In this document: one piece after another, positions 1 through 36,921 of the stretch
Layout: each line of letters begins with the position of its first letter
How positions within the stretch are numbered: position 1 is the stretch's first letter
IMG/VR virus record: IMGVR_UViG_3300020045_013551
Coordinates: 1 to 36,921 of that record
DNA: 36,921 nt
Source of the DNA: a virus
Lineage: Duplodnaviria > Caudoviricetes
Reading direction: 5' to 3' (one strand)
The notes under the pieces: model-generated
The model's database searches: none
What the model was told of the DNA's origin: nothing
Seen by the model: only the letters and a program-made list of their open reading frames with translations
Made by a program: the position numbers and the translations under genes

Positions 1-108
1 TTATTTTTTGTCTTACTTTTGTTACAGTTATGTGTTACAAATATAATGACTATATTCATTTGTGCAAATAACTTAATGACTTTTTTCATTTATATTATGA
101 AGGCAATA
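1..108. repeat. Perfect 108-bp inverted copy of 1069-1176
   Basis: Reverse complement of 1-108 matches 1069-1176 base for base. Confidence 0.95.
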
Positions 109-281
109 CATTAAAACAATTGAAAGTGTGATAGTTAACAGAAAGCAACAAAAAACAAATTGTACAAAAAGTGAAATTTACTTGCATTGAGGTTTAATTT
201 GTGGCGGCAAAAACGTGGGGATTTAAACGGCGCCGTTAATTAAGTGCAACTATATACCCAAAACACTTGATAATACAAGGC

Positions 282-309
282 AAACAGGCTAAAAACGGCC
301 TGTTTTTTT
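282..309. terminator. Putative intrinsic terminator hairpin
   Basis: AAACAGGC-N8-GCCTGTTT followed by a T run. Confidence 0.5.
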
Positions 310-402
310 ATGCTTTTACGGGTAGTTTTACTGGGTAGTTTGGCCTCTTGTTTTGTGCCGGTGCCAAACTGCTGTTTTCTGCTTAAAATACGATTTGTAC
401 AC

Positions 403-435
403 GAGTTAGTGCCGAGTTAGTGCCAAAGTAGTGCC
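403..435. repeat. Three tandem 11-bp repeats (GAGTTAGTGCC, GAGTTAGTGCC, AAAGTAGTGCC)
   Basis: Directly visible; additional GTGCC copies at 355-365. Confidence 0.85.
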
Positions 436-630
436 AAAAAATAGTGGATTGAATATCCTTTACGTTAGTTTTAAGTTTAAAAAATGGCACTTTTAGTATA
501 GATTGATACCCTTTAATAACTTTTTTAATACACATTGAAGTACCTAAAAAACAAAGCATATCACTGATATACAGCAACATAAGTGCATTAACAGCTAAAA
601 AAGTGTGAAATTCTTTTAAAACGGGGTAAA

Positions 631-1080
631 TCAGATGGCTTCGCTTAGCTTGCTATTGCCATAGTCGGATGATAATCCCTTTCTTTTTTGCCCGTCTTCT
701 ACCGGGATAATATCACTTTTTACGAGGTGTTTGATAAATTGGCTCTGCGTATCGACTTCACGCTTCAGACTATTTATTAATTCGTCTTTAATTTTGCACT
801 GTTCGCATGGATGATAGCTTGTCTTATATTCTTCTGTCGGTTCTTCCACTTTATTTATTTCAATCTCTTTTATCATATCGCCTTTCCCAGTAAGTAACCA
901 AATTGCAGACAACAAAGGACAATAGTCAATGACTTTATTCATTACAGACTCCCCAATATCGGCACTTCTTTTCTTCATTTTGCTTAAATAACCACTTGAA
1001 AAGCCAATCTCCCGTTCAAAAACAGTAGGTTTAATGTTCTGATTTTCAAGATATATGTATAACCTATCTATTGCCTTCAT
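631..1080 (-). CDS. Phage repressor (CI/XRE-like HTH)
   Basis: Likely start MKAIDRLY at 1080; HTH-like FEREIGFSSGYLSK and WLLTGKGDM motif; divergent from the early operon. Confidence 0.85.
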   Translation of the reverse strand: MKAIDRLYIYLENQNIKPTVFEREIGFSSGYLSKMKKRSADIGESVMNKVIDYCPLLSAIWLLTGKGDMIKEIEINKVEEPTEEYKTSYHPCEQCKIKDELINSLKREVDTQSQFIKHLVKSDIIPVEDGQKRKGLSSDYGNSKLSEAI

Positions 1081-1085
1081 AATAT

Positions 1086-1139
1086 AAATGAAAAAAGTCA
1101 TTAAGTTATTTGCACAAATGAATATAGTCATTATATTTG
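1086..1139 (+). promoter_or_regulatory. Early promoter with two palindromic operators
   Basis: Bacteroidota consensus TTTG (1109-1112)-N19-TATATTTG (1132-1139); two AATGA-N6-TCATT palindromes at 1087-1102 and 1117-1132. Confidence 0.75.
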
Positions 1140-1175
1140 TAACACATAACTGTAACAAAAGTAAGACAAAAAATA

Positions 1176-1415
1176 ATGAAAAAACAAATAATTTTTGATG
1201 AAGATATTGAATCGGTAAAAAAACGACTTCCAAAACGGTGTGCATACAGTACAATTTCGGAAATGTTGGGAGGAAAATATACACCGGGAACTATAAGGCA
1301 CATGTTTGCCCAACGTCGCACTATGAGCCCAGTCGTATTGCAGGCAGCGCAAAGCCTAATTGAATTTATTACACCGGATTCAACCCCGGAATCGAATACT
1401 AACCTTAAAAATTAA
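1176..1415 (+). CDS. Ner/Cro-like small DNA-binding protein
   Basis: 79 aa, first gene divergent from the repressor, HTH-like segment YSTISEMLGGKYTPGTIRHMF. Confidence 0.65.
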   Translation: MKKQIIFDEDIESVKKRLPKRCAYSTISEMLGGKYTPGTIRHMFAQRRTMSPVVLQAAQSLIEFITPDSTPESNTNLKN

Positions 1416-1420
1416 AGCGT

Positions 1421-1525
1421 ATGTTATTTGGATTATCAATTGGCATAATTAGCGTCGTTGCTTTATTTGCCGCAGCATGGGTTATTTCCGGATTATTGGT
1501 CAACGAAAAAAAACAAAAATCATGA
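1421..1525 (+). CDS. 34-aa membrane peptide (MLFGLSIGIISVVALFAAAWVISGLLVNEKKQKS)
   Basis: Not in the ORF track; single hydrophobic helix, starts 5 nt after the upstream stop, stop overlaps next ATG (ATGA). Confidence 0.55.
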   Translation: MLFGLSIGIISVVALFAAAWVISGLLVNEKKQKS

Positions 1526-1881
1526 AAACTAATCTTTCGGGAATGGGTACAAATTCAGGTATTTCTGCAACTGGGCGCAAACTTCAAACGGGTAATCCCC
1601 TAATCCTAGAAACCGTTGTTCTTCAAAAACCAGATCAATCACCTTTCGAAAAGCAGCCGGACGAATTTTTGTCTTTACTGAAGAACGAAAATATACCAAG
1701 TCTGATACTTCATCTATCAACTCTGTATGTTCGCGTAAATCAGATTCATCGTAAAACCGGATGTCGAACGATTTCGCGCACTCAATTCCTCGAACAAGTG
1801 CGATGCCATGCAGAATCTCAAGGACTTGTTTTCGATAAACATCTGCAAAAAATTTGTTTTGATAAGTTACCACGTAGTTAA
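1522..1881 (+). CDS. Hypothetical protein (possibly a shadow of the antisense gene)
   Basis: ATG 1522 coupled to the upstream TGA; open to 1881. Confidence 0.35.
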   Translation: MKTNLSGMGTNSGISATGRKLQTGNPLILETVVLQKPDQSPFEKQPDEFLSLLKNENIPSLILHLSTLYVRVNQIHRKTGCRTISRTQFLEQVRCHAESQGLVFDKHLQKICFDKLPRS

Positions 1882-1912
1882 TCTGCCACTTATTAAACCT
1901 TTCTTTTTTCAT
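1529..1912 (-). CDS. Hypothetical protein, antisense to the early operon
   Basis: 127 aa from MKKERFNK at 1912; globular, protein-like composition. Confidence 0.6.
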   Translation of the reverse strand: MKKERFNKWQINYVVTYQNKFFADVYRKQVLEILHGIALVRGIECAKSFDIRFYDESDLREHTELIDEVSDLVYFRSSVKTKIRPAAFRKVIDLVFEEQRFLGLGDYPFEVCAQLQKYLNLYPFPKD

Positions 1913-1952
1913 AACTGATTTTTCTTTAAAAGATAGTAAAAAAATCCTTACG

Positions 1953-4001
1953 ATGTACCAAACTCTCGACAATGCAGTTGCAATAACGGTCAACGACTGG
2001 CTTAGCCTTGGATTCACACACGATCAGCTTAAAAAGGACAGTTCACGAGGACACCTTAAGATCGTGAGCCGATCAATCAATGGTAATACCATGATTGATG
2101 TCAGGTCGATTAAGAGGCCCGACCGGATGCGCATCATTGAGGCCAAGTTTGGTAAGGTAGACGAACCGGTCAAGGTAATTCCAACTTATTCGGTGCAAAT
2201 TGATACAGTTGCCCGCGATTATTACCTGAGATTCCAGAAAAACGATGGTTCGCCGCTTGATTTTGACGACATCGAAGAGTACACCAACCGCGCCAGCATT
2301 CTTAACGGCTTACGCAACGGACTGGAAAAACAACGGATAGCCCGCGCGAAGGCCGGTAAAAAAATGAAGATGGGCGAATTTTGGGAGCAGGCGGTTGACT
2401 GGTACAATGCCCAACTCACCAAATACCCTTGTACAAAAATCTCGAATGCCCGCTCTCTTGAAAGGGTATTTAAAACTTATTTAAACGACGGTTACGACAG
2501 CCTAATACACGGTAACCAGGGCAACGACAACTCGCGCAAAGTTTCAACCTCAATCGAAAATTTATTCCTGGCACTATGGCGTACTTACGACAAACCATTT
2601 GTCACCACGGTTCATCAGCGTTACCTTGAGTTTGTCTCCGGAACAAAAGAACTGCACGACAAAAGCACCGGCGAAATTTTCAACCCCTCCGACTTCAGGC
2701 ACAAAGGCCGCGCGATGGAAGTAACCGAAGCAACTGTCTGGAATTACCTGAAAGACGAAATTAATAACACCTCTGTTTATACCGACCGTAACGGGAACTT
2801 CGATTACATGAACAAAAAACGGCCAAAGCATCAGCGCAAACTCGGCGCTTACTCGCTTAGTAAAATTTCGATGGATGACGTGGCTCTTAGCCGCCAGAGT
2901 GTTCGTGGATGGGTATATAAATACATTGCCGTTGACGTGTTAAGCGGTTACTGGTTCCGCCCGGCTTACGTGGTGGGTAAACCAACCGCCAACACGGTAC
3001 TCGAATCGTTCAGGAACATGTTTTGCGAACTGGCCGAATTAAATATGCCGATGCCTGGCGAACTGGAAGTCGAGTATCACTTGATGCAGGATATCAGTTG
3101 GCTAAATGAGATGTTCCCATTTGTTCGGTTCTGCGAAAGCTTCACTGAGAAACGCGCCGAACATGCCATCAAGGCTTTCAAATATGGAGTATCGAAAAAC
3201 GAGGGCCACACGCGCGGGCGCTGGTATGCCAACCACGAAGCTTACCGGAGCGTCAGAAATAAAGTGAATGGCGACTATGTGATTGAAGGTAAGGAATCTG
3301 ACAAGCTCTTGAACGGAACCATCAGGACAAACAATTTCAAAGCCGATAAATTACAGCCTCAGACCATTGTAGCCGACGATCTGGCCGATGTATTGAAGCA
3401 TAACAAAGAACTGCACCCACTGCAAAAAACTTATCCGGGCATGACCCGCCGCGATGTGCTGATGCAACGCATCAACCCAAACCTTAAAGCAGTTGAAAAC
3501 CGCTACCTGTATAAATTCATTGGCAACGTTACCGAAACGAGCCTTAACAATAATGACTGGTGCTGGATTAACGACGAACGTTTCGAGATTGCCGACTACA
3601 CAGCCATCAAACGCCTGAGGCCAAATAATAACACCATAACCGCTTACTGGATGCCCGAAGCCGATGGCACTTTGCTGAAGGCTTATTTATACCAGGGCGA
3701 TACTTACCTGAGCGAGGCTGTTAACAAGTCGCTAACGGCTTACAACGAGTTTGCCTTCGAGCGCACCGATGACGATAAGGCCGGAATGCTTCACCAGCAG
3801 AAACGCCTGGCAACATTCGACAAGATGATTCGAACCCGCCGTTCCGACATCCCGATTATTGGCAGTATGGACGCCGCTGAAGCCAAAGACCTGAATGAAA
3901 TTAAAACAACCATAGTGCCTGAAACCGTGCAGCCAGCCGGATACGAGTCCGACGAGTTTGATTACGACGATTGGGCAGCTAAAGCTTTAAACGCATTGTA
4001 A
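1953..4001 (+). CDS. MuA-like DDE transposase
   Basis: 682 aa; RNase H-like core segments ISMDDVAL, YIAVDVLSGYW, EKRAEH; immediately followed by an AAA ATPase. Confidence 0.88.
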   Translation: MYQTLDNAVAITVNDWLSLGFTHDQLKKDSSRGHLKIVSRSINGNTMIDVRSIKRPDRMRIIEAKFGKVDEPVKVIPTYSVQIDTVARDYYLRFQKNDGSPLDFDDIEEYTNRASILNGLRNGLEKQRIARAKAGKKMKMGEFWEQAVDWYNAQLTKYPCTKISNARSLERVFKTYLNDGYDSLIHGNQGNDNSRKVSTSIENLFLALWRTYDKPFVTTVHQRYLEFVSGTKELHDKSTGEIFNPSDFRHKGRAMEVTEATVWNYLKDEINNTSVYTDRNGNFDYMNKKRPKHQRKLGAYSLSKISMDDVALSRQSVRGWVYKYIAVDVLSGYWFRPAYVVGKPTANTVLESFRNMFCELAELNMPMPGELEVEYHLMQDISWLNEMFPFVRFCESFTEKRAEHAIKAFKYGVSKNEGHTRGRWYANHEAYRSVRNKVNGDYVIEGKESDKLLNGTIRTNNFKADKLQPQTIVADDLADVLKHNKELHPLQKTYPGMTRRDVLMQRINPNLKAVENRYLYKFIGNVTETSLNNNDWCWINDERFEIADYTAIKRLRPNNNTITAYWMPEADGTLLKAYLYQGDTYLSEAVNKSLTAYNEFAFERTDDDKAGMLHQQKRLATFDKMIRTRRSDIPIIGSMDAAEAKDLNEIKTTIVPETVQPAGYESDEFDYDDWAAKALNAL

Positions 4002-4019
4002 ACTATAAATACTAACCAC

Positions 4020-4946
4020 ATGATCACAACAGAATTCAAAACAAAGGTTATAGAAGAATTGGCCATCGCCCGTGAAAACTTCGATGGCTCAGCTACTCGC
4101 TTTGCCATTTCAATAGGCATAAACAAATCAATCTACAGCCGCATCAAAAAGGGCGAAACTGAACAGGTTCTTGCTGACGCAAAGTGGATAAGTCTAGGTC
4201 GCCGTTTCAATATCAGCTTAAACAACCGCGCTGCATGGCAAACGGCAGAAACACCAGTTTTTCAATTTATAACCACTCAGTTAGAGATTTGCCAGCGTCA
4301 GGGATTGAGTTCCATGCTGGTCGATTTAAGCGACATTGGCAAAACTTATACTGCCGAAATTTATTGCAATAAAAATAAGAATGCAGTTTTCATTGATTGC
4401 AGTAATGCAAAAAGTAAACAAAAGTTAATTCGTCAGATTGCAAAGGGCTTTGGAGTTGGAAGTACCGGAAGGTATGACGATGTGTATGATGATTTGGTTT
4501 TCTACCTGAAAACATTGAAAACGCCTTTAATTGTACTAGACGAAGCCGGGGACCTTGATTATAAGGCATTGCTCGAAGTGAAAGCGCTATGGAATGCGAC
4601 TAAATATTTTTGTGGATTTTACATGATGGGCGCCGATGGCCTTGAAGCAAGGATGCGCAATTCAATCAATTATCAGAAAAATGGTTTTGCTGAACTATTC
4701 AGTCGAGTTGGAAAACGTTACGGCAAAATTATGCCAATTACCATAAAGGTTGAAGAAAAAAAAGCAACCACACAAATGCTTGTTAATCCTGAAATGGCTA
4801 ATCTTCTCAAGGCTACAGCAATGATGATCATTAAGGCCAACGCTCCCGAAGGATCGAACCCCGGCACGATACTCCGCAACACAATGGGCGAAGATGGCCG
4901 CCCCAGCTTACGACGGATCTATAACGAATTGACCAAAGTTCAATGA
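4020..4946 (+). CDS. MuB-like transposition AAA+ ATPase
   Basis: N-terminal HTH, SDIGKT (Walker A variant), LIVLDEAG (Walker B). Confidence 0.88.
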   Translation: MITTEFKTKVIEELAIARENFDGSATRFAISIGINKSIYSRIKKGETEQVLADAKWISLGRRFNISLNNRAAWQTAETPVFQFITTQLEICQRQGLSSMLVDLSDIGKTYTAEIYCNKNKNAVFIDCSNAKSKQKLIRQIAKGFGVGSTGRYDDVYDDLVFYLKTLKTPLIVLDEAGDLDYKALLEVKALWNATKYFCGFYMMGADGLEARMRNSINYQKNGFAELFSRVGKRYGKIMPITIKVEEKKATTQMLVNPEMANLLKATAMMIIKANAPEGSNPGTILRNTMGEDGRPSLRRIYNELTKVQ

Positions 4947-5563
4947 GTCGAGCCTATTCGGTTAAGAATATCTACGATGCGAAATTTGACATTATGCCAT
5001 TTGAAAATGAGTGGCGCGATGCAATTGGCTGCCCTCAGTACTCCGGAACTACGATAATAATGGGACCGCCCAAAAACGGCAAAACTAGCTTTGCAATGAA
5101 ATGGTCGAAGCAATTAGCACGGTTTGGGCGGGTACTTTATCACCCGGTGGAAGAAAAGCTCTCACTATCGATAAAAGAACAATTAGAGAGGGTTGAAATG
5201 ATTGATGTTGGATCGAAATTCATAATGACTAACGGTGATGACAGTGTTGATGAGCTGATTACCCGACTCGACAAACACTGTAGCCCCAATTTTATAGTCA
5301 TTGACTCTATTCAGTTTTGGGATTTACGGTGGGCTGATTACAAACGCTTAAAACAGCGGTTTCCAAACAAGCGGTTCACCTATGTTTCTCACCTGAAAGG
5401 AAATCTGCCTGAAGGGATTACGGCGGAAAGGATTTGGAAAGATGCAGATTCAATTTTTCGGGTCGAAGGTTTTAAGGCTTTTCCGACTGGCCGCTACGGC
5501 GGAGGAGAGCCAATCACAATCAACGAACGATTAGCAAACGAATATTGGGGGTTATCAAAATAA
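4943..5563 (+). CDS. Second P-loop ATPase (RecA/RadA-like fold)
   Basis: GPPKNGKTS Walker A, FIVIDSIQ Walker B. Confidence 0.8.
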   Translation: MSRAYSVKNIYDAKFDIMPFENEWRDAIGCPQYSGTTIIMGPPKNGKTSFAMKWSKQLARFGRVLYHPVEEKLSLSIKEQLERVEMIDVGSKFIMTNGDDSVDELITRLDKHCSPNFIVIDSIQFWDLRWADYKRLKQRFPNKRFTYVSHLKGNLPEGITAERIWKDADSIFRVEGFKAFPTGRYGGGEPITINERLANEYWGLSK

Positions 5564-5566
5564 CAA

Positions 5567-6037
5567 ATGCAAAAAATGGAAAATTTAATTATCAAATCAA
5601 TCTATTCAGAATCAGTTCAGAAAATAGCTAAAAACTCACGACTGAAAGAGTTGGACGTATGGTCGTTGTTTTTCGACTCCGGATGCGATTACCTGGACCA
5701 ATTACGAAACCGAATTTATAACCATTCTGTTTTTCAGGCTCAGTTTGGCGAACTGCTAAGCGTGATAAAGCTAAAACAAACGCCAGCCGAGGCCTTCAGA
5801 GCCATATTAGCCTCACCTTATTTCTGGAACTGGTGGAGCTCGCAATTGTGGCGTGTGTGCTACAATTTCAGTAACGAACCGGAGACTGAAATTTATATCC
5901 GCTTAATGTTCAATACCAGTTTAATACCACAAAGCATCATTTTTAAAATTTTCACAAATGGCGAGCAACAAAAAAACAGTTCAGAGCAAGTTAGAATGCA
6001 AACAGTCGCTAAACACCGAACTAGACAAGTCTGCTGA
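5567..6037 (+). CDS. Hypothetical protein
   Basis: ORF in tightly packed early operon. Confidence 0.65.
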   Translation: MQKMENLIIKSIYSESVQKIAKNSRLKELDVWSLFFDSGCDYLDQLRNRIYNHSVFQAQFGELLSVIKLKQTPAEAFRAILASPYFWNWWSSQLWRVCYNFSNEPETEIYIRLMFNTSLIPQSIIFKIFTNGEQQKNSSEQVRMQTVAKHRTRQVC

Positions 6038-6209
6038 TCGATTGATAGACCTTGAAATACAGCAGCGAAATGGCGATTTTTCGATTGAGCTGGCACGAAA
6101 AATAAACGTTTTGCGCTACCATATTGAATTTTTAGAAAACCGTTTAAACGGATTTTTCGAGGCAAGTTACCGCAACGAATTAGAGGTTGAAGTACCAAAA
6201 AAACAGTAA
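5958..6209 (+). CDS. Hypothetical protein (coiled-coil-like)
   Basis: ORF in early operon, abuts next gene. Confidence 0.6.
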   Translation: MASNKKTVQSKLECKQSLNTELDKSADRLIDLEIQQRNGDFSIELARKINVLRYHIEFLENRLNGFFEASYRNELEVEVPKKQ

Positions 6210-6211
6210 AA

Positions 6212-6454
6212 ATGATTATACAAATACACCTTACCGACACTCAACTGGCCGAATATCTTCACCTAATAGGCTATATAACCGAAATGGTCGACATACCTGA
6301 ATGGCGAACTGAATACCATAACCGCTGCGAGCCGGTAACAGTTGCCCGCCTGCACGTGGTACTATCCGATGGCTCTAAAAAGCCAGCTAAAGAATTCTTC
6401 GAAAAATTGATTGACGAAACGATTATAAATCTTTTAAAAAACAACAAAAAATGA
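6212..6454 (+). CDS. Hypothetical protein
   Basis: Coupled ORF (ATGA overlap with next gene). Confidence 0.7.
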   Translation: MIIQIHLTDTQLAEYLHLIGYITEMVDIPEWRTEYHNRCEPVTVARLHVVLSDGSKKPAKEFFEKLIDETIINLLKNNKK

Positions 6455-6804
6455 AAGACAAAAAAGTAGAATATGAAGCAATGGTAAATAAAGAGGTCGA
6501 TGAAGTTTTCGAAGAATTTATAAAAGCCACTAAAAAACTTGAATCTGTTAAAGACTCAGCAAAAAAAAGGATGCTTCAATTGATTGAAGCAAGGTATGAA
6601 ATTTTTGGCGGAGAACGAACTCAGGTTGCTTTTTCATTTTTTAATAGCGATCAAACAAGGTGTATTTCGATGAGTGAAGTGAAAATAAAAAGCGAGGAAA
6701 CTAATAAGCTTTCATCCATAACCGGTCAGCAAGATATGGTAACTACAATAAGCTTTATGGAAGTGAAAAATAAATCTTTTAAAAAACAACAAAAATGCAA
6801 ATAA
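6451..6804 (+). CDS. Hypothetical protein
   Basis: Coupled ORF in early operon. Confidence 0.7.
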   Translation: MKDKKVEYEAMVNKEVDEVFEEFIKATKKLESVKDSAKKRMLQLIEARYEIFGGERTQVAFSFFNSDQTRCISMSEVKIKSEETNKLSSITGQQDMVTTISFMEVKNKSFKKQQKCK

Positions 6805-7007
6805 CCATTTCAAAACGAACGGCCAATGCGGTTAACCTGGCGATTCGTTTTTTGCTGTGTGGCGTGTCCGACAATGAGACGCATAGCAAGATCGAACCGG
6901 AAAACTTAAAAGTCCTGGGCGTTAACCATGACCAGGTATTCGACTTAATAAAGTTAAGAGATCAGATTAAAAATAATTTAAAACCAAAGAAAAATGGACG
7001 GATTTGA
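6795..7007 (+). CDS. Hypothetical protein
   Basis: Overlapping ORF in early operon. Confidence 0.65.
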   Translation: MQITISKRTANAVNLAIRFLLCGVSDNETHSKIEPENLKVLGVNHDQVFDLIKLRDQIKNNLKPKKNGRI

Positions 7008-7650
7008 CTACAACAAATTAACACCTGAAGAAAAACGCGCATTGCGCGAACAGATTGAAGCTGAAGAACGTGCCGAAAAAGAAAAGGCAAACAAGATGCG
7101 CGATGACTACGAGTCGCTGAAAGAAGAGCAAATCAGTGTATCATTCCGATTTCTTCAAGCACTTTCGCTTAATCTTGAAGAAATCAAGGTTGATATTTTC
7201 AATCAGTTTGGAGCTATCCTGGCAATGAAAAAAGAGCTGTATAACCTTAGTGATGAACAAATGGAGTTGCAACAATCGCATACATTTACCAACAAGGCCA
7301 ATGACAAGTCACTCATCATTGGCTCAAATGCAATCGACGGATGGACCGATGATGTAAATGTTGGTATTCAGGGGATCAATGAATGGATCGACACTAAAAT
7401 TACCGATCCTGATGACCGCGCCATCATTCGTACTTTGCTTAAACCCGATAAAACAGGTGTATTGAAAGCAAACCGGGTGCTCGAATTATCGAACGAAGCC
7501 CATAAACGTGGTGACCAGGAATTGATTAAGCACGTGAATTTTGTGCAAGCTCAGTATCGTCCGGTAAAGACTTCAACCTACGTGAAAGCAAAATTTAAAG
7601 ATGCAAATGGTGTGTGGCAGTGGTTAGCACTTACCATGAGCGCCGTGTAG
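6994..7650 (+). CDS. DUF3164-like protein of transposable phages
   Basis: QQSHTFTN, LKPDKTGVLKANRVLEL and C-terminal WQWLALTMS pattern; typical position in Mu-like phages. Confidence 0.75.
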   Translation: MDGFDYNKLTPEEKRALREQIEAEERAEKEKANKMRDDYESLKEEQISVSFRFLQALSLNLEEIKVDIFNQFGAILAMKKELYNLSDEQMELQQSHTFTNKANDKSLIIGSNAIDGWTDDVNVGIQGINEWIDTKITDPDDRAIIRTLLKPDKTGVLKANRVLELSNEAHKRGDQELIKHVNFVQAQYRPVKTSTYVKAKFKDANGVWQWLALTMSAV

Positions 7651-7672
7651 ATGGTTTATTGATTGATTGATA

Positions 7673-7701
7673 GCCCCCGCGCTGAAATAAGGCGGGGGTT
7701 T
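7673..7701 (+). terminator. GC-rich hairpin, possible terminator or processing site
   Basis: GCCCCCGC-N11-GCGGGGGT followed by only a short T run. Confidence 0.45.
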
Positions 7702-7854
7702 GGCGGCAACAAACAGTGGTATTTTGATAAAAAACAAGATGGTTTAACAAACAGAAAGGAGGTCATTATGAAATAGCAATCATATTTTACTCAGGGGTGG
7801 TTATTCTACCCGCTAAATGCAAATTCAAGTTTAAAAATTTCAACGAATCAGACA

Positions 7855-7870
7855 GCCCGGAAAGACGGGC
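7855..7870 (+). promoter_or_regulatory. Purine-loop hairpin GCCCG-GAAAGA-CGGGC (boxB-like)
   Basis: 5-bp perfect stem with purine-only loop, 4 nt upstream of the tRNA-like element. Confidence 0.4.
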
Positions 7871-7874
7871 AAAT

Positions 7875-7966
7875 GCCGGATTATATCAGTGGCAGATTGG
7901 TAGGCCGCCGGAGTGTTTTCCCGGAGTGGCTGAGAGGCTGGAGTTCGATTCTCCAATTCGGCTCAA
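7875..7966 (+). ncRNA. tRNA-like RNA with non-canonical elongated anticodon arm
   Basis: Acceptor GCCGGAT/ATTCGGC, D-loop AGTGGCA, perfect T arm TGGAG-TTCGATT-CTCCA, 3' TCAA; no standard 5-bp/7-nt anticodon arm. Confidence 0.7.
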
Positions 7967-8003
7967 TGACAATAATGTCAGGAATAACTTAAAATTCAGA
8001 AAA

Positions 8004-8486
8004 ATGCAAAAATGGTTTAAATGTGTAGTCAATTACCTAAAAATTGACGATGACGGAAGGGAGCGAAAAGTAAGCGAACCGTATCTGATTGATGCGGTAA
8101 CGTATACCGATGCTGAAGCTCGCATTATTGCGCAGCTTGCTACAATGGTTCGCGGTGAATTTGTGGTCAAGCAAATTACTCAAACCAATATCGTTGAGAT
8201 TTTCCCTCACGAAGTTGGCGAATGGTGGTTTGTTGGTAAAATATCAATTGTTACCATCGACGAAAAAGCCGGAAAAGAAAAGAAAATCAGCAATCAGTTT
8301 TTAGTTGCAGCCGATGACATTAAACAGGCTTTAAAACGCCTTGAAGAGGGATTAAGTTATGTCATGGTACCGTACACAATTACTGCACTCTCAGTTAGCA
8401 ACATCGTTGACGTTTTCCCATACTTCGAAGATGCTGTAAACAAGCAAATTCCATCGAACCTGAAGCCAATCGAAAAAAGCGAATAA
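8004..8486 (+). CDS. DUF4494-like protein
   Basis: Start MQKWFKC at 8004; KVSEPYLIDAVTYTDAEARI and FLVAADDIKQA patterns typical of this Bacteroidota family. Confidence 0.8.
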   Translation: MQKWFKCVVNYLKIDDDGRERKVSEPYLIDAVTYTDAEARIIAQLATMVRGEFVVKQITQTNIVEIFPHEVGEWWFVGKISIVTIDEKAGKEKKISNQFLVAADDIKQALKRLEEGLSYVMVPYTITALSVSNIVDVFPYFEDAVNKQIPSNLKPIEKSE

Positions 8487-8487
8487 G

Positions 8488-8946
8488 ATGGAACTAACAC
8501 TTCAAAAATCAACAGCTAAACAGCTTTACCCTGTAGTACCCGATTGGTTTCAAAAGGTACTGTCAGATACATTTGGTACCGAGCTTTTTAAGAAAAAAAC
8601 TTTCGAAGATATCAAAACATTCGAAGACGCCTGTGAGGAATTGGGCATCGATCCTGAAACCGTGACTCATAAAAATGACACTCCGGACGAAGCTGCCTAC
8701 AAAAAACTGAAAATTGTGATAAAGGCAATTAACAAGGATTGGGTTCCCGACTGGAATGACAAAAGCCAGCGCAAATGGTGGCCTTATTTTAATTTGTCCT
8801 CGGGTTCCGGTTTTTCGGATTCGGCTTCGAGCTTCTACTACGGGCTTACGTATGTCGGTTCGCGCCTTTGCTTCGAGTCTGAGGCAAAGAGTAACTATGC
8901 TGCAACGCAATTCAATGAGTTATACAAACAATTTTTCACCATTTAA
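8488..8946 (+). CDS. DGR target protein 1
   Basis: Contains VR1; paralog of the next gene (IKTFEDAC, AAYK, KAIN..WVPDW, QRKW.P.F, VGSRLC). Confidence 0.92.
   Translation: MELTLQKSTAKQLYPVVPDWFQKVLSDTFGTELFKKKTFEDIKTFEDACEELGIDPETVTHKNDTPDEAAYKKLKIVIKAINKDWVPDWNDKSQRKWWPYFNLSSGSGFSDSASSFYYGLTYVGSRLCFESEAKSNYAATQFNELYKQFFTI
8793..8870 (+). repeat. DGR variable repeat VR1
   Basis: 78 nt aligned to TR 9409-9486; 13 mismatches, all at TR adenines. Confidence 0.96.
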
Positions 8947-8956
8947 GAGTAAAAAA

Positions 8957-9373
8957 ATGACAACAAAAAACGAGAATGAAAAGAATGAAGCCGTAAAGTT
9001 TGATTTCAGAACCATCAAAACTTTCGAAGATGCCTGCACACAGTTGAACATTGATCAGGCAGACATGCCCAACTTATCACTGATCCCGGAAGAGTTCCGA
9101 AAACCACTGTTAGCAGCCTATAAGCTTATGATTATCTTCAAAGCGATCAATAACGGCTGGGTACCTGATTGGAGCAACGACGAACAACGTAAGTGGTTCC
9201 CTTGGTTTGGGGTTTTGTCCTCGGGTTCCGGTTTTTCGGATTCGGATTCGGACTACTACTGCGGGGATGCGAGTGTCGGTTCGCGCCTTTGCACAGATTC
9301 GTCTGAAAAGGCTGAGTACATCGCCGAACAGTTTGAGGCTGAGTACGTCGATTACTTTTTGTATTCCGAATAA
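8957..9373 (+). CDS. DGR target protein 2
   Basis: Start MTTKNENEK at 8957 (138 aa); contains VR2. Confidence 0.92.
   Translation: MTTKNENEKNEAVKFDFRTIKTFEDACTQLNIDQADMPNLSLIPEEFRKPLLAAYKLMIIFKAINNGWVPDWSNDEQRKWFPWFGVLSSGSGFSDSDSDYYCGDASVGSRLCTDSSEKAEYIAEQFEAEYVDYFLYSE
9212..9291 (+). repeat. DGR variable repeat VR2
   Basis: 80 nt aligned to TR 9407-9486; 12 mismatches, all at TR adenines. Confidence 0.96.
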
Positions 9374-9406
9374 ATAAAATAAGGTTGTATGCTGCCAGTG
9401 CTGTCA

Positions 9407-9486
9407 GTTTTGTCCTCGGGTTCCAGTTTTTCGGATTCGAATTCGAACTACAACTACGAGAATACGAATGTCAGTTCGCACCTATG
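9407..9486 (+). ncRNA. DGR template repeat (TR)
   Basis: Intergenic, AAY-rich copy of both VRs (19 adenines), directly upstream of the RT. Confidence 0.96.
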
Positions 9487-9590
9487 TTAGTTCCGCAGCA
9501 TAAACCCTGCCTACATGGCAAAAAATAAATTTTTTTAACGGGGCGTTAGTAACCTTTAAGGCAAAAACGACCTATTAATGCAAAGGCAAA

Positions 9591-10541
9591 ATGAAACGAA
9601 TCAACAACCTGTACGAACGCATCTGTAGCATTGAAAACCTTCAACTGGCAGACTCTATTGCCCGGAAAGGAAAGGCCAAACAACCAGGTGTAATTGCTCA
9701 CGACAAAAACCGTGAATCAAACATTCAACAGTTGCACGAAATGCTGATGAATAAGACTTACCGGACATCAGAATATACCACATTTGCCATTTTCGAACCA
9801 AAAGAGCGGATTATATTCCGGCTGCCTTATTTTCCTGACAGGATCACCCATCACGCTGTTATGAAAGTTTTAGAGCCGCTGTTCGTCTCCATTTTTACAA
9901 CTGATTCATATAGCTGCATCAAAGGTAAAGGCATTCATGCCGCTGCAAAGGCAGTTAAACGTTCTTTAAATGACGTTGAAAACACCCGGTATTGTTTGAA
10001 ATTGGATGTTAAGAAGTTTTACCCCTCGGTTGATCATGACATCTTAAAACAATTGCTTCGCCGGAAGATTAAAGACAATGACCTGTTATGGTTGCTTGAT
10101 GAAATCATTGACAGCACCGAAGGTCTTCCAATTGGCAATTACCTCAGCCAATATTTTGCCAACTTTTACCTTACCTATTTCGATCATTGGATGAAGGAAG
10201 AAAAGCGAGTTCGTTACTATTTTCGCTATGCTGATGATCTGGTGATACTCTCCAACTCAAAACCCTATTTACATCAATTACTTGCCGATATCTCGGAATA
10301 TCTTCATGACAATCTGAAACTAACCGTTAAAGGCAATTATCAGGTGTTTCCGGTTGATGCCAGGGGAATTGATTTTGTGGGTTATGTATTTCGGCACACG
10401 CATGTTTTACTCCGCAAAACCATTAAACAGAACTTTGCCCGAATGATCAAGAAAAATAGAAATGCTCAGTCAATAGCAAGCTACACCGGTTGGGCTAAAC
10501 ATTGTAACAGTAAAAACCTCTTAAAGAAATTGCTAGCATGA
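9591..10541 (+). CDS. DGR reverse transcriptase
   Basis: KERIIF, LKLDVKKFYPSVDH, GLPIGNYLSQYFANFYL (DGR-type SQ), RYADD, IDFVGY; 316 aa, no maturase or endonuclease extension. Confidence 0.96.
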   Translation: MKRINNLYERICSIENLQLADSIARKGKAKQPGVIAHDKNRESNIQQLHEMLMNKTYRTSEYTTFAIFEPKERIIFRLPYFPDRITHHAVMKVLEPLFVSIFTTDSYSCIKGKGIHAAAKAVKRSLNDVENTRYCLKLDVKKFYPSVDHDILKQLLRRKIKDNDLLWLLDEIIDSTEGLPIGNYLSQYFANFYLTYFDHWMKEEKRVRYYFRYADDLVILSNSKPYLHQLLADISEYLHDNLKLTVKGNYQVFPVDARGIDFVGYVFRHTHVLLRKTIKQNFARMIKKNRNAQSIASYTGWAKHCNSKNLLKKLLA

Positions 10542-10849
10542 ACAGTTTTAGTCAATTTAACATCAAAATCGAAAGCCAGTCTTTCGAGGGCGACAAAATA
10601 AAGATGTCTAAGATACTCAACCGCGAGATCGTGGTTCATCACTTCAAGCTCGAAGACTCAAAAGTAAAATCATTCCAGGAGAAAGGCACAGGTAAATGTC
10701 TGCACCTTCAAATATCGTTCGATAACCGCAAACATGTTGTTTTTACTTCGTCAACCGGCCTGATCGAAGTGATAAAAAAGATACCCGACGACGGGTTCCC
10801 ATTTTCAACTACCATAGTCGAAGAAAACGAACGGTTTAAATTCACTTAA
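10538..10849 (+). CDS. Hypothetical beta-rich protein coupled to the RT (candidate DGR accessory)
   Basis: ATGA overlap with the RT stop; 103 aa. Confidence 0.8.
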   Translation: MNSFSQFNIKIESQSFEGDKIKMSKILNREIVVHHFKLEDSKVKSFQEKGTGKCLHLQISFDNRKHVVFTSSTGLIEVIKKIPDDGFPFSTTIVEENERFKFT

Positions 10850-10861
10850 CAACAATACATC

Positions 10862-11152
10862 ATGCTAAAATCAACAGATAAACAAAGGAGTAAAGGAACT
10901 AACGATATGAAAGTTCGCGGTTTGGTTCACCAGATATGTAAGTTGTGGGATGACCTTGAAAATTTCGAGCGTGTTTTTAAACTGCGTATAGCGAATTTTC
11001 CAAGGCTAAACACATATGTGGCAGAGACCTGTTATCGACTAGTAAAATCAAACGACACGACCATCGAAGTGTGGCATAAGAATTCTAAAGGTGAACAGGA
11101 TCGCCTATTGGTTGAAGTAGTTTTTGAACCTGAAGAAATAGTTTGGCCATGA
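10862..11152 (+). CDS. Hypothetical protein
   Basis: ORF in operon, coupled to next gene. Confidence 0.65.
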   Translation: MLKSTDKQRSKGTNDMKVRGLVHQICKLWDDLENFERVFKLRIANFPRLNTYVAETCYRLVKSNDTTIEVWHKNSKGEQDRLLVEVVFEPEEIVWP

Positions 11153-11634
11153 AAGAGATCATGTTTAGCCGCGTATTTCCAGCTTATCACCCACGCAAAG
11201 GAGAACCTACTTACTTTGTTGAGCAAATGCTAAAACAGCTCATTGCAGACCGAAAAGCGCCTATTTCAAGGCTCGATGATAAGTTTGTCAACCGCTCCAT
11301 TCTCGACACTGTTGGTTTCAAAAGTCACACCATCCGAAAAGGGCACAACTTCAGCGCCGGTGATTACTTTCTTCCTAAAGTATGGACTGAAATGCCTTAC
11401 CGGTCGGTTAAGTATCAGTTTGCGCCATCTGTTATAGTCGAAAAAACATTCGATTTCGAGATTAAAACCGGTTCAATATTCGTCAATGGCGTTCATCGCC
11501 CATACTACGCAAGCATCTGTAAAAATGATGGCCTTGAACCTGTTGACTTTGCAAACTGGTTTCGTTTGTTTGACTACCTGAGTAATGATTTCGACGGCCA
11601 GATCATTTGTTGGAACGCTGCAATAAACTACTAA
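11149..11634 (+). CDS. ASCH/PUA-like hypothetical protein
   Basis: KSHTIRK and KNDGL...FANWF motifs resemble ASCH domains; ATGA-coupled start. Confidence 0.55.
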   Translation: MKEIMFSRVFPAYHPRKGEPTYFVEQMLKQLIADRKAPISRLDDKFVNRSILDTVGFKSHTIRKGHNFSAGDYFLPKVWTEMPYRSVKYQFAPSVIVEKTFDFEIKTGSIFVNGVHRPYYASICKNDGLEPVDFANWFRLFDYLSNDFDGQIICWNAAINY

Positions 11635-11636
11635 TC

Positions 11637-12044
11637 ATGGCTGAAGTTTACCGCTTTTTAGAAAATGTTTTGAGTTGCTACCAGCATGGACAGCATTACT
11701 TTGGTTTTGAGAATGGAAGCGAATCGTTGATACATGAAGCTCCTGCAACCATCTATGGAAATACATTAAATGTTGGCGACCCGGTTAAAGGATTCGACAG
11801 CGGGAAAGATCGTACCTCGTTTATTTTGACATCTGGTTACATGACATATAAAGGTTGGTTTGATCGGGATATCGTTTTTGAGATTACCGAAGCAAATAAA
11901 AAACATCACCAGGGCAATTTATTTCATCAACGGCCAAAATGGATGCTTTCATTTGGCTTTTTAGGTCCCGAATCCGGGCTTTTAATGAACAGCGCCAATA
12001 GCTGTTATTACGACATTCATCCACATAAAATTATAAAACCATGA
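11637..12044 (+). CDS. Hypothetical protein
   Basis: ATG 2 nt after the upstream stop; coupled to next gene. Confidence 0.7.
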   Translation: MAEVYRFLENVLSCYQHGQHYFGFENGSESLIHEAPATIYGNTLNVGDPVKGFDSGKDRTSFILTSGYMTYKGWFDRDIVFEITEANKKHHQGNLFHQRPKWMLSFGFLGPESGLLMNSANSCYYDIHPHKIIKP

Positions 12045-12403
12045 TACTGGCAATCGATTTTGACGGCACCATCTGCCGGGGCAAATACCCGAATATCGAC
12101 GGTTTACAGCCTTACGCAAAAGAAGTAATCAACCGGCTCTATCATGCCGAACATTACCTTATAATTAACACCTGTCGCTCCGGAGAACAATTACTGGAAG
12201 CAATCAATTATATGCTTCAGCAAGGCATCCAGTTCCACCGGGTTAACGACAATCATCCGGAAGAATCAGCCCGGTACAACAACAATAGCCGGAAGATTTA
12301 CGCACATCTGTATATCGATGACAAGAACCTTGGAGGCTTCCCCGGTTGGCTTCAGGCTGAAAAGGAAATTCAAATAACAGAACTTGAATACAAACAGCGA
12401 TGA
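12041..12403 (+). CDS. Minimal HAD-superfamily hydrolase
   Basis: AIDFDGT motif I, NTCR motif II, KIYAHLYIDDK motifs III/IV. Confidence 0.85.
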   Translation: MILAIDFDGTICRGKYPNIDGLQPYAKEVINRLYHAEHYLIINTCRSGEQLLEAINYMLQQGIQFHRVNDNHPEESARYNNNSRKIYAHLYIDDKNLGGFPGWLQAEKEIQITELEYKQR

Positions 12404-12864
12404 ACGAATCAAAACACCGGCAGTTAATGGCCATCCTCACTAAAAAAGGATTTGACGCCGATTCCAGGCACGAGCTCGTCTATTCGTTTACCGATGGCCG
12501 CACAAAAAGCACCCGCGATTTGTACGATCTCGAGCTCACCGATCTTGTCAATCAATTAAATAAGATCGAACAGGCCTCAAGCCAGCTAAACGAAAAAATC
12601 GCCCTGAAGGAAAAACGGGCGATAGTGCTGGCCATAGCACAGCGCACAAGTATACACGAGGGCACTAACTTCGACAAGTTCAATGCCTTTATGGAAACCC
12701 GCAGTATCCTGAAAAAACGACTCAGCAAATACTCGCTCATCGAACTTGAGGATCTGATCAAACAATTCAGAGGACTCGAAGCAAACTTCCAGAAATCAGC
12801 CGAAAAAGCAGGAACAAAAGCCTGGAATAAAACAAACGGATTTAGTCAAATTTCAACCAACTAG
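12400..12864 (+). CDS. GemA/DUF1018-like protein
   Basis: FTDGRTKSTRDL...ELTDLVNQL pattern; position in Mu-like early region. Confidence 0.6.
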   Translation: MNESKHRQLMAILTKKGFDADSRHELVYSFTDGRTKSTRDLYDLELTDLVNQLNKIEQASSQLNEKIALKEKRAIVLAIAQRTSIHEGTNFDKFNAFMETRSILKKRLSKYSLIELEDLIKQFRGLEANFQKSAEKAGTKAWNKTNGFSQISTN

Positions 12865-12866
12865 CC

Positions 12867-13316
12867 ATGAGCGACGAATTACTCCGGATATTAAAAAACC
12901 CACACGCCTCAAAGCAACAATTGCGCGAGGCTCTGGCCGCTGCCCTGGGCGTAGAGCTCACCGAAAGCAAAACTGACAAACAGACCGTATTTAGCCATTG
13001 TAAACGAATTTTCGATCAGTACTATTCTGAATTTTCCGGCTTGCCTTATGCCTTTTCGGCGAAGGACGGCGTTGCCCTGTCGGCAATCATTAAAAAAATT
13101 GAAGGTTTATCGGTTGAGTCCGACGATCAAATACTTAAAACCTTCGAAGCTTTAATCTCGAAACTGCCCGACTGGTATAAAAACAATGCTTTTTCTTTAG
13201 CAGTAATCAATAAAAAATTTAATGAAATCACTACCTCAATCAAACGCAACTCCGGCAACACAGGGGGCATCTCTGCCGACTATCGCGCCCAGATCGCTCG
13301 CGACTTGCTTGCCTAG
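12867..13316 (+). CDS. Hypothetical protein (possible replication-related)
   Basis: ORF in operon. Confidence 0.65.
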   Translation: MSDELLRILKNPHASKQQLREALAAALGVELTESKTDKQTVFSHCKRIFDQYYSEFSGLPYAFSAKDGVALSAIIKKIEGLSVESDDQILKTFEALISKLPDWYKNNAFSLAVINKKFNEITTSIKRNSGNTGGISADYRAQIARDLLA

Positions 13317-13782
13317 CATTCTGAATAAAGAATTGCAGGCTGTTCGGTCGGTTTCCGACGTGCTGAAGGTTGCTGGCGATTACCCCACGCTGGGCAAACT
13401 TAAAGTAGCCAATGGACCCGAAAAAGTGGAAGCATTGATTAAAGCTTATCTGCTACAGCTTACCGAACTGGTAAATATTGCCCGGCCACTTAACGCGACC
13501 AAAATAGATGCAATTGCCGAGCGTGTGGTTTCGAAGTATGCAGTGCTGACTGTTGCTGATGTCAATTTTATATTCAACTCGGCTATTAATGGCGATTATG
13601 GCTCATTTTACGAATCGCTCGATGTGCCTAAAGTGATGGCTTGGTTTGCAACTTATTTTGAAGACAGGTGCAACACAGCGGCTGAAATCAGTCAATCAGA
13701 AGCGATCAACGACAAAGGCGGGAATTATTCCAGAAATTACGCCGTAAAACTGCTGCGAAGCATTGAGAAACGAAGCAAATAA
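13222..13782 (+). CDS. Hypothetical protein, DUF6633-like (start may be TTG 13309)
   Basis: LTVADVNFIF...GDYGSFYESLD...WFATYFEDR pattern seen in Bacteroidota phage proteins. Confidence 0.6.
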   Translation: MKSLPQSNATPATQGASLPTIAPRSLATCLPSILNKELQAVRSVSDVLKVAGDYPTLGKLKVANGPEKVEALIKAYLLQLTELVNIARPLNATKIDAIAERVVSKYAVLTVADVNFIFNSAINGDYGSFYESLDVPKVMAWFATYFEDRCNTAAEISQSEAINDKGGNYSRNYAVKLLRSIEKRSK

Positions 13783-13791
13783 AATAACAAC

Positions 13792-13822
13792 TTGACAATT
13801 CTTAACAAAACACTTACTTTTG
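13792..13822 (+). promoter_or_regulatory. Putative Bacteroidota promoter
   Basis: TTG (13792-13794)-N20-TACTTTTG (13815-13822). Confidence 0.5.
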
Positions 13823-13825
13823 AAT

Positions 13826-14065
13826 ATGGCTTACACTAAGAGAAATAGATTACTTCGTGCGCAATTGGTTCAGGAAAAATGGGCTGAATATTCAAAAAAT
13901 AATCCTGCCGGCGATGGCGGTAATACTGATAAATGGATTATTGATAATATTCTCAAACCATTACACATTTCTCGTTCTACTTATTATTCATATTTAAATA
14001 TTCCTGTCGAAAAGCAACTCAAAGAGCTCGAAGCAAAACGAAAAGAACAATTAAAACTTTTTTAA
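13826..14065 (+). CDS. HTH protein, candidate late-gene activator (Mor/C analogue)
   Basis: LHISRSTYYSYL recognition-helix-like segment; near the end of the early block. Confidence 0.6.
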   Translation: MAYTKRNRLLRAQLVQEKWAEYSKNNPAGDGGNTDKWIIDNILKPLHISRSTYYSYLNIPVEKQLKELEAKRKEQLKLF

Positions 14066-14089
14066 TATAAATCCTTTAAAACAAAAATC

Positions 14090-14251
14090 ATGGAAGTATT
14101 TTTTGGACTATTAGCTATCGGAGTTATTATCATCGTTGTTTTCATTCTCCGGTCTGTTTTAAGGATCAATGAAATGGTAAGTAATCAGCAAAAGCAAATT
14201 AGCGAGCTACAATCGATAAACAAAAAACTGGAAGCCTTACTTAAAAAGTAG
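14090..14251 (+). CDS. 53-aa membrane-anchored coiled-coil peptide
   Basis: Not in the ORF track; MEVFFGLLAIGVIIIVVFILRSVLRINEMVSNQQKQISELQSINKKLEALLKK; A-rich leader. Confidence 0.7.
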   Translation: MEVFFGLLAIGVIIIVVFILRSVLRINEMVSNQQKQISELQSINKKLEALLKK

Positions 14252-14348
14252 CCAGTCAAAAAAGTAGGCAATAGCAACAACGATAATATCCGCTAGAGCC
14301 AAATCCCTCTTCCCCGTTCTTTAATATTTTTTTCTTTGTATATAAAAC

Positions 14349-14379
14349 AAAAAAGGCGGCCATCATGGTCGCCTTTTTT
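14349..14379. terminator. Bidirectional intrinsic terminator
   Basis: A6-GGCGGCCA-TCA-TGGTCGCC-T6 between convergent operons. Confidence 0.85.
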
Positions 14380-14404
14380 GTTTCTCAGGTTTTCTTTCTC
14401 CAGT

Positions 14405-14830
14405 CTACAATGTTTTTTTTGCTTCAAACTCCACAAACGTAACCATCCAGCCTTTGTATTTGTGCCAGTGTTGCCAGCCGGTGAAGTTCATTTGCCTCGT
14501 GTATCCATCTGGCGGGGTGAAATGGTCGATGGTATCCTTTGCCCAGGTTGCAATTTCTTCGTGCGTATCAACCACGCTGTCGGGTATAGTTCCATCGGTG
14601 CCAGTTAATGCCTGGGTAACCACGTGCAGCCGTATTTTAACAGGAGTGCGCCGGGCATCTTTGCTTATTTGGTCAATAACCAAGGGTTCCGGAAACTCTA
14701 CAAAAATACGCGGGGTACTGGCAATGGTGCTTTCGTACTGCACATTGTACCATTCAATTCCCTTCAGGGTCAAATCTTCGTCAGCAGTAATTAATTGCTG
14801 TTTAATTGCTTTGTAAATGTCGTTTAACAT
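14405..14830 (-). CDS. Putative tail terminator/neck protein (Mu gp37-like)
   Basis: 141 aa, PRIFVEF motif; synteny after gpG-like gene. Confidence 0.55.
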   Translation of the reverse strand: MLNDIYKAIKQQLITADEDLTLKGIEWYNVQYESTIASTPRIFVEFPEPLVIDQISKDARRTPVKIRLHVVTQALTGTDGTIPDSVVDTHEEIATWAKDTIDHFTPPDGYTRQMNFTGWQHWHKYKGWMVTFVEFEAKKTL

Positions 14831-14863
14831 GTCAATTTAGTTACGAGTTATAAATTATGAGCG

Positions 14864-15316
14864 TCATTTAAAAATCTCATCCACCATTCGTTCAAATTTG
14901 TTTTCAATTCGTTTGTTCAAGGCTTCAGAGTCGCCAATCATTTTACGTTCTGGCATGGTAAAGCCCGGCGGCCTTCCGGCCTGCAAGCCGTCATTGTGCG
15001 CTTCAGTATATGGCATGGAGCTTATAAACTCAACGCTTCCGGACTTGGCCTGTGTTTCGGTATCAAACGAGCGCCGCATCTTACCGCCATCAATCAATAA
15101 CTGTCTGCCTGATCGTTTTTTTTTCCCCTTTCCAGTCTCCTTTTTCCGTTTTACCCACTTCTTAGCGCTTCCAGGTTTGTCTTCAAAACCTTCCTTATCA
15201 AAATTGTCATGAATAAAATTTAAGCCCTCCACTTTGGCAATGCCAGGCAGTCGTTTTATCATATCTGGAATGCGCTGTCTGATCTTGTTCAGCTTATTGA
15301 TAAAATCGTTATTCAT
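14864..15316 (-). CDS. Virion morphogenesis protein (Mu gpG-like)
   Basis: NFDKEGF, LLIDGGKMRRS, PYTEAHNDG, MPERKMIGDS motifs. Confidence 0.85.
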   Translation of the reverse strand: MNNDFINKLNKIRQRIPDMIKRLPGIAKVEGLNFIHDNFDKEGFEDKPGSAKKWVKRKKETGKGKKKRSGRQLLIDGGKMRRSFDTETQAKSGSVEFISSMPYTEAHNDGLQAGRPPGFTMPERKMIGDSEALNKRIENKFERMVDEIFK

Positions 15317-16079
15317 CTTTCAGGTAGTTTTTCAGCAGTGCGTCCGATTGGCTATTCATGTCCTTTATCACCGAATCAGCTAAATCTGCGCGGTATCCGT
15401 TCGAGTCAGAGAAAAGCTTCTTATCCTTACCCGGATTAAAATCGAAACCTTTTCCAGGCGTGTAGTCAATGCTTTTTGTGAGGGCTTTGTCCGTTTGTGT
15501 AACAGAGCAGCGGCAGCCCCAGCCGTTTGGCGGATAGTTCGAGTTCCAAAAATCATCGTTGATTGGCCGGATAATTCCGTTTAGTCGGGCATGTTCAATT
15601 CGGGTTTGGTCATCGGTTACTGATCTGTATTCGAGGTTAGGGTAGATATCGGCGTTTTCTTCGAACCCTGCCCATTTTTCGGCCATCTGAGCGCTTGCAA
15701 TAGATTGGTTGTATTCAGTCTTCAGCCAATCAATATTATATTGCTGTGTAACCGGTAGCGCCTCTTTTTTAAAGCTGGCCCAACTTCGGGGCTTTCCTTC
15801 ATCATCAACTAATAGGTCGCGAAGCGTGTTTTGTTCAGCGTGATTTTTGAAGGCTGCGAACGAAGCGGCATTAACCCGAAGCTGTTCGGCTAAAGCACTG
15901 TATTGGTACGATGTTTCGAAACTTAACCCGGCATCTTCAATACCAGCCAGCAAGCCCTCAAAATTATGCTTCCATATTTCGGGGTCGACTCCCTTCTGTC
16001 CATCAAAAAAACGTTTTAACCAGGCTTCAAGTCGCTTGTCAACCGCGTTAACAATTACCAGGGATTGGTACTTTTTTTT
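15309..16079 (-). CDS. MuF (SPP1 gp7-like) minor head protein; no ATG start, frame open back to the A10 run in the portal gene
   Basis: WLKTEYN, LEYRSVTDDQTR.EH, PPNGWGCRC, FDFNPG; frame open 16079-15309. Confidence 0.88.
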   Translation of the reverse strand, partial: KKKYQSLVIVNAVDKRLEAWLKRFFDGQKGVDPEIWKHNFEGLLAGIEDAGLSFETSYQYSALAEQLRVNAASFAAFKNHAEQNTLRDLLVDDEGKPRSWASFKKEALPVTQQYNIDWLKTEYNQSIASAQMAEKWAGFEENADIYPNLEYRSVTDDQTRIEHARLNGIIRPINDDFWNSNYPPNGWGCRCSVTQTDKALTKSIDYTPGKGFDFNPGKDKKLFSDSNGYRADLADSVIKDMNSQSDALLKNYLKDE

Positions 16080-17263
16080 TTAATGGCGGCGCGTGCATTC
16101 GGCTTTTTACCGTTTTTAGGCTCCTGACTGTTTTCGTCAATCTCGGTTTCTTCAGCTGGATCTTGCTGCGCTTTTTCATCCAATACAGGAAACCTTCCGG
16201 TACAACCATCTAGCGGGTAACCCCAGTAGATCAGGAAGGGGATGAGCTCGTAATTGATGATGTTTTGCGTTTCACGCAGGCGCGAGTGATGAAAATCGTT
16301 CAGGATGTTTTCAGCCACTTCAGCAGTGCCTACAAACGCTTTTTCGGCACCTGTGCCGTACTGGCCGTTGATGATCTTGGCAATGTACTGGTCGCACTTG
16401 TCAATGTTTTTGTCGTAAATCAGGTAACCGCTACCGTTGTTCGAGGCTTCAAATTTCTCCACTTCATCCTCGGTACCAACAATGGCATAGCCGTTTCGGC
16501 TGAAATTTTTAGCGCCTTTTTCAACCTGATCAAGCTCTTTGCCTTCCGCATCGGTTTTGATCACAATACGCGGCTGTCCCCACTTTTCGCTGTGCTCGTT
16601 CCAGTCGCGACGTGCAAAACTTTTGATGATTACTTCCCTGGTTAATTTCTCCAATTTACCCAACGATTTCTTTTCACCCAGTTCGATCAAAAACAGTTCG
16701 TAGGGATTAATAATTTGTCCTTTCTCCGGATCGTCATTGGCATAAGCAATACCCTGCCTGTCGGTAGCATTCAGGATGATGTTTTTATTGTGCGGGTAAA
16801 CATTGTAGATTGGGAATAGCTCACAATCGATGAATTGTCCGTCAGCATCGAACTGACCAAATTCAGCAAGGCGATATCCCCATAACTCTTTTTCAACAAT
16901 GAATTCGCGAAACTTATCGAACCACGGACGCATAAATAATGCGCTTAGCTCTTCGTTATCCGTACCGTCTTTCGATATGATGAATTTTTCGGCCTTGATT
17001 TTATTCACGGCAATATCGCGCTGTGTTGACACTTCCGGATCGGTCAGCGTATTTTCATACATCCGGTATAGTTCAGTCCACGATGGGTTTTGCGTGTCCT
17101 TTGCATCGGTAACATACTGGCGCAGCGATCCTAATTCCATTTGAACGCGGTCGGGTTGTGGCAGGTTTACATTGTCGCTCTGCCTGCTGCCCTTTTTGCC
17201 GTTTGTTTTGGTTTCCGTGTTGGTGGCCGGTATCTCTTTTTTGTTCCAGAAACGTAAATCCAT
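16055..17263 (-). CDS. Portal protein (DUF935/Mu gp29-like)
   Basis: 402 aa, WNEHSEKWGQP, IAKIINGQ, AEVAENI; between terminase and MuF. Confidence 0.85.
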   Translation of the reverse strand: MDLRFWNKKEIPATNTETKTNGKKGSRQSDNVNLPQPDRVQMELGSLRQYVTDAKDTQNPSWTELYRMYENTLTDPEVSTQRDIAVNKIKAEKFIISKDGTDNEELSALFMRPWFDKFREFIVEKELWGYRLAEFGQFDADGQFIDCELFPIYNVYPHNKNIILNATDRQGIAYANDDPEKGQIINPYELFLIELGEKKSLGKLEKLTREVIIKSFARRDWNEHSEKWGQPRIVIKTDAEGKELDQVEKGAKNFSRNGYAIVGTEDEVEKFEASNNGSGYLIYDKNIDKCDQYIAKIINGQYGTGAEKAFVGTAEVAENILNDFHHSRLRETQNIINYELIPFLIYWGYPLDGCTGRFPVLDEKAQQDPAEETEIDENSQEPKNGKKPNARAAIKKKSTNPW

Positions 17264-17301
17264 GATTTGAAAATTTGAAAATTTAAAAATTCGGATATGA
17301 C

Positions 17302-17721
17302 CTAATAAATGTCATTATCCCTCGCTGCATCGCCGCCAAATCGGTAGCTTGTTTTTGGTGAAGCATCCTCGTTTAATATCGGTGTCAGGGTGCATTCCAT
17401 CTGTCCGGCTGCTATTTTTGCAATGTTTTTAATTTGCGTGTTGTAATTCTCGGTGATTCGCTCCGGAATGTCATTGTCATCAACCGTATTGAAAAGGTAA
17501 TAGGCGGTGATGTGGATCATGAGCCGGATCATCAGCCCATTGCGGTTACTACCCTTTTTAGCAAGCTCAACCGGAATATTGTATTTGGCCTGTAACGGAT
17601 CAAGCTCGGTTATGGCCAGCTCCTCGGAAGTTGCAAGATTAACATCATCGACGCCACGCAGCGAGTTGAGCGTATTGGCGCCGATGATGCCGTTAAAATC
17701 GGTTTCGGTAAGGAATTGCAT
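17302..17721 (-). CDS. Head-tail adaptor (DUF1320/Mu gp36-like)
   Basis: FLTETDF, ITAYYLF, ITENY...KIAAG pattern; synteny. Confidence 0.75.
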   Translation of the reverse strand: MQFLTETDFNGIIGANTLNSLRGVDDVNLATSEELAITELDPLQAKYNIPVELAKKGSNRNGLMIRLMIHITAYYLFNTVDDNDIPERITENYNTQIKNIAKIAAGQMECTLTPILNEDASPKTSYRFGGDAARDNDIY

Positions 17722-17724
17722 GTC

Positions 17725-18021
17725 CTACTTATTTTCGTAGTAATACAGTGCCTGAAAGCGGTCGAAAGCTACAATGGCCAGAACCGTAACGTCGTTTGAA
17801 TTCACAAATTCGCAAAGGTCGTCGGGATGCTGATAGTGCTTTGTTTTTAACTCTTTTTTTATTTTCACCAATTTTTTAACCTTTTCTTCGGTTTTCACTT
17901 CAGCAGTTTCTTCCACCTTTTCTTCAGTATTCACTTCGGTAGTTTCTACAACCTTTGCCTGTGTAGCTTCTCCGGCTTTCACTTCGACAGTTTCTTCAGC
18001 ATTCTTTTTTGATTTTCCCAT
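17725..18021 (-). CDS. Hypothetical protein with acidic low-complexity N-terminus
   Basis: ORF packed in operon; E/K/V/T-rich repeats. Confidence 0.7.
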   Translation of the reverse strand: MGKSKKNAEETVEVKAGEATQAKVVETTEVNTEEKVEETAEVKTEEKVKKLVKIKKELKTKHYQHPDDLCEFVNSNDVTVLAIVAFDRFQALYYYENK

Positions 18022-18039
18022 AACTTTTTTTGTTAATTA

Positions 18040-19623
18040 TTAATAAATTGATCTATCATCGTTTCGGGCATATTGCCCTGTCCTTGTCTCTCTCTCTCGC
18101 CCTGACTTGCCTTTTTTTGTGTCGAGTTTGTGAATAGCGCCTTCAACCATATCAGGTCCATCGTCTTTAATACGCTTATCCGGAAACCCTAAAAATTGAT
18201 CGCGCAGGGTAATCATGTCGGGCTTTTGCTTTAATGCCCGATTGAAGCGAACAAACCCGGCTTCAGTGAGCGGCGTCAGATTTTCTATTCTCACCTCTTT
18301 ATCCGGCTTTTTGCGCTTGTCGCCACGAATGCGCAGCATGGGCGGGTTTTCATCTCCATATCGGTAATATTCCTCCAGCATGAGATCCTGAATAAAGTTG
18401 GCTTCCATCCAGTGCTTTATTTTCAGGTGATCGGGTACTTGTTTTGAGATGGTATAATGACCGCGCACCATTTCGGCGGTACTGCACTGGCGGTCGAATA
18501 TGTCGATAATGTCGTAATAGCGTCCTATTTTACCAATCAATCCAATGGCTTTGCAATCGCTTGTCATCGAATTTTTGTAAGACGGATCGTTATATGTGAT
18601 CAGCTCGTCGTAGCTGGTGAGCGGCAAAACGTCAGTCCAGGGCAAATGCTCTTCTTTGAACATTTTGCCAAAAATTATGTGCTGATGGAAGTACTCTTTC
18701 AAGCCGCTACGGCGACCCATACGATTGATCTTATTCCACAGCATTTGGTAAGTGTACCTTTCTTTCCACGCCGGAACTCCTTTTTCGGTTAAGTCCATTT
18801 TGCGCGTTCGAGGGTTCTCAATCGCATAAACTTTGGAGTGATATAAACCTTCACGGATCGGATCGCCTTCTTCGATATCGCCCGCAAATTTGGCTAATAC
18901 CGATTTACGGTGAATGCGGTTACCAATCATGATCAACCGGCTACCAGTGATAGGCAAACATCCATAAAAGTCTTCAAAAATCCATTCCAGGCATTCGTCA
19001 ACCAAATCTTCATTCTTGACAAACTTCTTGTCGTCAATATCATCAATCAGCCCGTATTTTGGTCTGAAGCTTGACTCCTTAATACCACGCGGAGATTGAC
19101 CGCGACCGAACGCCCAAAAGCCATAGCCCTGGGCTGAAACAAAATAACCGTCCGTCCATTTACCGGAGCCGTATTGCTCACCAAAATCGCTGATGAAACG
19201 TTTGTTAAACATCAGCTCACTTTGTAAGTCGGCTAATAATTTATTGGCTTTTGCTTCGGTTGCTGAACCAACAACCATCCCGGAAAAGTCTTTCCGGGCG
19301 ATTAGTACCATTGGCTCAATGACTCCAAAAATAGTAGACTTCGCATGCTCGCGGGGGTATTCCATTAAAGCCATCAAATCGGATTCCTCCGAAACCTTTT
19401 TCATGTCGCGTTTCTGGAAATAGGCAAAATCGGACAATGCCAGGTGACTGCAATAATATTTGGCAAACTTGTGCTCGTTGCCAACTTTCAACAGTTCGGC
19501 AATGCGTTTTTTGCGCGCCTCTTCACCTTCGCGGCTCTCAGGGCTCAGACGTTTAATAGCCGCCTTTTCCTGAATCCAGGCTTCGTACTCCTGCTTTTCT
19601 TTTAGGCGCATGATCCCGGTCAT
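18040..19623 (-). CDS. Terminase large subunit
   Basis: PREHAKST Walker A, LIDDIDD Walker B, MIGN coupling motif, YNDPS and DDGPD nuclease motifs. Confidence 0.93.
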   Translation of the reverse strand: MTGIMRLKEKQEYEAWIQEKAAIKRLSPESREGEEARKKRIAELLKVGNEHKFAKYYCSHLALSDFAYFQKRDMKKVSEESDLMALMEYPREHAKSTIFGVIEPMVLIARKDFSGMVVGSATEAKANKLLADLQSELMFNKRFISDFGEQYGSGKWTDGYFVSAQGYGFWAFGRGQSPRGIKESSFRPKYGLIDDIDDKKFVKNEDLVDECLEWIFEDFYGCLPITGSRLIMIGNRIHRKSVLAKFAGDIEEGDPIREGLYHSKVYAIENPRTRKMDLTEKGVPAWKERYTYQMLWNKINRMGRRSGLKEYFHQHIIFGKMFKEEHLPWTDVLPLTSYDELITYNDPSYKNSMTSDCKAIGLIGKIGRYYDIIDIFDRQCSTAEMVRGHYTISKQVPDHLKIKHWMEANFIQDLMLEEYYRYGDENPPMLRIRGDKRKKPDKEVRIENLTPLTEAGFVRFNRALKQKPDMITLRDQFLGFPDKRIKDDGPDMVEGAIHKLDTKKGKSGRERETRTGQYARNDDRSIY

Positions 19624-20099
19624 GACATTACCCTCCGCTTTTCGTTGATGTAGTCATCTGCATGATCAACCACGTCTTGGGCAACCTCCATGTCAACCTC
19701 TTTTAACCAGGCAGTGAATTCACGGATGATCTTCACCACGCTCGACCACTCCTGTTCTTTGCCTTTAATGGTTGTAAATAGTTTCTGAAGCGCATCGATT
19801 TCTCCTTTTGGGATCAAAGCGGCCTTTAGGTCTTCCATCGTTGGGTTTTCGGATAGTTCGGCTCGTAGCTTTTCACCAATCATGCGGATAATGGTCGACT
19901 GGTGTTCAAGGGCGATCAGTGCATTTTCTTCCGATGTTTTTCGGGCAAGCGACTGCATGACGCGGTTTTTACGCATCCCGTTTTTCGTGACGTAACGCGA
20001 AACGGTTACTTCCGAGAGCTTCAACACGCGGGCAATATCTTTTTGTTCCCACCCTGCTGTGAATAATTCGTCGATTGCTGAATGCGTAGTTAATGCCAT
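19620..20099 (-). CDS. Terminase small subunit (HTH)
   Basis: QKDIARVLKLSEVTVSRY HTH; coupled to TerL; likely start MALTTH at 20099. Confidence 0.8.
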   Translation of the reverse strand: MALTTHSAIDELFTAGWEQKDIARVLKLSEVTVSRYVTKNGMRKNRVMQSLARKTSEENALIALEHQSTIIRMIGEKLRAELSENPTMEDLKAALIPKGEIDALQKLFTTIKGKEQEWSSVVKIIREFTAWLKEVDMEVAQDVVDHADDYINEKRRVMS

Positions 20100-20271
20100 T
20101 TTTTTTGATCGTTTACCGGTCAAAAATGGACATTAATAATAGACTTCAATTGATTTAATAAAACGGTTGGACAGTAGTGTTTTACGCTTGGACACTTTCC
20201 GTTTTTATACCAAAAAATGCTTGACTTTTGGAATGTCGAACGGCACAAAGGTAAAGCAAAAAAAACCAAAC
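20100..20271. promoter_or_regulatory. Divergent late control region
   Basis: TTGGACA at 20167-20173 and 20188-20194, TGGACA at 20127; degenerate -7 box GACTTTTG at 20223-20230. Confidence 0.5.
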
Positions 20272-21381
20272 ATGGAACTGAAATTCTCAAAAATAGTTGA
20301 CCGCGAAAAAAAGAAGATAGACATGTTCGTCTATGGCGCCCTGGGTGATACCAGCGGCGAAGTGAACGGACACTATTTTGCCCAGGAACTTAATTGGGTT
20401 GGTCGCAACTACGACGAAATTACCATCAGGATCAATTGCGAAGGTGGCGACGTATTGCACGGATTGAGCATTATTTCTGAAATGATGATAAGTCCGGCCT
20501 TTATTATTGCAAGTGTCGATGGTGTTGCAGCTTCAATGGGTGCTGTTTTGCTGGCAGCCGCCGATAAGGTGGTAATGAACGATTATGCAAAAGTGATGAT
20601 CCACTCACCTTATTATGTCGACGAAAATGGCGACGCGGTAAAAAACCTTACTGACAAGGCTAAAAAAGGACTCAACAGCATCAAGGATATTTTAATGAAC
20701 CTGCTTAAAAAACGCGGCATTGCCGATGCGCGGGTAACTGAGCTGATGAAAGCAGACAGTTGGTTCAGCGCTGATGAAGCTCTTACCGAAAAACTGGTTG
20801 ATGAAGTGGTTTCTACAGGCCGAAAAACGGAATTGGTAGCACTTGAACCTCTCAAGCTGGTGGCAAAATTGAAAAATGAGTTTAAACCAAATATTAAAAA
20901 AATGGAAAAAGTAATTGCAAAGCTTAACGGCCTTGGAGTGCAGCTCGCAGCAGATGCAACCGAAGACCAGGTGGTTGCTGCCATGGTTGGTTTACAAATT
21001 GGCGGAAGCGAAAAACCGGCTGCAAAGCTGGTCGATCAACTGATTGCCGTTGGTAAAAAAACAGGCGCAATAACCGAAGGTGAAACCGGCAACGAAGCAA
21101 AATTCCGTAGGTTGGCTGAAACCGACATGGAATTATTTGTCGATTTGCTTGGTATCGAGAAATTGACCACTACCCCGGCTCCAAAGGCGACTCCTGCACC
21201 ACAGGCTCGCATGAGTACTCTTATTGCAGAGGCTAAAAATAACCCTCAGCCAAAAGTTGAAGGTGAAAAAGATTTTGCCTGGTACGAAAAGAACGATCCA
21301 AAGGCGTTGGCTCGCATTGAACAAACCGAACCCGAAAAGTTCGCTAAGTTGAAGGCTGCCGATGATGCCAAGTACGAATAA
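20272..21381 (+). CDS. ClpP-like head maturation protease with C-terminal scaffold region
   Basis: INCEGGDV, GVAASMG (Ser), VMIHSP (His), SWFSADEA; possible internal scaffold start MEKVIAK at 20902. Confidence 0.9.
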   Translation: MELKFSKIVDREKKKIDMFVYGALGDTSGEVNGHYFAQELNWVGRNYDEITIRINCEGGDVLHGLSIISEMMISPAFIIASVDGVAASMGAVLLAAADKVVMNDYAKVMIHSPYYVDENGDAVKNLTDKAKKGLNSIKDILMNLLKKRGIADARVTELMKADSWFSADEALTEKLVDEVVSTGRKTELVALEPLKLVAKLKNEFKPNIKKMEKVIAKLNGLGVQLAADATEDQVVAAMVGLQIGGSEKPAAKLVDQLIAVGKKTGAITEGETGNEAKFRRLAETDMELFVDLLGIEKLTTTPAPKATPAPQARMSTLIAEAKNNPQPKVEGEKDFAWYEKNDPKALARIEQTEPEKFAKLKAADDAKYE

Positions 21382-21402
21382 CTCTTAAACATCTGAAAAG
21401 AT

Positions 21403-21744
21403 ATGGAACAAATAATTAAATGGCCTTTTGGCCCGGCATCAAAGGTGGCCCTAACAGCTACCGGAGCACAGGCAATCGCAATTGCCAACGACCTTACGAT
21501 TGTCGACGGGGTAACCGTTGAAGCAACCGGCAATCGCACCCTCAATCTAACTGTTGACGCTTCTGTTAACGCAGGGGCTCGTTTGTTCGTTAAGAGCAAA
21601 ACCAACAACCAGGAAACAACCATTTTTGGAACAACCATGAAAGGCGCTACCATTACCGGAGCGGCAGGTAAAACCAAAACGGTTGAGTTCATCTATGACG
21701 GTACCGATTTCGTTGAAGCCGGAACACCAGTTCAAATCGACTAA
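21403..21744 (+). CDS. Putative head decoration protein
   Basis: 113 aa, T/A/G-rich beta protein between protease and capsid. Confidence 0.5.
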   Translation: MEQIIKWPFGPASKVALTATGAQAIAIANDLTIVDGVTVEATGNRTLNLTVDASVNAGARLFVKSKTNNQETTIFGTTMKGATITGAAGKTKTVEFIYDGTDFVEAGTPVQID

Positions 21745-21763
21745 TCCATAAAATTCTCATAAA

Positions 21764-22711
21764 ATGGCAGAAATTAGCCCAATTAAATACTCGAAAGAGT
21801 TACAGGTTCAGATTTTTCCTGATAATAGCTTCTACAAGCATTCTATTCAGGAAACCGGAATAGCTGATACTACTGAAACCGTTGAACGCCCTTATCAGGG
21901 ATCGATCGGTAAAGGAAAATCAGGAAATCCTACTTTGCCTTTACAGGTACGCACCGCCCGTGACGAAAAAGACAGCTATTCAACCGGCTTGGTTTATGCC
22001 GATCCGATTGCTGTTGATCTTCCGGATGAGTTCGCATTGAACTACAACAAGCGTGCAGCCAAACAGGTACAGCAAGCCGGTGAAATCAACACCCGTGTTG
22101 CCAACATCGCAGCCGTAAACTGGGGGCCAACTGTAGCAGGCCAAATCCTGAAAACTTCGGGAGCTTCGCGCGCTTCGAATGTAATTGTCACCGCTTCAGG
22201 CGCTGCAATTGCAAACCGTAAGGCTGTAACCAAAGCCGATATGATCAAGGTTCAGAACCTTTTGTCGCGCATGAACCTTTCCGGAATTCAGGGTGAATTC
22301 TGGGGTTTGGTAACCGCTGACTTTTACAGCGATTTACTTGCTATTGCCGAATTTACCGATTACGACAAAACGGGCAAGGAAAGCAAGCTGGCTCAGGGAA
22401 TTTTAGGCATGATCATGGGGATCAATATCATGGTTCGTACTACCGAAGAGCAACACACCGGCCTTGTGTATTCGAATGCTTATGCAAAGAATGCCATTGA
22501 CGCGGCTGTACTGACCAATAGTTGCCCAGGTAACTTATTCTGGCACGATAAAATGACCGCAACGGCTGAAGGTACGCTTAGAACAAGCATCAACCCAAAT
22601 GCTCCCGGCTATATGGGCGCTACCATCATCGAGACCTGGACCCGTTTTGGAGCTTCCCAGGCTCGTTACGACCAAAAAGGCGTAATTGCCCTGCTGGAAG
22701 AAAACGCTTAA
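21764..22711 (+). CDS. Major capsid protein
   Basis: 315 aa after the protease; GMIMGINIM (HK97-like G..I motif); followed by a strong hairpin. Confidence 0.8.
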   Translation: MAEISPIKYSKELQVQIFPDNSFYKHSIQETGIADTTETVERPYQGSIGKGKSGNPTLPLQVRTARDEKDSYSTGLVYADPIAVDLPDEFALNYNKRAAKQVQQAGEINTRVANIAAVNWGPTVAGQILKTSGASRASNVIVTASGAAIANRKAVTKADMIKVQNLLSRMNLSGIQGEFWGLVTADFYSDLLAIAEFTDYDKTGKESKLAQGILGMIMGINIMVRTTEEQHTGLVYSNAYAKNAIDAAVLTNSCPGNLFWHDKMTATAEGTLRTSINPNAPGYMGATIIETWTRFGASQARYDQKGVIALLEENA

Positions 22712-22750
22712 TCAAGAAACCTTTTTTTGCATTCTGAATATTTAAATCCT

Positions 22751-22783
22751 ATTCACGGGGTGACTTTAAGTCACCCCGTGAAT
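22751..22783. terminator. Long perfect hairpin after capsid gene
   Basis: ATTCACGGGGTGACTT-T-AAGTCACCCCGTGAAT. Confidence 0.7.
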
Positions 22784-22797
22784 TAATCAACTGACCG

Positions 22798-23031
22798 ATG
22801 AAACGACTGTTTGAACCCATTACCGGCACAATCCTAAGCGCAATAAGCTGGGCAGCATGGACTGATCTTTTGGTCTCTCTTTTAGTCGCCTTCGTTGGTG
22901 GCGCACTGGCTTACCTGGGAAAGTGGTTAGCCGCGAAAATAGTTCAGCATTTTGCACATAAAAAGAACGTGTTTGTATCGAAAACACGCGAAGAGATTAA
23001 CAGCCACAATAGCCCCGAAAAAATTGATTAA
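22798..23031 (+). CDS. Putative holin/antiholin
   Basis: 77 aa, hydrophobic helices, charged tail, directly upstream of the endolysin. Confidence 0.6.
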   Translation: MKRLFEPITGTILSAISWAAWTDLLVSLLVAFVGGALAYLGKWLAAKIVQHFAHKKNVFVSKTREEINSHNSPEKID

Positions 23032-23033
23032 AT

Positions 23034-23060
23034 GTACAGACGCGATGCATCGCGTCTCTA
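23034..23060. repeat. REP-like palindrome copy 1
   Basis: GTACAGACGCGATGCATCGCGTCTCTA; near-identical to 25044-25070. Confidence 0.8.
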
Positions 23061-23073
23061 ACAACGAACACTC

Positions 23074-23676
23074 ATGGCCAAATTTGAACCAGCATACGAA
23101 AAAACATTAGCCAACGAGGGCGGATATTCGAACGATCCGAATGATCGTGGTGGCGAAACATGGAAAGGCATTGCCCGGAAAATGCACCCGCAATGGCCAG
23201 GTTTTGTCCTGATCGATGAAGTCAGAAAGAATACCAATAAAGACCAGTTTGTTCGTGCGCTTTCGGTTGATGAAGAACTTGACCAATTGGTCCAGGACTT
23301 TTATAAAGCCGAATTCTGGGATAAACTAATGCTTGATAAAATCACCTCTCAGGACGTTGCAAATGAAATTTTTGATACAGCGATCAATCAGGGGTCGACA
23401 ATTGCAATAAAGCAATTTCAGGAGGCTTTAAATCTCCTGAATAATAATCAAAAAATTTACTCAGATATCAACGAAGACGGTAAGATGGGCGATGCCACAT
23501 TAAGGGCACACGATGCTTACATGTTAACTGCCAATTTTGCCGGGCGTTCTCAGGAGCGCGTAGTAAGTACGATCATTAAGCTGATGAACGGCTTACAGGC
23601 CGCCCGTTATGCCGAAATATGCGAAAATAACCCCAATCAGGAAGTTTACTTCTATGGATGGGTGAATAGAATATAG
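23074..23676 (+). CDS. Endolysin, glycoside hydrolase family 108
   Basis: EGGYSNDPNDRGGETWKGI, FDTAINQG, DGKMGDAT, FYGWVNR. Confidence 0.93.
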   Translation: MAKFEPAYEKTLANEGGYSNDPNDRGGETWKGIARKMHPQWPGFVLIDEVRKNTNKDQFVRALSVDEELDQLVQDFYKAEFWDKLMLDKITSQDVANEIFDTAINQGSTIAIKQFQEALNLLNNNQKIYSDINEDGKMGDATLRAHDAYMLTANFAGRSQERVVSTIIKLMNGLQAARYAEICENNPNQEVYFYGWVNRI

Positions 23677-23693
23677 TCAATAGAAAAAAGGAA

Positions 23694-23912
23694 ATGAAAA
23701 CAAAAGAGATTTACATGTACGCGCTTGCCGCCCTCTTCATTGTAGGGTTTTTTATCATGTCGTGGCTTCTCCGCAATACTCCTGAAAATTCGTTTTTGAT
23801 TGGAGTAATTGAAACCCTTAAAATGGGTGTAGTACTGATTTTGGGTTACTTTTTTGGAAGCTCAAAAAGTTCAGCCGATAAAAATGAGATGTTGAAAAAC
23901 CAACAGTCATGA
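23694..23912 (+). CDS. Putative holin
   Basis: Two TM helices and GYFFGSSKSS motif. Confidence 0.65.
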   Translation: MKTKEIYMYALAALFIVGFFIMSWLLRNTPENSFLIGVIETLKMGVVLILGYFFGSSKSSADKNEMLKNQQS

Positions 23913-24511
23913 AATTAGCAATCAATAAAATCAAGAATAGTGTTCTGATCATTTTAGCCGTTACATTTTTGCTCACGGCCTATTTGCTGAAACAAGCAAA
24001 TCAGGAAAAGAAACGCTTAAACGATAACCAAACGACATTGCTCACGGATGTAAAATTCTACAAAACAAAAGATAGCCTGAGCGCTGCCGGCGTTGACCGC
24101 CTGACATTAAAAAACAGCGAATTTGAAAAATATAATGTTGACCTGGTTAAAGAGGTTGAGAGCCTAAATCTAAAAGTCAGACGGCTCGAATCGGTCAGTC
24201 AGACTGGGATCAAAACAGAATATAAAATTAAAACGGTAGTAAAAGATAGTCTTATATACAGAGACGGCAAGCCACAGTCGGTGCAATGCATCAATCAACA
24301 CGATAAATGGAATAGCCTTGATGGTTGCATTATTAATAAGTTTTTTGAGGGAAATGTAATGAGCATTGATTCTATCGATCAGTTTGTTCACCGGGTGCCG
24401 CGTAAGTTCCTTTTCATCAAATACGGAACAAAAGCGATCCGTCAGGAAGTGGTTAGTAAAAACCCAAACAGCACGATCTATTACTCCAAATACATTGAAT
24501 TGAAACGATAA
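23909..24511 (+). CDS. Spanin-like lysis protein (DUF6549-like)
   Basis: N-terminal TM, coiled coil, C-terminal PRKFLFIKYGTK...SKNP; in the lysis cassette. Confidence 0.55.
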   Translation: MKLAINKIKNSVLIILAVTFLLTAYLLKQANQEKKRLNDNQTTLLTDVKFYKTKDSLSAAGVDRLTLKNSEFEKYNVDLVKEVESLNLKVRRLESVSQTGIKTEYKIKTVVKDSLIYRDGKPQSVQCINQHDKWNSLDGCIINKFFEGNVMSIDSIDQFVHRVPRKFLFIKYGTKAIRQEVVSKNPNSTIYYSKYIELKR

Positions 24512-24537
24512 TTAAATAACATTTAAACGATAAAAAA

Positions 24538-25026
24538 ATGGCAGCAAATTCTGGAATCATCGACGGTGGAGACATCCTTGTATATCTGAACACCGGAACA
24601 GCGCAGGCACCGGTATGGTCGCCCGCCTTTCATTGCACCGAATGTTCTATTGATCATTCAACCGAAGTGCGTACCCGCAAAACAAAAGACACAGGTCAAT
24701 CGGCTCAGAAACGATCTGGTGAGCAATCTACTACGATCAATGTTTCGTCACTGGCTGCTTATCCTGGCACAGGCTTCAATTATTTCGACTTACGCGAAAA
24801 GCAACTCGCCGGTGCTGAGCTTCAATTAAAATATGCCGGTCGTCCTGAAGCTGATGTAACTGCCGGAAAATGTGAAGTTGCAGAACAAATTGGCGATAAA
24901 TACGAAAAAGGCATGTTCATCATCACCAAGGTGAGTCGCAACGATAAAAAAGGCGAAGATTCCACCATGACCGCAACCTTTGATAACTCGCTACTACCGA
25001 CTATTGAAACGGTAGCAGCACCATAA
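24538..25026 (+). CDS. Major tail tube protein
   Basis: IDGGDILVY, TKDT, GMFIITKVS...TMTATF; upstream of chaperones and tape measure. Confidence 0.8.
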   Translation: MAANSGIIDGGDILVYLNTGTAQAPVWSPAFHCTECSIDHSTEVRTRKTKDTGQSAQKRSGEQSTTINVSSLAAYPGTGFNYFDLREKQLAGAELQLKYAGRPEADVTAGKCEVAEQIGDKYEKGMFIITKVSRNDKKGEDSTMTATFDNSLLPTIETVAAP

Positions 25027-25042
25027 TAAAATTGCCATTTAC

Positions 25043-25072
25043 GGTAGAGACGTGATGCATCGCGTCTCTACC
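25043..25072. repeat. REP-like palindrome copy 2
   Basis: GGTAGAGACGTGATGCATCGCGTCTCTACC, 30-bp palindrome with one mismatch. Confidence 0.8.
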
Positions 25073-25107
25073 AATTCATCATTTATAATTCATAATTCAT
25101 AACTAAA

Positions 25108-25458
25108 ATGGAGCCACATACTACAATCGTTTACAAAGGACATACCTATCCTTTTTACAAAACAAACAGGGGTAAATTCGATTTCGAGAACGCAGGTTTT
25201 ACCAATCAGGAAATTTTGCAAAATAAAACATCAGCACTGTTGGCGCTGGTTTATTACACGCTAGTTGACTGTGCCCGCCGCGCCGGAACACCAATAAAAG
25301 ACAGTTTTGAACAGTTTATTGACGACTCATCGCCCGACATTACTGAGGTGTTTGTGCGCCTGTTGGCTGAAAAGGAAAGAATGGAGGAAGGAGACGGAAA
25401 CCCAGTGGAGGGAGAAGCCGAAAAAAACCAGCAAGCCCCGTCAGACGCGGGGCAATAA
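25108..25458 (+). CDS. Tail assembly chaperone (gpG-like)
   Basis: Position; slippery A AAA AAC at 25422-25428. Confidence 0.75.
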   Translation: MEPHTTIVYKGHTYPFYKTNRGKFDFENAGFTNQEILQNKTSALLALVYYTLVDCARRAGTPIKDSFEQFIDDSSPDITEVFVRLLAEKERMEEGDGNPVEGEAEKNQQAPSDAGQ

Positions 25459-25772
25459 TGACATTAGACGATGAGATTGGGGTGGCTCTCGGAGTAATGG
25501 GGCTGAGTCTGGATACGTATCTGGAGCTCACCCCTTACCAATTTCGCCGCGCCTACGAGCTGTTTATTGATAAGGTACAAAAAGAACGTGATCAGGTTGA
25601 ATTAAATGCATGGCAAGTAGCACGCTGGCAAGTTTGGCGTACACTTTGCCCGCCGCAAGGCCAGCAAATAAGCATGATGGATTTAATTCAATTGCCTGGT
25701 GACAAGAAAATAAAGGAAATAAAGCCCGATCCTGAACGGGCAAAACGAATAGCGGAACGCTGGAAAGATTGA
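25458..25772 (+). CDS. Tail assembly chaperone extension (gpT-like, -1 frame)
   Basis: YLELTPYQF motif; in the -1 frame and open from the slippery site. Confidence 0.75.
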   Translation: MTLDDEIGVALGVMGLSLDTYLELTPYQFRRAYELFIDKVQKERDQVELNAWQVARWQVWRTLCPPQGQQISMMDLIQLPGDKKIKEIKPDPERAKRIAERWKD

Positions 25773-25773
25773 T

Positions 25774-27624
25774 ATGTCGAAAAAATTTCAGTACATACTT
25801 GATTTTGTTGCTCAAACCGAAAAATTTCAGAAAGAAGTTGGCGGGTTAAAGGGTACGCTTAAAAGCGTTGGCGTTGCTGCCGCCGCTTATTTTTCGGTTG
25901 ACGCAATTCTTGATTTTGGTAAGGCAGCCGTTTCGGCTTACAACGATTCGGCACAGGCCGAGGCTGCTTTGCTCACGGCTTTAAAAGGACGTTCTGACAT
26001 TCAGGGCAGGTTAATTGAACAGGCCGGACAGCTTCAGGGCAAAACTTTGTTTGAAGACGATGAGACCATCAGGGCACAGTCGTTAGTAGCCGCTTTTATC
26101 AAAGAAGAAAATGCAATCAGGTCAATTATTCCGGTCATTCAGGACTTTGCTGCTGCAAAGCAAATGGATTTGGCCGGTGCTGCCGATTTAGTAACGAAGA
26201 CCATCGCTGGTGAAATGAATGCGTTGGGTCGTTATGGTATTCAGGTGGAAGGAGCTGCCGGGAGTGCAGAGCGTTTGGCTTCGGTGCAAAAAGGACTGAA
26301 CGATGCGTTTGGCGGTCAGGCTGTAGCTGCTGCAAAGGCTGGGGTTGGCGCATTAACAATGTTAAAGAATTCGTACGGCGATTTGCTTGAGACTATTGGC
26401 GGTGGCGGATCGGAAACGATCAATGAGAATGCCAGGTTTATAACTGCCCTGGTCAACATGATCAATGGTAAGCTGAAGGACGGTTTGGCCGAACGGGAAA
26501 CCGACGAACAGGCAACGAACAAACGATTGAAAGAATCGAGCGTTGAGCAATTGCAGGGGGCAGTTAAAATGAAAATGGACGCTGCCGATCTTTACCTCAA
26601 ATACTATAAACAGGCTGTTGATGAAGAGAACAAGGCTGAGAGGGAAAAATGGTCGATTAAATACAGTGCGGCAAAGCAATCAATTGACCAAATTAACAAA
26701 GAAATTGAACTTCGAAAAGGTGCCGAAAAGGCGCAAAATTCTGAAACTGGAAGTGTTGCCGGTCTTGCCGAACAGCTTAAAGCGCTGAACGAAATTGCAG
26801 GGGCAACCAATGCCTCAGACACTAAGTCGCTTCAGGTCACTTACGCAAAAATTGCAGCCATTGAGCAGCAAGTTGCAAGCCTCGACAGGCTGAAAAAAGC
26901 AACTGCCCTAATGGTTGAAGATACTGCAAGCGGTTTCAGAAGTGAAGCATTTATGCAGATAACCCCGATTACTAACGCCCAGGTAAGTGGAAGCGACAAA
27001 GCATTTGACACCAAGGCTAAGTTGGACATAACAGACATGCAAAAAAATATGCCTGTTTATATTGCTGCGCAGGAAGAAATGAGGGCGCAAATGGATGCTA
27101 CTGCCGAAAAACAGCAAGCTATTCAGGGTGCATTCCAAACAGGGTTTGCAAATATTGGACAAAGCGTGGTTGACGGGCTCGGATTGGCTGAAAATGGTAT
27201 GGAGGGGTTTTTAGGCAAGCTTGCAGAAACGGCCATCCAACTTATATCCATGATGCTGGCTCAGTCACTGGCTAATGCCATATTTGGAGCAACTACATCA
27301 GGAGCTGCAACCGGCCCAGCGGCAATATTTACTACACCCGCATTTATTGCGACTGCCATCGCTGGCGTTGCGGGCGCATTTGCTGCAATCGCTTTTGCTG
27401 ACGGCGGTATTGTATCTGGTCCTACTCATGCGCTGGTTGGTGAATACCCAGGTGCACGTTCAAACCCTGAAGTGATAGCGCCGCTTAGTAAGCTTAAGGC
27501 GATGATTGGCGCCGGAAGTGGCGACCCTGTTATTTTACAGGCCTCGCTTGAGCTGGGTTACGACTCGTTAAGGGTACGGCTAAACAGGGTGACGAACAAT
27601 ACCAGGAAACGAAATGGAAAATAA
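25774..27624 (+). CDS. Tape measure protein
   Basis: 616 aa, Ala-rich helical; C-terminal FADGGIVSGPT.ALVGEY...NPEVIAPLSKL. Confidence 0.9.
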   Translation: MSKKFQYILDFVAQTEKFQKEVGGLKGTLKSVGVAAAAYFSVDAILDFGKAAVSAYNDSAQAEAALLTALKGRSDIQGRLIEQAGQLQGKTLFEDDETIRAQSLVAAFIKEENAIRSIIPVIQDFAAAKQMDLAGAADLVTKTIAGEMNALGRYGIQVEGAAGSAERLASVQKGLNDAFGGQAVAAAKAGVGALTMLKNSYGDLLETIGGGGSETINENARFITALVNMINGKLKDGLAERETDEQATNKRLKESSVEQLQGAVKMKMDAADLYLKYYKQAVDEENKAEREKWSIKYSAAKQSIDQINKEIELRKGAEKAQNSETGSVAGLAEQLKALNEIAGATNASDTKSLQVTYAKIAAIEQQVASLDRLKKATALMVEDTASGFRSEAFMQITPITNAQVSGSDKAFDTKAKLDITDMQKNMPVYIAAQEEMRAQMDATAEKQQAIQGAFQTGFANIGQSVVDGLGLAENGMEGFLGKLAETAIQLISMMLAQSLANAIFGATTSGAATGPAAIFTTPAFIATAIAGVAGAFAAIAFADGGIVSGPTHALVGEYPGARSNPEVIAPLSKLKAMIGAGSGDPVILQASLELGYDSLRVRLNRVTNNTRKRNGK

Positions 27625-27642
27625 ACTTAAAACCTTAAAGAT

Positions 27643-27915
27643 ATGGGAGCTCTTAATTCATTAAAAATTACAGAAAATGTAACTGAAGGCGTTCGGATTG
27701 ATGGTAAACGATGTGTTGTTCGAGTTACAACTACTGAAGCATCAACGATCACATTTTTACGATCTGTTGATGGTACTGATTTCTTCTTAATTCCAGATTT
27801 AACCTGGACAGTAGATAATACGACAGATGAAATAAATCTGATTGATATCGTACCGGGTCAATGGTTGAAAGTTAGTTCGACCGGAGCAATGACACTTTGC
27901 AAAATTTTGTTCTAA
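27643..27915 (+). CDS. Hypothetical tail-region protein
   Basis: 90 aa beta-rich ORF after TMP. Confidence 0.7.
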   Translation: MGALNSLKITENVTEGVRIDGKRCVVRVTTTEASTITFLRSVDGTDFFLIPDLTWTVDNTTDEINLIDIVPGQWLKVSSTGAMTLCKILF

Positions 27916-28079
27916 TGAAATCGGTTGCAAGAACAATCGGAAATTCGATTGGCAAAACAGTTCGACAAGGGTCAAATCCGAGTCCCTTGCCTGATATGTG
28001 GACACCTGATGAAGATACAGGTGGTTATCTGGTAGATGAAAATGGAGGCGTAATAGTATCGTCAGATTCAATTGAGTAA
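27915..28079 (+). CDS. Hypothetical 54-aa protein
   Basis: TAATG coupling; GGYLVDENGG motif. Confidence 0.6.
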   Translation: MKSVARTIGNSIGKTVRQGSNPSPLPDMWTPDEDTGGYLVDENGGVIVSSDSIE

Positions 28080-28103
28080 TTAACCTTAAAAAAAGACATA
28101 AAA

Positions 28104-29087
28104 ATGAAACGACTAATTTTAATTTTAATCGCAGTATTCATATCGGTTTCTGTATTTTCAGCCGATCCTCCAAAACCTGTAGCAATTGAAAATATTGGCC
28201 CTATTACCGTTGCTAAGTATAAGGCCAAATTAGGTTACGAAACAAAGACGGAAGCAGAAGCAAAGTATTTACAAATTACTAATGCCGATACTGCTGCTTA
28301 TTACACAGCACCAGAGGTTGATGCTTTTATTGGGTTGAAAAGGATACAATTTATTGCTAATGTGACAGCCAATGCCCCAATCACCGGAGACTCAATATTT
28401 TTTCTTTCTGACTTTCAGACAAAACACGTTAAGTTAATTCGTGCGGGAGCAGTTCAATATTTTAACACTACCGCAACTAATGGAAAATTAGGATTTAGAC
28501 AAAATTCAACAATTGGGTTTATTGTTGTTAGACCCGCTTTTGTAGCTTCTGAATTAGTACAGATCGAATTAAGTAATGAACCTAACTGGACTTATCCTAC
28601 GCTACCTGTACTTCAGAACCTAATGAAGTATTCCGAAGATTTAAGTGGCGCAGCGTGGAGTATTGTTTTAGGAACGTTGATCGTAGATCAAGAATATGAT
28701 TTAACTGGTCAATTAACACTTGATAAAGTGCAGTTTGATGATAATGCAGAACAGATAAGATATTTAGATGGAGGAACGCAGGTTAATGTAACCGCAGGGG
28801 ATACTTATAGACTTTCATTTGATGTCAACAAAGGTACTACCACGCAGTTAATACTTCAAATATTCAATGGATCAACTTATATCGAAACGTTTAATTACTG
28901 GCCTCAAATTGGTGCGACAGTAACCCGTATCAATTATAGTTTTACAATTCCTGTTGGTACTACAAACATTCGTCCGATATTGGCACGAAATAGTTTACAA
29001 TCTGGAAAGTATGCTTTTTTTGGCAGAGTACAGATGGATAAGATAGGATCTAACTACGTGAAAACAACAACAGCAACTAAGCCATAG
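28104..29087 (+). CDS. Signal-peptide protein with C-terminal carbohydrate-binding-like beta sandwich
   Basis: MKRLILILIAVFISVSVFSA; NLMKYSEDLSGAAW, VTAGDTYRLSFDV. Confidence 0.7.
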   Translation: MKRLILILIAVFISVSVFSADPPKPVAIENIGPITVAKYKAKLGYETKTEAEAKYLQITNADTAAYYTAPEVDAFIGLKRIQFIANVTANAPITGDSIFFLSDFQTKHVKLIRAGAVQYFNTTATNGKLGFRQNSTIGFIVVRPAFVASELVQIELSNEPNWTYPTLPVLQNLMKYSEDLSGAAWSIVLGTLIVDQEYDLTGQLTLDKVQFDDNAEQIRYLDGGTQVNVTAGDTYRLSFDVNKGTTTQLILQIFNGSTYIETFNYWPQIGATVTRINYSFTIPVGTTNIRPILARNSLQSGKYAFFGRVQMDKIGSNYVKTTTATKP

Positions 29088-29088
29088 T

Positions 29089-31083
29089 ATGAAGACAACA
29101 TTATTAATACTGTTGATGTTGATTGGATTAATGTCACAGGCTACTACTTATCAGATAGCTAATGAAGCTGCATTAGCTGCCTTTAATCAAAGCTCATTAG
29201 TGGCTGGAGATAATCTGCAATTACAGAAAGGACAAGTATTTACAACTCCTATCGTAATAAGTAATTCAGGAACTTCAGATAATCCAATTACTATCACTTC
29301 ATATGGCACAGGCGCAAATCCAATAGTAACAGGATTTGCTACCGTTAGCTCTTGGACTAATCTAGGTTCAAATATTTGGGAAAGCACCAATTCAGTCTCA
29401 ACCCTTTCAACCTGCAATATAGTTACTGTAAATGGTATCAATACAACAATGGGGCGATTCCCGAATGCCGATGCTGCAAATGGTGGATATTTAACTTTTC
29501 AATCTCATGTAGGACATACTTCTATTACTACAAGCGGATTAACTGGAACTCCGAATTGGACAGGTGCTGATGTTGTTGTCAGAACTTCACATTGGACTAT
29601 TAACAGAACGATCATAGCATCTCAATCGTCTGGAACATTAAATTATACAGCATTGGATGGATATGAACCAGCCAATGGTTTTGGTTTATTTATTCAAAAT
29701 GATATCAGAACGCTTGATCAGCAAAATGAATGGTATTACAACCCATCGACAAAGAAAATTAGTATTTACAGTACTTCTCAGCCTACAAATGTTAGGGTAT
29801 CATCTGTTGAAAATTTGATTACAGTAAACGGTAATTATGTTACTATTGATGGAATTGATCTTTTAGGTGCAAATTCAAATGCTATTTACAGTTTAACTGG
29901 TGGTAGAAGTAATTGTGCTATTCAAAATTGCAATATTTCATTAGTTGGAATAAGTGCAATAAAATTCAGGTGTAACTATTTAAACATTGAAAACAATACT
30001 ATTTCAAATTCAAATGATACTGGAATAACTACGCCAAATTCTACTTATGTAACTATCAGAAATAATGTAGTTCAAAACATTGGGTTGCTTATAGGTATGG
30101 GTGGCGATGGAAATGGAACAAGACATGGTATATCCTGTGTTTCATCGGACAATAGCACCATTGAATACAACAGGATCATTAATATAGGATATATCGGTAT
30201 TGAATTTTATGGAAATTCAATTTTAGTTAAGAATAATTTTATTGATTCTTATTGTAGCGTTCTTGATGATGGCAGTGGTATTTACACATATACAGGAACT
30301 CAAACACCTGCAAAAACTAATCAAATTATTATAGGAAATATTGTAATTAATGGAATTGGTGTAGCTTATGGTACAAGCACGACTGCACCCTCAGTCACAG
30401 GCATATATTTAGATGAAAATACGAATGATGTTGAAGTAACAGGGAATACTATTGCAAATAGTAATGAACTTGGAATATTTTTACATAACACACATTCATG
30501 TAGTATTACTGGAAACACGGTATATAATAGCAAGGTCGATCAGCTATTTTTCAAGGATAATGATAATACTGCAACGGGCAATACTATAACTGGAAATATG
30601 TTTGTTGCTGGGCTTTCTACTAACACTCGAAATTCATGGTATCGTGCATCTCAGGGAACTGTAATTAATTCAGGAGGCACAATAAATAATAACTACTACA
30701 TTAATCTATCAACAGTTACAAATCAGATTGCTATTTACACCCAAAATATCAGTTATGCTGATTATACTTTAGCATATTGGCAAGCTGATACAGGTTTTGA
30801 TCTTACTTCAAGCCTATCTCCTTTTTCAATTACTTCTGAATCTGATTTATATCTTGCTTATAACGAAACGAGTACGGCAAAAACAGTACCACTGCCTTGG
30901 AATGGGAAAGACATGACAGGAGCAGTAAAAGGAACGTCTGTTTACCTACAACCATACTCTAGTATGTTATTGTTTTATTCTGCTCCAACTAATCCAAATA
31001 ATTATAATAAAGCAAGAGTACTTCCAAATGGTAAGGTGATGATTAATTCCAGAAGTGGATATTTACCAATGGTAAAGGAATAG
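29089..31083 (+). CDS. Signal-peptide right-handed parallel beta-helix protein (pectin-lyase-like, possible depolymerase)
   Basis: MKTTLLILLMLIGLMSQA; SGTSDNPITITSYGTGANP; repeated I.NN.I/GN.I; DDGSGIYT, GIYLDE. Confidence 0.8.
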   Translation: MKTTLLILLMLIGLMSQATTYQIANEAALAAFNQSSLVAGDNLQLQKGQVFTTPIVISNSGTSDNPITITSYGTGANPIVTGFATVSSWTNLGSNIWESTNSVSTLSTCNIVTVNGINTTMGRFPNADAANGGYLTFQSHVGHTSITTSGLTGTPNWTGADVVVRTSHWTINRTIIASQSSGTLNYTALDGYEPANGFGLFIQNDIRTLDQQNEWYYNPSTKKISIYSTSQPTNVRVSSVENLITVNGNYVTIDGIDLLGANSNAIYSLTGGRSNCAIQNCNISLVGISAIKFRCNYLNIENNTISNSNDTGITTPNSTYVTIRNNVVQNIGLLIGMGGDGNGTRHGISCVSSDNSTIEYNRIINIGYIGIEFYGNSILVKNNFIDSYCSVLDDGSGIYTYTGTQTPAKTNQIIIGNIVINGIGVAYGTSTTAPSVTGIYLDENTNDVEVTGNTIANSNELGIFLHNTHSCSITGNTVYNSKVDQLFFKDNDNTATGNTITGNMFVAGLSTNTRNSWYRASQGTVINSGGTINNNYYINLSTVTNQIAIYTQNISYADYTLAYWQADTGFDLTSSLSPFSITSESDLYLAYNETSTAKTVPLPWNGKDMTGAVKGTSVYLQPYSSMLLFYSAPTNPNNYNKARVLPNGKVMINSRSGYLPMVKE

Positions 31084-31133
31084 ACTTTTGGACTATTTGA
31101 ACCCTTTTTAATTAGCACCAAAACATAATTTAA

Positions 31134-33545
31134 ATGGCTTACGGACTCCGCCTACGCATAGAATATAATGACATCAACGAGGTATTGACCCGCATCAATA
31201 TCTATCAGGATGGGTATGCAGGCAATGCCGATGTGCGAACGGCACATGCTGCTATTCGCGTGGAGTGGGGCGACCAGGGCGCGAATGGAATGCCGTTGGT
31301 TTATGGTTCTTCCTGCACTATATTCTTCGATTCTGAGGCCGATTATGAATATTTATACCTGTTCAGCGCCGATGCACGAAAGCACCTGGTATCGGTCGAA
31401 AAAGCCGGTTCGTTGTTTTGGTGCGGTTTTATTGAACCAGACTCTTGGACTGAGCCTTTAATAGCTACTCCTTACCCGGTGCAATGCACAGCTTACGACA
31501 TGCTTGGTTTTTTGCCCGATGTAGACTTTGTTGATGACAATGGCGATGCGTACGAAGGCAAGAAAACGATGTTCGAAATCCTTCAGATTTGCCTGCGTAA
31601 AACCGGAATGGACTTAACGATTAATTCGGCCATTGATTTGGAAGAGGAACTTCAGGACGCTGGCACAGACTTTTTGAAAGTTCATCAAAAAAATTGCAAT
31701 GCGTTTATTGGCTTAAGCTGCTATGAGGTAATCGAACAGCTTTTGCACGAATGCCGAATCATGCAGCGGTCGGGGCAATGGTGGATCATTTCAAATTCGA
31801 ACTGGTGCCGCGAAACTTTTCAGTATTTTACTACTACTGCCGCCGGAGCTACCAGCACCGGTACACTTAACCCCTTGGCTTCCGATTTTTGGCAAGAAGG
31901 CGAAGCATCGTTTGAAATGCTGCCAGCCTTGAAAGAACTGGTCATTGTTCAGGATTACGGCTATAATGCGAACCTTGCCAACAATGGCTCCTTTGCCGAT
32001 TATAACGAAGAATTAGCGCGTTTTGATGGCTGGATCAATAACGGAGTAACGCCGGAACAGAGGGCTTTAAACGATGATGGCGACAAGTATGTTTATATTC
32101 CTGGCAAACAGTACCCCGATGATTTTGGAGACCAGGGTTATGGATTAATCAACCAAAGTATAACCAAACGCTTTGCAGTTAGTGCAACCGATTCGGTATT
32201 TAGTTTAGCCTTGAAATATGCCGAAATGGGATCAGCCTATTCGAGCCTCATGTTTATTTCAATCCGTCTTGTTGGTGCTGCCGACAATTGGTACATCAGG
32301 CGAAAACCTTATTTTGTTGGTCCAGATCCTGAATTTGAGTGGCACCTTGCTCCGGCGGTTATCTGGCGGGGCGACGATTATATCTGTCTGAAATCGCATT
32401 CATTAGAGACGCGAAGTAATCTTGCAGTTGTTGATGGAAATACGGTAGTTGTTACCGGCATGTATTACAACACTTTCGACAACGTAACGGCTTATCCGGC
32501 TGACAAAATTGCTGATCATTTTGAAAGTTTTAAAGCGCAGGTTCCCGGCATTCCTGAATCTGGCACATTAGAACTTTATTTATACGTGCCTTATACTGAC
32601 CGGCCTCAGATTGCAGGATCTTGCTTCACCGGGATTAAGATTGAATTACTCGACGAAAATGCAGAGAAGTACCCTGCAACCAAATCGTTCAGGGTAATAA
32701 ATTCACCTCGCAATAACTATGTTCCTGATGATGTAACGATACTTCACGGCGATTATCCGGACATCATAAATAGCGATATTATTTACTCGGCTGGTATTTC
32801 GAGGTTGGATGATTCGCATACGACAGGCTGGCGGTTAACTGGAGATTTGGTTTATTATACACTTGCCGAACTGATTGCGCGAATGGCCGCATCGGCACAG
32901 CGCGTGCCGCGACAAAACTACCAGATCAGACTTGCCGATATGATCCCGCGTATGAATATGGTTATTGAAGATGTAAATAATCCAGGCAAGCGGTTGGTTG
33001 AAAATGGGATTACTTATACGGACGACTATCAGGCCATAGATGGCCGATATACCGAAATTCTTGACGTTGATTTCACTGACCAGACTCTTGAAACTGCTGT
33101 GGTATTCGACGAAAAAAACCGAACGAAAACCACAAATACAACTGCGGCACCTGTGAATGTGGAAGAGCGGGTAACGTTAATGGATTTGAAGAGTGCAAAG
33201 GTTTCGGCCCCCGGCTATTTGAGTAGTGAGTATTTTGAAGGGATTACTGATGAAGAGTCAGGATATACGCGTATTAAGCCGATTTATTACCGCTCAGGAA
33301 TCATAACTGATATTGCAGACAGAGCCGTTGAAGTCGTGTTTAATACACCATTTTCGGACGTTCCGGCAGGCCGTAAGAATTTACTTGTCTATCGGTCTGT
33401 TGAACCAGAGGCTGGCCTGATCATCGATCAGAATGTACTCTTTAATAGCCTAAATGTTGCGGCTGATAAGTTCACTTTAATCATCGATCCGTCGGAGGAT
33501 CTGGCTGGAGTAATAATCGAATATTTATTCATTAAACCCAATTAA
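31134..33545 (+). CDS. Tail tip/hub structural protein
   Basis: 803 aa; IYQDGYAG, FWCGFIEPD, CYEVIEQLL...Q.SGQWWI pattern seen in Bacteroidota siphovirus tail proteins. Confidence 0.65.
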   Translation: MAYGLRLRIEYNDINEVLTRINIYQDGYAGNADVRTAHAAIRVEWGDQGANGMPLVYGSSCTIFFDSEADYEYLYLFSADARKHLVSVEKAGSLFWCGFIEPDSWTEPLIATPYPVQCTAYDMLGFLPDVDFVDDNGDAYEGKKTMFEILQICLRKTGMDLTINSAIDLEEELQDAGTDFLKVHQKNCNAFIGLSCYEVIEQLLHECRIMQRSGQWWIISNSNWCRETFQYFTTTAAGATSTGTLNPLASDFWQEGEASFEMLPALKELVIVQDYGYNANLANNGSFADYNEELARFDGWINNGVTPEQRALNDDGDKYVYIPGKQYPDDFGDQGYGLINQSITKRFAVSATDSVFSLALKYAEMGSAYSSLMFISIRLVGAADNWYIRRKPYFVGPDPEFEWHLAPAVIWRGDDYICLKSHSLETRSNLAVVDGNTVVVTGMYYNTFDNVTAYPADKIADHFESFKAQVPGIPESGTLELYLYVPYTDRPQIAGSCFTGIKIELLDENAEKYPATKSFRVINSPRNNYVPDDVTILHGDYPDIINSDIIYSAGISRLDDSHTTGWRLTGDLVYYTLAELIARMAASAQRVPRQNYQIRLADMIPRMNMVIEDVNNPGKRLVENGITYTDDYQAIDGRYTEILDVDFTDQTLETAVVFDEKNRTKTTNTTAAPVNVEERVTLMDLKSAKVSAPGYLSSEYFEGITDEESGYTRIKPIYYRSGIITDIADRAVEVVFNTPFSDVPAGRKNLLVYRSVEPEAGLIIDQNVLFNSLNVAADKFTLIIDPSEDLAGVIIEYLFIKPN

Positions 33546-33546
33546 T

Positions 33547-35532
33547 ATGAAAAAACTATTAGTGATATTGATGCTCGTTTTGGCTGTTATAGCCGTTAAG
33601 GCTCAGACAGGCTGGTTGAATTATGGCGGTGCAAAAAACTACGCCATCTGGACGACCAAGTGGCTTCAGGCCGACAATATATTTTATTGGCAGGGAGATA
33701 CTATTAAAAAGGGTAAGCTTGCTTATACCGAATTGGTTGGAGATTCGGTCAGGTTTAAGTTTATAGGCAGTTCAGGGTTAATTTCAAAATGGTTCTACCC
33801 TGGAAAGGCGGGAGCCGCTGGCTATATATTACCTACTGCATCAGCTACCACACTCGGGGGTATTAAAATCGGTTCAGGTATTTCAATGGCTTCAGGGGTT
33901 GCAAGCGTAAGTACCAATTATCAGGCACCTATTGCAGCCGGAACAACCTCACAATATTGGCGAGGCGACAAAACATGGCAGGCATTCCCGACTATTCCAA
34001 CAACAACCAGCCAGCTAACCAATAATTCGGGATTTATTACAGGATATACTGAGACTGATCCAATTTTTGCGGCCTGGAATAAATCGACAGGAATTTCAAT
34101 TACCAAAAGTCAGGTCAGTGATTTTGGAAGCTATGAAGTACCATTGACGTTTTCAACGGGACTGACCAGAACTGGTAATACAATCACCAATAATATAACC
34201 CAGTACACCGACGCAATGGCTGATGCCAGGGTTGTTGCAGGCATTACCGGAAAGCAAAACACTTTGGTATCATCCACGAACATTAAGACTATTAATGGGT
34301 CATCTATTTTGGGATCGGGTGATATTACCATAGCAGGAAGCGGCGATCACATGGTTGCATTTTATGGTAATACAAGTTTAGTCGGATATTTAGATGATAA
34401 TTATTACGACATCATTGGAGGTAAGATAACACCCAAAACGTTGAATTTGCCAACATCAGGGTCTATAGTACCATTCACGGCAGGTGGAGCATATACACAG
34501 CTTGCACTGAAGCAAAACACAATAACTACCGGAACTACCTCGCAGTATTTTAGGGGTGATTTGAGTTTGGCTACTTTCCCAACAATTCCGACGACTACGA
34601 GCCAGCTAACCAATAATTCGGGATTCATTACAGGATACTCTGAAACCGACCCAAATATTTATGCATGGGCAAAGGCATCTTCGAAACCTAGCTATGCTTA
34701 TTCTGAGATTACGGGTAAACCAACCATTCCAACATACACCAGTCAACTTACCAATAACTCGGGTTTTATTACAGGTTTTACCGAGACTGATCCCAATATT
34801 TATGCCTGGGCAAAATCAAGTTCAAAACCGTCATATTCGTATTCTGAAATAACAGGAACAGCACCAGGTGCTGATGGAAATTACTACCCTACATCATTAA
34901 GCTATTCTAGCGGGACATTAACGCTGGGCAGAAGTGGATTGTCAAGCCTGACGGCATCGTTACCTACCTCATTACCGGCTTCAGATGTTTATAGTTGGGC
35001 GAAATCTTCTGTAAAGCCAACATATACAGCATCAGAAGTTGGAGCTGCGTCTTCTGCTAATGAAGGTAAGGTGGCTTTTAATGGAAACCACTCACTTCTT
35101 GGCTATTTAGATGACGCGAAATTTGACATTGTAGGTGCTGTTATTTCACCAAAAACAACATCAACTGCGACATCAGGATCAACGCTTCCGATTACTTCAG
35201 GCGGGGTTTATTCAGCATTAGCGGGTGTGCAAAATATCACTATGTCACAAGCAACAAATGGTTGGGTTAAAATTGGTGCGTTAATCATCCAGTGGGGGAA
35301 GTACTACGTAGGCGACCCTGGAACTAATACATTATATACAATTACTTATCCTATAAGTTTTCCAACATTTGCCGCAAACATACAACATACATTAGAGGAC
35401 TCGGGCACTGGAGCTGGTGCTATGCTGCACGAAACATATTCCTACAATAGTAGTTCATGCTCAATAAGAGTGCATGAGGCTAGCGGTGGAACGCAAAATG
35501 TTACAATCAACTGGGTAGCGTTTGGGTGGTAA
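33547..35532 (+). CDS. Tail-fibre-like protein with N-terminal signal peptide
   Basis: LPTASATTLGGIKIG, three SQLTNNSGFITG repeats, NIKTING.SILGSGDI, C-terminal NGWVKIGALIIQWG...WVAFGW. Confidence 0.8.
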   Translation: MKKLLVILMLVLAVIAVKAQTGWLNYGGAKNYAIWTTKWLQADNIFYWQGDTIKKGKLAYTELVGDSVRFKFIGSSGLISKWFYPGKAGAAGYILPTASATTLGGIKIGSGISMASGVASVSTNYQAPIAAGTTSQYWRGDKTWQAFPTIPTTTSQLTNNSGFITGYTETDPIFAAWNKSTGISITKSQVSDFGSYEVPLTFSTGLTRTGNTITNNITQYTDAMADARVVAGITGKQNTLVSSTNIKTINGSSILGSGDITIAGSGDHMVAFYGNTSLVGYLDDNYYDIIGGKITPKTLNLPTSGSIVPFTAGGAYTQLALKQNTITTGTTSQYFRGDLSLATFPTIPTTTSQLTNNSGFITGYSETDPNIYAWAKASSKPSYAYSEITGKPTIPTYTSQLTNNSGFITGFTETDPNIYAWAKSSSKPSYSYSEITGTAPGADGNYYPTSLSYSSGTLTLGRSGLSSLTASLPTSLPASDVYSWAKSSVKPTYTASEVGAASSANEGKVAFNGNHSLLGYLDDAKFDIVGAVISPKTTSTATSGSTLPITSGGVYSALAGVQNITMSQATNGWVKIGALIIQWGKYYVGDPGTNTLYTITYPISFPTFAANIQHTLEDSGTGAGAMLHETYSYNSSSCSIRVHEASGGTQNVTINWVAFGW

Positions 35533-35539
35533 GTAAAGA

Positions 35540-35660
35540 GCCTCCGGCTCTATCGACCGCAGTTTCTCAGGCCATCGGTCAAAAGTAAAGGTGCAGTAAC
35601 ACCACGCCAGAGGCAAATGCCTTTGCGGTGTTACTGCACCTTTTTATTTTGACCTGAGAG
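35540..35660 (+). promoter_or_regulatory. Structured leader/terminator upstream of the methyltransferase
   Basis: 17-bp perfect stem 35587-35603/35627-35643 plus T tract and several alternative pairings. Confidence 0.7.
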
Positions 35661-35688
35661 ACAACAAAGATAGATTAAAACTGAATAT

Positions 35689-36507
35689 ATGAAAACACCT
35701 ATTAGCTACTACGGTGGCAAACAAAACCTTGTAACTACTATTTTGCCACTGATCCCAAAGCATAATACATACGTTGAGCCATTTGTGGGCGGTGGTGCAA
35801 TTTTCTGGTCGAAAACTAAAAGCGAGGTCGAGATTATTAATGATAATAATCGTGAATTGATCAACTTTTATGAGGTTGTTCAGAGTGAGTTTGTTGAGCT
35901 TGAAAAGATGATCCGGATTAGTCTTCATTCAAGGTCGCTGCATAACGATGCAACCGTCATCTATAACAATCCACACATGTTTAGCCGAATAAAAAGAGCC
36001 TGGGCAGTATGGGTATTGGCCGCCCAATCTTTCAGCGCAATGCTGGACGGCTCGTGGGGCTACGATAAGCAAAAAGGGACAACGTCGCTGAAGATTACCA
36101 ATAAGCGCGACTCGTTTACGATAGACTATGCTATTAGATTGCAGAACGTTCAGGTTGAGTGTACTGATGCGCTTCGCATTATTCGATCAAGAGATTATCC
36201 CGGAGTGTTTATTTATTGTGATCCGCCGTATTTTAACAGCGATTGTGGCCATTATGACGGCTATACTCGTGAAGATTTTGAAGAGCTTTTAAAGGCCCTG
36301 ACATCAATACAAGGTAAATTCTTAATGAGTAGCTATCCAAGTGATATTTTAAGGTCATATACAAAAGAAAATGGATGGAATACAAAGACACTCGAGCAGG
36401 TTGTAAGTGTCGCAAATGGAACCGGAAGTCCGGGTAAAAGGAAAATTGAAGTACTAACGGCAAATTATGACTTATCTAACCCAGCAGATGATTTAAAGTT
36501 GTTTTAA
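35689..36507 (+). CDS. DNA adenine methyltransferase (Dam/D12 class)
   Basis: YYGGK, YVEPFVGGGA, EIIND, YCDPPY; occupies the mom position of Mu. Confidence 0.93.
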   Translation: MKTPISYYGGKQNLVTTILPLIPKHNTYVEPFVGGGAIFWSKTKSEVEIINDNNRELINFYEVVQSEFVELEKMIRISLHSRSLHNDATVIYNNPHMFSRIKRAWAVWVLAAQSFSAMLDGSWGYDKQKGTTSLKITNKRDSFTIDYAIRLQNVQVECTDALRIIRSRDYPGVFIYCDPPYFNSDCGHYDGYTREDFEELLKALTSIQGKFLMSSYPSDILRSYTKENGWNTKTLEQVVSVANGTGSPGKRKIEVLTANYDLSNPADDLKLF

Positions 36508-36558
36508 ATGATGATTAAAAAGAAAATGCGTGATTATAGAAAAGCGATTAATTTTGTA

Positions 36559-36603
36559 CAAATTGATTTTAAATCATGCGCAATTTGATTTTTGCCGATT
36601 ACA
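36559..36603. repeat. Putative prophage right end with two transposase-binding repeats
   Basis: CAAATTGATTTT (36559-36570) and CAATTTGATTTT (36581-36592), 22 bp apart, then terminal CA at 36602-36603. Confidence 0.65.
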
Positions 36604-36696
36604 AGTTCGGCTTCTAACGCGATCTTCTATTTTTGGTCTTCCGTCTCCGGACTCCGGACTTTTTTCTGTCAATTTCGATTGAACACTGATGACTTT

Positions 36697-36921
36697 TTAT
36701 TGCGCTATTCTCACCAGTTTTATCCGTTCTTCCTTTTCTCCGGAACGAATACTCAGGATTAAAAAGCCCTGAGGCAAGTTAGCAAGATTCTTCAGAATAA
36801 TGGTTCCTTCGGATTTGAAAGTGGATTGCCAAAGGCAAATTCCCTGAAGATTGTAGATGCTGACGACACAGATTTCATCGATTGAATTGTTCAGATTTCT
36901 AACAAAAAGAAAATCAGTAAA
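36697..36921 (-). CDS. Host gene 3' end with T9SS C-terminal sorting domain (partial)
   Basis: Translates FTDFLFVRNL...VSIYNLQG...LANLPQGFLILSIRSGEKEERIKLVRIAQ*. Confidence 0.75.
   Translation of the reverse strand, partial: FTDFLFVRNLNNSIDEICVVSIYNLQGICLWQSTFKSEGTIILKNLANLPQGFLILSIRSGEKEERIKLVRIAQ

Follow-up and report, generated by a model that had tools for sequence, protein, structure and literature searches.

To our knowledge, the only phage diversity-generating retroelement (DGR) that has been studied experimentally acts on adsorption. The DGR of Bordetella phage BPP-1 comprises mtd, avd, the template repeat (TR) plus brt, and that of ANMV-1 (KP703175) has the tail-linked AdtA as its target. 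In the catalogue of Wu et al. (2018; PMC5758913), the elements t120 (Galbibacter, with the order TG-TG-TR-RT) and t121 (Pedobacter) were assigned to Lineage 3, architecture A1, CLec3 and category f4; the part of the paper that treats them reports that these targets align poorly to other CLec3 targets and that t120 is without an accessory gene, and it states as a gap how Avd-less Lineage 3 DGRs work. Cluster PC_00007 of Roux et al. (2021; PMC8144416) was placed under 'Phage_other' and read as non-structural or unknown, with 1.6% of the cluster predicted to be structural, and the sections of that paper concerned with it allow for a structural role of unknown kind. Benler et al. (2021; PMC8008677), in the portion dealing with Quimbyvirus, described a distal DGR target (ORF 80/84) as non-structural and proposed a role for it in phage-host conflict; it adjoins methyltransferases, a MutY-like nuclease and a tRNA ligase, and lies on the strand opposite to the structural genes. 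A distal variable repeat close to methyltransferases is reported for four gut prophages in the available part of PMC12629997.

The window analyzed here is a whole virus record of 36,921 bases, in which two small paralogous genes, A and B, are the targets of an Avd-less DGR. In common with BPP-1, this element has the logic of TR, variable repeat (VR) and reverse transcriptase (RT), adenine-specific change, and a VR ending in a G-x-R strand motif, whereas it differs from BPP-1 in having two targets, no tail-fibre target, an internal VR, no Avd, and no GC-rich hairpin after either VR1 or VR2. The AdtA target of ANMV-1 is unrelated to A and B. Compared by eye, t120 and t121 have full-length targets homologous to A/B, of the same size (156 and 123 aa) and with the same motifs, in the same layout and likewise without Avd, and the relevant part of Wu et al. 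gives no phage context, function or accessory gene for them (PMC5758913). PC_00007 holds an A/B-family pair as secondary and primary targets; the pair of Roux et al. (sample 3300009082) corresponds to A and B of one of our loci (L061), with homology over the full length of the targets, and the sections of that paper on the cluster contain no analysis of mechanism, pairing or fold (PMC8144416). Among gut phages, gp84 of BI-TP1 is an A/B homolog with a Quimbyvirus-like neighbourhood and a three-piece RT, and we infer from this context, and not from the sequence of the ORF itself, that it corresponds to the distal Quimbyvirus ORF of Benler et al. Quimbyvirus carries one copy, shares its TR with a tail protein and has a full-length CLec3-type VR, in contrast to the present phage, whose DGR is dedicated to an adjacent tandem pair, the VR being shorter and a tail target lacking. 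We conclude that t120/t121, PC_00007 and the distal target of gut phages and Quimbyvirus are one family, the identity for Quimbyvirus being by context.

The original prediction had named the pair as the best candidate for an undescribed system, on the premise that described phage DGRs diversify only tail adhesins. That premise was outdated, an exception being named in the abstract of Benler et al. (2021; PMC8008677), and the passages of four sources that bear on the family already put the family, the two-target layout and a counter-defence guess in print (PMC5758913, PMC8144416, PMC8008677, PMC12629997). No function for the family was found in the literature searched, which lay mostly outside subscription papers, and the available parts of 10.1101/2024.11.15.621889, PMC8143477 and PMC8525569 held nothing further on it. 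What is new here is the unification of three catalogue entries, a possibly non-CLec scaffold and a candidate accessory protein; because the three entries form a single family, to which GenBank Bacteroides phages and named isolates of Flavobacterium and Maribellus contribute members, the question of function becomes testable.

The cassette and its adenine pattern

The record was rated 61% complete, and transposase, portal, terminase, capsid, tail and terminal methylase genes were all found in it; the phage is transposable and Mu-like, and its host is probably one of the Bacteroidota. Genes A and B sit in a rightward gene run behind a Mu-like module of transposase (1953-4001) and transposition ATPase (4020-4946); the portal, terminase and neck genes occupy 14405-20123 on the minus strand, head and tail genes extend over 20.2-35.5 kb, and the record ends with an adenine methyltransferase. 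All named-genome relatives of A and B were Bacteroidota, with Prolixibacteraceae closest.

Gene A (8488-8946, plus strand) encodes 152 aa of the phrog_11581 family, including a family-specific N-terminal extension of about 35 residues, and gene B (8957-9373, plus strand) encodes a 138-aa paralog with 47% identity to A; an in-frame ATG upstream of B, at 8756, would open a 205-aa frame, and the start at 8957 is backed by the family alignment. The TR (9407-9486, plus strand) matches VR1 in gene A (8793-8870, plus strand, about codons 103-128) and VR2 in gene B (9212-9291, plus strand), with mismatches at adenines only: 13 of 19 adenines were changed in VR1 and 12 of 19 in VR2, vs. 0/59 and 0/61 other bases. 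Four changes per VR lie at boundary codons and are fixed family-wide, leaving 9/15 (VR1) and 8/15 (VR2) core adenines changed. Five AAY codons and five codons with one adenine each make up the TR core and allow 7.8e8 possible peptides per target, and the TR adenines code no stops. Across 178 VRs of related loci, 2615 of 3840 adenines were changed, compared with 57 of 10401 other bases. Adenines at both ends of the TR (9425, 9474, 9481 and 9485) were almost always G or T in the VRs, including those of related loci (e.g., 114/119 and 158/158); at the 3′ end these differences are IMH/IMH*-like, and the 5′ end shows an equivalent.

When both strands of the record were scanned with the TR, non-A positions matched at 0.92 for both VRs and at 0.52 for the next-best site, from which we concluded that the TR/VR match is not due to chance and that the record is without a tail target. 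The targets lie 18.7 kb from the first gene after the tape-measure region (start 28104), and both VRs terminate in VGSRLC, followed by 24 residues in A and 26 in B. On all points checked, the original prediction had described the targets correctly (two paralogs, an internal VR, about 25 constant residues, VGSRLC, and a distance of about 19 kb from the tail), and the scan confirmed, for this 61%-complete record, its statement that the TR has no match in the tail genes. It had also noted the lack of a signal peptide, which agreed with inspection of the sequence, and of a transmembrane segment: the best 19-residue Kyte-Doolittle mean had a median of 0.45 among 90 A proteins and 0.92 among 92 B proteins, with maxima of 1.25 and 1.86, and thus neither family contained a strongly hydrophobic stretch.

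The reverse transcriptase and the gene behind it

The RT (9591-10541, plus strand) is an intact, DGR-type protein of 316 aa with a YADD motif (Pfam RVT_1, E 1.6e-18; phrog_1423, E 6.8e-131) and adjoins the TR. Together with the adenine-only TR-VR pairs, this adjoining intact RT makes the cassette a genuine DGR of the catalogued kind. The spacer between TR and RT (9503-9593, plus strand) gave a weak match to the Rfam RT-17 RNA, below the gathering score (28.3 bits against 40.4; E 0.016), and is likely part of the DGR RNA. No avd gene was found in the cassette, and no gene lies between B and the RT.

Overlapping the RT stop is a gene for a 103-aa protein (10538-10849, plus strand) with a predicted, SSB-like OB fold, which we considered a candidate accessory. 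When the profile of this gene was searched and the best 80 of 303 matches were taken, the gene lay directly behind the RT in 72 of 74 new loci, the other two showing a deleted RT or a contig end, and it was lost together with the RT in 8 loci that retain only the A/B pair. Homologs hold the corresponding position in the tail-targeting DGRs of the archaeal viruses ANMV-1 and vir525, the former being a clear homolog directly after the RT (hhalign probability 99). The AF2 model was a beta-barrel (pLDDT 88), and the top matches of a VIA fold search were nearly all OB folds, many of them SSBs, at middling Z scores of 5.0-6.3 (rmsd 2.3-3.2, 63-80 aligned residues). An atlas match assigned 44% of family members to PF17427 (phi29-type SSB) at 0.95; a Pfam HMM search gave no hit in 64 members of the family, and Pfam returned no Avd match for the protein of this phage. 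The mean pI of the family, 8.5, is only suggestive of single-stranded nucleic acid binding.

We propose this SSB-like protein as a candidate substitute for Avd. Of the accessory classes named in the pertinent part of Wu et al. (PMC5758913), the comparison covered avd, HRDC, MSL and CH1, and the protein falls outside these four. No SSB-like DGR accessory gene was named in the literature that we searched, most subscription papers being outside that search, and the gene may explain how Lineage 3 DGRs function without Avd.

Fold, diversification and possible pairing of the targets

Proteins A and B matched phrog_11581 (unknown function) only, and neither had a Pfam match. The AF2 model of A, built from 62 sequences, was mainly helical with a mean pLDDT of 79, and the VR was its low-confidence part (pLDDT <50 at residues 105-124). 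Foldseek against the PDB gave 0 hits at E<=0.001 with this model, PDB sequence searches with A returned nothing significant, the best VIA match had a Z of 3.9 with no CLec among the matches listed, and all BFVD matches were uncharacterised phage proteins, several of them crAss-like. These blank searches do not demonstrate a new fold. The VRs contain the CLec3-class motif ending in GSRLC and represent the last two thirds of a CLec3 VR, and the profile likeness of the A/B family to a tail target was limited to 37 VR columns; a VR-only match to Mtd-U1 was weak (E 1.2). Since the likeness to a tail lectin is confined to the VR, the simplest reading of the model is a lectin-type VR on another, helical scaffold, although a CLec sheet would be completed by precisely those VR strands that were modelled with low confidence. 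Profile comparisons with three tail targets gave no support beyond the VR for reading A and B as circularly permuted CLec proteins.

Recent diversification was observed between relatives that are near-identical to each other. All 9 differences between L022 and L023 fell in the last 360 nt, and the differences between L044 and L051 lay in the VR in 13/13 and 10/12 cases; in more distant Flavobacterium pairs, 9-11 of 24-27 differences were in the VR. These differences show ongoing mutagenic retrohoming in relatives, and the DGR of the present phage is probably active. Among 169 VRs, fixed and variable residues alternated along the repeat, position -10 was Tyr, Cys or Phe in 142, Tyr was retained more often than adenines at AAY codons, and A-to-C changes, which would yield Pro at two ACG codons, occurred there in 1/135 and 1/131 cases, compared with 10-20% at AAY codons. 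The alternation, the avoidance of Pro and the retention of Tyr are as expected if the VR formed a beta-hairpin, one face of which varies, and were subject to purifying selection. Selection on the VR fold we take as established, and the hairpin itself, given the pLDDT below 50 in this region, is suggested by the sequence pattern.

Three scans, one of them covering the best 80 of 288 matches, yielded 127 loci; 101 remained after removal of near-copies, and 95 of these had at least 1.6 kb of downstream sequence. The pair, RT and small gene occurred together in 78 of the 95 non-redundant loci, the rest being 8 with the pair only (without RT or accessory gene), 4 with one gene only and 5 with other combinations. 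No remote RT for the RT-less pairs was found in 5/5 records, all incomplete. Only 25 of 62 loci with long upstream flanks were Mu-like, indicating that the cassette moves between phage types, and the five-part cassette was established across unrelated Bacteroidota phages, spanning Prolixibacteraceae, Flavobacterium and Chitinophagaceae-type hosts. A full-library profile search put the size of the target family at 4571 clusters at 50% identity. Extra family copies were seen in L041, L045, L054, L044, L103 and L124, either as third tandem targets or 3-5 kb away, and those of L044, L045, L054, L103 and L124 still match the local TR.

The gap between A and B had a median of 5 nt (89 pairs). On a tree of 182 rows, made by a quick method and with several long branches, the first and second genes separated (5 label changes vs. 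61 when shuffled), which points to old, distinct roles. The 8 pair-only and 4 single-gene loci indicate that some lineages can do without ongoing diversification and without pairing. Among 36 relatives of at least 230 aa, drawn from the best 7991 candidates, 29 had two domains by best profile score: 12 A-then-B, 12 A-then-A, 5 B-then-B and 0 B-then-A; none of the 36 was fused to a tail fibre or an enzyme, and no Pfam domain was found in 20 longer relatives scanned. One locus (L230) combined an A-A fusion with a separate B gene, RT and small gene. With A-A fusions as frequent as A-B fusions, and given L230, avidity or tandem duplication fits as well as an obligate heterodimer, so that the fusions would support joint action of several copies and not a heterodimer specifically. 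The separate, long-lived clades and the 12 A-to-B against 0 B-to-A fusions make an A-B heterodimer plausible, and single-copy relatives exist; that the heterodimer is obligate is a tentative proposition, which we lean against. One long relative (P0192) has a C-terminal extension that looks helix-turn-helix-like by eye and gave no Pfam hit.

Single-copy relatives occur in the replication or early region of the GenBank phages BI-TP1/LoVEphage, PV4-TP1, Versailles and BT-TP2, whose DGRs lie elsewhere and adjoin a tail-module gene; one TR matches both the tail gene and the A/B homolog. Adenine-only change relative to the TR was seen in BI-TP1 gp84 (14/25 adenines, 0 other bases, 56 kb from the TR), in the Versailles homolog (14/22, 0 other) and in that of BT-TP2 (13/32, 0 other), and all of the 12, 17, 14 and 16 VR differences between BI-TP1 and four copies of the LoVEphage group fell on TR adenines. 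As the TR is common to the tail gene and the homolog, tail DGRs also have members of the family as a second, remote target, and we rejected the notion that the gut homologs are non-DGR relatives. We likewise rejected a binding specificity shared by both targets and a tail adhesin, because VRs supplied by one TR are unlike one another. In the lineage of the present phage, by comparison, the family forms a pair that is the only target of its dedicated DGR, whose TR is shortened. The Versailles homolog (WAK79127; L204, 7875-8456) carries the label 'tail protein' and is flanked by recombination and replication genes; its likeness to tail proteins is limited to the VR, from which the label likely stems. 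In BI-TP1 (W02, 5079-6133) the DGR RT is split into three reading-frame pieces, which matches the description of Quimbyvirus.

Possible roles of A and B, and other features of the record

We collected 262 nearest-neighbour ORFs from 46 mostly non-Mu loci and scanned 252 of them, 8 opposite-strand ORFs and 2 family members having been omitted. None of the 252 matched a PHROG tail family. Most had no match, and the named ones were mainly helicases, primases, recombinases, HNH nucleases and DNA methyltransferases, the last amounting to 13 genes in 11 of the 46 loci, a raw count that lacks a control set of early genes. Nine head or packaging genes were among the three nearest neighbours in 7/46 loci, and the cassette lies at terS/terL in L050, L058 and L111, so the 'early' location is not universal. 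The original prediction had held that the targets are not receptor-binding proteins and are probably intracellular. Gene context speaks for both parts, as does the figure of 1.6% predicted structural proteins in the cluster given in the pertinent sections of Roux et al. (PMC8144416), and it is from context that the claim still draws its support; we regard a non-virion, intracellular role as quite probable.

Our preferred reading, to which we would give a probability of roughly 0.45, is that A and B are cytoplasmic variable binders, likely serving counter-defence. We counted in its favour that the family was read as non-structural in PMC8144416 and the Quimbyvirus target as a conflict protein in PMC8008677, as far as the relevant parts of these sources go. 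In such a scheme, an Avd-less DGR would use a single template to rewrite roughly ten codons per target in the two small paralogs. By analogy with BPP-1 retrohoming, the TR RNA would be reverse transcribed with errors at adenines, possibly with the OB-fold protein binding RNA or cDNA in place of Avd, and the cDNA would replace either VR independently, to give up to that same 7.8e8 peptides per target. A and B, likely made among the early genes and likely cytoplasmic, would act together, as a dimer or as two independent binders, and would use the predicted beta-hairpin face to bind a host protein that varies among strains, most probably part of a defence. Were A and B to act together in this way, one phage population would hold a library of intracellular binders, from which variants silencing a host defence protein would be selected. 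A more specific version, in which a lectin-type VR is grafted onto an unrelated helical scaffold of a non-CLec class, A and B form an antibody-like binder whose two diversified faces offer up to 6e17 combinations for neutralising variable host immune proteins, and an SSB-like helper replaces Avd, seems to us doubtful as a whole. If the preferred reading is true, a family of 4571 clusters is diversified away from the tail module, and phages would hypermutate a step inside the cell too.

The binders could instead be expressed from prophages and recognise proteins of superinfecting phages, serving exclusion or competition; the DGR would then keep pace with rival phages and not with the defences of the host. 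All contexts observed were temperate, with transposase or integrase neighbours, many cassette loci are located in host genomes, and bacterial DGRs diversify putative intracellular sensors according to the available part of PMC10907252; set against this, the genes lie within same-strand lytic early or replication operons and an effector domain was present in 0/20 longer relatives scanned, and we consider this account rather unlikely. Host takeover, in which A and B bind a housekeeping machine that varies among host species (RNA polymerase, ribosome or replisome) and the DGR widens the intracellular host range, would suit the neighbouring replication, recombination and transcription genes and the spread of the cassette over Prolixibacteraceae, Flavobacterium and Chitinophagaceae-type hosts. 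Slow-varying housekeeping targets would fit a 1e8-fold diversification poorly, however, and many related phages lack the pair or can do without it, which leaves this explanation a slim chance.

That A and B are virion-associated, either as a minor capsid or tail component or by being packaged with the DNA and injected together with it, and that they bind a surface receptor or act immediately on entry, is suggested by the gut phages in which one TR feeds a tail protein and an A/B-family member, by the cassettes at terS/terL, and by the structural role that the consulted sections of Roux et al. leave open (PMC8144416). The absence of tail genes among the 252 neighbours, the predicted structural share of 1.6% in the same source and, in the relevant part of PMC8008677, the orientation of the Quimbyvirus copy against the structural genes make such a role improbable. 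Least probable, to the point of being very hard to sustain, is hitch-hiking, in which a VR copy was acquired by a small gene and its variation brings no benefit but is tolerated: cDNA insertion could create remote copies, the RT is lost in some loci, and one relative (L106) has a broken VR, but 78 loci in different genera retain a DGR dedicated to the pair alone, the TR adenines avoid stops, the VR fold is under purifying selection, and the family counts its clusters in thousands (4571 at 50% identity).

Several other features of the record may be mentioned. The DUF4494 gene immediately upstream of A (8004-8486) adjoins the family also in other Mu-like loci and in L015 and L016, and is missing from most cassette loci; it was considered as a possible CH1 accessory gene. 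Neither the tail-fibre gene (33547-35532), with its internal repeats of about 141 nt and its gp53-like C-terminus, nor the gene for a low-GC beta-helix protein (29089-31083) has a VR. The minus-strand portal, terminase and neck block is divergent from the protease-capsid-tail block, whereas Mu has a single late operon. At the record start, 1-111 and 1066-1176 form a 111-nt inverted copy (99%) of a stretch within the likely repressor gene, probably an assembly artefact. A 27-nt palindrome occurs twice, at 23034-23060 and 25045-25071, both times in late intergenic sequence, and from its appearance we take it to be REP-like.
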